DNA of 64,000 bases. It comes from Pirellulales bacterium (GTDB lineage: Bacteria > Planctomycetota > Planctomycetia > Pirellulales > UBA1268). The DNA lies in contig JBIIIP010000002.1 of the NCBI GenBank assembly GCA_044234625.1, positions 13,302 through 77,301 of the forward strand, given 5' to 3'. Positions within the stretch are counted from its first letter, which is position 1; each line of letters starts with the position of its first letter. This document shows, piece after piece, positions 1 through 64,000 of this stretch. The notes under the pieces were generated by a model. The model saw only the letters and a program-made list of their open reading frames with translations, was not told the origin of the DNA and did not search any database. Position numbers and translations under genes: made by a program.

Positions 1-1064
1 CGCAGCGCTTCCTCGGTGGCGGCGTTGCCGGTACCGAGCACCACGAAATGCGCCCGCCCGGAGCCGCCCATGCGGCCGAGCAATTCAATGAGGAGGTCCA
101 CGCCCTTCTGCTCGACGAGCCGGCCGACGAAGGCGATGAGCGGCCGGGCATCGGGGGCGGCGTGGCCGATCCGCGCGGCGAGCGCCACCTTCGCCGCATA
201 TTTGCCCTCGTCGAACGACTGTTCGGCGTAGCCGCGGGGAATGTGGGGGTCGGTCTGCGGGTTCCAGGCGTCGGTGTCGATGCCGTTGACGATGCCGGTG
301 AGCACTTCGCTGCGGGAGGCGAGCACGCCCTCCAGACCGCAGCCTCCTTCCTCACCCTGGATCTCGCGGGCGTACGTGGGGCTCACGGTGGTGATGGCGT
401 CGGCGAACACGAGGCCCGTCTTGAGGAGGTTGAGTTGCCCGTAAAACTCCATCTGCTGCCAGTTGAAGTATTTCCAGTCGAGGCCGGTGAGGAGCATGTC
501 CCAGTGCCAGAACACGCCCTGGTAGGCGATGTTGTGGACGGTGATCACCGTCTTGGCGCGGTTCACGGTGGGCCAGGTCTGGTAGAGCAGTTTCTGGTAG
601 GCGGGCACGAGCCCGGTTTGCCAGTCGTGGCAATGGATGACATCGAAGGGTCGGTCCTGCCGGCAGGCGAGCTCGAGCGCGGCCCGGGAGAAAAACACGA
701 AGCGTTCCGCGTTGTCGGGGTAGTCTTCGGCGCCGCCGTAGAGCGTGGGGCGGTCGAAGCAGCCGTCGTTGGCGACGAGGAGCACGGTGGGCTCCGGCCC
801 AGAGCCGTGGGCTGGGAGCCGGCTGCGGAGGATGCGGGCTTCAAGCTGGCGGGTGCCGATGGGCACGCTGAACGTGAGATCGGTGGGCTCCACGGGCAGC
901 CCGCGGGCGGCGGCCTTGGCGAGGGCTTCGCGGTAGGCGGGGATGACGAGCGTGACGTCGCAGCCGAGCCGAGCCAGGGCGGTGGGCAGAGCGCCGGCCA
1001 CGTCGGCCAATCCGCCGGTTTTGGCGAACGGGGCGGCCTCGCTGGCTACGAACAAGACGCGCAT
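1..1064 (-). CDS. glgA: glycogen (starch) synthase, first ~354 codons; the 3' end lies beyond the window edge
   Basis: My own reverse-strand translation from the ATG (complement of 1062-1064) reads [27 protein letters not shown]...HCHDWQTGL...[10 protein letters not shown]. It carries the KTGGL motif and has no stop before position 1, so it is missing from the ORF track. The + ORF 48..1124 is its antisense shadow. Confidence 0.9.
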
Positions 1065-1576
1065 CGGACTGGGCTCCCTCGCCCTTGGGTTCAGGCTCTC
1101 AACCTCTCAGCTGAAGAAGTATAGATCACGCTGCCATGCGGTCTGGGATGGTGGCGTCCGCGTGGCAACATGACGGTTGGGTTTTCCTGCGCGGGGCGAC
1201 GGATCCTGGAAACGTTTTGACGGCGATTCTTGACATCCCCTCTCATGGGCGGTTAGCCTCCCGCCGCTCAACTCCCGTGTCGTCTTGGGCTGCCCAGAGC
1301 CCGACGGCAGGCCGTTGTTTTCACACCTTGATGTGCATCCGCCAGACAATCGGTCCCCGTCCGCGTCGGGGACTGTCCGGGAGATTCCCATGGCTCACGG
1401 CCGGCGTTCTCGTGCGCGCACGCGGCGGGCACGAGCGGGCCATCGATCTGTTCACAGCGGTGGCTCACCGGCCCTGAGCCGAGCGGAACGGCCGGAGCCG
1501 CTCGCGGTTTTATAATGGGGCCAGGAACGTGATCGCCCACCCGACCGGCTGCCGACTGAGAGAACCCAACGAACCC

Positions 1577-2230
1577 ATGAGCCCACTCGTCAACCCCGCT
1601 GCGCTCTTCTCCTTCCGGCTGCCCTGCCGGAAGCGGAAAACTCTCTGGCCTGCCGCCGCGTGGGATCTCGACGACGCCTGCAAACTGCCCTCGCTGGCCG
1701 CCGTCGCCGGCGTGCCCGACGTGCTCGACCTGTGGATCGCCTGGAATGAACAGGGACTCGCCATCCGCGGCGCCGCCCGCGGTGTCGGCGGCTCGCGATG
1801 GTGCCACCCCACCAAGCCCGAAGACAGCGACGGCCTGCACCTCTGGATCGCCACCCGCCCCACCGGCGAAAGCCACCGCGCCGGACGGTTCTGCCGCCGG
1901 CTCGCGCTCTTGCCCACCGGCGGCGGCCGCCTCGCCGACAAGCCCGTCGCCGTGCCCGCCATCATCCCGCGCACCAGCGAAATGCCGGCGCCGCTGCCCG
2001 AAGGATCGGTTTCCATCGACGCCACACTTTCCGCCGACGGCTGGGAGATCCGCAGCTTCCTCTCGGCCGAAGCCCTGCCCGGTTGGGACCCCGTGGAAAT
2101 TCCCCGGCTGGGATTCTTCGCGGCGCTCGTCGATCGCCGGCTCGGCCACGTACCCTGCTACGCCCCTCCGGAATTTCCCTGGGACAGCGACCCCACCACC
2201 TGGGCCGAACTCGAACTCACCAGGAAATGA
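1577..2230 (+). CDS. hypothetical protein
   Basis: Track ORF 1529..2230 starts at a GTG. The first ATG is at 1577 (MSPLVNPAALFSF...). Composition is non-repetitive and protein-like, with no motif I recognise. A TATAAT hexamer lies at 1512-1517. Confidence 0.5.
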   Translation: MSPLVNPAALFSFRLPCRKRKTLWPAAAWDLDDACKLPSLAAVAGVPDVLDLWIAWNEQGLAIRGAARGVGGSRWCHPTKPEDSDGLHLWIATRPTGESHRAGRFCRRLALLPTGGGRLADKPVAVPAIIPRTSEMPAPLPEGSVSIDATLSADGWEIRSFLSAEALPGWDPVEIPRLGFFAALVDRRLGHVPCYAPPEFPWDSDPTTWAELELTRK

Positions 2231-2249
2231 ACGCGGTGACCGACCGCGC

Positions 2250-4337
2250 TCACCACTCCGGCTCGGCAAAGGGCTCCACCGTCACGCGGGCCGGCGGCAG
2301 GCTGCCGAGAAACACGCGGCCATAGGGCTTCGTGAGCATCCGCGGATCGAGGATCACCACCCGCCCCCGATCCGCATGCGAGCGGATCAGCCGGCCAAAC
2401 CCCTGCTTCAGCTTGAGCACCGCCTCCGGCAGTTGGTAATCGGCAAACGCATTGCCACCGGCCGCCTTGATGGCCTCGATCCGCGCCGCCACCAACGGCC
2501 GATCGGGTACCGCGAACGGCAGCTTCGTGATGATCACGTTCACCAGCTGCTCCCCCGGCAGATCGATCCCCTGCCAGAAGCCGTCGGTGCCCAGGAGCAC
2601 ACTGGCCGGGCCCTCCTTGAAATCGGCGAGCATCTGCGTGCGCGACAATCCATCCGCCTGGCTCACCAGCCGAAAGTTTTTCCGCGCGCACCAGCCCACC
2701 AGCGCTTCCGACGCCTTGGCCAGCGACCCATGGCTCGTGAAGAGCACCATCGCCCGCCCCTCCGTGCGCTCCACATGCCGCCGGATCATCTCCACCACGG
2801 CCGCGTCGTAGGCGTCGCGGTCGCTCGGATCAGGGAGCCGGTCGATGAGAATCAGTTCGGCCTGCGCGGCGTAATCGAACGGGCTGCCGAGCCGCTTGGA
2901 AACCGCCGCCCGGAGGCCGAGCCGGCCCCGCAGGAAGGCGAAGGGATCGGCCGCCTCGACCCCTTCCACCGTGGCCTCCTCCGCCCCGCCCCCCACCGCC
3001 AGCGTGGCGCTGGCCAGCACGACCGTGCCGACCTTGTCGAACAGCTCGCGGCGCAGCATCGCCCCCACGTCCACCGGGGCGCTGGCCAGCGTGATCCGCT
3101 CCCGGCCGCGCCGCGACCGCGTCGCCTCCACCCACCACACGCTCCCCGGCTCGCCCTGCTCAAGCCACGCATGCACGGCCCCGGCCTGCGCCGTGAGCCG
3201 CTCCGCCAGCGAGAAGAAGTCGTGCCGCTCGGCCTCGCTCGTGATCTGCTCGCCCGCCGTGCGGATCGACCGCGCCAGTCCGCGGAGCACGTCGCCCAGC
3301 GTGTCGGCCACGAGCCGCCGGCGTGGCACCCGCCACGGCGGCGGCCCCTGCCCCGCCACCTCCGCCTTCACGGCCGTGACAAAATCCTCGGCCACCCGCC
3401 GGCAGCGGAGCACGTCCACCTGCAGGTCGGCCAGCCCGTAATGCACGAGCAGGCCGCGGTGCGCCTTCTCGTTGAAAAGCTTCGTGAGCACGCGATCGAC
3501 CCCGGCGCTCGAGAGCCCGACTCCCAAGTGGTCGCTGGCCACGCTCTCCACCATGTGGGCCTCGTCGAAGATCACCACGTCGTAGGCCGGCAGCAGGCTG
3601 GCGCCGGCCCGCCGCAGGGCGAGGTCGGAAAAGAAGAGCGCGTGATTGACGATGAGCACCTGCGCATGCTGGATGCGGCGGCGGGCGGCGTAGTAATGAC
3701 ACTGCGCGAAGGTGGGGCAGGCGCGGCCCATGCAGTTGCCGGCGTCGCTCTGGATCTCGTCCCACACCGCCGTCGAGGGCAGCACCGGCAGATCGGCCAG
3801 CGAGCCGTCGGCCGAACTCCGCGCCCAAGCGGCCAGGCCATGCAGTTCGCGCACTTCCGCGTCGTCGGGAAACAGGCTCCCCGCCCGCTCCAGCGCCAGG
3901 GCCAGCCGCCGCAGGCTCACGTAATTGCCGCGGCCCTTCACCAGCACCGCCGAAAACTCGCGCGGCATCACCGCCGCCACCAGCGGGATGTCTTTCGTGA
4001 TGAGTTGCTCCTGGAGGGCGATCGTGTGCGTGGAGATCACGATCCGCCGCGAACGCGGACGGTCGCCCCCGGTGGCCGCCTCGTCGCCATCGTCCCAGGC
4101 GGGCTCCTCGATCGCGGCGGTCTCTTGCTGATCGGCCGTCGCGGCCAACACCGCCGGCACGAGATAGGCCAGGCTCTTGCCCACGCCCGTGCCCGCCTCC
4201 ACGATCACATGCCGCCGCTCGGCGATCGCCGCGGAGACGAGGCTCGCCATCTCCACCTGCTGCGGCCGCGATTCCCAGCCCGCGAGCCGCGCCGCGAGAC
4301 GACCGCCGGGCGCGAGAAACTCTTCGGGCGAAAGCAT
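2250..4337 (-). CDS. dinG: ATP-dependent DNA helicase, DinG/XPD (Rad3) family
   Basis: Walker [18 protein letters not shown] box [12 protein letters not shown], and a Cys cluster [16 protein letters not shown] typical of the XPD-type Fe-S domain. The ATG at 4337 (MLSPEEF) is preferred over the GTG at 4391. Confidence 0.85.
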
Positions 4338-4508
4338 CCGGGCAGTGTAGCGGCTGCGTGGCCCCGCCTCGACGAACGGCGGGGATTTCACCGGCCACGC
4401 TGCCGCCGCTCCGATCGGAGGCGATGAACTCGCCCGCGTGGCGCCGGCGATGGATTTTTGAGGGGTTCGAAGTACAAGTAGAAGTGCCGTCCCGCGAAAG
4501 GAACCGCC

Positions 4509-5918
4509 ATGCCCAATTCATCCGCATCGCCGAAAGCCTGGGGCGGCGTGTTTCGCGAGACCACCGACAAGCGGGTGGAACTGTTTTCGGAGAGCGTGTC
4601 GTTCGACAAGCGGCTCGCCGACGACGACATCGAAGCCTCCACCGCCCACGCGCGGATGCTCGCGGCCTGCGGCCTGATCACCGCCGCCGAAGCCGAGGCG
4701 ATCGCCGCCGCGCTGGCCGAGATCCGCGCCGACATCCACGCCGGGCGGTTCGCATACACCGCCGCCAAGGAAGACATCCATCTCCACATCGAGTCGGCGC
4801 TCACCGCCAAGCTCGGTGACACGGGCCGCAAGCTCCACACGGCGCGGAGCCGCAACGACCAGGTGGCCACCGACCTGCGGCTCTACTGCCGGCGGGCGAT
4901 CGACCGGCTCGATGCCGGCCTCGCCGACCTGCAGCGGGCGATCGTGGGCCTCGCCGAGCGAGAGCGGAGCCTCGTCATCCCGGGCTACACGCACCTCCGC
5001 CGGGCCCAGCCCGTGCTCGCCGCACACCAACTCCTCGCCTGGTGTGAGAAACTCGAGCGTGATCGCGAGCGGCTGGCGGACTGTCGGAAGCGCACCAACA
5101 TCCTGCCGCTCGGGTCGGGGGCGCTGGCCGGGTCGAGCCTGCCCATCGACCGTGGCCACGTGCAGCAGTCGCTGGGCTTCGCGGGCGTGGCCGCCAACAG
5201 CGTCGACGGTGCCAGCGACCGCGACTTCGTCTGCGAGCTGGCGTTCGTGATCGCGTTGGCGGCCGTGCACCTCTCGCAGTGGGCCGAAGAATGGATCCTG
5301 TGGAGCACCGAGGAATTCGGGTTCCTCCGGCTTCCCGAGGGCTTCTGCACTGGAAGCTCGATCATGCCGCAGAAGATCAACCCCGACGTCCTCGAATTGG
5401 TGCGCGGGAAGTCGGCCCGCACGATCGGCAACGCCCAGGCGCTGCTCGTGCTCATGAAGGGCCTGCCCACCGCCTACAACCGCGACCTCCAGGAAGACAA
5501 GGAAGCCATCTTCGACTCCATCGACACGCTCGAGGCCGTGCTCGGCGTGGCCGCGCCGCTGGTGGCCGGCACATCGTTCGACCACCCGCGCGTCGCCGCC
5601 ACGCTCGACCGTGGCCATCTCGATGCGACAAGCCTGATGGAGGCGCTGATCGCCGACGGCGTGCCGCAGCGGACGGCCCACGAGACCGTCGGCCACCTCG
5701 TGCGGCGGGCGATGACAAAGGGGGTGAGGCTGGCAGACCTTGCCGACGAGGAATGCCGGCGGGAGTACGCGGGCTGGAAAAGCACGTTTCGCGCGGCCCT
5801 CGGGGCTTCGCGGGCAGTTGAGCGGATGGCCAGTTTCGGGTCGACCGCCCCGGCCGGCGTTGCCGACCAAATCGAGGCATGGAAACGTCGCATCGCTCCG
5901 CCCGCCGCGCAGTCCTGA
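4509..5918 (+). CDS. argH: argininosuccinate lyase
   Basis: [16 protein letters not shown] and the fumarate-lyase signature [12 protein letters not shown]. Full-length at 469 aa with an ATG start. Confidence 0.95.
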
Positions 5919-8047
5919 AAGCCATCGCCCTGGCCGGGCTGGCGGCGGCCCCGGCCGTCGCCGCCGACACGGTGCAGCAGCCGCTCGACCCGATGGCGCA
6001 GGCCGTCGTCCATTCGCTCCGCGTGCGGCGGGTGGAGTCGCCCGCCGATCTCGTCGAGTCGGCCGCGTTGGCCGCCGATGTGGAGGCGCTGGCCGATGCA
6101 GTCGATTTCTTCCGGCAGTTCCTCGACGCGGTCGGTGAGGCCGGCGACCGGAAGGCAGACGTGCTGGCCGACGTCGGTGACCGCGTCGACCCCGGCGCGC
6201 TCCGCCGCCTCCAGCGGCTCATCGCTCCCTTCGAGCCCGAAGGGGTGAAGGTGTTGGACGCGGCGGTGGAGTTGGCGGGCCGCAGGCGCCGCGATCCCGC
6301 CCGGCTCACGGCCGCGGCCGCCGCGCTCGGCGATCCGTCGGCCACGACACGGATCGCCGCCGCCGGCGAACTCGCCCGCAGCCGCACCGCCGCCCTGCCC
6401 GCACTCGTCGCCCTGCTCGTGACCGACGATGCCGCCAGCCACAGGGCCCGCGGACTGGCCCGCGGGATCATCCATGAGATGGGGGCCGAAGGTCGGCAAT
6501 CGCTGCTGGCCTGGCTCGGCTCGGACGACGTCGGCCGCTGGCCCGGCGTGATCGCGGGCCTCATCGCCAGCGACGACGAAGACACCGACTTTTTCCTCGC
6601 CCCCGCGATGGCCGACGACGTGCCGCCGGCGGTCCGCCGCGCCGCCCGCGCCGCGCTGGCCGCTGCCGGCGACTCCCCATCCCCGGACGAGGCCCGGGCG
6701 CGGCTCGCCACGCGGCTGGATCGGTTGCTCACCCAAGACGGCCTTCCCCCCGCGGCCTCGCTCGCCGACAAGCAGGTCGAGTGGGCCGTGTGGAATCCAC
6801 AACGTCGCGCGGTCGAGCGGCTGACGATCTCGACGCGGCTGGCGCGGGCCCAGACGGCGATTCATCTCGCCCGCGATCTCTCCGTGTTCGCCCCGACCGA
6901 TCCGGCCCAGGTGAGGCTCGTGCTGCTGGCCCGGCTGGAAATGCTCACCGCGCTGGCCGGCGAGCGGCCGGGGGCGATCGCCGCGATCCCGGCCGAGCCG
7001 CTCCAGGCGGCGCTCGCCGGACCGGAGGGGTTCGACCAGGCCATCGCGGCCGACGTGCTCGATGAAGCGGCGGCGCGTGGACTCACCGCCTCGGCCGCCG
7101 CCGCCGCGCGGGCGATCCGTGAGGCGAATGCCGCAGGCGTCGCCCTGCCGCCGCAGGTGCGGAGGGCGCTCGTGCGGGCGATCACCGTGCCCGACGATCC
7201 GCTGGCCTTCGAGGCGGCCCGGACGCTGGCCGAATGCGGCGGCAACCCGCCTTATCCCGGGGCGAGCCTCGTGGTGAAAACGCTCATCCATGCCGCGACA
7301 TCCACCGGCATTGACCGTGCGGTCGTCGCCCACCCGGACGACGCCGTCGTCGCGGAACTCGCCGCCGGCCTCGCCCGTCACGGCTATCAGGCCGTGCGCG
7401 TGCACGACGGCCGCGATGCGATCCTCGCCACCCGCGAGTCGGCCGACACGGCGCTCGTGGTGCTCGCCGCGCGGCTCGGTCGGCCATCCGCGCTGGAGAC
7501 CACGCAGTTTCTACAGCACGGCAGCGACCGCGCGGCGCCGCCCGTGCTCGTCGTCGTCGATCCGCTCGACGACGATCCCCGCGGCCCGTTCCTCACCTGC
7601 CTCATCCAGGCCTTCGCGGAGATGGAGTGCGTGGCGATCGTCGATCGGATGGAGAGTTTCTTCGCAGCGTCGAAGGATGCGGAGACAGGGGCCAACCTGC
7701 CGCCCCGGTTTCTCGACGCGCTGGCCGTGGCGGCCGGCCCGACGGCGGCCGATCCCGCGCTGCGGGGGGCGCTGGCGGCGGTGCGGCTGGAACGGGCCCG
7801 CACGGCCCTGGCGACCTTGGCGGGGCTCGCCGACCGCGGCTGGGACGTGCAGGCAGCCGTGCCCGTGGCCCGGCTGGCCCTGGCGCATGAAAAACTGCAC
7901 CCACCGGCCAAGGCACTGCTGAGGGCGACCGGCCGCATGTACAATCGGCCGACGGACACGCAGGGCCGAGCCCTGGCCGGCAATCCCTCCGCTCCCATCA
8001 CGACGCCCAGCACGCAGGCCGCGCCTGTCCGAGCCGATGCTCCGTAA
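5879..8047 (+). CDS. hypothetical exported protein with a Tat-like signal, Ala/Leu-rich helical repeats and a receiver-like segment
   Basis: The N-terminus [23 protein letters not shown] resembles a twin-arginine signal. The later segment RAVVAHPDDAVVAELAAGLARHGYQAVRVHDGRDAILAT...ALVVLAARL follows the CheY-like receiver pattern, but Ala sits where the phospho-Asp would be. It overlaps argH by 40 nt and the next gene by 11 nt. Confidence 0.6.
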   Translation: METSHRSARRAVLKAIALAGLAAAPAVAADTVQQPLDPMAQAVVHSLRVRRVESPADLVESAALAADVEALADAVDFFRQFLDAVGEAGDRKADVLADVGDRVDPGALRRLQRLIAPFEPEGVKVLDAAVELAGRRRRDPARLTAAAAALGDPSATTRIAAAGELARSRTAALPALVALLVTDDAASHRARGLARGIIHEMGAEGRQSLLAWLGSDDVGRWPGVIAGLIASDDEDTDFFLAPAMADDVPPAVRRAARAALAAAGDSPSPDEARARLATRLDRLLTQDGLPPAASLADKQVEWAVWNPQRRAVERLTISTRLARAQTAIHLARDLSVFAPTDPAQVRLVLLARLEMLTALAGERPGAIAAIPAEPLQAALAGPEGFDQAIAADVLDEAAARGLTASAAAAARAIREANAAGVALPPQVRRALVRAITVPDDPLAFEAARTLAECGGNPPYPGASLVVKTLIHAATSTGIDRAVVAHPDDAVVAELAAGLARHGYQAVRVHDGRDAILATRESADTALVVLAARLGRPSALETTQFLQHGSDRAAPPVLVVVDPLDDDPRGPFLTCLIQAFAEMECVAIVDRMESFFAASKDAETGANLPPRFLDALAVAAGPTAADPALRGALAAVRLERARTALATLAGLADRGWDVQAAVPVARLALAHEKLHPPAKALLRATGRMYNRPTDTQGRALAGNPSAPITTPSTQAAPVRADAP

Positions 8048-9098
8048 CCCAGCCCAGCCCGGCGACGATCCCCAGACGCCTCCCATCGCGGGGCTCATCG
8101 GGGGAGGCCCGGCCATGCAGGCGGTCTACGCGATGACCCGCCGTGTGGCCACGTCAAACGCATCGGTGCTCCTCGTCGGTGAGACCGGCACCGGCAAGGA
8201 GCTGATCGCCAAGGCGATCCACGAGCTTTCGCCGCGGAGCACGGGCCCGTTCGTCCGCGTCAACTGCGGGGCCCTCTCGGAAAGCCTGCTGGAAAGCGAG
8301 CTCTTCGGCCACGTCCGCGGCTCGTTCACCGGCGCCGTCGCCAACCGAGCCGGCCGCTTCGAGGCCGCGCACACGGGCACGATCTTTCTCGACGAGATCA
8401 ATTCGACCACCCCGAAGCTGCAGGTGAAACTGCTGCGCGTGCTCCAGGAGCGCGAGTTCGAGCGGGTGGGCGACACCGAGACGATCAGCGTCGACACCCG
8501 CGTGATCGCCGCCAGCAACCGCGAACTGCTCGACGAGGTGGCGAAGGAGAACTTCCGCGAAGATCTCTACTACCGCCTCAACGTCGTGCCCATCTACCTG
8601 CCGCCGCTGCGGTCGCGCCGCGAGGATATCGCGCTGCTTACCATGCATTTCCTGGAGCACTACAGCGAGCAGTGCGAGCGGTACGTGGTGCACGTCCACA
8701 AAGACGCCCTGGAGGCGCTCACGGCCTACCACTGGCCGGGCAATGTGCGCGAACTGCAAAACGTGATCGAGCGCTGCGTCGTGCTCGCGCCCGGCGACGA
8801 GATCACGCTCGACCTCCTCCCTCCGGCGATGCGCGGAGCCCGGCCGCCGGTGACGATGCCCGGCCGCGGGGGCGACCTCGACAGCCTCGCCCGCGAGCTC
8901 GTCGAGCAGGGCATGGCGACGGCCGGGGCCGACGATGAGAACCTCTTCGAGCGGATCGTGAGTCGCGTGGAGCGCGAGCTGATCGCGCAGATGCTCGCCG
9001 CCTGCAATGGCGTGCAGCTCAAGGCCGCCGCCCGCCTCGGCATCAACCGCAACACGCTCCGCAAGAAGCTCCTGGAGCACGGCCTCGAAGAGGAGTAG
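8037..9098 (+). CDS. sigma-54-dependent transcriptional activator (AAA+ plus Fis-type HTH) with no N-terminal sensory or receiver domain
   Basis: LIGGGPAMQAVY, Walker A GETGTGKE, GAFTGA-variant GSFTGA, Walker B IFLDEI, RVIAASN, and C-terminal HTH AAARLGINRNTLRKKL. Only about 20 residues precede the AAA+ core. Confidence 0.85.
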   Translation: MLRNPAQPGDDPQTPPIAGLIGGGPAMQAVYAMTRRVATSNASVLLVGETGTGKELIAKAIHELSPRSTGPFVRVNCGALSESLLESELFGHVRGSFTGAVANRAGRFEAAHTGTIFLDEINSTTPKLQVKLLRVLQEREFERVGDTETISVDTRVIAASNRELLDEVAKENFREDLYYRLNVVPIYLPPLRSRREDIALLTMHFLEHYSEQCERYVVHVHKDALEALTAYHWPGNVRELQNVIERCVVLAPGDEITLDLLPPAMRGARPPVTMPGRGGDLDSLARELVEQGMATAGADDENLFERIVSRVERELIAQMLAACNGVQLKAAARLGINRNTLRKKLLEHGLEEE

Positions 9099-9104
9099 GC
9101 CGCG

Positions 9105-10034
9105 TCACGCTTCCGCCATCTCGCGGGCGTGGTAGCTCGACCGCACGAACGGCCCGCTGGCCACGTTGCGGAAGCCCATGCGGCGGGCCAACTCGCCCAG
9201 TTCGTCGAACTCCTCCGGCGGCACATACCGCTCGACGGGCAGCGACTCCGCCGTGGGCTGCAAATATTGGCCGAGCGTGAGGAAATCGACGCCGTGCTCG
9301 AGCAGGTCGGCAAACACGTCGAGGAGCTCGTCGCGGGTCTCGCCGAGGCCGAGCATGAGGCCGCTCTTCGTCTTCACGGCAGGCATGATCCGCTTGGCGG
9401 CGGCGAGGAGCTGGAGCGTCCAGGAATACACGCTCTTGCGGCCCCGGACGGTGCGGTAGAGCCGGGGCACGGTCTCTGTGTTGTGGTTGAAGACGTCGGG
9501 CTTCGCTTCCAGCAGGCGCTCCAAGGCCCCTTCCTTGCCGATGAAGTCGGGCACGAGCACTTCGATCACGGCCCCGGTCGCCGCCCGCACCGCCTCGACC
9601 GTGCGCCGGAAATGGTCGGCGCCGCCGTCGGGGAGGTCGTCACGGGTCACGCTCGTGATCACCACGTGCGCCAACCCCAGCCGCCGCGCCGCCTCGGCCA
9701 CACGGTCCGGCTCGTCAAGCTCGAGGTCCTCCGTCCTGCCCTTCGGCACCGAACAGAAGCCGCAGGGCCGCGTGCACACGTTGCCGAGGATCATGAACGT
9801 GGCCGTGCGCTGCGACCAGCATTCGAGGCGGTTGGGGCACTTCGCCGACGAGCAGACCGTTTCCAGCTTCAATTCGGCGATGAGGTGGGCCGTCTCGCCA
9901 TGACCGCCCCCCGGCTCGAGGTTGCGGCGCAGCCACGGCGGCAGCCGGCGCGGAGCGGCCGCCGCCGGGGGCGCGCCGGCGCCGTCGATGATCGGCAGCG
10001 GAATGAGCGGCACGGTAGCGTCGCTATCCGACAC
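9105..10034 (-). CDS. lipA: lipoyl synthase (radical SAM)
   Basis: AKCPNRLECW and the radical-SAM motif CTRPCGFC. I place the start at the GTG at 10034, which overlaps the stop of the upstream LipB-like gene. Track ORF 9105..10241 extends further upstream in an Arg/Cys-rich stretch that looks non-coding. Confidence 0.88.
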   Translation of the reverse strand: MSDSDATVPLIPLPIIDGAGAPPAAAAPRRLPPWLRRNLEPGGGHGETAHLIAELKLETVCSSAKCPNRLECWSQRTATFMILGNVCTRPCGFCSVPKGRTEDLELDEPDRVAEAARRLGLAHVVITSVTRDDLPDGGADHFRRTVEAVRAATGAVIEVLVPDFIGKEGALERLLEAKPDVFNHNTETVPRLYRTVRGRKSVYSWTLQLLAAAKRIMPAVKTKSGLMLGLGETRDELLDVFADLLEHGVDFLTLGQYLQPTAESLPVERYVPPEEFDELGELARRMGFRNVASGPFVRSSYHAREMAEA

Positions 10035-10785
10035 GGCTGACTGACTCCGGTTGAAAGGGCTCGCGGATCGGCAGCGGGAAGCCCGCGTGAACATGCGCGT
10101 CGATAAAGCCGAACACGTCGACCATCTGCTGCACGATCGCTGACCGCGCGTCCTGCAGGCGAACCTTCCGCTGAACGTCAGTCTCCACAGCCGACATCGT
10201 ACGCATTCCAAGTCCGGCGGCGATAGGCACGCTGCGCACACGGTGCGCGGGCATTTCCGCCGCCGTCACATTCAGAAATCCGCCGTGCCAGGTGACACCG
10301 CGGCGGATGGCGATGCCCACGGCGGCCAGCAGGCCCGTGCGGCCGAAGATGCCGGCGGCCCGTGAATCCCGGGCCGCACCGCACCGCAGCGCCCGCACCG
10401 CGGCCTCGAGTACCGCCTCGAACCGGTCGACGTATCCGCCGACATCGGTGGGGCCGAGGCCGAGGTCGGCGAGCCTGGCAAACAGGGCGATGCCCACCTG
10501 CCCCGGCCCGTGCAGCACCGCGCCCCCGCCTCGGCCCACGAAGCGGATCGCCAACCGCCGCGATTGCAGCTCGTCGTCGCTGAAGCCGACGTCGAGCCGC
10601 GAGCCAAGGCGGCCGACCGTGATCGACGCGGCTGGTTCATACAGCAGGAGCGTCGGCGGCCGGCCAGCCGGCTGCGACACCTCCCCGGCCAGCTGTTCCG
10701 CCATGCGCGCGTAGGCATCCATGCCGATGCGGCCCGCGAGCCACACCGCCAACGACCGGTCGAGCTGGTGTCGATTGGCCTTCAT
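10024..10785 (-). CDS. LipB-like (octanoyltransferase-fold) protein, catalytic dyad apparently absent
   Basis: VGRGGGAVLHGPGQ matches the LipB RGGxxTxHGPGQ motif, and AAVGIAIRRGVTWHGGFLNV matches KxxxxGxRxxxxxxxHGxALNV. The ATG at 10785 overlaps the upstream stop (ATGA). See the finding for the missing Lys and Cys. Confidence 0.7.
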   Translation of the reverse strand: MKANRHQLDRSLAVWLAGRIGMDAYARMAEQLAGEVSQPAGRPPTLLLYEPAASITVGRLGSRLDVGFSDDELQSRRLAIRFVGRGGGAVLHGPGQVGIALFARLADLGLGPTDVGGYVDRFEAVLEAAVRALRCGAARDSRAAGIFGRTGLLAAVGIAIRRGVTWHGGFLNVTAAEMPAHRVRSVPIAAGLGMRTMSAVETDVQRKVRLQDARSAIVQQMVDVFGFIDAHVHAGFPLPIREPFQPESVSRVG

Positions 10786-13700
10786 GCCTGCAGCGCCTCG
10801 TGCACGGCCGCCCACGGCATCGCTACCCACGGCACCGCGTCGGGGATGGAGCCCGATCGCAGCGGCTCCGCATCGGCCCGCTCGAGGCTCCGGTCGACGC
10901 ACCGAACGAGCCGCTCCAGCCAGTCGGGCACTTCCACCCCCGAACCACTCGCCACCCCGAGGAACGTGCGGGCCCGCTCCTCGAGCCGATCGCCCGCGCC
11001 GACGGGTGCGCCGGTGAACAATTCCGCCACGGCCGGCTCCACCAGGGCCTCGAGTTCGTCCTGCTCGAGCGCGGCCGTGAAAGGCCGCCGCACCCTGTCG
11101 GCCACACTCGCCAGCCGCACCCCCGTGTCGTGCTCCAGCTTCGCCAGCCGCGCGGTGAGCGCTGCGACCGTCTCCTGCGTCTCGTCGCGCATCCGCCCGC
11201 GCCAGGCCGCGGCCGCGGCGACGGCCCCGCGCCGGGCGAGCACGCGATGGGCCATCGTCACCGGACGCAGCGTCCAGGCGATCCGGTCATGTTCCGCCTT
11301 GAGCCGCAAAAAGTCGAGCAGCATGTGCAGGCATTCGCCGCGGTCGGACTGCGTGGTGGTGGAGTTCCAGTCACGGTACTCGGCATGGTTCTCCGCCACG
11401 CTCTCTAGCACGAGCCGGATCCGCGACGCCGCCACCTTCATCGGCAGCGACCCGTCGGCCAGGCCCGCCAGGAGCCGCGCTGGCCGCCGCGCGGACGCGG
11501 CCTGCTCCCCCTCGTCCGCCGCGTCGTGCTCCACGAGCCTTTCGAGATAATGTCTCACGCCGCCGCGAAGGATGCCGCGCAGCGCCGCCGGCGCGAGCAC
11601 ATGCTGCGTGAACAGGCCCGCCCCATACCGTTCGATGAAGTCGCGCATGGCGTCGAAAGACTTCTGGTCGCGAAGCCGCTCCAGCACCGACAGCCGCAGC
11701 TGCCGGGCGTGGGTCATCCAGGTCTCGAGCAGCCTGGGCACCAGGTCGGTCAGGCCGTCGAGGATCCGCTGCGTGGTCTCCGCCTCGTCGGGCGCTGCGC
11801 GGCCGGGCTCGGCGGTGCGCGCGCTTTCCACGATCCGCTCCACCAGCGACGCCGTGGCGGCTTCGAACACGCGGTCGAACTCGCTCACGCTCGCGGCCCC
11901 CGGCGGCCGCTTGCTCTCCATCGCCTTGGCCAGTTGCACGGCCCGCGCCGTCTCCTTCACGAGCCCCGCCCGCGGCAGGCTGGCCGCCAGCCGCTCGAGG
12001 AGCCGCTCGCGGGCCCGCGCCCTGACGATGCGGTCGGGCCGGCCGCCTCGCGAGAGCGGCACGTAGAGCACGGCCTTGCCCACCAGCGTGCTGCAGACGG
12101 CATCGAAGCCGTCGCGAGCAGCCGCTGCATCGCCGCGGAGCAGCGCTGCAAACGTGCGGCCGATCGGCGCGTTGCGGGCCGGGGCCGACCCGGAGAGCTG
12201 CCGCAGGGTCGAGAGCATCCACAGCGTCTCCGTCGTCTGCAGGGCGGCATCGATGAGCCGCTCCACGGCGGCGTCGCGCTGCCAGCGTAGCCGGTCATAC
12301 TCCGCCGGCGACATGCCCGGCGTTGGAACGGTGTCGCGGGCGGCGATCAGCGTGGCCGCCCGCACCATCGCCCGGCGCATCCGCTTCAGCGTGTGCCGCC
12401 AGCCGATGATGGCATCGGTCTCCTCGCGCGGCGGAGGCGCGCGGCCGGCCGCATCGTCCGCGCACCATGACGTGATCGCATGCCGCATGAGCCGCGCGGC
12501 TCCGGCCAGAAACTCGGCCGCCTGCTCGACGGCCGCCGCGCCGCCGGCCGCCGCCGCGGCGGGCAGGTCGACGTCGAGCATGCCGCCATCGACGCCGTCG
12601 TCGGTCGAATCCCGCCACACCATCGACTCGTAGGCGCTCGACACGCTTTCCTCCGTGTCGGCATGGTCGTCATCATCGGCCCCTTCACCCGGCATGCCGT
12701 CGCGGTGCGGCTCGCCGGGGCCGCGTCCGGTGGCCGCCGCCTCGATGACGTCGGCGACGGGGCTGGTGTTGGCCTCGACGAGATCGAGGAACCGCCGCAC
12801 CCGGGCACGACCTGCCGGCGACGCATCGGTCTGGGCCCGCGCCATCCAGCGGGCTGCCGCCGCCAGCCAGTCGCCCCCGAGCTGCTCGAGCGTCACGCCC
12901 TCGAGCAACGACGCCCAGTGCACGAGCAGCCCCATGGCGCCGTCGAGATCGTCGTCGCCGAGCAGGGCGTCGGCCGCCTGCGCATGGCTCCGCGGCGATG
13001 AGAACGACGCCACCTCGCGCCGCCAGAATCCCGGCGGCGACGGCGCGGGGGCATTCTCCTGGCGACGCCTGAGGGCCTCGATCACCTCGCGGGTCGATTC
13101 GCGCACGTCGCGGCCCGACAGATGCTCCACGCCCGACACCGTGGTCGTCGCATGACGATCCCACCACGTGGCCAGCCGGTCGAGCGCGTTGGCCGCCCGC
13201 GCAGCATCCGCCGGGGCGCTCCGCATGGCGCACTGCCGCCATACCGCCGCATACCCATCGAGGATCGATCCCGTGGTGCCGATCAGATCATCCACACGCG
13301 GGTCGGGCAGGCTCTCGCCCCCCGGCTCGTGGAGGGGAAACTGCCCGGAAAGGCCGAGGATGTTCCAGGGGTCCACGGTCGCGCCGCAGCCCACCGCGCG
13401 AAAAAGCAGGTCGGTGGCCGCATCGAGGTGTTCCAGCGCCATGGGTGCCGCGGAGGCGATGCCGCCATGGGCCGCGGCGTGCCGCAGCGCCTGCTGCGCG
13501 GCGACGACCCGGCCCCCGATGCGGGCGAACATCCGCGCCGAGGCGGCCGGCACGACCCCCGCCAGCCGCTCCGCCTCCGCGTCGCGGCCCAGCCGCGCCA
13601 TCACCGCCGCCAAGGCCACACTCTCGACCTGCCGGGCCCGCCTTCCGGCTAACAACGCATTGATATGCCGCCGCACGCCGCCGAAGGGCTGCCGCAGACG

Positions 13701-14801
13701 CTGCATCTCCTCCTCGAGCTGGCCGCGATGCGACTCCGGCAGCTGCCCCATCAGCCAACGGTAGAAGGCATCGCGATACCCGGCGATCCGCGGCAGCAAC
13801 TCCGCCAGCGGCAGACCCGCCTGGTGGGCGCCGGGGCCGTGCCCCGAAAGACCCGATGCCATCAGCATCACCCCCGCGAGCACGGCCGACGACTCGCGGT
13901 TGAGCTCGGCGATCCGTTCGGCGGAGGGGCTTTCCGCTGCCGCTGCGCCGGTCGCCGGCCAGGAGAGGATGCCGTCGAGGGTGGCCTGCTGCACCACCAT
14001 CCGCCGGTAGCAACCCTGCTCGTCGATCCGCGCGGGATCCCAGAGTCCGAAGAGATAGTTGGGGCGGCTGGCAGACGGGTGGAGAAAATCGAAGGCCCGC
14101 GGATCGATGGCCAATTCCTCGAGCATCGCCAGCTCGAAGTCGGCCTGGCGAAGCAGGTCGGCCGGCGCGACGGCGAGGATGTCGATGGCGCCGTGGACGA
14201 GATCGCGATACCGGCCGTGCGCCGGGCCGGCGCCGGCGATGTAGATCGGGATCGGCCGCACCAGCTCGTGGGGATACGGCTCCGAGAGCTGGCCGTTTTC
14301 CAGCACCGCCACCGGCCGCCAACCGACGTAGTCATTCAGCCGCCCGATGGCCCGGCTGATGAGGAGGTCGGCGGCGGCGTCGTGGAGATCGTCCCACGAC
14401 GGGCTTTCGGCGAGCACGGCCTGCACGGCGGCCATGAGGAAGAATGGCCGCTCGATGCCGCCGGGCGGCTGATGCTCGAGGAGGTCGGCGTGGTACTCGC
14501 GGTAGCGCTCCGGCAGGCGGCGGAGGGCGATCTCGATCACCTGCCTCGCCTGGACCGCGCGGCGAAAGGCCGGCTCCTCGCGCTCCAACTGGGCCAGCCT
14601 GTCGAGCAGGGCGACGGCGACGCGGGCCGCGGTGTCGGGCCTCTCCTCGACGACCGGCCCACCTGCCGAAGAAACGGCCGGCTCCAACCGCCCGAAAAGC
14701 TCGTCGAACCCGCGCCACACGGCGGGGTCGAACGAGCCCGAGGAAAAGTTCAGGTAGCCCAGCACCAGCGCGGCTGGGTCGGACGGACGGGAAGACTTCA
14801 T
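10782..14801 (-). CDS. very large (1339 aa) hypothetical protein, mostly helical, no motif recognised
   Basis: Single uninterrupted frame. I start it at the ATG at 14801 (MKSSRPSDPAALVLGYLNFSSG). The 110 upstream codons of track ORF 10782..15131 are Arg/Pro-rich and run into the divergent gene. Its stop overlaps the LipB-like start. Confidence 0.7.
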   Translation of the reverse strand: MKSSRPSDPAALVLGYLNFSSGSFDPAVWRGFDELFGRLEPAVSSAGGPVVEERPDTAARVAVALLDRLAQLEREEPAFRRAVQARQVIEIALRRLPERYREYHADLLEHQPPGGIERPFFLMAAVQAVLAESPSWDDLHDAAADLLISRAIGRLNDYVGWRPVAVLENGQLSEPYPHELVRPIPIYIAGAGPAHGRYRDLVHGAIDILAVAPADLLRQADFELAMLEELAIDPRAFDFLHPSASRPNYLFGLWDPARIDEQGCYRRMVVQQATLDGILSWPATGAAAAESPSAERIAELNRESSAVLAGVMLMASGLSGHGPGAHQAGLPLAELLPRIAGYRDAFYRWLMGQLPESHRGQLEEEMQRLRQPFGGVRRHINALLAGRRARQVESVALAAVMARLGRDAEAERLAGVVPAASARMFARIGGRVVAAQQALRHAAAHGGIASAAPMALEHLDAATDLLFRAVGCGATVDPWNILGLSGQFPLHEPGGESLPDPRVDDLIGTTGSILDGYAAVWRQCAMRSAPADAARAANALDRLATWWDRHATTTVSGVEHLSGRDVRESTREVIEALRRRQENAPAPSPPGFWRREVASFSSPRSHAQAADALLGDDDLDGAMGLLVHWASLLEGVTLEQLGGDWLAAAARWMARAQTDASPAGRARVRRFLDLVEANTSPVADVIEAAATGRGPGEPHRDGMPGEGADDDDHADTEESVSSAYESMVWRDSTDDGVDGGMLDVDLPAAAAAGGAAAVEQAAEFLAGAARLMRHAITSWCADDAAGRAPPPREETDAIIGWRHTLKRMRRAMVRAATLIAARDTVPTPGMSPAEYDRLRWQRDAAVERLIDAALQTTETLWMLSTLRQLSGSAPARNAPIGRTFAALLRGDAAAARDGFDAVCSTLVGKAVLYVPLSRGGRPDRIVRARARERLLERLAASLPRAGLVKETARAVQLAKAMESKRPPGAASVSEFDRVFEAATASLVERIVESARTAEPGRAAPDEAETTQRILDGLTDLVPRLLETWMTHARQLRLSVLERLRDQKSFDAMRDFIERYGAGLFTQHVLAPAALRGILRGGVRHYLERLVEHDAADEGEQAASARRPARLLAGLADGSLPMKVAASRIRLVLESVAENHAEYRDWNSTTTQSDRGECLHMLLDFLRLKAEHDRIAWTLRPVTMAHRVLARRGAVAAAAAWRGRMRDETQETVAALTARLAKLEHDTGVRLASVADRVRRPFTAALEQDELEALVEPAVAELFTGAPVGAGDRLEERARTFLGVASGSGVEVPDWLERLVRCVDRSLERADAEPLRSGSIPDAVPWVAMPWAAVHEALQA

Positions 14802-14857
14802 TTCCCGGGTAATCCTACCATTTTTGCGGGGTGGCTTTCGCGAACTATCCTTGGGAC

Positions 14858-16168
14858 ATGCGGTTTCTTTCACGCGTCGGCATGGTGCTGGTCGTCGCCG
14901 GGCTTCTGCCGGGCGCTGGCCGCGCGCACGACAGCCTCTGCGGCACCCTGGGCGATGCCCTGGGTGCGGAAGCAGCGGGGCTGGTTCGCGAATGGGTCGT
15001 GCAGGTGCCCTTCGATTCATCGGCGTGGCGGCTGGAGCAGGTCGTGGTCGGCAACGGCCTCGTCGTCGCCCAATCGGGCGATGGCGGTGTGGCCGCGATC
15101 GCCGTCGGCCCCGAGGGCACGCCGCCGGCACCGCCGGGAACGGTGCTCTGGTCGCAGCGCATCGGTCGGCAGGGCCGCACGATCCAGCCCGCGGCGGTCG
15201 CTGCGAGCGTCGTCGTGGTGGACGACGACGACGAAGTCATCGGCTTGAACCGCGCGACCGGGCACGTCTTCTGGCGCGAGACGGTGGCGCATGGCCTGGC
15301 CGCGGGGGGCGTGGCCTCGGGCGACTGGATCTACATGCCGCTCGACATCAACGGCATCATCCGGCTGGCGGTGAATCCGCTGCAGCCGCGGGTGTTCCTC
15401 GCTGAAGAGCCGTCGCCCGGCAAGAAACGAAAAAAGAAGGATCCGACCGCCGGCCGTGAATCGGAAAGCGTGGTGCCGCGCTCGATCGACGCGGGCGGCA
15501 GCATCACGCTCCCTCCCGTGCGTTACGGCAACGGCGTGGCATGGTGCACCGACACGGGCAAGGTCATCACGCTGACGCGGAAGACCAAGCAGTGGATTCG
15601 CTGTGTCTTCGATCTCGGTGGCACGCCGGCCGGCCCGCTGCTGGTGCAGGCAGACACGATCTTTGCCACGAGCAATGCGGGGCACGTGGCCGCCATCCAG
15701 ACCGGTCCCGCCGGCTTGAAGACAAAGTGGGGCCTGACGCTCGGCGCGACCCCCACGGGCCCGACGATCCGCGCCGGCGACACGCTCGTCGTGCCGCTGG
15801 CGGCGGGGGGCGCCCTGGGAATCGACGCCGCCACCGGCCAACTGCTCTGGCAGAGCGACGTGGCCCGCACCCCGCTGGCTGCGGATGCCGAGCGGCTGTG
15901 GTGCCTCGATGCCACCGGTCGCCTGGCGCTGCTCGACCCTGCCACCGGGGAACGACTGGCATGGTATTGCACGGGGCCATTCACGCTGCCGGTCGTGAAC
16001 ACGGCCACCGATCGCCTCGTGCTCGCCTCGCCGCGGGGAACGGTCGTCTCCCTGGCGCCGCTTGCCCCGGTGGGCGCTACCGCGAAGGATGCACCGGCAT
16101 CCGGGCCTGCGGATCCTGCCGCCACGCCTCCCGCAGCAGATCGTAAAGCTGACGATCCGAGCGAATGA
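14858..16168 (+). CDS. secreted PQQ-like beta-propeller repeat protein (BamB-like fold)
   Basis: Signal-like N-terminus MRFLSRVGMVLVVAGLLPGAGRA. Repeated motifs are of the type GxVxALDAxTGxxLW (VIGLNRATGHVFW, LGIDAATGQLLWQ, LALLDPATGERLAW). Confidence 0.7.
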   Translation: MRFLSRVGMVLVVAGLLPGAGRAHDSLCGTLGDALGAEAAGLVREWVVQVPFDSSAWRLEQVVVGNGLVVAQSGDGGVAAIAVGPEGTPPAPPGTVLWSQRIGRQGRTIQPAAVAASVVVVDDDDEVIGLNRATGHVFWRETVAHGLAAGGVASGDWIYMPLDINGIIRLAVNPLQPRVFLAEEPSPGKKRKKKDPTAGRESESVVPRSIDAGGSITLPPVRYGNGVAWCTDTGKVITLTRKTKQWIRCVFDLGGTPAGPLLVQADTIFATSNAGHVAAIQTGPAGLKTKWGLTLGATPTGPTIRAGDTLVVPLAAGGALGIDAATGQLLWQSDVARTPLAADAERLWCLDATGRLALLDPATGERLAWYCTGPFTLPVVNTATDRLVLASPRGTVVSLAPLAPVGATAKDAPASGPADPAATPPAADRKADDPSE

Positions 16169-16856
16169 GCCGGTGGGGGTCCTGAAAGAAGCATTCGGAG
16201 GCCACGGCAAAAAATTCGCCGGGCCCCTCCGCGGCATATTCATCGAGCGCCGTGAAGCGTCCATCGTCGAGCGCTTCCTCGAACCGCTCCCGGCAGGCGG
16301 CGATGCCGGCAGCCCAGGCCCGGCGGGCCGTGGCCAGCGGCGGGATGCCGTCGATCTCGCCGTCGAGCATGTCGATGGCGTGGGCGCACTCGTGGATCAC
16401 CACGCTCCGCGGCCCGTCACGCAGGCGGCCCCCTTCCACGACTCGGGGCCACGAGAAGACCACGCTCCCACCGGCCCACGTCTCCCCGAGGCGGGCCTCC
16501 TGCCATTCGAGCTCGCCACCCCCCTCGAGCGCCGTCGACCGCGGCACGAGGTAATCCCCGGGGTAGACGAGCACCGACCGCCACCGGTCGTAGAACTGCT
16601 CCTCGAGGCCGAGCACCGCCAGCCCCGCCTGCGCGGCGATCGACACGCGAACTTCGTCGGTGATCTCCAGGCCGCCGCATCCCTCGAACGATTTCTCGGA
16701 CACGAACACGGCGATCCAGCCGCGGAGCCGCTCACCCGTGGCCTCGTCGAGCCAGCGCATCTGACGGACGTTCCGCCGCAGAATCTCATCCCATCCGACG
16801 GGCCACGGCCGCTCGCGGATGGCTCGCCGTCGCCGCGTCTTCAGCCAAGTGAACAT
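16077..16856 (-). CDS. mtfA: MtfA-family (M90) zinc-dependent peptidase
   Basis: HExxH site VVIHECAHAID and a C-terminal EFFAVASECFFQDP pattern typical of MtfA/DUF980. Confidence 0.8.
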   Translation of the reverse strand: MFTWLKTRRRRAIRERPWPVGWDEILRRNVRQMRWLDEATGERLRGWIAVFVSEKSFEGCGGLEITDEVRVSIAAQAGLAVLGLEEQFYDRWRSVLVYPGDYLVPRSTALEGGGELEWQEARLGETWAGGSVVFSWPRVVEGGRLRDGPRSVVIHECAHAIDMLDGEIDGIPPLATARRAWAAGIAACRERFEEALDDGRFTALDEYAAEGPGEFFAVASECFFQDPHRLIRSDRQLYDLLREAWRQDPQARMPVHPSR

Positions 16857-16878
16857 CGCCGCTCAGCCGGCCGCTGGC

Positions 16879-17031
16879 TCACGGCCGCAGCGGCAAGTTC
16901 CGGTAGAAGAGATCGATCGCCAGGATGACGCAGGCGATCGTCATCGCCACGAATGCCATGGCGAGCATAGCCGTGTAGACGGTCATCGGCGAGCGCTTCG
17001 GCGGCGGCGGGGTCTGGGGATCGGTGCTCAT
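16879..17031 (-). CDS. small (50 aa) single-pass membrane protein, hypothetical
   Basis: My own translation is MSTDPQTPPPPKRSPMTVYTAMLAMAFVAMTIACVILAIDLFYRNLPLRP. It is below the track length cutoff. It has a clean hydrophobic helix and sits between two same-strand genes. Confidence 0.35.
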   Translation of the reverse strand: MSTDPQTPPPPKRSPMTVYTAMLAMAFVAMTIACVILAIDLFYRNLPLRP

Positions 17032-17046
17032 GGGCGGAACGCGCCG

Positions 17047-17910
17047 TCACGCTGCCTTGAGCCGCGTGGTGACGCGATCGCCACGTTGCACCGGCTCCCG
17101 GACGAATTCCTTCACCAGCACGGCCACGGCACGATCGGGGCGCACGGCCTTGACGATCGCCCGGCCCACGTAAGTGGCGTCGCGGTAGAGCTCGAGCACG
17201 TGCCCGGTCTGGAGGCCGTCGTCGCCACCCAGCGACACCTCCACCGCCCCGTCGGCCACCGCCATCACGACGCCGTCAATCGTGGGCACCTGATCCTTGG
17301 GGAGGCTGTCGATGGCCAGGCCGCTCTGCTTGAGGAGCAAGCGGGCGTTGGCGAGCTGCTTCTCCAGCTGTGCCTTCCGCTCTTCGACGACCGCCAGCTG
17401 CGATTCCTTCTCGTGCAGATCCGCCGACAACGCCACCGCCCGGTTGATCTGGTCGTCGACCCTCTCCTGCTGCTCGCGGATGCTGCCCCGCAGCGAATCG
17501 ACCAGCGCGGTGGCCGTCTTGACCTCCTCGCGGGCCTTCGTCATCTCGGCGATGGCGTCCTGGCGCTCCTTCTCCAGGGCTTCCCGCTCCTTGTTGAGGG
17601 TGTCGAGCTCCTGGTTCTTCTCGGCGAGAGCGTATTCGAGCTTGGCGAGCGCCTGGTCGCGCTTCGCCTCGGAAGCCGTGACCTGCCCCTGGAGTCTCGT
17701 GATCTCGTTGGTGAGGCGATCGCGCTCCTTCTTCGCGTTCTCCAACTCCCACTTCAGGCCCAGCGGCTTGCCCGGCTGCACCTGGTCGGCGGTCCGCTCG
17801 ACCATCTCCTTCCAATTGACGTGCGAGGAATAGATGGCGATGGCGAAACTCATGAACACGAGGCTCATGATGAACACCGCGAAGACGAAGATCTTTCCGA
17901 CGATATTCAT
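17047..17910 (-). CDS. membrane-anchored coiled-coil protein
   Basis: N-terminal TM IFVFAVFIMSLVFMSFAIAIY, then about 170 residues of heptad-like E/K/Q/L-rich sequence. Lower G+C than its neighbours. The ATG overlaps the lnt stop (ATGA). Confidence 0.75.
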   Translation of the reverse strand: MNIVGKIFVFAVFIMSLVFMSFAIAIYSSHVNWKEMVERTADQVQPGKPLGLKWELENAKKERDRLTNEITRLQGQVTASEAKRDQALAKLEYALAEKNQELDTLNKEREALEKERQDAIAEMTKAREEVKTATALVDSLRGSIREQQERVDDQINRAVALSADLHEKESQLAVVEERKAQLEKQLANARLLLKQSGLAIDSLPKDQVPTIDGVVMAVADGAVEVSLGGDDGLQTGHVLELYRDATYVGRAIVKAVRPDRAVAVLVKEFVREPVQRGDRVTTRLKAA

Positions 17911-19601
17911 CGCCCCTCCTCCGTTGGAAGCCTTGGATTGATCGGCTCGTCACCCGGCTCTTCTCGACACCGGGTTTTCTGCAGGACACCGGCCCCCATG
18001 ATACACCCCGCGACCGCCACACACGCCCCGGCCGGCAAACTTCCCCACGCCAGCCACGGGCTCGGCCGGCCGTCCGGCCGGACGCGGGCCCGCAGCGTCG
18101 CCGTGGCCCGCCGCGGGCCGCGGGCCAGGAGGCGGCCCGAGCCGTCGATCGACGCGGAGAATCCGGTGTTGGCGGCGATGACGATCGGCGTGCGCACCTC
18201 CACGGCCCGGAAGATCGCCGCCGTGAGGTGCATGTCGAGTTCGCTCGAACCCCAAAACCACCCGTCGTTGGTGAGGTTCACGATCACGTCCGGACGCCCC
18301 CCGGCGGTGGCCAGCTCGCGAACGAGGTCGCGCACCGCGGCCGGCACGGCCGTCTCGTAGCAGATGTTCACGGCCACCCGGTGGCCGGCGACCGTGACGG
18401 CCACCGCCTCCGTGCCCGCCGTCAAGCCCGCGGGAAGGGGCGTGAGTCGATACAGCCAGGGAAACCGGTCGGCGAGCGGAATGTATTCGCCGAACATCAC
18501 CGGGTGCATCTTGCTGTAGCACCCCAGCGGGGTACCGGCGGCGTCGAGAAACAGCCCGCAGTTGAAGTTTCGGGCACCGCCGGGCGCGGCGGCAGATATC
18601 TCCTGCTTGTCGAGGCCGACGAGCCAGTGTGTGCCATACCGCCGCGCGTAGACCGCCAAGGCGGCGAGCCGATCCTGCTCGAGGGCGGCGCGGCACCGCC
18701 GCTGCCGATCGGCAAATGCCGCCGGCTCGTCGGGCCGCGGCGGGCCCACCACCTGTTCAACCACGCTGTCAGGCAGCACCTCCCCGGGATCGATCTCGAC
18801 GAGGCCCCAGCGCCACATCGTCTCCGGCCAGACGATGAGATCGGGCTTCGTGACCTCGGCCGCCAGGCCCTCCATCGTGAGTCCGTCGTACTGCGCGGCC
18901 ACGTCGGTGGCCGCCTCGGGATCATGCTTGAGCTCGGTGTCGATCGACCCCTGCACGAGCAGCACGTCGAGCGGCGGCCCCTGCTCCGCGGGCTCCCCGG
19001 CCAGCCGCCAGCCGCCGTAGCCGAGCACCGCTGCGACCATGGCGGCCGCGACCGCTGCCGGCACGGCCGCACGGCTGGCCACCGCGGAGGCCACCAGCAC
19101 GACGAGGCCGCTCACGCCCACCGCACCGGCCACGTCGGCACACTGGATGAGCGTGGTCCACCGCCACTGGGTATGGCCAAGGCCCGCGAACGTGAATCCC
19201 CCGAGCACGGTGCCGCGGAGATGCTCGCACACCACCCATGCCAACGGGGCCGCCGCCACCAGCGGCCAGCGGTGGTGGTGGACGAGCCGCCGCGCGATCC
19301 ACACGAACAGCGGCACGTAGGCGGCAAGATACGCCGACAGCGCCACCCAGCCGATCGACGTGGCCGGATGGGGCAGCCGCAGCCAGTGGATGGCCAACAG
19401 CCAGTGCACGAACCCGCCGACCCACAGCGCCCGCCACGGACGGGAGGCGGCCAGCGCCGCCGGCCCGACGACGGCCAGCCAGGGGAGCGGGGCCAGCCAC
19501 GCCGCCGGCCACAGATCGACCGGCGGCTGCACGAGAAACATCGACACCGCGCCGGTGAGCGAGAGGAGCCACACGCGGCGCTCGTCGAGGGCGCGGCTCA
19601 T
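17907..19601 (-). CDS. lnt: apolipoprotein N-acyltransferase
   Basis: Multi-TM N-terminal half plus a CN-hydrolase domain with VAVNICYETA (catalytic Cys) and NLTNDGWF. The ATG at 19601 (MSRALDERRVW) overlaps the upstream stop. The upstream part of track ORF 17907..19784 is Arg/Gly-rich. Confidence 0.85.
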   Translation of the reverse strand: MSRALDERRVWLLSLTGAVSMFLVQPPVDLWPAAWLAPLPWLAVVGPAALAASRPWRALWVGGFVHWLLAIHWLRLPHPATSIGWVALSAYLAAYVPLFVWIARRLVHHHRWPLVAAAPLAWVVCEHLRGTVLGGFTFAGLGHTQWRWTTLIQCADVAGAVGVSGLVVLVASAVASRAAVPAAVAAAMVAAVLGYGGWRLAGEPAEQGPPLDVLLVQGSIDTELKHDPEAATDVAAQYDGLTMEGLAAEVTKPDLIVWPETMWRWGLVEIDPGEVLPDSVVEQVVGPPRPDEPAAFADRQRRCRAALEQDRLAALAVYARRYGTHWLVGLDKQEISAAAPGGARNFNCGLFLDAAGTPLGCYSKMHPVMFGEYIPLADRFPWLYRLTPLPAGLTAGTEAVAVTVAGHRVAVNICYETAVPAAVRDLVRELATAGGRPDVIVNLTNDGWFWGSSELDMHLTAAIFRAVEVRTPIVIAANTGFSASIDGSGRLLARGPRRATATLRARVRPDGRPSPWLAWGSLPAGACVAVAGCIMGAGVLQKTRCREEPGDEPINPRLPTEEGR

Positions 19602-19885
19602 GCGATCCCCCGCGGCAGGAATTCGGCGAGCACCGTCCCGGGCACGACCGGCGCGTCCTCGTCGACCAACTGCGCCACGAGCGTGCCCGTGACCGGCGCT
19701 TCCAGATCGATCGTCACCCCGCCCGCGACCAGTTCCACGACGCGGTCGCCGGCCAGCACCGTCGCCCCTTCCCGCATGAGCCACAGCGACACGGCCGCCG
19801 GCGTGGTCACGCCGAGATCAGGCATCACCAGCGGTACCCGCCGCGGAGCATGTGCCGAACCGGTGCCGGAGTCGCCTGTGGCCAT
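19598..19885 (-). CDS. stand-alone biotinyl/lipoyl-attachment-like domain protein without lysine
   Basis: VMPDLGVTTPAAVSLWLMREGATVLAGDRVVELVAGGVTIDLEAPVTGTLVAQLV follows the lipoyl-domain pattern (MPxlGe...W...GD.V..gd.l.evEtDKa..ev.ap..G.l). The 95-aa product contains no Lys. Confidence 0.6.
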   Translation of the reverse strand: MATGDSGTGSAHAPRRVPLVMPDLGVTTPAAVSLWLMREGATVLAGDRVVELVAGGVTIDLEAPVTGTLVAQLVDEDAPVVPGTVLAEFLPRGIA

Positions 19886-19888
19886 GGC

Positions 19889-20815
19889 TCACCGCTGGTC
19901 GCGGAGCCAGGTGAGCAACACGCGGCCCACCACGCCCAATGATTCAGCGGAGCAGTGTTCGGGCGTGTCGAGCGTGGTGTGCCACTGGGGATAGTCGTAG
20001 TCGATGATGTCGCAGGCGGGGATGCGGGCGATCATCCGCAGGGGCAGATGGTCGTCTTCGATCCTGTATTTCGGCCGGGGCACGAACTGCCGCTCGCCGA
20101 GCCGCGCCGCCGTGCTCCAGATCTGCTCGATCACCGGTAGCGTTTCGGGCCAGGACACGCCATGCTGCTCCTGCCAGATCTCCAGGTTCTTGTCGGCCAC
20201 CATGTCGACGATCACACCGCAGCGGTAGCGATGCCGCGTGGAATCGGCTTTCTGGTCGGCCACGTATTGGCGGGCGAAGAAATTCGACCCCAGGCAGTAG
20301 GGATCGCGTGGCGCGACGACATATTCCTCGGCGTCGAAGAGGACGAAGTCGACGCCCACCCGCCCGGGCAACGCGGGCATGGCCCGGCCCAACTCCATGA
20401 GGAGCGCCACGCCGCTCGCCCCGTCGTTGGCGCCGAGGAACACCCCCCGCGGATCGACCGGGTCGCGGTCGGGAAAGGGCCGGGTGTCGTAGTGCGCGCC
20501 GATGAGCACGCGGTCTTTCCGCTCCGGATGCCAGGTGATGATCACGTTTTCCATGAGCACTGGCTGACCGCTGCGGCGGTCGCGGATCTGAAACGGCTGC
20601 AGCGCGACAGTAGCGCCGCCCTGACGAAAATGGTCGACGACGAGGGCCCGCTGCTTCTGCATGCCGGGTGAGCCGCTGGGCCGCGGCCCCAAGTCGCAGA
20701 TCGCTTCCAGGTGCCGCATGGCAGCCGCCCCGGAAAACCCTTCCGCCACCGGCTCGTCGCCACCGGCCGGCGCGGCGAGAACCATGGCCCCGATGATCAT
20801 CCACGCCCGATGCAC
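19889..20815 (-). CDS. M28-family metallopeptidase / glutaminyl-cyclase-like protein, secreted
   Basis: Metal-ligand blocks GAHYDT, GANDGASGVALLMEL and FVLFDAEE, with a signal-like N-terminus. The start (GTG at 20815 or ATG at 20800) is uncertain. Confidence 0.8.
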   Translation of the reverse strand: MHRAWMIIGAMVLAAPAGGDEPVAEGFSGAAAMRHLEAICDLGPRPSGSPGMQKQRALVVDHFRQGGATVALQPFQIRDRRSGQPVLMENVIITWHPERKDRVLIGAHYDTRPFPDRDPVDPRGVFLGANDGASGVALLMELGRAMPALPGRVGVDFVLFDAEEYVVAPRDPYCLGSNFFARQYVADQKADSTRHRYRCGVIVDMVADKNLEIWQEQHGVSWPETLPVIEQIWSTAARLGERQFVPRPKYRIEDDHLPLRMIARIPACDIIDYDYPQWHTTLDTPEHCSAESLGVVGRVLLTWLRDQR

Positions 20816-20939
20816 GTCCCTGCCTCCGTTCCATCGGCGCAGCAGCCGATGGAACGGAGTGTAGCGAATGCCCTACAATCCAGCCTTGCTGGATGCATCC
20901 CGTCCGGCTCGAACTTCCGGCACCGGCCCAGGACGGCTC

Positions 20940-22682
20940 ATGCCCAGGTTTCCCCTGCCAGCCTCGCTTCGCACCGTTGCGACCCTCGTCGCCCTCCTGC
21001 CAGCAGCACTGCATGCAGGGGGAGGACCGGAAAACCTGTTGCTCGTGGTGAATTCGACGAGCCCCGACAGCTTGGCAGTGGCCAATGCCTACGCCGCAAC
21101 CCGCGGCGTGCCGCCGATCAACGTGCTCATGCTGCCCTGGGAGGGAAGCAGGGAAAGCACGACGATCTCGGAATTCCGTGAGCGGCTGCTCATGCCGATC
21201 CTTCGGTCGATCGATGCCCGTGGCCTGGCCCCGCAGATCGACTGTATCGTCTATTCGTCCGACTTTCCGTGGCGGATCGACTTCATCGAGGAACTTCCGG
21301 CATTCCTCATCGGCAGGGATAAATTTCCCTCCGGCTCCCTGACGGGCATGACCATGCTCTACACCGCCACCCTGCAGCCATCCAGCGGCGGCATGCCGCC
21401 CTGGCTGGATGCGGGCAGCAACCGCTACGCGCAGCCCGTCGGCCCCGATGGCCTTCCACTGCCGACCCGTGGCTTCCGCGGATGGTATGGCTGGAGCCCG
21501 CGCGGCGACATCATGGAGTCGGGGGGCGTGCGGTATCTGCTCTCGGTGATGCTCGGCGTGACGGCGGGACGCGGCAACACGGTGGCCGAAGTCGTCGCCA
21601 GCCTGCGATCGGCCGCGGCGGCAGACGCCACCCGGCCGGAGGGGACGATCTATTTCATGACCAACAGCGACGTCCGCACCACGACCCGCAGCCGCAGCTT
21701 TCGCGCGGCTGTCGAGGCGCTGTGGGCGCTCGGCGTGAAGGCCGAGATCGTGCCCGGCAGCCTCCCGCAGAACAAAAGCGACGTGGCAGGGCTGATGGCC
21801 GGCATCCCCGACTTCAAGTGGTCGCAGAGCGGCAGCCGCATCGTGCCAGGAGCGATCTGCGAAAACCTCACCAGCTACAGCGCCGTCTTCACGCCGTCGG
21901 CGGGCCAGACGCCGCTCTCGGCCTTCATCCGCGCAGGGGCCGCCGGATCGAGCGGCACGATCATCGAACCCTTCTCCATCCAGGCGAAGTTTCCACATCC
22001 CGTCATTCATGTGCACTACGCCCGCGGGGCGTCGCTCGCCGAGGCGTTCTACCAATCGGTGACCTCGCCCTATCAGTTGCTCGTGGTGGGTGACCCGCTG
22101 TGCCAGCCGTGGGCGCGCATTCCGACCGTCGAGGTGGTGATGGCCAGGGATTCCACGCCGATCAAGCCCTTGGCCCCGCTTTCCGGCACGGTGGAACTCG
22201 AACCCCGTGCCACGCTGCCGGGCGACGGCATCGCCGACCGCTTCGAACTCTTCGTGGACGGCCTGCGAATCTCCTCGTGTAGCCTCGGTGAGCGGTTCAC
22301 GCTCGACACGGCCGAATTCGCCGATGGCCATCACGAGCTCCGGGTGGTGGCGATCGACGCCTCGCCGGTGGAGACCCAGGGCCGCTGGGTGCAGCAGGTG
22401 CTGTTCACCAACCGCGGCCGCAGCATCACGCTCGAGGCCGCGCCGCGGCGGGTGAAGGTCGACGGCACGGTGCGGTTGCGCGTGATGGGACCGGAGATTG
22501 AGGGCGCCGTCGTTTTCACGATGGGCCGCGTCATCGGCCGCACGGCAGGCAGTGAATCATCGATCGACGTTCCCGCCGAGACTCTCGGCCGCGGGCCGGT
22601 CACGATCCGCGCCACAGGCCGCACGGCCGCGGGCCGGGAGAGCAGCGTCAACGCCGTGCCGGTGACGATCGAAGTGGAGTGA
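20940..22682 (+). CDS. secreted hypothetical protein (N-terminal region reminiscent of the TIGR03790 family; C-terminal Ig-like repeats)
   Basis: The signal peptide MPRFPLPASLRTVATLVALLPAALHA starts at the second ATG. LLLVVNSTSPDSLAVANAYAATRGVPPINV is a pattern I associate with TIGR03790, but I could not check this. Confidence 0.6.
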   Translation: MPRFPLPASLRTVATLVALLPAALHAGGGPENLLLVVNSTSPDSLAVANAYAATRGVPPINVLMLPWEGSRESTTISEFRERLLMPILRSIDARGLAPQIDCIVYSSDFPWRIDFIEELPAFLIGRDKFPSGSLTGMTMLYTATLQPSSGGMPPWLDAGSNRYAQPVGPDGLPLPTRGFRGWYGWSPRGDIMESGGVRYLLSVMLGVTAGRGNTVAEVVASLRSAAAADATRPEGTIYFMTNSDVRTTTRSRSFRAAVEALWALGVKAEIVPGSLPQNKSDVAGLMAGIPDFKWSQSGSRIVPGAICENLTSYSAVFTPSAGQTPLSAFIRAGAAGSSGTIIEPFSIQAKFPHPVIHVHYARGASLAEAFYQSVTSPYQLLVVGDPLCQPWARIPTVEVVMARDSTPIKPLAPLSGTVELEPRATLPGDGIADRFELFVDGLRISSCSLGERFTLDTAEFADGHHELRVVAIDASPVETQGRWVQQVLFTNRGRSITLEAAPRRVKVDGTVRLRVMGPEIEGAVVFTMGRVIGRTAGSESSIDVPAETLGRGPVTIRATGRTAAGRESSVNAVPVTIEVE

Positions 22683-22706
22683 AGCGGGCAGGCAACCGTC
22701 GCCCCT

Positions 22707-22903
22707 CACACGGCTCCCACTTGAACCTCGCGAGTTTCGCTGGTCGGGAACGCCCAGCCCCGTCGCCGGACGTTCGCGGATGCCTTCGTGGCATCCGCTC
22801 ACTGCGTGTCCGCTGCGCTTCGGCATCCTCCTTACGCTTGCTCCCACAGCCCGGCTCTCAGGGCATGGGCATCCCCTCCCCCGGTCTGGTTCGCGGGGAA
22901 GCG
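22707..22903 (+). repeat. dispersed structured intergenic repeat, copy A (~197 nt)
   Basis: It aligns by hand to the reverse complement of 35891..36086 with about 14 mismatches and no gaps. It contains a 9-bp hairpin gcggatgcc-ttcgt-ggcatccgc (22776-22798). It fills most of the gap between two convergent genes. Confidence 0.9.
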
Positions 22904-22932
22904 TTTCGCGCGAGGCTCAAGTGTGATCCGTA

Positions 22933-23601
22933 TCACACGAAGCAGGCGTCATGGCCGGTCTCACGCAGATGGCCGGTGTCGTTGAACGACACGAGCCGCG
23001 GCCCGGGCCACGTGACGTGGGTCACGGAACAGTTAGCCAGCGCCGGCAATTTCGTGAACGGCCGCTCGGCGGCGGCGGCCAGCATCGGGTGCGACCGCCC
23101 CACGAGGCTGCCCAGCGCCGCGGTGAGAATTCCCCCGTGGGCCACGACGACCATTCCGCGCACGGGCCGGGCAGCCAGCGACTCCAGCGCCCTGCGGCCA
23201 CGGTCGGCCAATTCGGCACGCGATTCACCGCCAGGGATGCGGTAGTCGACATCGCCGCTCCGCCACCGGGCTACCTCCTCCGGAAAACGCGCCTCGAGGT
23301 CGGCCCACAGGTGCCCCTGGAAGATTCCCGCATGCAGCTCGCGCAGTTCCGCGTCGATCCGCAGCGGCAGATCGAGCACCGCGGCGATCCGGGCGGCGGT
23401 TTCCCGTGCCCGTCGCAGGGGGCTCGACCAGATCTCGTCGATCGTCTCCCGGGCGGCGAGCCCGCGGATCCAGTCGGCCACGCCTTCCGCCTGCCGCACG
23501 CCGAGCGTGGAAAGCTCGACATCCTCCTGGCCCTGCACGCGGCCTTCCCGGTTGGAGACGCTTTCGCCGTGGCGGATCAGATACTGCTGCATGGGGAGCA
23601 T
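22933..23601 (-). CDS. histidine phosphatase family protein (phosphoglycerate-mutase-like)
   Basis: RHG motif YLIRHGESVSN, SSPLRRARETA and VVVAHGGIL. The ATG at 23601 (MLPMQQYLIRHGE) is preferred over the track start at 23739. Confidence 0.85.
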   Translation of the reverse strand: MLPMQQYLIRHGESVSNREGRVQGQEDVELSTLGVRQAEGVADWIRGLAARETIDEIWSSPLRRARETAARIAAVLDLPLRIDAELRELHAGIFQGHLWADLEARFPEEVARWRSGDVDYRIPGGESRAELADRGRRALESLAARPVRGMVVVAHGGILTAALGSLVGRSHPMLAAAAERPFTKLPALANCSVTHVTWPGPRLVSFNDTGHLRETGHDACFV

Positions 23602-23745
23602 GCTACCGCGCCACGGAGGCGGACAATCCCTCAGCGATATGTCCCAGGAAAGCGGCGGCAGGATCGTGGCAGATGGCTGCGCCCCATGGGTGGTGCACGG
23701 CCATTCCCTTCCGTTATCCACTCCCGGCCGCAGCGCCACAGCACA

Positions 23746-24372
23746 TCATTCCGACGCCCGCTCTGCGCCTACGCAGGCAGACGTCCATGTCGCAACTTCA
23801 TCGATGGCAGCGTTATTTTCAGCATATGCCTGCTGAATGTTCCGCCGACGCTCTTCGAACGAAAAAGACGAACCGGTCTTCGGATTGATCTCCCAGGCCG
23901 GATGCGAGAACTTTTCCGCGCGCCTGGGTTCTTCGTGCGAAACGACGTCGGCAAGTCGATCGAGAAGCAGGCTCCTCGAGGCTCCCACCTCATCAAAATC
24001 AATAATGAGAAGGTCTTCGAGGCGGCTGGCCATTTTGCTCAACACGGCCCACTTTAACCCTGCCGCCCACCGAGGCATGGAAAAATCCAGTCGCTCGATT
24101 GGAAACTCACTGCGTTTGGCAAACGTCGGAGGTTCTCCCTGATTGAAAAATATGTTGCGTTCGGCTGCTGCAGAGGAAAGAGCATGGTTGATAAAGTTTT
24201 TGGCCACTGTGGTCACAAAAGTGATTTTCGAAGCCGGGCTGCTCTCGGATAGAGTGTGGGCCAAGATGATCGAGAGGGAGGTGTGCTTGATGACCACACC
24301 CCGACGAAACCGTGCCCAGCGGTTCACGAGCGCATTCGCGAGATCACCGCGAAGCACCCCAGGCGTTATCAC
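23746..24372 (-). CDS. hypothetical protein (208 aa), low G+C, function unknown
   Basis: This is the distal part of track ORF 23746..24702. A GTG at 24372 overlaps the ATP-grasp stop (GTGA). The sequence is AT-richer and non-repetitive (…NIFFNQGEPPTFAKRSEFPIERLDFSMPRW…LLIIDFDEVG…). The tail is loosely sulfotransferase-like, but I cannot support that call. Confidence 0.55.
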   Translation of the reverse strand: MITPGVLRGDLANALVNRWARFRRGVVIKHTSLSIILAHTLSESSPASKITFVTTVAKNFINHALSSAAAERNIFFNQGEPPTFAKRSEFPIERLDFSMPRWAAGLKWAVLSKMASRLEDLLIIDFDEVGASRSLLLDRLADVVSHEEPRRAEKFSHPAWEINPKTGSSFSFEERRRNIQQAYAENNAAIDEVATWTSACVGAERASE

Positions 24373-25670
24373 GCAGGCGTCGTATCGACATACGCTGCGG
24401 CGAGGGCGGGGGTTGGGCGGATGGCTTTGGCCGCGACGGCGGCCACCGCCGGCGTCTCCCCGGCCGCCGACCGCAACACATTGTTGCCCGAGACCCGCGC
24501 CTGGGTGACGCGCACGCCGAGGGCTGCGGAACACTCGGCCACCCATCCGACGTAACGATTCACGTCGTTCACGCCGTACGCAGCGAGATGATCTTCGACG
24601 CTGTCGTGCGGAGGCCCCGGAGGGATCCCTGCCTGTGCGGCATTGTGCCGAAAGACAGCCCCCACGCAATTGATCGGCACTCCGCGAGTCGGAAACGAGC
24701 ACGCCGTGATGTCGCTATGGGAGTTGACTTCACAGACGGCGTGCGGCTGGCTTGCGAGCGGCTGCCGATGATCCTGCAGGAGCAGGTCAACGCCATAGTG
24801 CCCCAGCCCACCCACCGCTTCCGCAACATCGACGGCGAACGTCGTGATCGACGTGTCAGTCTCCGTCACTCGCTCATGATACTCGCCGCCCAGGGAGACG
24901 TTCGCAGCTTCATTGAGCAGCACGACCGTCCCCTGGCGTGGAATGCTCTCCCATGACAAACCCTGCTGGTGGATGGTGGTCGCGATGATGGGGTTCTCCG
25001 CCTGGAGCAGCGCGAAACGATATCGCGGATGGGTCAGCCGCTTGGCATTCTTCTGCTCGATCAACTGGCGGATGGTAGACGCCCCATTCCCCACGGCCCG
25101 AGCGGAGACCCTTTCGACAACCGAGAGCACCTGCCCGTTGCACACCAGCACGCGGTAGTCACGGCCGGGAACGTATTCTTCGACGCGAAAAGACTCGCCC
25201 TTGCGCAACTGCGCATGCGCTTTTCGCAGGTCTTCGGCGGTCTCCAGCCCAACGCTCACCGCGCGACCGCTGCCTCCCTCGAGCGGCTTGAGAACTCCCT
25301 TGCCCTGCAGCCGCCCCAGAAATTCATTCGCTGCGGCGATGTCGGAATACTGGAACGAGGCACCAAAGGGAATGCGGATGCCTGCCTGCTGCAGCACGAG
25401 GCTCGTCAAATGCTTGTTGCTGCAGACAGCCGACGCCCACCGCGAAGTGAAATTCGAGCCGGTCATGAAGAATCCCAGCCTGGTCTTTGCGGAGAGTGAA
25501 GCGGCGGAAAAGAAGAGCGGCGAGAACCGGCTCGTCCTCATTCGCGCGCGGATCGCTTCGCTTTGCAGCAACATGCTGCCAAACGGCCGTGCCTCGAAGT
25601 AATCCGCTTCAGGCCACGAGTAGTGATTGTCTCCGTTTGGCTGCCGTGTCACACGGTGGGGGTAATTCAT
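24369..25670 (-). CDS. stand-alone ATP-grasp ligase resembling the cyanophycin-synthetase G domain / RimK type, with a ~100-aa C-terminal extension
   Basis: CSNKHLTSLVLQQAGIRIPFG, LKPLEGGSGRAVSVG, VEEYVPGRDYRVLVCNGQVLSVVER, VGNGASTIRQLIE, LLNEAANVSLGGEYHERVTETD, VCEVNSHSD. The order and spacing match what I recall for CphA residues ~170-470. Confidence 0.8.
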   Translation of the reverse strand: MNYPHRVTRQPNGDNHYSWPEADYFEARPFGSMLLQSEAIRARMRTSRFSPLFFSAASLSAKTRLGFFMTGSNFTSRWASAVCSNKHLTSLVLQQAGIRIPFGASFQYSDIAAANEFLGRLQGKGVLKPLEGGSGRAVSVGLETAEDLRKAHAQLRKGESFRVEEYVPGRDYRVLVCNGQVLSVVERVSARAVGNGASTIRQLIEQKNAKRLTHPRYRFALLQAENPIIATTIHQQGLSWESIPRQGTVVLLNEAANVSLGGEYHERVTETDTSITTFAVDVAEAVGGLGHYGVDLLLQDHRQPLASQPHAVCEVNSHSDITACSFPTRGVPINCVGAVFRHNAAQAGIPPGPPHDSVEDHLAAYGVNDVNRYVGWVAECSAALGVRVTQARVSGNNVLRSAAGETPAVAAVAAKAIRPTPALAAAYVDTTPA

Positions 25671-26155
25671 GCGGGAGTTGCTCTCGCCCGAATACTTTTC
25701 AACGGCTTGACGACACGGCTCGCGGTGGCGCCACCGACCTGATGGTGTTCACACCGGGGCTGACCGCCGACGAATGGCTCCGGCTCTCCTTGCTCAGATC
25801 GGACTATCCTACTCGCTTCCGCGTCGCGGAACCGGACAATCCCTCGGCGACCTGCGCCGACGCCACGCAAGCGCCACCACAGGGGGAAGGAGGGCGATTG
25901 ACGCCCCGACTCTATTCGCCCCGCAAGCACGGGCGCGCGGCTCACGAGCCGCTCATCAGCCGAAAAATGATTGCGGAAGAGCCATTGACCGGGCTGCCCT
26001 TCGCTGCGTCGCCGTGGTGGGCATGCGTGCACTCTGCTCCGATGGTGGTATGATATGGCGGATTGCTGCAGCCACGTTCGGGAACCGGGCCCGCGAATTT
26101 TCCGTCTGATACGATCCCGTTCCGTGCTTCTGCGTGATTGCTCCGGGGCCCCGCC

Positions 26156-26578
26156 ATGACCGCCGCGCTCGTCGCCAACGACCGCATCGCCGCGGAGGAT
26201 TTTGCCGGGGAGGTCGTCCTCATCGACATCGAGAAGGGGATTTACTTCAGCATCCAGGGGCTGGCCGTCGACCTGTGGCGGTCGTTCACCGAGCCGAGAC
26301 AGCCGGATGCCGTGCTCGACCAGTTCGTGGCCCACGGCGCGGATCGTGCCGTGCTCGCAGGCGCGCTCGACGAGTTGCTGCGAAACGAGCTCCTGTGCGA
26401 GACCAGCGCACTTCCCGTCACCGGACCGGTGTGCTCCATGCCGGCTGCGGGCTTCGCCGCGCCGGTCGTCGCGGTGTTCTCCGACCTCGCCGAATTGATC
26501 GCGATCGATCCGGTGCACGAAGTCGACGCCTCGGCCGGCTGGCCCCTGCGGCAGGCTAACTTCCCAGATGTCTCGTGA
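26156..26578 (+). CDS. PqqD-family (RiPP-recognition-element-like) protein
   Basis: The core AAEDFAGEVVLIDIEKGIYFSIQGLAVDLWRSFTEPRQPDAVLDQFV...LDELLRNELL fits the PqqD pattern (e.vlld...g.y..LN..g..iW..l....t..ei...l). The ATG at 26156 is preferred over the TTG at 26138. Confidence 0.75.
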   Translation: MTAALVANDRIAAEDFAGEVVLIDIEKGIYFSIQGLAVDLWRSFTEPRQPDAVLDQFVAHGADRAVLAGALDELLRNELLCETSALPVTGPVCSMPAAGFAAPVVAVFSDLAELIAIDPVHEVDASAGWPLRQANFPDVS

Positions 26579-27644
26579 TGCTGCCATAGCCCGCCCCGAT
26601 GCCGAGGCGGTGCACGCCAAGTCGACCAACTCCATCCTCGCCCTGCTCGACGAGGGTGAGCGGATCGCGACTCGAGCCCAGGTCTTCGGTCGTTCGTTCC
26701 TCGTCGGCGGCAGCGCGGGCAGCATCATCTCCAACGACGGGCCGCTCGCGGCGCGGCTGACCCGCTGCCTCGTGCCCGCAGAGGGAGGGCGTACGCCCGC
26801 GTTCAAGATTGCGCTCGTGAGCGGCTGCGCCACACCAGGCATCGCTCCGCCGCCGTGGAACCTGCCACACACGAGCCCGCGGCATCTCGAGCGTCTCCAC
26901 CTCGACGATGCGCGAGGCCTGCGGGCGTTCTACGATCACGACCGTCGGTTCTGGTCGATCGGCGACGTGGCCAGTCAGCGCGGGCTCTTCTGGATCGCAG
27001 ATGCGGCCGATGCGCCCGTGTGGGAGGAGGCGGCCCCCTTCAAGACGATCCTCAACTGGCTCTTTGCCACGTCATCTGCGACGTTTCTCCACGGGGGCGT
27101 CGTCGCGCACGCGGGCCGCGGGGTGCTGCTCGCCGGACCGGGCGGCTCAGGGAAGTCGACCACGGTGATGGCGGCCGTCGCCGCGGGCCTCGGCACCTGC
27201 GGCGACGATCTCGTCGTCGTCGACGAGGCCGGGGGGTTCACCGCACACGCTGCGTACGACGCGGTGAAGTTCTTCCCAGCGGCGGGCAATCACGTGCCGC
27301 GGCTCTTCGCCCACGGCCCGGTTCGACCCTGCGGTGACAAACTGCTCGTGCGGTATTCCGACGTCGCGCCGGAACGCTTCCTTCGCCAGACGCCGCTCGC
27401 GGCCCTCGCGCAGTGCGTGCTCCTCGGAGATGCGACCACGACGATCACACCGCTCGACCCGGGCGCGATGCTGCGGGCTGTCGGCCCGCCAACGGCTTTT
27501 CTGCTCCGCGGTGCGGAGCGTGACACGCTTCGCAAGGCGTCGGCCGCGGTGCGAGGGCTGCCCACCTTCAGGCTCGCGCTCGGTAGCAATCCGGCGGAGG
27601 CTGCGGAAGCAATCGGCCGCTGGCTCGAGGCGGGCCCCTCATGA
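26568..27644 (+). CDS. HPr-kinase-like (HprK-related) P-loop serine kinase homologue
   Basis: FLHGGVVAHAGRGVLLAGPGGSGKSTTVMAAVAAGLGTCGDDLVVV matches the HprK C-terminal-domain arrangement (hg..v...g.GvLi.G.sG.GKS..al.L...G..lv.DD). Its start overlaps the PqqD-like gene by 11 nt. Confidence 0.8.
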   Translation: MSRDAAIARPDAEAVHAKSTNSILALLDEGERIATRAQVFGRSFLVGGSAGSIISNDGPLAARLTRCLVPAEGGRTPAFKIALVSGCATPGIAPPPWNLPHTSPRHLERLHLDDARGLRAFYDHDRRFWSIGDVASQRGLFWIADAADAPVWEEAAPFKTILNWLFATSSATFLHGGVVAHAGRGVLLAGPGGSGKSTTVMAAVAAGLGTCGDDLVVVDEAGGFTAHAAYDAVKFFPAAGNHVPRLFAHGPVRPCGDKLLVRYSDVAPERFLRQTPLAALAQCVLLGDATTTITPLDPGAMLRAVGPPTAFLLRGAERDTLRKASAAVRGLPTFRLALGSNPAEAAEAIGRWLEAGPS

Positions 27645-28384
27645 GAGGTGCCGTCTCGGTGATCATGCCGTGTCGCAATGCAGGCCGCTACGTCGATGCC
27701 GCCCTTCACTCGGTGTGGCGGCAGGATGTGCCGGTGCACGAGGTGGTGATCGCCGACTGTGGATCGGAGGACGACTCGGCGGTCGTGGCCCGCCGACATG
27801 CGGCCGCGGGCCGGCCGATCCGGCTCGTCGAGGCCGGACCCCTTACGCCGGCTGCCGCCCGGAACGCCGCGCTTGCGGCTGCGACCGGAGATACGATCGC
27901 GTTTCTCGATGCCGACGATCTCTGGCCGCCAGGCAAGCTCTCGCGCCAGCTCGGCCGCCTGGGCAACGCTCCGCGCGTGGAGATGGTGAGCGGCTATGTC
28001 CGCTACTTTGAGACAGCCGCCGCGTCGGGCCTCGAACCCGCCGCCGACAGCCGGACCGAGACGATTTTTCACGTGCATCTGGGAACCTGCCTCTACCGCC
28101 GCCACGTCTTTGAGCGTGTGGGCGGAGCATTCGACGATGACTTCCTCTACGCGGAGGACGTCGACCTCCTGCTCCGCGTGCGCGAGGCTGGCATCCCGTT
28201 CACGATTCTCAGGAGCGTCGAGCTCTTCTATCGCCGGCACCCTGCATCGCTCATGGCGGCCGGGAATCCTCGAAAACAGTCCGACTTCCGGCTGGCGGCG
28301 CACAAGTCGATCGGCCGGCGGCGCGCGACCGGAACTCTCGCGACACCCCTGCGTGACTTCGCGCACTACGTGGAGCCTTCATGA
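27641..28384 (+). CDS. family-2 glycosyltransferase
   Basis: VSVIMPCRNAGRYVDAALHSVWRQ...VVIADCGSEDDS...AARNAALAAATGDTIAFLDADDLW (DxD). The start overlaps the upstream stop (ATGA). Confidence 0.85.
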   Translation: MRGAVSVIMPCRNAGRYVDAALHSVWRQDVPVHEVVIADCGSEDDSAVVARRHAAAGRPIRLVEAGPLTPAAARNAALAAATGDTIAFLDADDLWPPGKLSRQLGRLGNAPRVEMVSGYVRYFETAAASGLEPAADSRTETIFHVHLGTCLYRRHVFERVGGAFDDDFLYAEDVDLLLRVREAGIPFTILRSVELFYRRHPASLMAAGNPRKQSDFRLAAHKSIGRRRATGTLATPLRDFAHYVEPS

Positions 28385-29052
28385 TCTCGATCAGCGTGAT
28401 CGTACCGGCGCATCAGGCAGCCGCCACCATTGGCGAGACGCTGGCGAGCGTGCGCGGCCAATCGCGGGCGGCAGATGAACTGCTCGTCGTAGACGACGGC
28501 TCGACCGACGCCACTGGGGCGATCGCCACGGCGGCCGGGGCGAAGGTGATAAGCCGACCCAATGGCGGCGTGGCCGCGGCGCTGAACGCCGGCCTGGCGG
28601 CGGCCCTGGGCGATCTCGTTGCGTTTCTCGACGCCGATGATCTGTGGGCGCCCGATTGCCTGCGATTGCATGAGCACTCTCTCATCGACCACCCCGACGC
28701 GGCGGGCTCGGTTGCCCGGTTCAGCGAGTTTGTCTGTCCGACGCTTGCCGCCAATGTGGCCGCGCGGTTCGCGCCGCGGACGAATCAGCCGGCGTGGGTC
28801 GCCGGGGGAACGGTCGTACGGCGGGAGGCGTTCGAGCGGGCCGGCCCGCTCGACGAGTCGCTCCGCGTTGGCGCGTGGGTCGAGTGGGTCGATCGGGCCC
28901 GGCACGCCGGCTGCACGTTCAAAATGATCGACTCACTGCTGCTCCTGCGACGGCTGCGACCGGGCACGCTGAGCCAGGCCGCGTCCCGCAACGCCGATCT
29001 TCTGGCGGTGGCCAGGGCGGCCATCGCCCGACGCGGTTCAACTTCGTCATGA
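28381..29052 (+). CDS. family-2 glycosyltransferase (second copy, shorter)
   Basis: ISVIVPAHQAAATIGETLASVRGQ...LLVVDDGSTDAT...ALNAGLAAALGDLVAFLDADDLW. ATGA overlaps occur at both ends. Confidence 0.85.
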   Translation: MISISVIVPAHQAAATIGETLASVRGQSRAADELLVVDDGSTDATGAIATAAGAKVISRPNGGVAAALNAGLAAALGDLVAFLDADDLWAPDCLRLHEHSLIDHPDAAGSVARFSEFVCPTLAANVAARFAPRTNQPAWVAGGTVVRREAFERAGPLDESLRVGAWVEWVDRARHAGCTFKMIDSLLLLRRLRPGTLSQAASRNADLLAVARAAIARRGSTSS

Positions 29053-30479
29053 GCACCTCCACCGAGTCCGTCGCCGCGCCCCACGGTGGGCTGGATTTGC
29101 TTGTGCGAGCGGCGCTCGCGCCACTGGACGATGCCCGCACGGCGTGGCGCCGCTGGCGGGCTACGCATGACCTCGACGCCACGTCGTGGAGCGAGGTCCG
29201 GATCCTCGCGGCCGTCGCGGGGCGGATCGGCGTGCTGGAGGAGGACGCCGATGTTCGGCCGCGGATCGAGGGCATCCGCAAGTTTCTCTGGGTGCATACC
29301 CAGATGTGCCTCGAGCCGGCAGGGCCCGGGCTCGCCGCCGTCGTCAGCAGCGGCATCCCGGTGCTCCTCATGAAGGGTGCGGCACGCGTGGTCGCGGATC
29401 CGAAGAGCGCCCACGAGCGGCTGATCCGCGACGTCGATGCGCTCGTTCCACTCGGCAGCGAGGAACGGGCGCTCGATCTGCTCAGGGCCGCGGGCTGGAC
29501 GCTGTCCGAACCACGCTGGGCCGTCAAGGCGCGGGCGGCGGGGAAGGTGGCCGGCCACCACGCGTGGACGCTCACCAAGGGCCGCTCGGAGATAGACCTG
29601 CACCACTTCTCAAATCACCTCAACCGGCTGACCGGCGACGACGACGGCCTGTGGCGGCGGGCCAGCAAGGCGACGTGGCGCGGCGTGACGGTGCACCTGC
29701 CATCGCCGGCAGATGCACTCGTGCTCGCGGTGACACATGGCGTGCGCTGGTCGCTCGATGGCGCGGCGGACTGGACGGTCGATGCGGCACACCTCTTGGA
29801 CGCAGGATCGATCGACTGGGATATCGTGCTCGACGAGGCCGAGTCACGCCTGCTGCACGCCGTGCTCCACGCCGGGCTCGCTTATCTCGCAGGACCCCTC
29901 GGGCGGCACGTGCCGCCCGACGTGCTCGATTCGCTCGCCTGCAAGACGAACGATCTTGCCCGTCAGGAACTTGCAGTCTATGCCGCGAACGCCGGTCCGC
30001 GCACTCGTGCGGAGCAGGAGATTGGCTTCGAAATGGCGGCGCTCCGAGCATGCTCTCGGGCAGGCCTCACCGCACCGGCCAGCGACACATGCTTCCTCGC
30101 CGAAGCGCTCGCGGCTGGCAACGGAATGATCGCACCCGGGAGCAACCTGATCACCTGCGTGATCCCACAGACCACCATCCGCGACTGGCTGCTGGTTCAG
30201 ATCGAGCTCGATGCAACCTCTCTTCCGGCGGCGGTAGCCCTCACCGCTCGACTCGAGGCACCGGGTCTCGTCGTCGGATACGGCCCGGGTGCGATCCACC
30301 AGACGGCGGGCGGACGCAAGGTCGTACGGTTTCGCTGCAAGTTGCCGGGTGCCCTCGTCGTGCTCCGCCACCTCGGACAGATGACCGTCCAACTCCGGTC
30401 TCATGGCAAAGCGTTTTCGGAACCGACGCACGTGCCGATCACCGTGACCTGGCACCGGCTCTTCAGAGAGAAAACCTGA
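29049..30479 (+). CDS. uncharacterised nucleotidyltransferase-family protein (PF14907/NTP_transf_5-like)
   Basis: The ATG at 29049 (MSTSTESVAAPHGGLDLLVRAA) lies within track ORF 28794..30479. GIPVLLMKGAA...RLIRDVDALVP...ALDLLRAAGW...IDLHH follows the pattern I recall for this family. Unverified. Confidence 0.65.
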   Translation: MSTSTESVAAPHGGLDLLVRAALAPLDDARTAWRRWRATHDLDATSWSEVRILAAVAGRIGVLEEDADVRPRIEGIRKFLWVHTQMCLEPAGPGLAAVVSSGIPVLLMKGAARVVADPKSAHERLIRDVDALVPLGSEERALDLLRAAGWTLSEPRWAVKARAAGKVAGHHAWTLTKGRSEIDLHHFSNHLNRLTGDDDGLWRRASKATWRGVTVHLPSPADALVLAVTHGVRWSLDGAADWTVDAAHLLDAGSIDWDIVLDEAESRLLHAVLHAGLAYLAGPLGRHVPPDVLDSLACKTNDLARQELAVYAANAGPRTRAEQEIGFEMAALRACSRAGLTAPASDTCFLAEALAAGNGMIAPGSNLITCVIPQTTIRDWLLVQIELDATSLPAAVALTARLEAPGLVVGYGPGAIHQTAGGRKVVRFRCKLPGALVVLRHLGQMTVQLRSHGKAFSEPTHVPITVTWHRLFREKT

Positions 30480-30732
30480 GGGTGACGTGGAAGATTTCCA
30501 CTGGACGGAGGGCCTCGCGGCCGGTGCCGTGCTCGCCGCCCGAGGACCCACGGTATTTTTTCACGAGCGCGGCCACGTCGGCGACGAGGTCGCGAAACAT
30601 CTCGAGGCCCACCGCCGATCGCGAAGCAAGGCCGCGTGGCTCACAACCCTGCTCATCAGCCGGGAAATGGTTGAGGAATGGCCATGGAATGCGTACCCTT
30701 CGAACGCCCGCGGACCATGACGGTCGGGACAC
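30463..30732 (-). pseudogene. possible relic of the C-terminal part of an FAD-linked oxidase (GlcD / D-lactate dehydrogenase type)
   Basis: Track ORF 30463..30732 reads ...PFLNHFPADEQG...MFRDLVADVAALVKKYRGSSGGEHGTGREAL. This resembles the H.GDGNlH ... GGs.sgEHG.G.k block of FAD_oxidase_C, but the rest of such a gene is absent on both sides. Confidence 0.25.
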
Positions 30733-30761
30733 GGATTCGCAGGGCCGTTTGGGAGAGTCTC

Positions 30762-31934
30762 ATGAAGCAGTGTCCGCTGCAGGCCGGCGCCGCCCGCCGT
30801 CGTGTTCTCCTCGCGGTTTGGCTCGGGCTGTTCATGGCTCCGCCGGCCGTGGTCGCGTCGGAGCCGCCGGCCGTGCGCGGTCGCGTGTTCATCGACCGGC
30901 TGACCGCGGCGTGGCAGTCACAGCAGGTCCAGGAGGCCTGCATCGTGCCGAATCCGAAGGATCCGGAAAAGCTCGTCATGTTCTATTCCGGCGTTCCCGC
31001 GGCGGACCGTGGAACCTGCGCCTTCGGCAAGGCATGGGCGCTGAAGTCGGATCCCTTCACGTGGCATCAGGATCCCGCAAACCCGATCTTCTCTCCGGCG
31101 GGAGCAAACGCGTGGGACGGCAAAAGCATCCGTCTCGATGCCGTGCTCTACATTCCCGAAGAGCAGGCCTACTACATCTACTACTCCGGGGCCCGCACGT
31201 CGGTGCAGGATCGGATCGGACTTGCGATATGCCCGGTGGGGCAAGACGGCTACTCGGAGATCACGCCGGCGACCATCAAGCGGTGGGGAACGGCTCCTGT
31301 GCTCGCTCCGGAGGCGGCGGCACCGTTTCACGAGGAGATGGCTTCACAGGCCGCGGTGATCCGGGAGTGGAACGCGGAGGTGAACCGCTGGGACTGGACG
31401 ATGTACTACTCCTACCGAGGCAAGGACGGTGTCTTGCCGGGAATTCGGCTGGCCACATCGGTCGATGGCAAGACGTGGACGCGTCACTTCAACCGCGAGG
31501 ATCCGCGTGGCATGGGGCAGATCTTCGCATCCGTGCCCAATGCCTACTACGAATGGCATCAGATCTTCAAAGTCAACGACACCTACGTGCTCTCGATCGA
31601 GGTGGGCGTCGAGAAGGGCCAGCGCTGGCGGCCGGTGCTCGCGGTGAGCAAGTCGCCCCGCTCCGGCTGGCGGCAGTTGCCGGTCGACACCGTGTTGCAG
31701 ACCGGATGGAGCGGGTTGTATCGCGATGACGCCATGTACCACGTGGCCACGCCGGCCTTTTACCCGATCGATGGCCGGTGGTATCTGTACGCGCAGGCCT
31801 GCCCGCTGCCGGAGAACCGCAACTACATCGACGGGGCGTGGGGCCTGTGGGTCGTCGAGTGCGGGCGTCGCATCCCCACGCTGCCGGGCTATGCAGAAGT
31901 CTGGGTGCCGGGGCTTCCCCAGCCTGTCCGCTGA
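30762..31934 (+). CDS. secreted hypothetical protein, possibly a beta-propeller glycoside-hydrolase-like fold
   Basis: Signal peptide MKQCPLQAGAARRRVLLAVWLGLFMAPPAVVA. Blade-like segments recur (KLVMFYSG, AYYIYYSG, WTMYYSYRG, IRLATSVDGKTW, RWYLYAQ). The family assignment is not verifiable here. Confidence 0.55.
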   Translation: MKQCPLQAGAARRRVLLAVWLGLFMAPPAVVASEPPAVRGRVFIDRLTAAWQSQQVQEACIVPNPKDPEKLVMFYSGVPAADRGTCAFGKAWALKSDPFTWHQDPANPIFSPAGANAWDGKSIRLDAVLYIPEEQAYYIYYSGARTSVQDRIGLAICPVGQDGYSEITPATIKRWGTAPVLAPEAAAPFHEEMASQAAVIREWNAEVNRWDWTMYYSYRGKDGVLPGIRLATSVDGKTWTRHFNREDPRGMGQIFASVPNAYYEWHQIFKVNDTYVLSIEVGVEKGQRWRPVLAVSKSPRSGWRQLPVDTVLQTGWSGLYRDDAMYHVATPAFYPIDGRWYLYAQACPLPENRNYIDGAWGLWVVECGRRIPTLPGYAEVWVPGLPQPVR

Positions 31935-31970
31935 GACCGCGGCCGGGAGATCACGCCGGCAGGTCTTCCC

Positions 31971-33599
31971 TCATCGGGCGGCGGCCTGGGGCTGGGCCTC
32001 GCCGTGATGCGTGCGGGCCAGATGGTCGACGAATTCGCGGCTCGCCGCCTGGAGCACGAACACCTCGCTGGCGGCCTGCGGCGCGCCGTGCGGACGGACG
32101 ATGCAGATCACCTCGGCCTTGCCTCCATGCTGGCGGACATGCTGGAGGAGAGCCTGCTCGCCGGCAGACAGGGGCGTCGCGGCCCCGTCGTTCGCACCGC
32201 GGTCCGATGCCGTCGCGGCCGTGGGCACCGCAGCGGCGCGGTCGCGGCGATCGAGCGCCACCTTCGGCATCTCCTCGGGCATATTCGGCACCACGTCGCC
32301 GCCGCTCTCGGCCATGCCCGCACTGGGATACGTGCTCCGGTAGACGAATGCCAGGCCCGACTCATCGAGCTGCTCGTGGATGGCGGCGAGGGCGGCGAAC
32401 AGCCCTTCGTTGTCGGCGGGATCGGCGGCGTTGCACACGCCGATGAGCGTGCCATCGAGGCCGAACAGGCCGCCGCCGCTGCGGCCCTGTACCGGCTGGC
32501 CGGCCACCTGCACGTTGGCCGGGCCGAGATATTTGTCGACGCCGGTAATCCGGCTGTAGAGGAGCGTAGGGTCGTCGCCGCCGTTGCAGCCCACCGTCAC
32601 GACCGGCTCGCCGGACTTCGTGATGCGGTCGGTGCCACCGACGCGCATCGGTTCGATCACCACGTCGGTGAAGATGCTGACGAGCGCCACATCGCGCTTC
32701 AGATCCCAGGCCACCACCTGGCCGGCCACGCCGCGCGGTCCGTTCGGCCCGAAGAGGTCCACCTCGACGCGTCCCTTGCCCTGTGAATCCCGGAAGATGT
32801 GGCCGCAGGTGAGGATCAGCGCCTCGCCCTGGCGGCAGTCGATCACCGTGCCTGTGCCGCGCGACATGCCGCTGGCGTCGTCGACGCGGAGCCGCGCGGT
32901 CGCCTGGAGGAGTTTCCGCTCGAAGGCCGCGCGGTCTTGGGGACTGATCGGGGCGGAGCTGGTCGCGGCCGGCGTGGGAACCGGCGCCGTCGCGCCGTCG
33001 TCGTGCGACATGGCCACGGGCTCGGCGGAAACCCGCGCCGGGCCGGCGACGAGGGCTGCGGCCGGCGGCGGCACGGCAACGGTGGGCTCCAGGGCCAGCG
33101 GCCCGGCGGCGGGCGTCGCTGGAAGGGGTATGCCGGGGATGGGAGCCGGGCGCTCCTGCGGGGGAGCCACGGCCGGCAAGGCGGCCAGGCCGAGTGGCTC
33201 GCGGCTCTTGGCGAGGAGTTTTTCCAGTTCGACGCGCGAGGTGGCGCCGTTGATACGACCCACTTCCTGTCCCTTTACGAGCAGCACGTAACACGGCACG
33301 CCCGTCACGCCGAACCGCCTGACGAGATCCTGCTCCCGGTCGGCGTCGACATGCCGCACGAGCCAGCCGGCGGCCGTGATCTCGCCGATGACGGGCGCCA
33401 TCTGCCGGCAGGGGCCGCACCATGAGGCCGCGAAATCGAGCAGCACCACATCGCCCTGCACGGCGGCTTGGGCCGCATCACCGCCCGAAATGCCGAGGTT
33501 GCGATTGATGAGGGGGTCGGCGTGGGCCGTGGTCGCGGCCGCACCCCAGAAGCAGGCGGCCATGGCGCCGCACGCGACTGCTCTCGAGACGATTGTCAT
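31971..33599 (-). CDS. thioredoxin-domain / trypsin-like serine protease fusion protein, exported
   Basis: Signal-like MTIVSRAVACGAMAACFWGAAATTAHA; thioredoxin site FAASWCGPCRQM; a Pro/Ala-rich linker; and protease-like blocks LTCGHIF, DVALV and GRSGGGLF (His/Asp/Ser). Confidence 0.8.
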   Translation of the reverse strand: MTIVSRAVACGAMAACFWGAAATTAHADPLINRNLGISGGDAAQAAVQGDVVLLDFAASWCGPCRQMAPVIGEITAAGWLVRHVDADREQDLVRRFGVTGVPCYVLLVKGQEVGRINGATSRVELEKLLAKSREPLGLAALPAVAPPQERPAPIPGIPLPATPAAGPLALEPTVAVPPPAAALVAGPARVSAEPVAMSHDDGATAPVPTPAATSSAPISPQDRAAFERKLLQATARLRVDDASGMSRGTGTVIDCRQGEALILTCGHIFRDSQGKGRVEVDLFGPNGPRGVAGQVVAWDLKRDVALVSIFTDVVIEPMRVGGTDRITKSGEPVVTVGCNGGDDPTLLYSRITGVDKYLGPANVQVAGQPVQGRSGGGLFGLDGTLIGVCNAADPADNEGLFAALAAIHEQLDESGLAFVYRSTYPSAGMAESGGDVVPNMPEEMPKVALDRRDRAAAVPTAATASDRGANDGAATPLSAGEQALLQHVRQHGGKAEVICIVRPHGAPQAASEVFVLQAASREFVDHLARTHHGEAQPQAAAR

Positions 33600-33753
33600 C
33601 CGAACGGGCTCCGAAAAAGGCCGGTGAAAGGCGGGCGGATGGTGCCGCCGGCGCCCCGTCGCCACAAGATCACTTTCACACTCCGTGCGGAAGAAAACGG
33701 CCTTGCCCCGTCGACCCCATTTCCGCCCCGTTTCCCCGTTTGCGCTCGGTTTC

Positions 33754-33759
33754 TACAAT
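33754..33759 (+). promoter_or_regulatory. -10-like hexamer TACAAT, 6 nt upstream of the metG ATG (leaderless-type spacing)
   Basis: The sequence reads ttcTACAATccgcccATG with the ATG at 33766, and no Shine-Dalgarno is possible in 6 nt. Confidence 0.3.
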
Positions 33760-33765
33760 CCGCCC

Positions 33766-35856
33766 ATGTCCGAACGCCGCATTCTCGTCACCTCGGCCCT
33801 CCCTTACGCCAACGGCCACATCCACCTCGGCCATCTCGTCGAGTACATCCAGACCGACATCTTCGTCCGCTTCCAGAAACTCCGCGGCCACCGGGCGATC
33901 TATCTGTGTGCCGACGACACCCACGGCACGGCGATCATGATTCGCGCCCGGGCCGAGGGGCGGAGCGAACAGGACTTGATCCGTTCGATGCAGGCCGCGC
34001 ATCTCGCCGACTTCGCCGGCTTCGAGATCGAGTTCGACCACTACGGCACCACCGACAGCCCCGCCAATCGCCGCCTGTGCGGGGAGATCTGGCAGGCCCT
34101 CCGTGAGCAGGGCCTCGTGGTGTCGCGCGAGGTGCAGCAACTCTTCGACCCGCAGGCCGGCGTGTTTCTCGCCGACCGGTTCGTCCGTGGCACCTGCCCG
34201 CGCTGCCAGGCGACCGACCAATATGGCGATGCCTGCGAGCAATGCGGGGCGACGTATGGCCCGGCCGATCTCATCGATCCGGTGAGCACGCTCTCCGGCG
34301 CCCGACCGGAGGTGCGGTCGGCCGAACACCTCTTCGTGACGATCGAGAAGCTGCACGGCTTCCTCGACCGCTGGACGAAGTCGTCGGGGGCCCTCGATCC
34401 GCGGATCGCCAACTATCTCGCCGGCCACTTTCTCGGTGAGCCGCTCCGCGACTGGGATATCTCCCGCCCCGCCCCCTACTTCGGCTTCGAGATCCCGGAC
34501 GCACCGGGACACTACTGGTATGTGTGGTTCGACGCTCCCATCGGCTACATCGCCGCCACGAGCGAATGGTGCGCCGCCCACGGCGAGTCGCTGGCCGCAT
34601 GGTGGCACCGCGGCGGGGCGAACGAGCCGCCCGCCGAGATCCACCATTTCATCGGCAAGGACATCACCTATTTCCACACCCTCTTCTGGCCCGCCATGCT
34701 CGAGGCCGCGGGACTCGCGCTGCCGACGAAGGTCCGCGTCCACGGCTTCCTCACCGTGAACGGCCAGAAGATGTCGAAGAGCCGGGGCACGTTTCTGCTG
34801 GCCCGCACGTATCTCGACCACCTCGATCCGGGCGGCCTCCGTTACTACTACGCCAGCAAACTCTCCGGGGGCATCGACGACCTCGATCTGAACCTCGACG
34901 AATTCACCGCGAAGGTGAACGCGGACCTGGTGGGCAAGGTGGTGAATCTCGCCAGCCGGACGGCACGGTGGTTGGAGGCCACGGGCCTTGCCGCCACCTA
35001 TCCCGACGATGGCGGGCTCTTCGCCCAGGCCGCCGCCGATGGCGAGGAGATCGCCGCCGCCTACGAAGCCTGCGACTTCGCCCGCGCGATGCGGGCGATC
35101 ATGCTCGCCGCCGACCGGGCCAACGCCTATGTCGATGCCAAACAGCCGTGGAAACTAGCCAAGGCGGGGCCGGCCAGCGCCGCCACGCTGCAGGACGTGG
35201 CCAGCGTGGCCATCAACCTGTTCCGCCAACTCGCCGTCTACCTCGCCCCGGTCCTGCCGCGGCTCGCCGCGCAGGCTGGCGAACTCGTCGGCGGCCCGAT
35301 CAAACACTGGGCTGAGTCGCAGCGGCCCCTCGCCGGCATGCCCGTCGGCACCTTCGTCCCGATGATGCGCCGCGTCGAAGCGCCGCAGGTCGAGGCCTTG
35401 CTCGCCGCATCACGCGAGCCGGCCGCACCAGCCCCCTCTTCCCTCCCTGCCACGAAAGGATCCGCCGCCATGACCGCATCCACCATCGATTCGGGAGAGC
35501 CGCTCGCCGCCGAACCGCTCGCTGCGCAATGCACGATCGACGACTTTGCCAAGGTCGATCTCCGCGTGGCGCGGATCATCGCCGCCGAGGAAGTGCCCGA
35601 GGCCAAGAAGTTGCTCAAGCTCACCGTCAGCCTGGGAGGCGATGCCACGCGGACCGTGTTCGCGGGGATCAAGGGCTTCCACGAGCCCGCAGCCCTCGTC
35701 GGCCGGCTGGTGGTGGTGGTGGCCAACCTCGCGCCGCGCCAGATGAAGTTCGGCCTCAGCGAGGGCATGGTGGTGGCGGCCAGCGGCGCCGGCAGCGCGG
35801 GCGTGTTCCTGCTCTCGCCCGACGCGGGAGCGCTGCCGGGGATGCGGCTGCGGTAA
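33766..35856 (+). CDS. metG: methionyl-tRNA synthetase with C-terminal tRNA-binding (EMAP/Trbp111-like) domain
   Basis: HIGH motif [16 protein letters not shown] motif QKMSKSRG, a zinc knuckle [18 protein letters not shown], and C-terminal [27 protein letters not shown]. Confidence 0.95.
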
Positions 35857-35890
35857 TTGCTGCTTCACGGAAATGCGCCATCCATGGCCC

Positions 35891-36086
35891 GCTTTCCAGT
35901 GAACCAGACCAGGGGAGGGGATGCCCATGCCCTGAGAGCCGGGCTGTGGGAGCAAGCGAAGACAGGATGTCGAAGCGCAGCGGACACGCAGTGAGCGGAT
36001 GCCACGAAGGCATCCGTGAACGTCCGGCGACGGGGCTGGGCGTTCCCGACCAGCGAAACGCACGAGGTTCAATTGGGAGCCGTATG
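35891..36086 (-). repeat. dispersed structured intergenic repeat, copy B (inverted relative to copy A)
   Basis: Its reverse complement aligns to 22707..22903 (about 93% identity by hand). The same central hairpin lies at 35996-36018. It begins 35 nt after the metG stop. Confidence 0.9.
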
Positions 36087-36290
36087 AGCCCTCGCCACAC
36101 AAATGACCTCCGCCATCCATGGCCGGCATTTCCTTGCCAGCCATCGCGTCTGGAGTGTCGGTCGTGTCCACCTCGGTTCGATCGGCCTCAGCCGCACTTA
36201 CCGTGCCCACGACACCACGGCGCGGTACGATTTCTCCAGTTTTATTGCACACTTCCTAGCTGGACGCCACTTGCTCCGAGGAGGCTCGCC

Positions 36291-36755
36291 ATGGCACAGA
36301 AAACGATCCTTTTTCCCACTGATTTCTCCCTCGCCAGCGACGCGGCGCTGAAGCATGCCGAAGCGCTCGCCAAGCAGACGGGAGCCAAACTCCTCATCGT
36401 GCACGTCGAGGAGCCACCGCTCGCCTACGGCGGCGGCGAGCTCTACTACGGCATCCCCGAGCCGAACTCGGAGCGGATCCTGAAGATGCTCGAAGACGTC
36501 AGGCCGAAAGACCCCACGGTGGCCTTCACACACCGGCTCACCATGGGGGATCCGGCCGGTGAGATCCTGCGGATCGCGGGCGACGAACGAGTGGAAATGA
36601 TCGTCCTCGGCACCCACGGCCGGACGGGCATGACGCGGCTGCTGATGGGGAGCGTGGCCGAGGCGGTTGTCCGCCGCGCGCCCTGCCCCGTGCTCGTCTA
36701 CCGGGAGGCCGCCGGGGCGCTCGCCGCCAAGCAGCCTGCCGCCATGAAAGGCTGA
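36291..36755 (+). CDS. universal stress protein (UspA family)
   Basis: ILFPTDFSLASDAAL...LLIVHV...MIVLGTHGRTGMTRLLMGSVAEAVVRRAPCPVLV. GGAGG lies 8 nt upstream of the ATG at 36291. The long track ORF 35529..36755 is a read-through of the repeat and spacer. Confidence 0.85.
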   Translation: MAQKTILFPTDFSLASDAALKHAEALAKQTGAKLLIVHVEEPPLAYGGGELYYGIPEPNSERILKMLEDVRPKDPTVAFTHRLTMGDPAGEILRIAGDERVEMIVLGTHGRTGMTRLLMGSVAEAVVRRAPCPVLVYREAAGALAAKQPAAMKG

Positions 36756-36767
36756 CTTTAGGCCGCC

Positions 36768-37736
36768 ATGTCGAACCGACCGATCCTCGAACTGCGGGCC
36801 GCGATCCGAACGCGGCTCCGCGGCGTGTTCGACGCCACCGGGTTCGTCGAGGTCGACACGCCGACGTTGTCCCGCGAAGTGCTTCCCGAGGCCCACATCG
36901 ATCCGGTCGTCGTCCAGCTCGACGGTCCACACGACCGGCGGTATCTGCAGGCCAGCCCTGAGGCTTTGATGAAACGGCTGCTCGCCGCCGGTGGTGGACC
37001 GATGTATCAGTTCTCCCGGTCGTTTCGGGCCGGCGAACGCGGCGCCCAGCACGACGTGGAGTTCGTGCTGCTGGAGTGGTACGCACCGGGCACCGGCCTC
37101 GACGAGGCCGCGGCCCTCGTGGAGCGGCTGTGCGCCGTCGCGCTGGGCACGAGCGGGCTCGACCGCCTGACATGCACCGCCGCCTTCGGCATGCACGCGG
37201 GCATCGATCCCGTGTCGGCTTCGCTCGCTGACCTCATGGACGCGGGCCGGCGGGCCGGTGTGGGCGCGCCCGAGTCGCACCACCGCGTCCCTCCTGACGC
37301 CGTCGGCCGCGCGGCGCTCTGGGACCGCTGGTTCGAGTGCCTTCTCGCCGAGGTCGTGCAACCGCGGCTGGGCCATGGCCGGCCGACGATGCTCGAGGCG
37401 TGGCCGGCCTCCCAGGCAGCGTTCGCCCGTCTCGACGCCGACGACGCGCGGATCGCCCGCCGCTTCGAGGTGTTCGTCGCGGGAGTGGAACTGGCCAACG
37501 GCTGGGAGGAGGAGACGAGCCGCGACGTGCTCGCAGAGCGGATCGCCACGGCGAATCGCGCCCGCGCGGCCGACGGCCGCGGCCCGCTGCCCGTGCCAAC
37601 GCGGCTCCTCGACGCGCACGGGCCGGGCATGCCTGCCGGCGTCGGAGCGGCCCTCGGCTTCGACCGCCTCGTCATGCTGGCAGCGGGTGCCGATTCGATC
37701 GATGCCGTGCGGCCGTTCACATCCGCCGATGCATGA
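36768..37736 (+). CDS. epmA: EF-P lysine aminoacylase (class II LysRS paralogue, GenX/PoxA)
   Basis: About 320 aa with no anticodon-binding domain. Class II motifs are present: FVEVDTP, YQFSRSFRAGE and GVGAALGFDRLVML. Confidence 0.8.
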   Translation: MSNRPILELRAAIRTRLRGVFDATGFVEVDTPTLSREVLPEAHIDPVVVQLDGPHDRRYLQASPEALMKRLLAAGGGPMYQFSRSFRAGERGAQHDVEFVLLEWYAPGTGLDEAAALVERLCAVALGTSGLDRLTCTAAFGMHAGIDPVSASLADLMDAGRRAGVGAPESHHRVPPDAVGRAALWDRWFECLLAEVVQPRLGHGRPTMLEAWPASQAAFARLDADDARIARRFEVFVAGVELANGWEEETSRDVLAERIATANRARAADGRGPLPVPTRLLDAHGPGMPAGVGAALGFDRLVMLAAGADSIDAVRPFTSADA

Positions 37737-37758
37737 CCCGCCGCCATCCGGGTCGCAC

Positions 37759-38367
37759 TCAGTCGATGACGCAGCGGGCGATCATCCAGCGTTCCGCCGC
37801 CCGGCCCTGCCGCACCGCGGCCTCGGCGACCAGGTGGATCCGCGCGTCGATCGCGGTCGCGACGCCGCCCGCCGCACAGGGCGCCGCCGTCGCCCGCACC
37901 ACGATGCCGCCAGGAACGTCTTCACTCGCTCCATCGACGCGGAGGCGAAACGCCGCCGCGGGGCAGGCCGCGAGTTTTGCGGCGATGGCCGTCACCGCGG
38001 CGGCCGCCGCGGGCTGACACATGCTCTCCGCGTCGGCGGTCCGCCGCTCGCGGATCTCCTCCAACCACCGCTCGGCCACCACCCGGGCGCGGCCCGCGGT
38101 GATCAGTCGTGCCGTGGCCGCGGTCGACAGGGCCTGCGCCCCGAAGCCAACCGCCAGCGCCAGCCCGACGAGCGCCGCCCCCCGGCCCGCCTTCTCCGCC
38201 CCGGGCCGGCACACGTCGGCCAGGCCGAGCCACGACACCGCCACTCCCACCAGAGGGAGAATCCAGAAAAACGGGCTCACGACCGCGAGGGCCGAGAGCC
38301 CGCCAACGATCGCCGCCGCCACGGCCGCCGCGCTCACGGGCCTGTAGCTCGGGTCATCCGTCGCCAT
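37759..38367 (-). CDS. hypothetical membrane protein
   Basis: The ATG at 38367 (MATDDPSYRPVS) is followed by two hydrophobic helices (AAVAAAIVGGLSALAVV, FFWILPLVGVAVSWLGL). It overlaps the upstream gene end by 14 nt. Confidence 0.55.
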   Translation of the reverse strand: MATDDPSYRPVSAAAVAAAIVGGLSALAVVSPFFWILPLVGVAVSWLGLADVCRPGAEKAGRGAALVGLALAVGFGAQALSTAATARLITAGRARVVAERWLEEIRERRTADAESMCQPAAAAAVTAIAAKLAACPAAAFRLRVDGASEDVPGGIVVRATAAPCAAGGVATAIDARIHLVAEAAVRQGRAAERWMIARCVID

Positions 38368-40189
38368 GCGCCTGCCCCTGGCCGGTTCCTTCCGACAGCA
38401 CGCGTTGGATCTCCTCGATCCCCGTGACGCCCACCGCCACCTTCGCCAATCCATCCCGCTTGAGTGGCTTCATGCCATCCTTGACGGCCGCCTGCCGCTG
38501 CACTTTCGCATCCGCCCCGGCGGCGATGGCGGCATTCAGCGTGGGGCCCGACGCGATCTCGAAAATGCCGGTGCGGCCCATGTAGCCGGTGCCGGTGCAT
38601 ACGGCGCAGCCCCCTTTCCGGGCCCGGCGCAGGGTGGGCGCCGCATTGCGGTCCAGCCCGAGCTTGCCAAGCAGACCGAGCGAGGGAAGGAATTCCTCAT
38701 GGCACTTCGGACAGACCTTACGGACGAGACGGCTGCCGACCGCAGCCAGCAGCACCCGGCCCAGGAGGTCGGCGTCGATGCCCAGCGCACGCAGCGCGGC
38801 GATCCCCTCGAAGGCATCGCCCCCCCTGACGCCGACCACCACGAGCTTGCCATCGGCCGCCTGGGCGACCATTTTTCCGGCGAGCTCAGGGTCCCCGAGA
38901 TCGCAGGTGACGAAGGCGCCCGGGTATTCCCGCATGGCCAGGTCGAATGCCGCGCCGGGAGTGATCTGCTTCGTGGCGTCCCAGCGGGCCGGCTTCACGT
39001 TCTGGATCTCGGGCCGCGGGTTCTGGCCGTCTTCGATGACGACGAACTCGCGGAGCAATCGATCGGCCGACTCGATGACGCGGTCGAACATGGTCGACAA
39101 GCCGCCTCGTCGGGGCGTCGCCAGCACGATGAGGCCGCTTTCGAAGCTCATCAGCTCCGACATCCGCGCGGCCACCTCGGGAGCCATGCCGATGTCGGCC
39201 AGTGTTTTCGGCTTGAGCCGGCCGTAGTCGAGCGACACCTGCACCCTTTCGCCGGCCTGCACGCCCCGTGACATCACCCGGCACGGCCAAGGCTTGCCGT
39301 CGATCACCGTCTGGCATCTGCCGAACTGTGGCCTGCGGTGCTCCTCCGGGTCGAGACCGCCGACCTTCTTCAGCAGGGCCACCACACGGTCGCCCGCTTC
39401 CCGTTCGAACGTGTGCACCGACTTCCACACGCCGTCGACCTCGCCCCGGGCCGCCACGTTCTTTTGCGTGCGCTCGATCACCAGTTCGCTGGCGCGGCCC
39501 TTGACCGCCGCCGCGACGAGCGCGCATGCCGACGCGTATGCCGGTGAAGCCGCCACCTCCTCGAGCCGTACCCGGGCCTGATCGGCGTCGCCGCCGGGCG
39601 CCGCGTTGAATGACACGACCGGACCGGCTGGTTTGACGACGGCCTGCTTGTCTTTGCCGCGCCGGAAGAATCTTCCCAGGAAGCCCCACCATGGATCGCG
39701 GGGCGGCTCCTCCAGTTCGCCGCCGAAGGACAGCAGCAACTCGCGGCCCTGCGGCGTGTTCCGCAGCACCACGCGACAGGGCCACCGCGACGTCCGCACC
39801 CGCACGATGCACTCCCCTTCGAGCACATCCTTCGCCTCCCGCGGCTGCGGCCCGGCGAGCGTTTCGAGGGCCTCGAGGATGGCGGCGCCGTCATCCCGGG
39901 AAAGGGTGTCTGTCGCCGTCCGCCAGGCGCCGTCGATCCGACGCCGCACGCTCATCGATTCCCGGGCCTGCTCGAGGAGCACGCCCGTGGCCCCCAGCCC
40001 GATGGCCTCGCCGACCAGTTTCCGGGCTGGCTTGGAGCCGGGCATCCATGCCGCCGCCCGTCGCCGCTCGGCCTCTTCCTCGGGCGTCGGGCCGCCGGCC
40101 GCCTCGAACTTTGCCGATTGGAAGCGGACCTGCTTGTGCTTGGTCGCGGCTGGGGCAGCCTTGCGGCCAAAAAACGGAAATGCAGCCAT
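38354..40189 (-). CDS. PilB/GspE-family secretion-ATPase homologue with degenerate nucleotide-binding motifs
   Basis: The C-terminal tetracysteine CPKC...CAVC and YMGRTGIFE are retained and the N-terminal RxDG-type domain is duplicated, but the Walker A position reads ATPRRGGLST. See the finding. Confidence 0.75.
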   Translation of the reverse strand: MAAFPFFGRKAAPAATKHKQVRFQSAKFEAAGGPTPEEEAERRRAAAWMPGSKPARKLVGEAIGLGATGVLLEQARESMSVRRRIDGAWRTATDTLSRDDGAAILEALETLAGPQPREAKDVLEGECIVRVRTSRWPCRVVLRNTPQGRELLLSFGGELEEPPRDPWWGFLGRFFRRGKDKQAVVKPAGPVVSFNAAPGGDADQARVRLEEVAASPAYASACALVAAAVKGRASELVIERTQKNVAARGEVDGVWKSVHTFEREAGDRVVALLKKVGGLDPEEHRRPQFGRCQTVIDGKPWPCRVMSRGVQAGERVQVSLDYGRLKPKTLADIGMAPEVAARMSELMSFESGLIVLATPRRGGLSTMFDRVIESADRLLREFVVIEDGQNPRPEIQNVKPARWDATKQITPGAAFDLAMREYPGAFVTCDLGDPELAGKMVAQAADGKLVVVGVRGGDAFEGIAALRALGIDADLLGRVLLAAVGSRLVRKVCPKCHEEFLPSLGLLGKLGLDRNAAPTLRRARKGGCAVCTGTGYMGRTGIFEIASGPTLNAAIAAGADAKVQRQAAVKDGMKPLKRDGLAKVAVGVTGIEEIQRVLSEGTGQGQAHGDG

Positions 40190-40196
40190 GACCGGA

Positions 40197-41357
40197 TCAG
40201 GTTACCCCGATGCCCTTCAAGGCCATCTGCAGGGCTTCGCGGTTGGGGGCGATCTCGAGCGCGTCCTGGCGATCGATCAACCCCCGGTCGATGAGGCCCT
40301 TGAGGCTCATCGTGAAATCCTGCATTCCGTCGCGCGACGACTTCTTGATGTGGTCGGCGAGCAGGTGCTCCTGCTCCTCGAGCACGTATTTCCTCACCAG
40401 CGGGTCGAAGAACATCATCTCCACGATTGGCACGCGGCTCACGCCGGGCTTGATCGACTTGAGCAACTTCTGGGCCACGATGCCCTTCAGGTTGAAGGCC
40501 ATCGCGCTGCGGATCGCTGAGTGCTCCTCCTGTGGAAACAGGTCGAGGATCCGGGTCACGGTGCTCGGAGCACTGGACGCGTGGATCGTGCCGAACACGA
40601 GGTGCCCCGTTTCGGCGGCATGGATCGCCGTCTTGAACGTCTCCACGTCGCGCAACTCACCCACGAGGATGATGTCGGGATCCTCGCGGACGGCGTGCTT
40701 CATGCCGATCTCGAAATCCTTCACGTCGGCGCCGATCTCGCGTTGGTTGATGAGGCACTTGTCATCGGTGAACACGAATTCGATCGGGTCCTCGAGCGTG
40801 AGGATGTGCTTGCGGTAGTGGCGGTTGATGTAGTTCAGCATCGAGCCGATCGTGGTGCTCTTGCCGGAGCCCGTGACGCCGGCGAGGAGCACCATGCCCT
40901 GATCGAGCTGGCAGAGCCTCTCAATGGCCGGCGGGAGGTAGAGCTTCTCGAAATCGGGAATACTGTCGTTGACCTTCCGCGCCACCATCCCCATCGTGCT
41001 CTGCTGCGTGAGCACATTCACGCGAAACCGCCACCTCTTGCCATCGACCTCGGCGGTATGGGCGAAGTCGGCGCCGCCGTCCGCCTCATAGATCGCCCGC
41101 TGCCGGGCATTCATCATCGGCAGGCACAGCCGCCGCATGTGCTCGGCATCGATGGGCGGATGCTTCAGCGGCTGCAGCGTGCCCTTCACGCGGATGAAGG
41201 GGGGCTGCCCGGCCTTGAGATGCAGGTCACTCCCGCCGAGCTTCACGAGAGCCTCGAAGAGCCGGTCGATCTCCAGGTCTTTCGCCGTCGCGCCGGCCCC
41301 GCGGCTCACCGGGGGCGGTTCCGGGGATGCATCGGGGCTGGGTGAGGTCGTGGACAT
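40197..41357 (-). CDS. pilT: type IV pilus retraction ATPase PilT
   Basis: Walker A LLAGVTGSGKSTT, Walker B/Asp box DPDIILVGELRD and His box GHLVFGTIHASSA, at a PilT-typical length of 386 aa. Confidence 0.9.
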   Translation of the reverse strand: MSTTSPSPDASPEPPPVSRGAGATAKDLEIDRLFEALVKLGGSDLHLKAGQPPFIRVKGTLQPLKHPPIDAEHMRRLCLPMMNARQRAIYEADGGADFAHTAEVDGKRWRFRVNVLTQQSTMGMVARKVNDSIPDFEKLYLPPAIERLCQLDQGMVLLAGVTGSGKSTTIGSMLNYINRHYRKHILTLEDPIEFVFTDDKCLINQREIGADVKDFEIGMKHAVREDPDIILVGELRDVETFKTAIHAAETGHLVFGTIHASSAPSTVTRILDLFPQEEHSAIRSAMAFNLKGIVAQKLLKSIKPGVSRVPIVEMMFFDPLVRKYVLEEQEHLLADHIKKSSRDGMQDFTMSLKGLIDRGLIDRQDALEIAPNREALQMALKGIGVT

Positions 41358-41369
41358 GGCGGGGTGCGG

Positions 41370-42143
41370 TCAGGAGGGCGGGCGGACGGGAATACCCCGC
41401 TCCGCGAACAAAGCCTTCACTTCCCGGATCGTACACTGCCCGAAGTGGAAGATTCCAGCGGCCAGCGCCGCATCGGCTCCGCCGAACTCGACCGCGTCGG
41501 CGAGGTGCGCCGCACACCCCGCTCCCCCACTGGCGACCACCGGGATGCCCACCGCCCGGCTGACGGCGGCCGTGATCTCCAGGTCGTAGCCGTCGCGGGT
41601 GCCGTCGCGATCCATGCACGTGAGGACGATCTCGCCCGCGCCCAATTCCTCCACCCGCCGGGCCCACGCCACGGCCTCGAGCCCCGTGGGCACGCGGCCG
41701 CCGTTGACGAACACCTCCCACACCTCGCGGCCTTCGCGGCTCACGCGCTTGGGGTCGATGTTCACCACCGTGGCGCAGCTTCCCAACCGGTCGGCCACGG
41801 CCGTGACAAGCTCGGGCGTTCGTACCGCCGATGAGTTGATGCTCACCTTCTCCGCCCCGGCATGGATGAGCTGCACCGCATCGTCGAGCGTGCGGATGCC
41901 GCCGCCGACCGTGAACGGCATGAAGATCGTCTCCGACACCCGCCGCACCACGTCGAGCATGATCGCCCGCCCCTCGTGGCTGGCGGTGATGTCGAGAAAC
42001 ACGAGCTCGTCGGCCCCCTCCGCCTCGTACCGCGCCGCCACCGCCACGGGGTCACCCGCGTCGACGAGATCGAGAAACCGCGTCCCTTTCACGACGCGCC
42101 CCTTCTCGACATCCAGGCAGGGAATGATGCGCTTCGCGAGCAT
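41370..42143 (-). CDS. hisF: imidazole glycerol phosphate synthase cyclase subunit
   Basis: [20 protein letters not shown]...[11 protein letters not shown]...GGGIR... Full length at 257 aa. Track ORF 41370..42650 extends upstream into thiG antisense. Confidence 0.95.
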
Positions 42144-42145
42144 CG

Positions 42146-42976
42146 CTACCTCGAGATCCGCCCGCCGTCCGGGCTCGAGGCGGTGGCGTAGAGGCGGCGC
42201 GGCATGCGGCCGGCGAGAAAGGCCTGCCGCCCCGCGTAGCACGCGGCCTTCATCGCCCGCGCCATCCGCAGCGGCTCGGCCGCATGGGCGATGGCGGTGT
42301 TGAGGAGCACGCCATCCACGCCCAGTTCCATGGCCTCGGCGACGTCGCTGGCGGTACCGACCCCAGCATCCACGATCACCGGGTAGTCCGGATCGCCGTC
42401 CTTGAGATACTCCATGCAGATCCGCAGGTTGTTGGCATTGAGGATCCCCTGCCCGGAGCCGATCGGACTGCCGGCCGGCATCACGCTGGCGGCGCCGAGC
42501 TCCTTGAGACGCCGTGCCACCACGGGATCGTCGCTGGTGTAGACGAGCACGGTGAAAGAGTCCTCCACGAGACGGGCGGTGGCTTCGAGCGTGCCCACCG
42601 GGTCGGGCAACAGCGTCTTCGGGTCGCCCAACACCTCGAGCTTGACCCACTCGGCGCCGGGATTCCCGAGGTCGCGGAGCAGTTCCCGGCCGAGCCGGGC
42701 CACCCGCACCGCCTCGTCGGCCGTGTAGCAGCCGGCGGTGTTCGGCAGGAGCGTGTACCGCGAGGCGTCGAGATGGTCGAGGATGTTCTCGCCCGCGGCA
42801 TTGACGAGCCGCTCGCGGCGCACGGCCACGGTCACGCAGTCGGCGCCGGATGCCTCGAGGCAGCGGGCCATCTCCGCGTAGCTCGCATACTTGCCCGTGC
42901 CCACCACGAGCCGGCTGGTCAGGCTGACGCCGCCCACCCGGAGGGCATCGGCATCGGTATCGGTGGAAACGCTCAT
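42146..42976 (-). CDS. thiG: thiazole synthase
   Basis: [37 protein letters not shown] and [12 protein letters not shown]. The ATG at 42976 lies within the longer track ORF. Confidence 0.9.
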
Positions 42977-43040
42977 CAGACCTTCGTCTACGAATCGTGC
43001 CGGCGGCGGCCCGCCCTGGCGACGGCCGGGCGGCCGGGCA

Positions 43041-43244
43041 TCAGCCGCCGCCCACGAGGGTGACGACTTCGAGTCGATCGCCTTCCGCAAGCATACAGCT
43101 TTCCAAGCGGGCCCGCGGCACGACCTCGCCATTCACCTCGACGGCGACGGGCCGGCCTTCGAGGCCCAGGTCGCGGACCAGCGCCAGGGCCGTCGCCCCG
43201 CAGTCGCACTCCCTTCGTTCGCCGTTCAGGATGATCGTGGGCAT
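43041..43244 (-). CDS. thiS: sulfur-carrier protein ThiS
   Basis: 67 aa reading [12 protein letters not shown]...[12 protein letters not shown], ending in the GG required for thiocarboxylation. It lies immediately upstream of thiG. Confidence 0.75.
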
Positions 43245-43249
43245 GGCGT

Positions 43250-43789
43250 TCAGGGCGTGGCCCCGCCGCCGCGCGGATTGGCCTTGTCGAGCAGCACGAA
43301 CTCGCCGACGAACGGCGCGCCAGTGGCCGACTGTTGCGGGCTCCACGGAATTCCATAAGCCACGGTGACGCCCGTCGCCGAATCAGTCACGTAGAGCACC
43401 GAGGCCGCCAGCGGGACGCGGCCACCCCGGAGATCGGCCGTCCCGGCCACGAGAAGAAAACGCGGATTCTTCGCGTCGCCCGGCTTGAAGCCCAGATCCT
43501 TGAGCACGTTGCCCTTGTACGCCGCCGTGAACTTCCGGGCGTTGGGGTGCAGCACGCCACCGGAAAGATCGCCTGTCTCGAAATCGAGGATGAAGAAGCC
43601 TTCATTGGAGGAGTCGACGGGCGCCGTGCAGACGGCGAACGTGTCGTCGGCGAGCGACGTCACCGCGAACGCCTTGGGCAAGGCCGGGCGGGCGGCAGAC
43701 GCGACCACGAGCGCACCCGCGAGACCGCCCACCAGGGCCGCAAACCCAACACCGGCCGCTACGGCGGCCCCCTGCGACACACGTTTCAT
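43250..43789 (-). CDS. hypothetical membrane-anchored/secreted protein
   Basis: The ATG at 43789 is followed by [33 protein letters not shown]. The remainder is non-repetitive. No motif recognised. Confidence 0.55.
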
Positions 43790-43823
43790 GCACTCCCTCC
43801 CTCGGTCACGATGTGGTCGCTGA

Positions 43824-45485
43824 TCACTTCGCCGGCGCGGCCGCGGCCCTGGGCACGACCATGAGACGGAACTTTCCCAGCGCGTGCTGGCCGTCGGCAT
43901 ACTGCTGGTCGATGGTCACCGTGAGCGGAGCGCCCGCGGGCACCTTCACATCGGGGGCGAGGTCGAACGTTGCCACGAGCGGCTTGCCCGTGCCACCGGC
44001 GATCGCCCAGCCGGTGGCGGGGTTGTCGTCGATGGCGCCGGCCGCCGTGAAGTTGGGCTGCTCATGTTCGGCCGTCGCACAGCAGAAGGTGGCCTTCGTG
44101 GGCGTGTCCGCCTTTCCGGGCTCACCGTAGAGGACGCTGAACGTCGTGACCACGAAGTTGCCGTTGCCGGCGCGGCCAGGCCCCTGCGAAGGCAGGCTCG
44201 GGTCGGGCAGCACCTCCAGCCGGATCGACTTCGGCTCGACGCCGGCGGGCAACGCGGTCTTCACGGAGTAGGTGTCTTGGGAGAGGTTGCCGGCCACCAA
44301 CACGATCCCATCCGCCGCGATCGCGGCCGTGGCTCCGGCCATGCTCTTGAAGTCGGTCGGCAGGAGCGGCAATGGCTCGACGCCGGAGGCAGGCTGCGTT
44401 GCGGCCGGGGCAGCCGGCGGCACGGGGTCGGCAGGCGGTGTGGGGGGAGGGGGCGTGGCAGCCACGGCGGCCGGCGGAGGAGGCGGCGGGGGCAGCAGTT
44501 TGGCGGCCGGCACGGAGACGAGACTGGCTCCGGCATGCGTGCCGACGAGCATCGTCCTGCCGTCGGGGGCGAACGTGACGCACCACACGCTCGACGTGGC
44601 CGCCGGAGGACCTTCCTGCTCGCCCTGGGCATTCACGTCCCAGAGTTTCACGGTCCCGTCGAGGCAGCCACTGGCCAAGCGGCCGCCGTCGGGCGAGAAG
44701 GCCACGCTCGTCACCCAGTCCTTGTGGCCTTTGAAGGTGGCCCGCTCCTTGCCGTCGGCGATCGTCCAGAGCCTGATCGTGCGATCCGCGCCGGCGGAGG
44801 CGAGCACCGCGCCATCCGGCGAAAACGCCACCGACCAGATCGCGTCGCCGTGTCCCTCGAGCTTGGTCTTCTCGGCGCCGCTGGCCACGTCCCAGAGCTT
44901 CACGACCTTGTCGCCACCACCGGTGGCGAGCGTGCCGCCGTCAGGCGAAAACTGCACGGCCGTGGCCGGCCCGGCGTGGGCGGCGATCGCCCTCAACTCA
45001 TCGCCGTTTTCCGTGCCCCACACGATCACCGTGCCATCCTCCCCCGCCGTCGCCAGTTTCGAGCCGTCGGGGGAAATATCGAGCGCTCGCACCCAGCCCT
45101 TGTGCTTCTTCAGATCGACTTTCAGCGTCCGCGAGGCGAAGTCCCAGAGTTTCACGAGGCCGTCATAGCCGGCGGTGGCGGCGAGTTTGCCATCCTGCGA
45201 GATCTTCACCGCCCAGACCGACGTTGGATGGCCGGCGAGATCACCCAGGCGGGTGCCATCGGCCTTCCACACCACGGCGTCGCCGGGGCGATAGAGCAGG
45301 CTCTCGCCTCCGACGGTGACGAACGAACCGCCGTCATGGGCAAAGTCGGCCGCGATGACCCAGCGGGGAAAGGCCGCCAGTGTTTCGGGGGCGACGGGGT
45401 CGGCGGAGGACGCGGACCGCGCCGCCGCGGCCGCCCCGAGCGCGGCGAGGAGAAACAGGGGCAAGCATCGCATGGCTTCGATCAT
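43824..45485 (-). CDS. secreted WD40-repeat protein with poly-Pro linker and C-terminal beta-rich domain
   Basis: Signal MRCLPLFLLAALGAAAAA. At least six WD repeats (VKLWDF, VIVWGT, VKLWDV, IRLWTI, VKLWDV), then PPPPPPPAAVAATPPPPTPP, then a domain ending GKFRLMV. Confidence 0.85.
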   Translation of the reverse strand: MIEAMRCLPLFLLAALGAAAAARSASSADPVAPETLAAFPRWVIAADFAHDGGSFVTVGGESLLYRPGDAVVWKADGTRLGDLAGHPTSVWAVKISQDGKLAATAGYDGLVKLWDFASRTLKVDLKKHKGWVRALDISPDGSKLATAGEDGTVIVWGTENGDELRAIAAHAGPATAVQFSPDGGTLATGGGDKVVKLWDVASGAEKTKLEGHGDAIWSVAFSPDGAVLASAGADRTIRLWTIADGKERATFKGHKDWVTSVAFSPDGGRLASGCLDGTVKLWDVNAQGEQEGPPAATSSVWCVTFAPDGRTMLVGTHAGASLVSVPAAKLLPPPPPPPAAVAATPPPPTPPADPVPPAAPAATQPASGVEPLPLLPTDFKSMAGATAAIAADGIVLVAGNLSQDTYSVKTALPAGVEPKSIRLEVLPDPSLPSQGPGRAGNGNFVVTTFSVLYGEPGKADTPTKATFCCATAEHEQPNFTAAGAIDDNPATGWAIAGGTGKPLVATFDLAPDVKVPAGAPLTVTIDQQYADGQHALGKFRLMVVPRAAAAPAK

Positions 45486-45629
45486 CCGATGGGATAGTGA
45501 ACCCGTGGCGACGCCGTCGCCGCGACTGGCCCCCCAGTATAGTTGCCGCGCCGACCGCGTTCGACCGAAGAAAAAATCGGTCTCGCCCGCCTCCTGCGTC
45601 GTGCGCCCGCGGGCTCGTTCTCCGGGCCG

Positions 45630-46772
45630 TCAGGCCACTGCCAGCATCCGCTCGAGCGCCACGACCGACCACCGCGCCGTCTCGTCATCGACACGGATCA
45701 CGTTCACCGGCCTGCCCCGCTCAAGGTGCTCCAGGCTCCAGCAGAGATGGGCCAGGTCGATGCGATACATCGTCGCGCACATGCAGACCACCGGCGACAG
45801 AAAGCGGATCGTCTGCTCCGGGTGCCGCTGCTCCAGCCGCTTGACGAGGTGCAGCTCCGTGCCGATCGCCCAGGTCGTCCCGGGAGCCGCCTCGTCGACC
45901 TGCCTGAGGATATAGCTCGTCGAGCCGGCAAGATCGGCCTTGTCGACGACTTCCATCGAGCATTCCGGGTGGACGAGCACCTTCACGCCGGGAAGGGCGG
46001 CCCGCATGGCGTCGACGTGCTCCGGCTTGAACATGGCGTGCACGCTGCAATGGCCCTGCCAGAGGATCACGCGGCTCTTCTGCAGTTGCTCCCGCGAGTT
46101 GCCCCCAAGCGTGGGGTCATGGGGATTCCACACGCGCATCTCGTCGAGCGGGATGCCCATCTTCCGCGCGGTGTTGCGGCCCAGGTGCTGGTCGGGGAAA
46201 AAAAGCACGCGACGGGTGCGGGCGAACGCCCATTCGAGCACGGCGCGGGCGTTGCTCGACGTGCAGACGATGCCGCCATGTCGGCCGCAGAAAGCCTTCA
46301 GGCTGGCGGCGGAGTTGATGTAGGTGACGGGCGTCACGTCCGACGTGTCGATCACGCCGCCGAGGTCGGCCCAGGCATCCTCCACCTGCTCGATGCCGGC
46401 CATGTCGGCCATCGAGCAGCCGGCCGCCATGTCGGGAAGCACCACCGTGATCCGGCGACCGCCGCGGGCGGCCAGCCGCTCCGGACGGTTGACGAGGATG
46501 TCGGCCGTCTCGGCCATGAAGTGGACGCCGCAAAACACGATCGCCTCGCAGCCCGCGCGCTCGGCGGCCGACTTCGAGAGCTGGTAGCTGTCGCCCTGCA
46601 GATCCGCGTGGGCGATCACGCCATCCTGCTGGTAATGATGGCCGAGGATCACCAGCCGCGGGCCCATCCGCCGGCGCACCGCCTCGATCCGCGCGTCGAG
46701 CACGGCATCCTCGAGCCCGCGGTAGGCAGGGAACGGACTGGCCAGGACGACGTCGGCGACGGAGGTGGGCAT
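45630..46772 (-). CDS. nadA: quinolinate synthase
   Basis: ILGHHYQ, IVFCGVHFMAETADIL, PDMAAGCSMADM, VTYINSAASLKAF, HPEC. The ATG at 46772 lies within longer track ORF 45630..47210, whose upstream part is antisense to the Lys-rich gene. Confidence 0.9.
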   Translation of the reverse strand: MPTSVADVVLASPFPAYRGLEDAVLDARIEAVRRRMGPRLVILGHHYQQDGVIAHADLQGDSYQLSKSAAERAGCEAIVFCGVHFMAETADILVNRPERLAARGGRRITVVLPDMAAGCSMADMAGIEQVEDAWADLGGVIDTSDVTPVTYINSAASLKAFCGRHGGIVCTSSNARAVLEWAFARTRRVLFFPDQHLGRNTARKMGIPLDEMRVWNPHDPTLGGNSREQLQKSRVILWQGHCSVHAMFKPEHVDAMRAALPGVKVLVHPECSMEVVDKADLAGSTSYILRQVDEAAPGTTWAIGTELHLVKRLEQRHPEQTIRFLSPVVCMCATMYRIDLAHLCWSLEHLERGRPVNVIRVDDETARWSVVALERMLAVA

Positions 46773-46781
46773 GCAACGTAG

Positions 46782-46787
46782 TGTATA
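46782..46787 (-). promoter_or_regulatory. -10-like hexamer TATACA, 9 nt upstream of the nadA ATG
   Basis: The reverse strand reads ctcTATACActacgttgcATG. Confidence 0.25.
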
Positions 46788-46850
46788 GAGGGGAGTGCCG
46801 CTGCGTAGGCGGCCGCAGACGCTATACTGCGGCTTCGTTTCCCCGGCAGA

Positions 46851-47246
46851 ATGGTCACTCCTCGGAAGGCTGAAAGGGTCGAAATGGCACGGAAAATCGT
46901 GAATCGCAAGGAGCTCAGGGCGCAGGCGGATGCCGCCGAGGCCAAGGCCAAGACGGCCAAGAAGGGCACCAAGGAGAAGGCCCCGAAGGAAACCAAGGCG
47001 AAGAAGGAGAAAGCCGCCAAGGAGCCCAAGGAAAAGAAGCCGGCCGCCAAGAAGACGAGCCGCAAGAAGACCGCCAAGGAAGCCCGCATGAAGGCCTACT
47101 GGGGCGTCTTCAATCCGTCCATGAAGCGGCTTGTGATGTTCGAATATGCCGACAAGAAGGCCGCCGAGAAGAAGGCCGCCGACCTCACTGCCTCCTCGCG
47201 GTCGACCCACTTCATCCAGCTGGTCAAGGAAGCGATCGCCGAGTGA
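46851..47246 (+). CDS. Lys/Ala-rich basic protein (histone-H1-like tail plus small globular C-terminal domain)
   Basis: AKAKTAKKGTKEKAPKETKAKKEKAAKEPKEKKPAAKKTSRKKTAKE is followed by RMKAYWGVFNPSMKRLVMFEYADKKAAEKKAADL. The start is either the ATG at 46851 or at 46884. TATACT at 46823-46828 lies upstream. Confidence 0.6.
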   Translation: MVTPRKAERVEMARKIVNRKELRAQADAAEAKAKTAKKGTKEKAPKETKAKKEKAAKEPKEKKPAAKKTSRKKTAKEARMKAYWGVFNPSMKRLVMFEYADKKAAEKKAADLTASSRSTHFIQLVKEAIAE

Positions 47247-47272
47247 CGCCGTCGCCGAAGGAGGCCAATAGC

Positions 47273-47974
47273 ATGCCGCGCCTGCCCGTGATGCACCGTC
47301 TGCTCGCCGTGCGCGGGATCGTGGCCGTGGCCGTGGCCGTAATGCTGATCGGTGGCGGAGGTTGCGGCGGCAAGGGAGCGAAGAAGGCGAAGAAAGCGGG
47401 CGGCACCAAGACGCAGGAGCCGGGTCCGCCCCCGGTCGATTCCGACACGGCCTTCACGGTCGACGACGGCCGCGTCAGCGTGTCGTCGCCAACGGGCTGG
47501 GCACGGGCCCCGCGGTCCGACGACTACCTCGTCAAATACCAGCCAAACCGCAAGAAGACCTTCCCCGCGATCGCGGTCACGGCGCATGACGCGCCGGAGG
47601 GTTTTTCGCAGGTGACTTCCGAGAACCACGACGCTTTCACCGCGGCCATCACCGACAGCCTGGCCGACGCCTTCGAGGCGAAGGCTTCTGGACCCCTGGT
47701 GAAAAAGCCCGGTGCCGTGTCGCTCGGGCCGCACTGCGGCGTTGCCTGGGCCCTCCCCTTGCAGACGGAGGAGAACGGCGTGAAGGAGACGAACGAGCAG
47801 CAGTTCTACGCGGTGGTCATCGACGGGCGGATGTATACGGTCACCGCAAGCGCGCCGAAGGGAAAACTCGACTCCGCTGCCAAGGCCGCGGCCCGCGCGG
47901 TGGCCGGCGCCCTGACCGCGCCGGAGGCGACCCCCGCAGTGGAAACGCCTGCAGCGGAAACGCCCGCTGAATAG
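47273..47974 (+). CDS. hypothetical lipoprotein
   Basis: GAAGGAGG lies 8 nt upstream of the ATG at 47273. The signal MPRLPVMHRLLAVRGIVAVAVAVMLIGGGGC has a lipobox-like ending. Confidence 0.6.
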   Translation: MPRLPVMHRLLAVRGIVAVAVAVMLIGGGGCGGKGAKKAKKAGGTKTQEPGPPPVDSDTAFTVDDGRVSVSSPTGWARAPRSDDYLVKYQPNRKKTFPAIAVTAHDAPEGFSQVTSENHDAFTAAITDSLADAFEAKASGPLVKKPGAVSLGPHCGVAWALPLQTEENGVKETNEQQFYAVVIDGRMYTVTASAPKGKLDSAAKAAARAVAGALTAPEATPAVETPAAETPAE

Positions 47975-48001
47975 GCGGCCATCCGTCCGCAGCACGATCG
48001 C

Positions 48002-48817
48002 TCAGCCCCACGGGCTCTTCCAGTCGCCCCACGCATCGAGGTAGCGGCGCAGCCCCGGGTGCTTTTCCGCCTTCGCAGCAATCCACTCCCGCGCCTCTTC
48101 GATGAGGGCATGTTCCTTCTTGATGTCGAGGTCACCCACGACCACGCGGGAACGGAGGAAGACGAAGTAGGTGTCGAGCACGTCGCCGCGGCAGTAGTCG
48201 TGGATCTCCGCGGACTTGCCCGCGTCCCACAGGTCTTGGACCATGTGCCCCGCCACGTCCATCTTGCCCGGCTTGCCGATCAGGTTCGCCGCCAGCGACA
48301 GTCCGCCGTTGAACCGCGAGGCACCGCTGTTGGTGAGCCATTCGTGGAGGTCGAGGTGCGCAAACGTGTTGTAGCGGTACCGCGGCTGGTCGAAGCTCTT
48401 GCGATCTTCGGCGAACCAGTCGGGAATGGAGATGCCGTAGCGGAAGGCGCACAGTTCGAGCAGCGGCATGTCGAAGCCGCGGCCGTTGAAGCTCACCAGC
48501 CGCGGCCGGTTGTTGCGCCGCCACCCCTCCCAAAACCCCTTCACGATCTCGTGCGGCCGCGAGTGTTCCTCGTCGAGGGAGACCAGGTCCAACAGGCGGT
48601 AATCCGCCCCCACCTTCGCCACCACCAGCGACACGGGCAACTGGAAGGTGTAGGGGATGAAGTCCTTGCCGTTCTCGACGAGCAACTCCTCGCGGTACTT
48701 CTTGATCGCTCCCTTCGGATCGAGCTTCTCTCCCGGATACCGGAGCCGCGAAATCAGCGCCCCGTCGGCCACGCTCTCGATGTCGAACACCAGGCAGGCG
48801 GCTTCTTGTCTTGCCAT
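48002..48817 (-). CDS. predicted 3'-5' exonuclease (RNase-H-like, PolB-exonuclease-related)
   Basis: Acidic motif blocks LVFDIESVAD, LVSFNGRGFDMPLL and HDYCRGDVLDTYFVFL match the order of ExoI/II/III in PF10108-type proteins as I recall them. Confidence 0.7.
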   Translation of the reverse strand: MARQEAACLVFDIESVADGALISRLRYPGEKLDPKGAIKKYREELLVENGKDFIPYTFQLPVSLVVAKVGADYRLLDLVSLDEEHSRPHEIVKGFWEGWRRNNRPRLVSFNGRGFDMPLLELCAFRYGISIPDWFAEDRKSFDQPRYRYNTFAHLDLHEWLTNSGASRFNGGLSLAANLIGKPGKMDVAGHMVQDLWDAGKSAEIHDYCRGDVLDTYFVFLRSRVVVGDLDIKKEHALIEEAREWIAAKAEKHPGLRRYLDAWGDWKSPWG

Positions 48818-48824
48818 CGGAGGC

Positions 48825-50021
48825 TCACCGGCGGGCGAGGGGATGCTTCAGCGGGAGCCATGCGCCGTCGGCCTTGCTCGACGCCACCGACTGCTCGATG
48901 AAATACATCCCCTCCACGCCGTCGTGGATGTTCGGATAGACGGTGTCGGTCTTCTCGAAGGCGCGGCCCGTCGCCGCCAGTTCGATGGCGTCGTAGGCAG
49001 CGCGGTAGATGTTGGCAAAGGCCTCGAAAAACGCCTCCGGGTGCCCCGAGGGCAGGCGGCAGGCGGCCTTGCCGGCGGCGTTCATGAACGGGGCGCTGGG
49101 GTCGCGGGTGTAGATGGCATGCGGATGGCCGTTGCGGCGGACGATCATCTGGTTCGGGTTTTCCTGGTGCCATTCGAGGCTGGCCAGCGTGCCGTCGATC
49201 TCGATCCGCACGTCGTTCTCGCGGCCGTGGCTGATCTGCGAGGCGGTCACCGTGCCCAAAGCGCCGTTGCCGTAGCGGATCACGGCGTGGCCGTAGTCGT
49301 CGAGGGCCCGGTCGGGTTCGTAGATCTTCAGGTTCGCGCTGATCTTCTCGGGAAGCAGGCCCGTCATGAAGCGACCGAGGTTGTAGGCATGCGTGCCGAT
49401 GTCGCCGAAGGCGCCGGCCGCGCCGCTCCGCTTGGGATCGGTTCTCCAAGCGGCCTGCTTTTGGCCCTCGGCCTCGAGCTTGGTCCGCAGCCAGCCCTGG
49501 ATGTATTCGGCCCGTATGGCCTGGATGTCGCCCAACTCGCCGGAGAGGATCATCTCCCGGGCCTGGCGGACGAGCGGATAGCCGGTGTAGTTGTGGCTCA
49601 CGGCAAAGACCACCGCCGACTTTTTCACGATCTCGGCGAGGGCCTCGGCCTCGGCCAGCGTGAGCGTGAGCGGCTTGTCGCAGACCACGTGGAAGCCCGC
49701 CTCGACGGCTGCCTTCGCTACCGGAAAATGCATGTGGTTGGGCGTCGTGATGGAGACGAAGTCGATCCGCTTGTCGGCCGGGAGGCCGTTTTCCTTGGCC
49801 AGCATCTCCTCGTAGGAGCCGTAGGCCCGCGCTGGATCGACCGCGTAATCGGCGGCGCTGGCCTTGGACCGCGCGGGGTCGCTGGAAAACGCCCCAGCCA
49901 CCAGTTCGGCCCGGTTGTCGAGCACGGCCGCCGTGATGTGCACGCGGCCGATGAACGACCCCTGCCCGCCTCCCACGATGCCCATGCGGAGTTTTCTGCC
50001 TAGTGCGCCGTTGGTGGCCAT
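48825..50021 (-). CDS. Gfo/Idh/MocA-family NAD(P)-dependent oxidoreductase
   Basis: Rossmann start [34 protein letters not shown]. The ATG at 50021 lies inside track ORF 48825..50165. Confidence 0.9.
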
Positions 50022-50179
50022 GCCCGTCGATCTCCTCTCGCTCGCGATCGGTGACTCACCCCTGGGGCACCCGCCCCGGAGAGGCGATCGCGACGGCGAA
50101 ATGTAGCACAGCGGCCCGCGGCTGGGCAGCGGCCCACGCCGTCGGCGGCGGTTGCCGCCGGCCAAGGCCCGAGCCTACG

Positions 50180-51067
50180 ATGCAGCCGATGGGATACCTG
50201 GATCGCGGCTACTCCTCGGGCAATTCGTCGTCCTTCATGGCTGAATGGACGGCCGTGATCACGCTCGTGGTGGTCACGGTCGCCGTGTGGGTGGCCGATC
50301 TCCTGGCCGCCGGTGAATTTCCGATCAACCAATTCCTGGCGCTCCAGGGCGACCTGCCGCAGCATCTGCTCAAGGCATGGCAACTGGTCACGTATGGCTT
50401 CGTGCACGACGACCGCGATCCGGCCCATCTGCTTTTCAACATGCTCGCCTTGTGGTTCTTCGGCCGCGAGGTCGAGGCGATCATGGGCCGCGGGGAATTC
50501 TTCCGCTTCTATCTCACGGCCATCGTCGTCGCCGGTATCGCCTGGCTGGCCAGCCTACAGATCGGCCAGCCGCTGGCCGCGATGCAGGCATCGCTGGTCG
50601 GGGCCAGCGGCGCCGTGATGGCCGTGCTCGCCGTCTTCGTCTGGTATTTCCCGCGGCAGACGGTCTACCTGTGGGGCGTGCTGCCGGTGCCCGCGTGGGC
50701 GCTGGGCGTGCTCTACGTGGTGTCTGACCTGCAGGGCGCGACGGGCCACTCCGGCCATGTGGCGCACATCGCCCATCTCGCCGGCGTGGCGTTCGGCCTG
50801 CTCTACGTCTGGCGGGGCTGGAACCTCGGCGGCCTCGGCGAACTCTCGGAGCGGTGGCGCGACCGCCGACGACGGATGCGTGTGGTGCGGCCCGACGACG
50901 CCGACGGCACGGCGCGCAGCCGGCAAGTCGACGAGGACGACGCCTCGCTGCAGGCCGAAGTGGACAGGATCCTGGAGAAGATCAGCCGCTCCGGGGAGTC
51001 GAGCCTGACCCGCCCGGAACGCGACACGCTCACGAAGGCCAGCGAACGCCTCAAGTCGCGACGGTAA
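50180..51067 (+). CDS. rhomboid-family intramembrane serine protease with charged C-terminal tail
   Basis: HLLFNMLALWFFG, catalytic LVGASGAVMAV, and HIAHLAGVAFG. Six predicted TM segments. The ATG at 50180 lies inside track ORF 50003..51067. Confidence 0.85.
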   Translation: MQPMGYLDRGYSSGNSSSFMAEWTAVITLVVVTVAVWVADLLAAGEFPINQFLALQGDLPQHLLKAWQLVTYGFVHDDRDPAHLLFNMLALWFFGREVEAIMGRGEFFRFYLTAIVVAGIAWLASLQIGQPLAAMQASLVGASGAVMAVLAVFVWYFPRQTVYLWGVLPVPAWALGVLYVVSDLQGATGHSGHVAHIAHLAGVAFGLLYVWRGWNLGGLGELSERWRDRRRRMRVVRPDDADGTARSRQVDEDDASLQAEVDRILEKISRSGESSLTRPERDTLTKASERLKSRR

Positions 51068-51085
51068 GCCGCCTGGCCGGGCGGC

Positions 51086-51757
51086 CTACTGGGCCGCGTT
51101 GACTGGCACGGCCGCTGTGCGGACGTCTGGCCGCGACTGCATGCGGATGTGGTCGATCGTGGTGGCGAGTTCCCGCATCTCGATCTCGTCGAAGCGCCCC
51201 GACCTCACGGTGTGCACGCGGCCGCCCTGATCGAGGATCACCACGTTGGGCACCCCCGGCACGAGCCCGAATGTCTGCTGCATGGTGTCGGCGAAGTCGA
51301 GCCATACCGGCAGGGAGGGGGATTCCTTGCGCACGCGGGCACGGACCACCGGATGCATCGCCTTGGGCACCTCGGGCAGGCATGCCACCGGGATCGCGTG
51401 CACGTCCGGCACGCGGGCGCCGGCCGGCCAGCCGGGCAGGCCGACCACCGGCTGCCTCGCCCATTCGGCGGCAGGAGCAGTCTCGGCCGTGGGATGAAAC
51501 CGAACGTGCAGCTGCTTGCCGAGTTCATGCGCCGCCTCGGCCCCCTTCCGCTCGGCGTAGATCAGCACCACGACGTCGCCGAGCATGAGGCCCGTCTCGC
51601 GGCGGTTGCGAAACTGATCCTCCATCACCACGTTCACCACCCGCTCGCGGGTCTGGCCGTATGCAGGCAGCGCCGCAGCAGCGAGCCCGGCGACGATCGC
51701 GGCCACGGCGCACAGGGAGCGAGTGAAGACGGCATCCGTCGGGACGAAGCGAGACAT
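51086..51757 (-). CDS. hypothetical secreted protein
   Basis: Signal-like SLCAVAAIVAGLAAAALPAYGQ. Non-repetitive sequence. No motif recognised. Confidence 0.55.
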   Translation of the reverse strand: MSRFVPTDAVFTRSLCAVAAIVAGLAAAALPAYGQTRERVVNVVMEDQFRNRRETGLMLGDVVVLIYAERKGAEAAHELGKQLHVRFHPTAETAPAAEWARQPVVGLPGWPAGARVPDVHAIPVACLPEVPKAMHPVVRARVRKESPSLPVWLDFADTMQQTFGLVPGVPNVVILDQGGRVHTVRSGRFDEIEMRELATTIDHIRMQSRPDVRTAAVPVNAAQ

Positions 51758-51773
51758 GAGGCACCACGCAGGC

Positions 51774-51790
51774 GAGGAGGAGGAGGAGGA
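51774..51790. repeat. trinucleotide microsatellite (GAG)5-6 / (CTC) on the reverse strand
   Basis: gaggaggaggaggagga read directly. It lies 17 nt upstream of the reverse-strand ATG at 51757. Confidence 0.9.
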
Positions 51791-51866
51791 ACCGGGCCGC
51801 TATTGGCGGGGGGAAGTACCGCGCCGTCCGACCGGGGCACAAGGCGTCTTCGCCGGCCTTGAACGC

Positions 51867-54647
51867 TCAGGCTTCGCCCACGGCCGCATCCGACAGCCCG
51901 GCAGGCTCTTCGTCTTCTGCCGCCCGGCCCGGCAGCCGCATCATCGCAATCACGGCCGGTAGGAAGACCAGCGACGTGATCGTGCAGGTCGTCACCCCCA
52001 GCGTGAGCACCCTGCCCAGACTCTCCAACCCCTTGTGGCTGGCCACCATCAGCGCTCCGAAGCCGAGAATCGTGGTCAGCGCGTCGACGAGCACGGCATT
52101 CGCTGTCGATGCACTGATCGCGTAAGGGCCCGGCCGCTCCAGGGCGTCGTGCACGATGTGCACGCCATAGTCCACCGCGATGCCAAGGATCAGCGGGATG
52201 CCGATCAGGTTGGCCGGGTTGAGATCGATGCCGACGAGCCCCATCAGGCCCAGCGTCTGCGCCATGCCCACGGCCAGCGGCAGGGCCGCCAAGAGCGAGT
52301 ACTTCACGCTGCGGAAATCGAGCCACAACACGACGAGGATCACCACCAACGCATAGGCGGCCGCCTGCTCGTAGCTTCGCTTCATCTCCAACGACGCCTC
52401 GTAAGCCTGGAGGGGATTCCCGGTGGCCCGCGGATCGACGCTGCGGACGTCGCCGACGAACCGTTTCAAGGCCTCGAAGTTCCAGATGTCGCCGCGGCCG
52501 TAGATCTTGAGGAGGTGCTTGCCGCTCTGCCCCACGAACCGCTCCACGAGGCTCGGCGGGAGGTCGTCGAGGGATGGCGGCGCCGGATCGCACACTCCCG
52601 CCAGAGCATGCAGGCGGGTCAGCAGTTCACCGGCCGACTGCTGCTGAAACGCTGCCAGCGACCGGAAGCACTCGTCGGGACTCATCCGCCGCAAGGCATC
52701 GCGGGACCGCTCCAACCGCCAGGCCGACCGTTGACCGCCGGGCCGTTTGGCAGCCTCGGCCTGAGCCCAGGCGAGCGTCTCACCGAGGCTCTCCAGCCGA
52801 TCGACCGGAATCTCCGGCGGCCGCTCGGGAAGGTTCGCCAGCCGACCACGGATCCGTTCGATGAGGGGCCGCTTCAACTCCTCGTCGACCGGCAGCAGCG
52901 ACGCGATCTCGTCGACCCGCTCCACGCTCGGCAGAGCCGTGAGCGCCTTCTTGCGTTCCAGCAATTCCTCGCGCGAATCGGCGATCGACAGGGCATACCA
53001 CACGCTCTGGTCGCACTCCTCGAGCAGCTTCTTCTCGATGGCCACGCTTTCCAGGCCGTCGGCCTGCATGTTGAGCAGGTTGTGGTCGTAGTCGAGTTCG
53101 TGCATGCCCGACGCGATGGCCATGGTGGCGGCCATCGCCGCCAGCGCGACGAACCGCGGATGCCTGAGCAGCGGCTGCAGCCAGGCATGCACCGGCACCG
53201 GCTGGGGGATGCGGCGGCCGAGAAAACTCCGGTCGACCACGGCGATCACGGCTGGCAGGATGAGCAGCTCTGCGGCGGCGCACAGAAGGATCCCACCGCC
53301 GGCGATCGTGCCCAGCTCGGACACGCCCACGAAGCTCGTGAGCGAGGCGGAGAAGAAGGCCACCGACGTGGTGATGGCCCCGGTGAGAATGCCCGGCCCG
53401 ACGGCACCGCTCGTTTCGATGAGCGCCCCTTCGCACCCCACGCCGCGGCGCCGGGCCTGCAGGTAGCGGCCCACGTAATAGGTGCCGTAGTCGATGCCGA
53501 CGCCAATCATCGTCACCGTGAAGGTGACGCTCAAAATGTTGAGGTGGCCGACGCTCGCCGTCGCCCAGCCGAAGGCCCATGCCATGCCGAGCACGAGCAC
53601 GGCATTGGCCATGAGCGCGTGCCGTACGCCGCCGAAGCCGGCGACGATGACCACGATCACGGCCGCGAGCGACAGGCCGCTCGCCCAGATCATCGACTGC
53701 TGGCTCGTCCGCATTTCGTCGTCTTCCATGATCGGCAGGCCGGTGAGGCCGATCGTCGACTCGGGATGCCGGACCGCGACGCCCTTGATGATCCGCCGCA
53801 ATTCGTCGGTGGCCACCGACGCCCCGGCGAATCCGCCAGGGCCCTTCGTGAGCCGCAGGAGCACGAAGCCGAGCCGTCCGTCCTTCGCGAGGAGGTGCTC
53901 GCTCGACAGGTCGCGGAGCGTCGCCAGCGACTCCGGCATCCGCGGCCACGGCGACACCATTTCACCCGCGCGGGCGGCGGCCGGGCGGCCGGCCATGTCG
54001 AGGCTTGCCAGCAGACTTTCCGCATACCGCTCCAGGGCGGTGATGGGTGGCTCGTCGAGCGGGCCGGAGGGCGCCGCGTTGCCCGCCACCATCCGTCCGG
54101 CGAGGCCGCCGACCATCGAGCCGACCTTGAGCTGCGCCCAACCACCATCGAGGATCGGCCGCGTCTGCTCGATGAAGGCGTCGATCGCCGTCAGGTCCGC
54201 GGGCGAGAGGTAGTGCAGCCCTTTCCCCCGGATCGTGGAAAGATCCACCTCGTGCAGCACGGAACGAAACAGGTCGCCCCGCCGGGCCACCGCGGCGGAG
54301 AGCTCCTCGAGAACCTCGATCACACCTTCGCGGGTCATGCCTTCGACGACGATCACGGCATCGTCGTCTTCGCCGAACTCGTGGATGTAGTCGATCCACA
54401 GCTTGTTGTATTCGCTGTCGGGATCGAGCAGGTCGATCCGCGAGACCTTGTAGCCCAGCGACTGCGCGGTGTAGACGCCCGCGGCGGCGGCGGAGAGGAC
54501 CGCCATCACGATGATCGCCACGGGCGCGCGGAGGCACAGCCGCGTCCAGGCCACGAGCGCCCGGCCGAGCAGGCTCGCGGGCGCGGCTTCCGTGTCGTCA
54601 CGGTCGTCGCAGGAGTCGTCGGCAGACGGGGATGACGCCTGGCGCAT
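51867..54647 (-). CDS. MMPL/RND-superfamily transporter (HpnN-like architecture)
   Basis: About 926 aa with two blocks of about 6 TM helices, each preceded by a large soluble loop (typical MMPL duplication), e.g. GIDYGTYYVGRY and GIAVDYGVHIVH. The ATG at 54647 is preferred over the TTG at 54662. Confidence 0.85.
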   Translation of the reverse strand: MRQASSPSADDSCDDRDDTEAAPASLLGRALVAWTRLCLRAPVAIIVMAVLSAAAAGVYTAQSLGYKVSRIDLLDPDSEYNKLWIDYIHEFGEDDDAVIVVEGMTREGVIEVLEELSAAVARRGDLFRSVLHEVDLSTIRGKGLHYLSPADLTAIDAFIEQTRPILDGGWAQLKVGSMVGGLAGRMVAGNAAPSGPLDEPPITALERYAESLLASLDMAGRPAAARAGEMVSPWPRMPESLATLRDLSSEHLLAKDGRLGFVLLRLTKGPGGFAGASVATDELRRIIKGVAVRHPESTIGLTGLPIMEDDEMRTSQQSMIWASGLSLAAVIVVIVAGFGGVRHALMANAVLVLGMAWAFGWATASVGHLNILSVTFTVTMIGVGIDYGTYYVGRYLQARRRGVGCEGALIETSGAVGPGILTGAITTSVAFFSASLTSFVGVSELGTIAGGGILLCAAAELLILPAVIAVVDRSFLGRRIPQPVPVHAWLQPLLRHPRFVALAAMAATMAIASGMHELDYDHNLLNMQADGLESVAIEKKLLEECDQSVWYALSIADSREELLERKKALTALPSVERVDEIASLLPVDEELKRPLIERIRGRLANLPERPPEIPVDRLESLGETLAWAQAEAAKRPGGQRSAWRLERSRDALRRMSPDECFRSLAAFQQQSAGELLTRLHALAGVCDPAPPSLDDLPPSLVERFVGQSGKHLLKIYGRGDIWNFEALKRFVGDVRSVDPRATGNPLQAYEASLEMKRSYEQAAAYALVVILVVLWLDFRSVKYSLLAALPLAVGMAQTLGLMGLVGIDLNPANLIGIPLILGIAVDYGVHIVHDALERPGPYAISASTANAVLVDALTTILGFGALMVASHKGLESLGRVLTLGVTTCTITSLVFLPAVIAMMRLPGRAAEDEEPAGLSDAAVGEA

Positions 54648-54892
54648 GCGATCCACGGGCAAGGGCTGAAGGGTCGGCGAGAGGGCGAAGAGCGATCGTA
54701 GGGAATGTGCGCAGTCGGGCCAAGCCGCGAATCGCCGCGGTGCGGCAAGCCTGGAAGACTGGGAAACAGGCCCCGCGGGTCCCGAAAAATCACTGGGCGG
54801 AACGGCCCTTGGAGGCCGAAAACCCTCTCACGACGACGATCCCAGACAGGCCGTCGGGCCGTGGGATCGGCGTCGGTAAGGGGGGATCTTGC

Positions 54893-55825
54893 ATGCGTGG
54901 GCATCGATGGATGCCGGCGATCGCCGGTGCACTCGTGATCGTCGCGGCCGCGCCGGCCCGCGCGGCCGAACGGCCCGCCGCCGTGGCCGACATCGCCTCC
55001 TTGATGACCGACGGCGGCTCGTCGAGCCGCGAGGCCCGGCGCCAGGCCGTCGCGGCCATGGGCCTGGAGCGGATGGCCGAGCCGCAGCGGAAGGCCGTGG
55101 AGAAGTGCCTCCGGGCGACCACGCTCTACCGCCACCTCCCGCCGCAGACATTCGCCTGCAACGGCGACCTTCTGGCCTTCTCGCTGCACAAGCCGGAAAC
55201 GATCGTCGACCTGTGGCGGGTGCTGGGCATCAGCCGCCTGTCGCTCGATCCGGCCGGCGCGGGGCAATGGCGGCTCAGCGACGGCTATGGCACCGTCGGC
55301 GCATTGCGGCTCGTGCACCGCGAAAGCCGCGGACAGGCGGGCGTGCTCGTCTTCCATGGCCGCGGCGCCTACAGCGGCTCCTTGTCGCCGCGGCAGCTTT
55401 CCGGAACGTGCGTGCTCCTCGTGCGGCACTCGCCGGCGCCGGCCGATGCTCTGGGCCGCGCGCGGCAGACCGTGCAGATCGACGCCTTCCTCGACATGGA
55501 CGGCATGGGGCTGGAGATCGTCACCCGCACGCTGCAGCCGCTCATCGTCCGTTCGGCAGCGGCGAACTTCCACGAGATCTGCCTGTTCATGACCAATCTT
55601 TCGGCCGCCGCCGAGGAGAACCCTGACGGCGTCGCACGGTTGGCCGCGCGGCTGGCCCGCACCGAACCAGCCGACCGCCAGGAACTCGCGAGGATCGCAC
55701 GGGCGGTGGGTCGCGATGCCAGCCGCGCCCGGCCAGACGCCCTGGCTGCCGATCCGCAGCGGGTGCAGGCCGAGTTGGCCGCCCGCTGGCTGCCGGCGGA
55801 ACAGCTCGACTCGCTGCACCGCTAG
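54893..55825 (+). CDS. hypothetical secreted protein
   Basis: The ATG at 54893 is followed by the signal MRGHRWMPAIAGALVIVAAAPARAAE. The upstream part of track ORF 54632..55825 overlaps the divergent transporter gene. Confidence 0.55.
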   Translation: MRGHRWMPAIAGALVIVAAAPARAAERPAAVADIASLMTDGGSSSREARRQAVAAMGLERMAEPQRKAVEKCLRATTLYRHLPPQTFACNGDLLAFSLHKPETIVDLWRVLGISRLSLDPAGAGQWRLSDGYGTVGALRLVHRESRGQAGVLVFHGRGAYSGSLSPRQLSGTCVLLVRHSPAPADALGRARQTVQIDAFLDMDGMGLEIVTRTLQPLIVRSAAANFHEICLFMTNLSAAAEENPDGVARLAARLARTEPADRQELARIARAVGRDASRARPDALAADPQRVQAELAARWLPAEQLDSLHR

Positions 55826-55910
55826 CTCCTCTGCGACTGGAGGAGCGCGCCGGCTCTCTCCCACCGTGGGGACGGACCTCCGGTCTGTCCATGCCCTCTC
55901 TCCTACGCCG

Positions 55911-57404
55911 CTACTGCCGGATGGCGTCGGTGGGCGAAGAGGGCGCAGTAGCCAGCCGCGGCCGCGCTTCCGTGGCCACCATGTAGGGCCGCTTGTATTC
56001 GGGCATGTAACCCTTCGCGCCGCGGACGGACACCTGCTGCCCGACGAGGGAGGCGAGATTCATGCCTGGTGAGGGCGTGACGAACGCGAGCACGTTGTTG
56101 GCATCGTCGACCACGGCCCACCGCGGTGCGTCCGGCCGGCGCGACACGACCGTGGCCAGTCGGCCGGTCGTCTCCATCTGCTCCGGTGGCGTCCACGTCG
56201 GCGTGCCGTCTCCCGGCGCGCCTCCCGGCAGCACGCCCGGCCGCACGGGCCGCGAGCCGATCGCCGACAGGCTCGACCACATGCCGCCGAGCCGAAGCGG
56301 CGATGGATCGCCCGGTGGCCCGGCGACGATCGCCCGCTGCCGCGACTGAACCGATTCGAACCGTGCCAGCCGGGCATCGATCGCCTCGGCACGCGTGCGC
56401 TCGGCCTGCGTCGTCGTGCGGGAGGCGGCCACCCGCAGCCGCTCGCGCAGCGGCGTCAGATTCCACGAGTCGCTCGGACCGGTCACGGCCAGCGAAAGCG
56501 CGAGATCGATGTCTGCCAGCTCGTCCCCCGAGGCAGCGACGGCCCCCGCGCTCACGGCGCCGGGCGGCGCGGCGGCGTTGGGATCGAAGACGCTCGCCCC
56601 CAACGGGAGCCAGCCCGCGAAGAGTTTTTTCGCCGCGGGCAATGGGTTCAATGTCTGCGGGATGCCCGCTTCGGCGATGGGCTCCGCCTGCGCCGTCGCT
56701 TCGCCGGCCACGGTCACGACCTTCGCCACGGCGGCCCCGGCGTCACGCAGGGCATCGATCGCCTCGGCCGCGGCGGCAGCTGTCTCGGCTTCCGCGGCGG
56801 CAACCGGCTTGGGCGGCGCCAGTTCGGCCGGCAATGAAACATCGGCGCATCGCACCCAGCGATACTCGCCCGACGGTGGCTCGATCCGCACCCACAGGCC
56901 CGCATGCCGGCCCTCTGGAATCCGCACCTCCTCGAGCACGCGGACACGCTCGCCGGCCTCGAGCTGAACCTGGGCCACGTGCCGCAGGGCGTTGAGTTGC
57001 GAGCCCACTCGCGACACGGCGCCATCGGTCACGACGACACCGGTGAACGGCACGCCACCACCTCGGCGGGTTCGGGCCTCACTCGGCTCCGTGGCCAGCG
57101 CGGCCTCGGCGTCGACGTCGCAGGCGCGCAGCCAGCTGAAGCTGCCCGCCACCGGCTGTACGGCGCAGTAGCCGGCCGGATCGATGGCCCAGACATCCAG
57201 TTCCTGGCCGGAGGTGAGCCGCTCGGTGGGATAGAAGTCGTCGCTGGGACCGGCCCGCAGGTAGGTCGATGCCGCGGTCACGCGCACGGTCACCGGCAGC
57301 TTCGCGGCCGCAGGCTGCGGCACGTCGTCCGCGGCGCAGGCCACCGCACGCGACAGGGCAACGCATGCCATGGCCAGCAACGCGATCAGGTGTCTGGTGC
57401 CCAT
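55911..57404 (-). CDS. secreted protein with two SH3b-like segments and an Ala/Pro-rich middle
   Basis: Signal MGTRHLIALLAMACVALSRAVACA. Segments such as TYLRAGPSDDFYPTERLTSGQELDVW and VSRVGSQLNALRHVAQVQLEAGERVRVLEE resemble bacterial SH3 domains. Confidence 0.6.
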   Translation of the reverse strand: MGTRHLIALLAMACVALSRAVACAADDVPQPAAAKLPVTVRVTAASTYLRAGPSDDFYPTERLTSGQELDVWAIDPAGYCAVQPVAGSFSWLRACDVDAEAALATEPSEARTRRGGGVPFTGVVVTDGAVSRVGSQLNALRHVAQVQLEAGERVRVLEEVRIPEGRHAGLWVRIEPPSGEYRWVRCADVSLPAELAPPKPVAAAEAETAAAAAEAIDALRDAGAAVAKVVTVAGEATAQAEPIAEAGIPQTLNPLPAAKKLFAGWLPLGASVFDPNAAAPPGAVSAGAVAASGDELADIDLALSLAVTGPSDSWNLTPLRERLRVAASRTTTQAERTRAEAIDARLARFESVQSRQRAIVAGPPGDPSPLRLGGMWSSLSAIGSRPVRPGVLPGGAPGDGTPTWTPPEQMETTGRLATVVSRRPDAPRWAVVDDANNVLAFVTPSPGMNLASLVGQQVSVRGAKGYMPEYKRPYMVATEARPRLATAPSSPTDAIRQ

Positions 57405-57508
57405 CGTCACGAGCTCGTCTCATTCGGTCGGAAAGCCGCGGGACAATGAAGACGGCGACGGCGGGCGTCAAGAGAAGGAGGCCCGTGGCTTTGCTCCCGC
57501 CACGAGAG

Positions 57509-57555
57509 CAAAAAAAGACGCGTAGACGAGGCTTGGGCGTCCTCGTCTACGCGTC
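57509..57555 (-). terminator. Rho-independent terminator closing the nfeD-floA operon
   Basis: On the reverse strand, a perfect 15-bp stem gacgcgtagacgagg / cctcgtctacgcgtc (57541-57555 and 57517-57531) has a 9-nt loop and is followed by seven T (57510-57516). Confidence 0.65.
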
Positions 57556-57774
57556 AGTCGCGGGCCGCGGTGACAGCCCGACGCGACCTCTTGTAGACCA
57601 CCGGCAAACGATCCTCAAGCCGCGATTTTTGAACCCCCGATCACCCCGGCCGGATCGCCCTGACGGGGAAAAAGAGGTAACTCTCACGAGGGGGTGGAAG
57701 CGTCGGCCGGGAGGTCCGGGAAACCTGCGCGGCTCCTCCCGCGGCGCGGCCCACGCTGGCGCCAGCATGCTGCG

Positions 57775-58356
57775 CTACCAGCGGTCCGTCGGCCGCTCCA
57801 ACACCTCGCGGAGGAGGATCACCTGCCGGATCGTCCGCGGGTCGCGCACGAGCGCCGCGATCTCGACGGCGGCAGCGGACGCCGTCTGCTGCACCGGCTG
57901 TTCGAGCCCTCCGCGGGAGAGCGTCGTCTCCAGGTGCGCCAGTTCGTGCCCGAAGACGTCGTGCACGTGCCTTGCCACCTCGCTCTCACGCGGCTCGGCG
58001 GGCCGGAGGGAGGCAGGCCGCCTTTCCACACGCGGCTTCTCGGCGCGTCGCTCCAGCGCGGGTGCGCGGCGCTCGGTGGCCGACGGCGGCGCGACGGCCG
58101 GCCGGGCCGCAGGCCCGCCTCGGCTGCGCAGGAAGTCCTCGACCTGCCGCTCGAGCTCGCTGCGATCCTGCTCCGGACGCGCGGGCCGAAGCACCACGAC
58201 CGGCGGCTTCTGCGCAGGTCGCCCCTCGATGACCACGTCGCCGCGGCCACGGCGAAACAGCGCCATGATCTGCGACACGATCCAAAAGCCGACGAACAGG
58301 ACGGGCAGCAGCCCTTCCAGCCAATCGAGCCCGGCGGCGATCACGACGGCGACCAT
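57775..58356 (-). CDS. hypothetical membrane protein with charged Arg/Pro/Glu-rich region
   Basis: GGAGGG lies 7 nt upstream of the ATG at 58356. N-terminal TM VAVVIAAGLDWLEGLLPVLFVGFWIVSQIMALF. It is the last gene before the terminator. Confidence 0.55.
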   Translation of the reverse strand: MVAVVIAAGLDWLEGLLPVLFVGFWIVSQIMALFRRGRGDVVIEGRPAQKPPVVVLRPARPEQDRSELERQVEDFLRSRGGPAARPAVAPPSATERRAPALERRAEKPRVERRPASLRPAEPRESEVARHVHDVFGHELAHLETTLSRGGLEQPVQQTASAAAVEIAALVRDPRTIRQVILLREVLERPTDRW

Positions 58357-58385
58357 CGAGTTTTCCCTCCGCCGTGCAGGTGATC

Positions 58386-59405
58386 CTACGAGCCTGCAGC
58401 AGCGGCCATCGGCGCGGAGCCGGAGGCGATCGTCCGCCGCATGTCGGTGTCGGCCTGGAGATTCTTGAGCTTGTAATAGTCGAAGATGCCGAGCTGACCG
58501 CTCGTCAGCGAATCAGCGACCGCCTTGGGCACTTCAGCCTCCGCCTCGACGAGCTGCGCCCGGCTCTCCTCGATGCTGGCGATCATCTCCTGCTCCTTGG
58601 CCACGGCCATGGCCCGACGCCCCTCCGCGTTGGCGCGGGCGACGCGGGTGTCGGCCTCGGCCTGGTCGGCCTGCAGGCGGGCGCCGATGTTGGCGCCCAC
58701 GTCGATGTCGGCGATATCGATGGAGACGATCTCGAACGCGGTGTTGGAATCGAGGCGGCGGGCCAGCACGGTCTTGGAGATCACGTCGGGGTTTTCCAGC
58801 ACGGCCGTGTGGCTTTCCGCCGATCCGATCGCCGACACGATCCCCTCGCCCACCCGGGCGATGATCGTTTCCTCGGTCGCTCCGCCGATGAGCTGGTTAA
58901 GGTTGGTGCGCACGGTCACCCGGGCCCGCACCTTCAGCTGGATGCCGTTCTTGGCCACGGCATCGAGCGAGTCGCGGCCGCTGTTCTTGCCCGGGCAGTC
59001 GATCACCTTCGGGTACACGCTCGTCTGCACCGCCTCGCGCACGTTCCGGCCCGCGAGGTCGATCGCTGTGGCGAGCTTCCAATCGAGCTCGGTGATCTTC
59101 GCCTTGTTGGCGGCGATCAGCGCCTGCACGACGAGCGGCACGCGGCCGCCGGCGAGGTAATGGGCCTCGAGCGCCTGCCGCGTCACGCCCGACGCATCGC
59201 CGAGTCCGGCCTGCACGGCCATGATCTTGCTGCGCACGATGACCGTGGGATTGACCTTCTTGAAGCTCATGGCCACGAGGTCGAACAGCCCGATGCCGGC
59301 GCTCGAGGCATACGACTGCAGCCACAGCCGCAGGTAGCGGGCCAGGAGCCCGAACACCAGCAGCAGGAAAACGATTCCCAAACCCAGCACGATCAGCGTC
59401 GGCAT
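58386..59405 (-). CDS. floA: flotillin-like protein FloA (SPFH domain, UPF0365)
   Basis: [53 protein letters not shown]...[14 protein letters not shown]...[15 protein letters not shown]. This is the pattern I know from YqfA/FloA. The ATG at 59405 lies inside the longer track ORF. Confidence 0.85.
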
Positions 59406-59485
59406 GCGAGTGCTCCGCGTCACGAACGGCCTCGGGCGGGGCGCCCGAAACTCTGCGGCAAGCCTCGTTCGCGGGCGGGGGCCAG

Positions 59486-60100
59486 TCAAGCGCCGGGGCG
59501 GTCGAGGTGGTCGAATTCGAAGGTTTCGAGCGTCGGCGACAGGCCTTCGCGAGCCGTCTCGGCCGGCGGCGGGCCGGGCTGGGGGGATGGCGCCGGTGGT
59601 GCCGCCACGGCCGCCGCCACGCGCACGACCGCCGCCAGGCCCTGCACGCCCACGATGTCCACCACCGCGCCCACCGCGATCGGCCCGCTCTCGCTCATCG
59701 CATCGATCACCAGGCCATCCACGTGGACGGTGCCCCAGGGCACCAATTCGCTGGCCGCCAGGCCGCTCCGCCCGATCAGGCTGCGGAGTTTCTGCCGCTT
59801 CGGCGCGCCGGGCAGCACGTCGGCAGGATCGGGAGGGGGCGGCAGCACGCGGCGGCCCAGAGGCGTGTCCGGAAACCAGCGAAACGCCAAGGCGAGCACC
59901 GCGGGCACGGCCCCGACGGTGAATGCCAAGACAGCCATTCCCGCGGCCGTCCCCAGCTGCGTAAAAGCCATCACCACCGCGGCCACCAGCGCCATCACGC
60001 TCACGAACCCGAGAATGCCGCCCGACGGAATGAACACCTCGAGCACGATCACGCCCAAGCCCGCGGCCAGCAGCGTCGCCACCCACACGGCCGGGCTCAT
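59486..60100 (-). CDS. NfeD-family membrane protein (short form)
   Basis: Three N-terminal TM helices, then an OB-like tail [30 protein letters not shown]...[11 protein letters not shown]. Its ATG overlaps the upstream stop (ATGA). Confidence 0.75.
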
Positions 60101-62232
60101 GGGTTGACCGAGCGGACGACCACCCGGCTCCCCCGCACCTCGACGACCCGCACCGGTATGCCCGGCTCGATCAATTCCCCGCTCGTCGTCACATCGTGGA
60201 TCACCCCCGCCAGCCGCGCCTTGCCGGCCGGCGCCAGCCGGGAGGTCGTCGTTCCCTCGGCACCGAGCAGCGCGTCAAAGCGGTCGGCGGCGCCGGGCCT
60301 TTGTTCGTCGTCCGGTGGCGCGAGCAGCACGTTGCGCAACAGCGGTGCCGAAGGCAGCCAGCGCCGGGTGAGCGCCGCCAACACACCCACGCCGACCGCC
60401 GCTGCGAGGATTCCCAACAGCGACCACTGCAGCTGCCGGAGTTGGTAGTCGTTCGCGGGCACCACAAACGATTGGCTGGCGAGCACGAGCGACGCGATCA
60501 CGAGCAGACCACCGCCGAGACCGAGCACGCCGAATCCGGGCAGCACGAACACCTCCGCTACGAGGCAGATGGCTCCGGCGAGAAACAGGAGCACCTCGAG
60601 CCAGCCCGCGGTGCCGTGGAGGTATTGGCTCCAGAAGTAGACGATGAACGCCACCATGGAGATGAATCCACCGAATCCCAGACCGGGCGTGTGCAGCTCG
60701 ATGTAGAGTCCCGCCCCTGCGATGAGCAGCAACAGCCAGGCCAGCCCCGGGCTCGCCAGGGCGTCGAGCAGGGTCTCGCTCCACCGCGGCTCGGAGATGC
60801 CGATGTCGCCGGTGAGCGCGTAGGCCTTCTTCAGGCCGCCCATGTCGTCCACGACGTGCGCCGTGATTCCTAGCGCCTCGGCAGTGCCGCCCGTGAGCTG
60901 GATCGGCCCCACGCCGACGCGGCCTCCCGCCTTCCAGGTCTCGCGGTCGTCGCGGGTCGCCAGTTCCTCGTCGCTCATGAATTCGACGCGGCCCGTGGCT
61001 GGCTGCGTCATCCGCTCGACGACCACGCCGGGCATCGCCAAGGCCACCGGCAGCGACCACGCGCGGCCGCGCGGCCGCGCCACGCCTTCCCGCCACGCGG
61101 CAGCCACCGCCTGCACCTCGCGGCCGTCCGCAGACGACGCCCCGGCGCCACCGAGCAAGGCCCCCGGGTGCATCACGAGGTCGTCGCACGCCATGGCGAT
61201 CAAGGCTGCATCCGCACGGGCCTCCGCGGGCACGTAGGCCACCGTCCGCACCCGCGCGGGGTCGAGTTGCGCCAGCCACGTGGCCAACACCAGGCTCTGC
61301 TCCGCCGCCCCACCAGGGCTTTCGATCCGCACGACGAGGAGCGTCGTGCCGGCGGAGACGGCGGCCTCGAGCCTGGCCTTGGCACGGCCGACCACGTCGG
61401 CGGAGATCGGGCCGTTGACCGCAACCATGAACGGTTTCCAGCCGTCTGCGGCGGCAACGTCGATCTTCAGCACGTCCTCGGGGAGGCCGACCGCCCGGGC
61501 GAGTTCGGCCGGCGTGGCCGCCAGCCGCCGCACGAGGCCCATTTCCCGGGCGCGGCGGCCAGACAACGCGAGCGGCACCGGCCGCAGTTCTTCGGAGGCG
61601 AGCACAACGGCCCGCTCCGCAACGGCCGCCAGGCCGGCGGCTTCGACATACTGCTCGCCCTCGTCGGTGGAGACGCGGAGCACCTGGGCCGTCGGATCGA
61701 GCAGCGCCACCGCGACGGCCGGCGGCACCGTGCGCCGCGCGGCCGCGATCTGCCGATACGCGGCCCGCATGGCGTCGTCGATGGCCGGCTCGTCGGCGTT
61801 GGCCGGCCCGAGCGTGGCCGCAGGGGCCATCACGATCTCCTCGCAGGCGAGGGCCACGAGCACGGCGTGACCGGTGACATCCTCCGGGAGGAAGGCCACG
61901 GTCTTGATTCCCGCCAACCTGCCATCGGCCAGAAACCGGGCCAGCTCCAGTGACCGGCCAAAGTCGCTAGCCGCTCCCGCACCGTCGGCGGCGGCATCGA
62001 AACGCAACACGAGTACGCCGCGCTTGCGTCCATCGGCCCGCAGCCCGTCGAGCCGCCGGAGGATCGCCGCCTTGGTCTGCGTGTCGCGGGTGCCGGTGAT
62101 GGGAAGCGGCACCGAGATCATCACTGCCGGAGGCGCATCGTCGGCCCCGGCCCGCGTCGCCGCGCCGTGCATCGCGCCGCCGAGCATCACCGCGATGATG
62201 CAGGAGCGGAAGTGTGCCCACAGGGTTCGCAT
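60097..62232 (-). CDS. long NfeD-family membrane protein with tandem ClpP/crotonase-like domains
   Basis: Two repeats of the NfeD N-domain pattern ([12 protein letters not shown]..., [23 protein letters not shown]...), a central 4-5 TM block, and a C-terminal OB-like [31 protein letters not shown]...[13 protein letters not shown]. Confidence 0.7.
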
Positions 62233-62312
62233 CGTCGCTCCGGCCGGTGAAAGCATTTCGAATTCTAAAACCGGGGCCCTCGGAGTCAAAAACCGGCGGC
62301 CGCGAACGCCGC

Positions 62313-62318
62313 TATACT
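62313..62318 (+). promoter_or_regulatory. -10-like hexamer TATACT, 6 nt upstream of the pyrE ATG (leaderless-type spacing)
   Basis: The sequence reads cgcTATACTgccgtcATG. The decamer gctatactgc is identical to the one at 46821-46830. Confidence 0.3.
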
Positions 62319-62324
62319 GCCGTC

Positions 62325-62903
62325 ATGACGCACTCATCCTCGACCCGCTCCCCGCTCCTCGACGAACTCGTCTCGCTCGTTGCCAGCGAGGCCCTCAGGC
62401 GCGGCACGTTCACGCTGGCCTCCGGCCGCACCGCATCGTTCTACCTGGATGCCAAACAGGTCGTGCTCGACGCCCATGGCTCGATGCTCGTCGGCCGGGC
62501 GATCCTCGAACGGCTGCAGGCCTGCGGGCCCCTGCCGGATGCCGTCGGCGGCATGGCCATCGGTGCCGACCCGGTGACCGGCGCCGTCGTCACGATGGCG
62601 GGTGTCGCCGGTCTGCCGCTCAAAGGCTTCATGGTCCGCAAGGAGGCGAAGGGGCATGGCATGCAGCGATTCGTCGAAGGGCCGGTGGAGGCGGGCCACC
62701 GCGTCGTGATCGTCGAAGACGTGATCACGACGGGAGGCTCGTCGCTCGTGGCCATTGATCGCGTGCAGGAGTTCGGCCTCGTCGTCGAGCGCGTGGTGAC
62801 GGTGATCGATCGCCTGGCAGGTGCCGCCGAGGCGCTGGCGGCCCGCGGCATTCCCCTCGAGTCGCTGGTCACGATCCGTGATCTCGGCATCGAGGGCGAA
62901 TAG
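62325..62903 (+). CDS. pyrE: orotate phosphoribosyltransferase
   Basis: FTLASGRTASFYLD and the PRPP-binding loop VVIVEDVITTGGS. The ATG at 62325 lies inside track ORF 62214..62903. Confidence 0.9.
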   Translation: MTHSSSTRSPLLDELVSLVASEALRRGTFTLASGRTASFYLDAKQVVLDAHGSMLVGRAILERLQACGPLPDAVGGMAIGADPVTGAVVTMAGVAGLPLKGFMVRKEAKGHGMQRFVEGPVEAGHRVVIVEDVITTGGSSLVAIDRVQEFGLVVERVVTVIDRLAGAAEALAARGIPLESLVTIRDLGIEGE

Positions 62904-62948
62904 CGAGCCGCTTGCCCGACCGCCGCGGCCGGACGTAGGCTTGTTTCC

Positions 62949-64000
62949 ATGCGGTCATCGCGCCTGCCTCGCCGCGCTTCCGTCTTCCTGCTCGCCGGGC
63001 TGGCAGCGTGCACCGCGGTCGTCCGAGCGGAGACTCCCATTCCCGGCGACGCCGAGATCGCCGCCCTCATCGCCCAACTCGGCGCCGATGAATACGCCTT
63101 GCGCGAAGCCGCGGCCGCCCGGCTCGACGCCCTGGGCACGGCCGCTCTCGATTCCCTGCTCGCGGCCGCCGAGTCGAATCCCGACCTGGAGGTGGCCCTG
63201 CGGGCCGACTGGCTGGCCGAATCGATTCCCCTCGCCGACCCCGCCGACCCCGCCGAAGTCATCGAGTTGCTGGATCGTTACCGCCGGCAGGCGGGGGGCG
63301 AGCGGTTCCTCCTCATGAATCGCCTGCTGCGGCTCGACGACGATGCGGGCGTGGAGCCGCTGGCCCGCATCGTCCGCCGGGAGCGCGATCCGGCGACGGC
63401 CCGCATGGCCGCAGTGTTCCTCGCGCGCGAGTGGATCCCGAACGATCCCTACTGGCCCGGCATGAGCGACCCCATCCTCGCCGGGCTCGGGGCCAGCGGC
63501 CGGCCGGCCGCCGATTTTCTCCGCACGGTGGTGGCGTTTTCACGTTCCACTTCCGCAGCCGACCGCGTCCGCCTCGCCGCCGCCGGCCGCGACCTGCTGC
63601 CGACACTCGATCGCCTCGGCGGCGGCGCTGCAGCAGCCCGCACCGCCGCGGCGGGAAACGCAGCTGCGGCCGAGACCGTGACGACGAGCCAATCGATCCT
63701 CGAGCAATGCGTGATCCAAATGCTCCTCGCAGCCGGCGAGCGCGAGGAGGCGCTGGCGGTCGTCCGTCGCCAGATCGCCGGCTGCCTGGCCGCGCTGGCC
63801 GGCCGCGACGCCGCCGCGGCGGAGGACGCGGCCGGGACGATCGCCGACATCCTGATATGGTCGTCCGCGCATGGGATTCCCGACGCCGTCGACGCGATCG
63901 CCCCCTCCGATGCGGCCCCGCGGCGGAAGCCGATCCTCTACGCCGCCGCCGCCTGCGAGCGGGCCCGCAACCGCGATGCCGACGCGGCCATGCTGGCGCA
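62949..64000 (+). CDS. hypothetical secreted Ala/Leu-rich repeat protein, 5' part; continues past the window end
   Basis: My own translation from the ATG at 62949 reads MRSSRLPRRASVFLLAGLAACTAVVRAETPIPGDAEIAALIAQLGADEYALREAAAARLDALG... It stays open to position 64000, so it is absent from the track. Confidence 0.6.
   Translation, partial: MRSSRLPRRASVFLLAGLAACTAVVRAETPIPGDAEIAALIAQLGADEYALREAAAARLDALGTAALDSLLAAAESNPDLEVALRADWLAESIPLADPADPAEVIELLDRYRRQAGGERFLLMNRLLRLDDDAGVEPLARIVRRERDPATARMAAVFLAREWIPNDPYWPGMSDPILAGLGASGRPAADFLRTVVAFSRSTSAADRVRLAAAGRDLLPTLDRLGGGAAAARTAAAGNAAAAETVTTSQSILEQCVIQMLLAAGEREEALAVVRRQIAGCLAALAGRDAAAAEDAAGTIADILIWSSAHGIPDAVDAIAPSDAAPRRKPILYAAAACERARNRDADAAMLA

Follow-up and report, generated by a model that had tools for sequence, protein, structure and literature searches.

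CphA1 (TIGR02068; PDB 7WAC/7WAE, 7LG5) is an enzyme of about 870-950 aa composed of N, G and M domains, and the chemistry of its G domain extends a peptide at the C-terminal carboxylate (PMC9427784). In TeCphA1, E215 has been assigned to the Arg side chain of the primer, H267 to the P-loopG and R458 to the α-carboxylate of Asp (PMC9427784). GshF, with its C-terminal ATP-grasp module (NF002688; PDB 3LN6/3LN7), and N-acetylglutaminylglutamine synthetase (TIGR03103) also lengthen a small peptide by joining an amino acid to its carboxylate, and RiPP enzymes such as the graspetide macrocyclase PsnB place ATP-grasp in a peptide-modification context. The TIGRFAMs "GAK system" pairs ATP-grasp with HprK-related kinase B, and pairings of ATP-grasp with HprK-like proteins therefore exist.

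Here, we analyzed a window (the whole stretch of DNA under study, 64,000 nucleotides) from a Pirellulales bacterium, which encodes a stand-alone ATP-grasp ligase, P0001, next to a second gene, orf208, and divergent from a PqqD-HprK-GT2-GT2-nucleotidyltransferase cassette (Table 1). We consider it probable that P0001 is an independent, free-standing carboxylate-amine ligase of an uncharacterised clade, carried on a mosaic island and with no conserved partner in orf208.

Table 1. Features of the ligase locus and its flanks, in window coordinates
Feature	Coordinates	Strand	Remarks
Left flank, histidine phosphatase HisPhos	22933..23592	-	PF00300 4.5e-47; conserved in congeners
Strain-specific insertion	23640..31970	.	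~8.3 kb, boundaries approximate; holds orf208, ligase, PqqD cassette, unk418
orf208	23746..24372	-	208 aa from GTG 24372, or 203 aa from GTG 24357; low-G+C ORFan
Stand-alone ATP-grasp ligase P0001	24369..25670	-	433 aa; coordinates include stop codon; NCBIfam, PDB, Foldseek
P0001 acylphosphatase-like C-terminal domain, residues 341-433	24372..24650	-	Arg, Asn replaced by V374, R392
P0001 ATP-grasp core, residues 71-340	24651..25460	-	K128, R173, R187, N257, S259, D295, E314, N316
P0001 N-terminal extension, residues 1-70	25461..25670	-	Conserved within family; alignment across family
Divergent spacer, ligase gene/PqqD-like gene	25671..26155	.	485 nt
PqqD-HprK-GT2-GT2-nucleotidyltransferase cassette	26156..30479	+	Pfam and NCBIfam matches
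PqqD-like	26156-26578	+	Pfam/NCBIfam
HprK/ScmC-like	26568-27644	+	Pfam/NCBIfam
GT2 (first)	27641-28384	+	Pfam/NCBIfam
GT2 (second)	28381-29052	+	Pfam/NCBIfam
NTP_transf_5	29049-30479	+	Pfam/NCBIfam
unk418, last island gene	30678..31934	+	No family match; absent beside cassette elsewhere
Right flank, thioredoxin-trypsin fusion TrxTryp	31971..33665	-	Conserved in congeners

The ATP-grasp core and its predicted chemistry

The G domain of CphA1 was the best match to P0001 in both sequence and fold. The top NCBIfam match was CphA (1e-45, model positions 200-466 of 862), with GshF and N-acetylglutaminylglutamine (Ngg) synthetase next; among PDB sequences, CphA1 matched at 2e-32, and Foldseek returned CphA1, CphA2 and GshF at 5e-23 to 1e-21. 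The preliminary description had likened the enzyme to the CphA G domain and noted that the M domain is missing, and these searches confirm both points. Compared to CphA1, P0001 is much shorter (433 aa) and lacks the N domain and the Mur-ligase M domain: phmmer with these two domains of annotated CphA1 found no match in it, and it scored 156 bits against TIGR02068, where the cut-off is 850. The second-best matches, GshF and N-acetylglutaminylglutamine synthetase, differ from P0001 in a similar way, since it is without a GshA or GNAT domain and reaches only 129 vs 425 bits and 110 vs 569 bits, respectively. Its glycine-rich P-loop is of the general type, not the His type of CphA.

A housekeeping D-Ala-D-Ala ligase, which had been named as a possible identity, was rejected (NF002378, 42 bits vs 243; TIGR01205, 27.5 bits vs 246), and P0001 is CphA-G/GshF-like instead. 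PsnB was a distant fold match (7e-10, ranks 21-40) compared to CphA (5e-23), and unlike in graspetide-type systems, no precursor peptide was identified near P0001. No GAK-system model was present among the 22 NCBIfam matches of P0001, and the kinase of the neighboring cassette scored 17 bits against HprK_rel_B, for which the cut-off is 200. We also rejected a defence system, as PADLOC gave no match for the ligase, orf208 or unk418.

When the core was mapped onto TeCphA1, K128, R173, R187 and N257 corresponded to K261, R309, R323 and N394, while S259, D295, E314 and N316 corresponded to S396, D431, E450 and N452, and all eight residues are invariant or nearly so in the family. The ATP-grasp catalytic set is therefore intact, with K128 for ATP, D295/E314/N316 for Mg2+ and R173, the counterpart of the acylphosphate-stabilising R309, for the acylphosphate; the contacts that CphA1 makes with the Asp β-carboxylate (R323, N394 and S396) are likewise retained as R187, N257 and S259. 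From these residues, P0001 is predicted to be a catalytically intact ATP-grasp ligase that likely shares the chemistry of CphA1, from carboxylate to acylphosphate to amide. On the other hand, the cyanophycin-specific residues E215, H267 and R458 are replaced by A81, S134 and T322, which indicates that the product is not cyanophycin. G456, which together with R458 provides the oxyanion and α-carboxylate contacts of CphA1, is D320 in P0001, and the D320/T322 pair suggests that the nucleophile may not be a free α-amino acid.

By analogy with the CphA G domain and GshF, P0001 would use ATP to phosphorylate a carboxylate to an acylphosphate, most likely the α-carboxylate of an amino acid or a short peptide, and an amino acid would then attack this intermediate. 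Since the two residues with which CphA1 binds the aspartate β-carboxylate are conserved, the amino acid that is added is probably acidic and Asp-like.

Compared to a homologue with 81% identity, P0001 has a dN/dS of 0.16, in keeping with purifying selection along its full length, and the N-terminal extension alone has a dN/dS of 0.125. Since this extension also aligns across the family, we take the ATG at 25670 to be the true start.

An acylphosphatase-like tail in a large ligase family

The C-terminal tail of P0001, previously described as unrelated and of ~100 aa, turned out to be a family-conserved, catalytically degenerate acylphosphatase-like domain. Tail-bearing homologues match PF00708 directly (P0151, 2e-15; P0039, 2e-16; P0011, 5e-20), and hhalign of the P0001 tail with acylphosphatase gave a probability of 88.9% and an E of 2.4e-6 over 78 columns. 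The AF2 model shows a beta-alpha-beta-beta-alpha-beta topology at residues 357-432, and the tail has a dN/dS of 0.105 compared to the 81% homologue. The tail of P0001 alone had no Pfam match even at E 10, so that direct Pfam matches are confined to its homologues. In P0001, the acylphosphatase Arg (V-x-G-x-V-Q-G-V-x-F/Y-R motif) and Asn (G-W-V-x-N motif) have become V374 and R392, whereas the relatives P0151, P0039, P0147 and P0148 keep both. An acylphosphate-hydrolysing domain on an enzyme with an acylphosphate intermediate is intriguing, as it could serve proofreading or limit futile ATP use; the degenerate tail of P0001 probably has a structural or binding role.

Residues ~14-432 of P0001, comprising the N-terminal extension, core and tail, align in one collinear stretch to many family members, and tail-bearing ligases such as the stand-alone P0151 and P0039 and those of Phytoactinopolyspora clusters are collinear over the full length. 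A search with P0001 returned ~7,400 homologues. The family comprises 265 cluster representatives at E<=1e-30, and its members occur as stand-alone proteins, in tandem or multi-paralogue clusters, or fused to enolase-superfamily (MR_MLE) or CapA (PGA_cap) domains, which are N-terminal in the fusions P0011, P0024 and P0033. P0001 differs from such relatives in its tail, which lacks the catalytic Arg and Asn and falls below Pfam significance, and in being encoded by a single gene instead of a multi-paralogue cluster. In our tree, P0001 falls in a clade of single-core, tail-bearing proteins (support 99/95), with P0025 and the MR_MLE fusion P0024 as its nearest neighbors, while the CphA1 G domains form a separate clade (100/93) that excludes it. 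Judged by sequence, the P0001 clade is large, uncharacterised and apart from CphA1, and our literature search found no study of a clade that combines ATP-grasp with an acylphosphatase tail. The useful by-product of our analysis is this large clade, in which a CphA-G-like ATP-grasp enzyme carries an acylphosphatase or acylphosphatase-like domain at its C terminus, and the multi-ligase clusters of the clade suggest novel amino-acid oligomers or polymers that are assembled by neither ribosomes nor NRPS.

Close homologues of P0001 are very few. Word-indexed protein searches returned 5-7 proteins, an alignment of the close group found no further ligase homologue in genome contigs, and the metagenome scan added one new locus only (L026). 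The 81% homologue, which keeps ~62% G+C, is a solo gene between a sulfatase-like divergent neighbor and a terminator-like hairpin. Homologues at 44-46% identity adjoin genes for NAD-epimerase, sulfotransferase and AMP-binding/PCP/NRPS-condensation enzymes, and those at ~30% either belong to groups of 3-5 ATP-grasp paralogues or have GlmS/GT2/TupA genes next to them. These contexts are dissimilar to one another, and function may thus vary within the family.

A mosaic insertion that includes the PqqD cassette

The lower G+C of the ligase and orf208 had been read as a sign of horizontal acquisition on the strength of hand counts in single 60-nt lines. Those counts were exact, and recomputed values match for all lines (51.7% at 24001-24060, 48.3% at 24121-24180 and 56.7% at 25021-25080, with 70.0% and 68.3% for the control lines 3001-3060 and 27001-27060), in a genome of 68% G+C. 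The compositional break was borne out at the level of genes. orf208 has 55.2% G+C (z = -3.5, lowest 0.55% of equal-sized windows of the genome), the ligase gene 63.2% (z = -1.5, 6.6th percentile) and both combined 60.6% (3.2nd percentile). Codon usage is also atypical: the codon adaptation (CAI) of orf208, at 0.446, is lower than in any of the 1,462 typical genomic ORFs, and that of the ligase gene, at 0.573, falls at the 1.8th percentile. For the PqqD-operon genes, it falls at the 19th-51st percentile, within the range of the genome, and such a sharp difference in composition suggests that the ligase pair and the cassette had separate origins.

In four genomes of the same genus, 32-65 nt separate the flanking genes HisPhos and TrxTryp, compared to 8.3 kb here, and the alignment of congeners with the window ends at 23,616-23,622 and restarts at 31,975-31,996. 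From residue ~40-50 of the long ORF onward, HisPhos shares 74-77% identity with its counterparts in L051-L054. Together with the atypical composition, absence from this site in four congeners and the lack of a P0001 orthologue in 40 relatives indicate that the ligase gene was gained by horizontal transfer within a compositionally mosaic 8.3-kb island. We found no tRNA at the island, no integrase-like Pfam match among its genes and no direct repeat >8 nt flanking its junctions. We rejected the pair of 197-nt inverted repeats (22707-22903 and 35891-36086) as island borders, since this repeat has >80 genomic copies and neither insertion boundary coincides with it. The same genome encodes a genuine CphA1, and an origin of the ligase from this resident gene was rejected as well, because the two are 34% identical, compared to 81% and 44% for foreign homologues, and belong to separate clades.

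The ligase gene and the PqqD-like gene diverge across a spacer that is, as first described, 485 nt long. The frame of the latter is the one listed in Table 1 and not the ORF at 26134-26559, to which it had been assigned. The spacer showed no sigma-70-like promoter or terminator consensus, although such a consensus may not suit this organism, and it held no Rfam family and no identifiable conserved precursor peptide.

This arrangement had led to the proposal that the ligase extends or cross-links the peptide of the neighboring PqqD/HprK/GT2/nucleotidyltransferase system, for example at its C-terminal carboxylate, as part of a new RiPP-like class. Both lie on one 8.3-kb insertion and diverge across one spacer, CphA-G chemistry lengthens a peptide at just this carboxylate (PMC9427784), and a C-terminal Ser is the target of lasso-type HprK homologues (PMC8498205). 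However, co-occurrence failed in both directions. At least four of the five cassette genes occur in the same order in eight other loci of the phylum (L027, L042-L048), and five further cassette loci are partial or contig-limited; the ligase-family HMM had no match in any of these 13 loci (184 kb). Conversely, profile HMMs for PqqD, HprK and NTP_transf_5 had no match in ~15 ligase-family contexts (191 kb), in which the homologues are 81%, 44-46% or about 30% identical to P0001, mostly 30-46%; this is the outcome that the preliminary description had named as refuting its proposal. The divergent neighbor of the 81% homologue is sulfatase-like instead, the pair and the cassette differ in composition as described above, and the fold of P0001 is far nearer to CphA/GshF than to PsnB. 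Since the two do not co-occur in either direction, a new RiPP class combining a CphA-like ATP-grasp with a PqqD RRE is unsupported, and we regard tailoring of the cassette's peptide as quite unlikely. Recruitment of the ligase on the island to the orphan PqqD/HprK/GT2/nucleotidyltransferase system, where it would extend the peptide by an acidic amino acid at the C-terminal carboxylate, is very unlikely; if true, it would give a RiPP-like pathway in which an RRE, a kinase and glycosylation are joined by C-terminal extension through ATP-grasp, and we did not find this combination described.

The ligase most likely works independently of the cassette, and we infer this independence as we do its chemistry and its acidic nucleophile. 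A shared insertion site and divergence across a single spacer are also what would be expected of a functional unit, and the presence of pair and cassette on one insertion keeps the idea of coupling alive, at low odds. The lesson of this locus is mostly a sobering one: lying beside a PqqD operon is not enough to define a new RiPP class, and we would class the locus as a mosaic island specific to this strain.

orf208 and the ligase gene pair

The GTGA described at 24369-24372 is present on the minus strand, where the ligase stop overlaps the orf208 start, while public gene callers begin the second gene at the GTG at 24357, giving 203 aa and a 12-nt gap to the ligase. With either start, co-transcription is likely. 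This close spacing, the foreign composition of both genes and the recovery of an identical pair from three or four independent metagenome assemblies of the species fit a self-contained two-gene module in which orf208 might be a substrate, scaffold or partner. The genomes of homologues speak against it. At the 81% homologue, which is without orf208, the terminator-like hairpin takes its place, in a region with stops in all frames and no orf208-like gene, so that the "two-gene module" does not hold as a conserved unit, and no similarity to orf208 was seen in the genes that follow the 44% homologues. The only match to orf208 among 5.8 billion proteins was orf208 itself, and its G+C lies well below that of the ligase gene and the 81% homologue. 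We therefore consider a two-gene module unlikely.

The pair could instead be functionally inert passenger DNA, the decaying remnants of a foreign cluster at an insertion hotspot. No conserved partners were found, the codons of orf208, an ORFan, are very poorly adapted, and the scan for promoter- and terminator-like consensus, which may not fit this organism, was negative. On the other hand, the ligase is under purifying selection with all of its catalytic residues intact, the orf208 frame is open well past chance (wholly open in 1/5,000 shuffles), and the sequence is identical across several assemblies, which makes inert passenger DNA a highly improbable reading.

The independent, free-standing ligase remains our preferred explanation, with orf208 as a companion on the island. 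Searches of Pfam, NCBIfam, PADLOC, PHROGs and PDB sequences gave no match for orf208, and its single-sequence AF2 model was unusable (pLDDT 37.7). Its codon-position G+C periodicity is weak, yet in the correct frame, and orf208 is probably a real, lineage-restricted gene that would be transcribed together with the ligase gene, though not as its conserved partner.

Core and tail of the ligase

We consider it somewhat probable that the 433-aa ATP-grasp protein P0001 (the ligase) is an independent, active carboxylate-amine ligase, belonging to an uncharacterised family whose members carry an acylphosphatase-like tail, and probably adding an acidic amino acid. Its likeness to the CphA G domain, claimed in the preliminary description, was borne out by three approaches: NCBIfam aligned residues 72-339 to cyanophycin synthetase positions 200-466 (1e-45), followed by GshF and N-acetylglutaminylglutamine synthetase, with all scores far under the family cut-offs; a PDB sequence search returned CphA1 (2e-32), GshAB, and CphA2; and the AF2 model (pLDDT 83.6, pTM 0.81) matched CphA1, CphA2, and GshF at 5e-23 to 1e-21, while Ddl, LysX, and the RiPP ATP-grasp PsnB matched only at ~1e-9 to 1e-11. 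A housekeeping D-Ala-D-Ala ligase, the alternative named previously, is contradicted by models giving 15-42 bits vs cut-offs of at least 243. The M domain is indeed absent, as only cyanophycin synthetase positions 200-466 are matched, and no CphA N or M domain was found in the 150 best representatives except the annotated CphA1 control.

Using the TeCphA1 structure paper (PMC9427784) and a HMMER alignment, we mapped the residues of this reference cyanophycin synthetase onto the ligase. Since the kept residues are invariant or almost so across the ligase family, the protein looks active and the amino acid that it handles is probably acidic, whereas, judging from the replaced positions, the cyanophycin determinants are absent.

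TeCphA1 residues and their ligase equivalents. Roles are from PMC9427784, except that of N452.
TeCphA1	Role	Ligase	State
K261	ATP	K128	kept
R309	acylphosphate/oxyanion	R173	kept
R323	Asp beta-carboxylate	R187	kept
N394	Asp beta-carboxylate	N257	kept
S396	Asp pocket	S259	kept
D431	Mg2+	D295	kept
E450	Mg2+	E314	kept
N452	conserved Asn, E-x-N motif	N316	kept
E215	Arg side chain of primer	A81	replaced
H267	P-loopG	S134	replaced
G456	oxyanion	D320	replaced
R458	Asp alpha-carboxylate	T322	replaced

An exhaustive HMMER search with the ligase retrieved 7,388 cluster representatives with E<=1e-3, of which 265 had E<=1e-30, and many top hits matched residues ~14-432 in a single stretch. Some of these full-length-matching relatives are free-standing (~430-510 aa); in the others, the match forms the C-terminal half of a larger protein (~870-980 aa). 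Their C-termini are Pfam acylphosphatase domains (P0011, 5e-20; P0024, 2e-17; P0039, 2e-16; P0151, 2e-15). The ligase's own tail (residues 341-433) did not reach significance in a Pfam scan. It had been described as unrelated, but it is acylphosphatase-like: it is collinear with the relatives' domains in the alignment, hhalign gives 88.9% probability (E 2.4e-6, 78 columns), and residues 357-432 of the AF2 model have beta-alpha-beta-beta-alpha-beta topology. Because V374 and R392 occupy the positions of the catalytic Arg and Asn, this copy of the domain is degenerate. Compared with the 81% homologue, dN/dS values of 0.16 (whole protein), 0.125 (N-extension), and 0.105 (tail) show purifying selection across the entire 433-aa protein.

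The family and its genomic neighbourhoods

We built a maximum-likelihood tree from 104 core domains, in which the ligase clusters with its 81% and 43-44% homologues (support 100/99), adjoined by P0024 and P0025; all fall within a 99/95 clade that consists nearly wholly of single-core, tail-bearing proteins, and the CphA1 G domains form a distinct clade (100/93). N-terminal fusion partners of the ligase module in relatives are MR_MLE/enolase or PGA_cap/CapA domains (Pfam). MR_MLE, an enolase-superfamily, methylaspartate-ammonia-lyase-like domain, occurs with ATP-grasp and acylphosphatase in P0011 and P0024, and PGA_cap/CapA with ATP-grasp in P0033 and P0064. Since P0024, one of the two nearest relatives, is an MR_MLE fusion (of these two, the Pfam scan covered P0024), this architecture hints that (methyl)aspartate or epimerised amino acids may be substrates.

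At the locus of the 81% homologue (L014; L014/L015 are Logan SRR31724281/80, with flanks of bases 1-220 and 1522-1653), DNA similarity to the window stops exactly at the ORF borders. Upstream lies a divergent gene whose protein has at its start a signal peptide plus a sulfatase-like motif, RPNILVIW, and downstream a long, GC-rich hairpin in which every frame has stops. The 44-46% homologues (L011-13, L026) follow an NAD-epimerase gene and are accompanied by sulfotransferase, GT1, AMP-binding/PCP, and NRPS-condensation genes. In the metagenome contig L026, the 46% homologue lies in two frames near ~2308-2344 (tblastn HSPs 1340-2326 and 2308-2601), which indicates a frameshift or assembly error.

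Among the ~30% homologues, that of Nesterenkonia adjoins GlmS, a phosphoglucosamine-mutase-like gene, GT2, and TupA, and those of Phytoactinopolyspora, Trueperaceae, and others lie in clusters of 3-5 ATP-grasp paralogues, several of which have an acylphosphatase domain. Such CphA-G-like paralogues share one strand in Phytoactinopolyspora spp. (L055, L056, L057, L063), Nesterenkonia aerolata (L059), and a Trueperaceae MAG (L060), and three L056 genes (839, 835, and 523 aa) have a C-terminal PF00708 domain. These clusters look like an uncharacterised multi-ligase assembly system of mostly halo-/alkaliphilic lineages. The part worth following is the family's architecture, which joins ATP-grasp to acylphosphatase; the locus on its own is only modestly interesting.

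A mosaic island

The order M28 peptidase, TIGR03790, histidine phosphatase (HisPhos), thioredoxin-trypsin fusion (TrxTryp), and MetRS is conserved in 4 same-genus genomes with a HisPhos-TrxTryp gap of 32-65 nt; here, an insertion of ~8.3 kb separates these two genes.

Features of the island and its surroundings. G+C z scores and percentiles refer to equal-sized genome windows.
Feature	Position (strand)	G+C (%)	z	Percentile	Content or length
Island	roughly 23,640-31,970				orf208, ligase, PqqD-HprK-GT2-GT2-NTP_transf_5 cassette, unk418
~197-nt repeat, two copies	22707-22903; 35891-36086				
HisPhos, longest ORF	22933-23739 (-)				268 aa
orf208	23746-24372 (-)	55.2	-3.5	0.55	208 aa
ATP-grasp ligase gene	24369-25670 (-)	63.2	-1.5	6.6	433 aa
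Spacer	25671-26155	64.9	-0.8	19.3	485 nt
Small ORF	26055-26159 (+)				34 aa
PqqD-like gene	26156-26578 (+)				
unk418	30678-31934 (+)				

An identical island (100% identity) occurs in independent metagenome assemblies. No ligase orthologue was found in 40 relatives, which have full-length CphA alone (28-35% identity), and no HprK-like gene in 11 congeners. The assembly (3.12 Mb, 176 contigs, window on contig C5) has 68.1% G+C, and the G+C of 60-nt lines counted by hand earlier proved exact (51.7%, 48.3%, and 56.7% vs controls of 70.0% and 68.3%). Compared with 1,462 typical long ORFs of the same genome, codon adaptation is lower than in every reference ORF for orf208 (0.446), at the 1.8th percentile for the ligase (0.573), and at the 19th-51st percentile for the five cassette genes and unk418. 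Three compositional classes (55%, 63%, and 65-70% G+C) suggest that the island is a mosaic, not a single-donor block. Horizontal acquisition, claimed for the gene pair, is supported by the insertion relative to the 4 same-genus genomes and by the atypical composition, and covers the whole island.

No tRNA, integrase, or junction repeat >8 nt was found at the island. The ~197-nt repeat belongs to a dispersed family (>80 full or partial copies genome-wide, 72-98% identity) that looks like a REP/MITE-like element, and its two window copies do not match the island boundaries. Gene callers give HisPhos 219-222 aa, and likeness to congeners starts at residue ~40-50 of the longest ORF, whose extra 5' part, at the left junction, is probably non-coding. 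The last island gene, unk418, has no match in Pfam, NCBIfam, PADLOC, or PHROGs, and it is another island-specific gene, since it was not found beside any of the 13 cassette-gene loci of other genomes.

The second gene of the pair, orf208, is probably real: its frame is open across all 624 nt, as seen in 1 of 5,000 shuffles, with a weak codon-position G+C pattern in the correct phase. The GTGA overlap with the ligase gene (24369-24372) is present as claimed; public gene callers offer an alternative start (GTG 24357, 203 aa), and with either start the distance is at most 12 nt and co-transcription likely. We found no homologue among 5.8 billion proteins and no family match in five libraries, and the structure model was unusable. 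orf208 is of yet another compositional origin. The pair is not a conserved two-gene module, as orf208 is missing from the 81% homologue locus. PqqD is missing there too.

The ligase and the neighbouring cassette

The preliminary description proposed that the ligase acts with the peptide-tailoring cassette (26156-30479), which it faces across the 485-nt spacer, confirmed here. We keep this as an unlikely but not negligible reading because both lie on a single insertion and the chemistry would fit. However, the comparative evidence does not support the mechanism: the ligase-family profile HMM had 0 matches in 184 kb of cassette-gene loci, and HprK, PqqD, and NTP5 profile HMMs had 0 matches in 191 kb of ligase-family loci, an absence of co-occurrence in both directions, which is the result that the preliminary description had said would refute its proposal.

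A scan of 400 further genomes, sampled across the phylum, placed HprK-like homologues in 11. Four or five of the five cassette genes are in the same order at 8 of the 13 loci examined (12 from the 400-genome scan plus L027, the G016 locus found among relatives). L027 has two GT2 genes followed by two NTP_transf_5 paralogues, and G063:C5 (L047) has four consecutive GT2 genes and a divergent NTP_transf_5 gene. The cassette kinase and nucleotidyltransferase resemble tailoring enzymes of phosphorylated/phosphoglycosylated lasso peptides (PMC8498205). Our checks favour seeing the cassette as a self-contained unit. The stop codon (TGA) of the 34-aa ORF (MADCCSHVREPG...) shares bases with the ATG start of the PqqD-like gene. 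This gene matches Pfam PqqD at 9.4e-5, slightly under the gathering score. A second ORF that overlaps it (26134-26559) was rejected as the wrong frame, its codon-position G+C being inverted.
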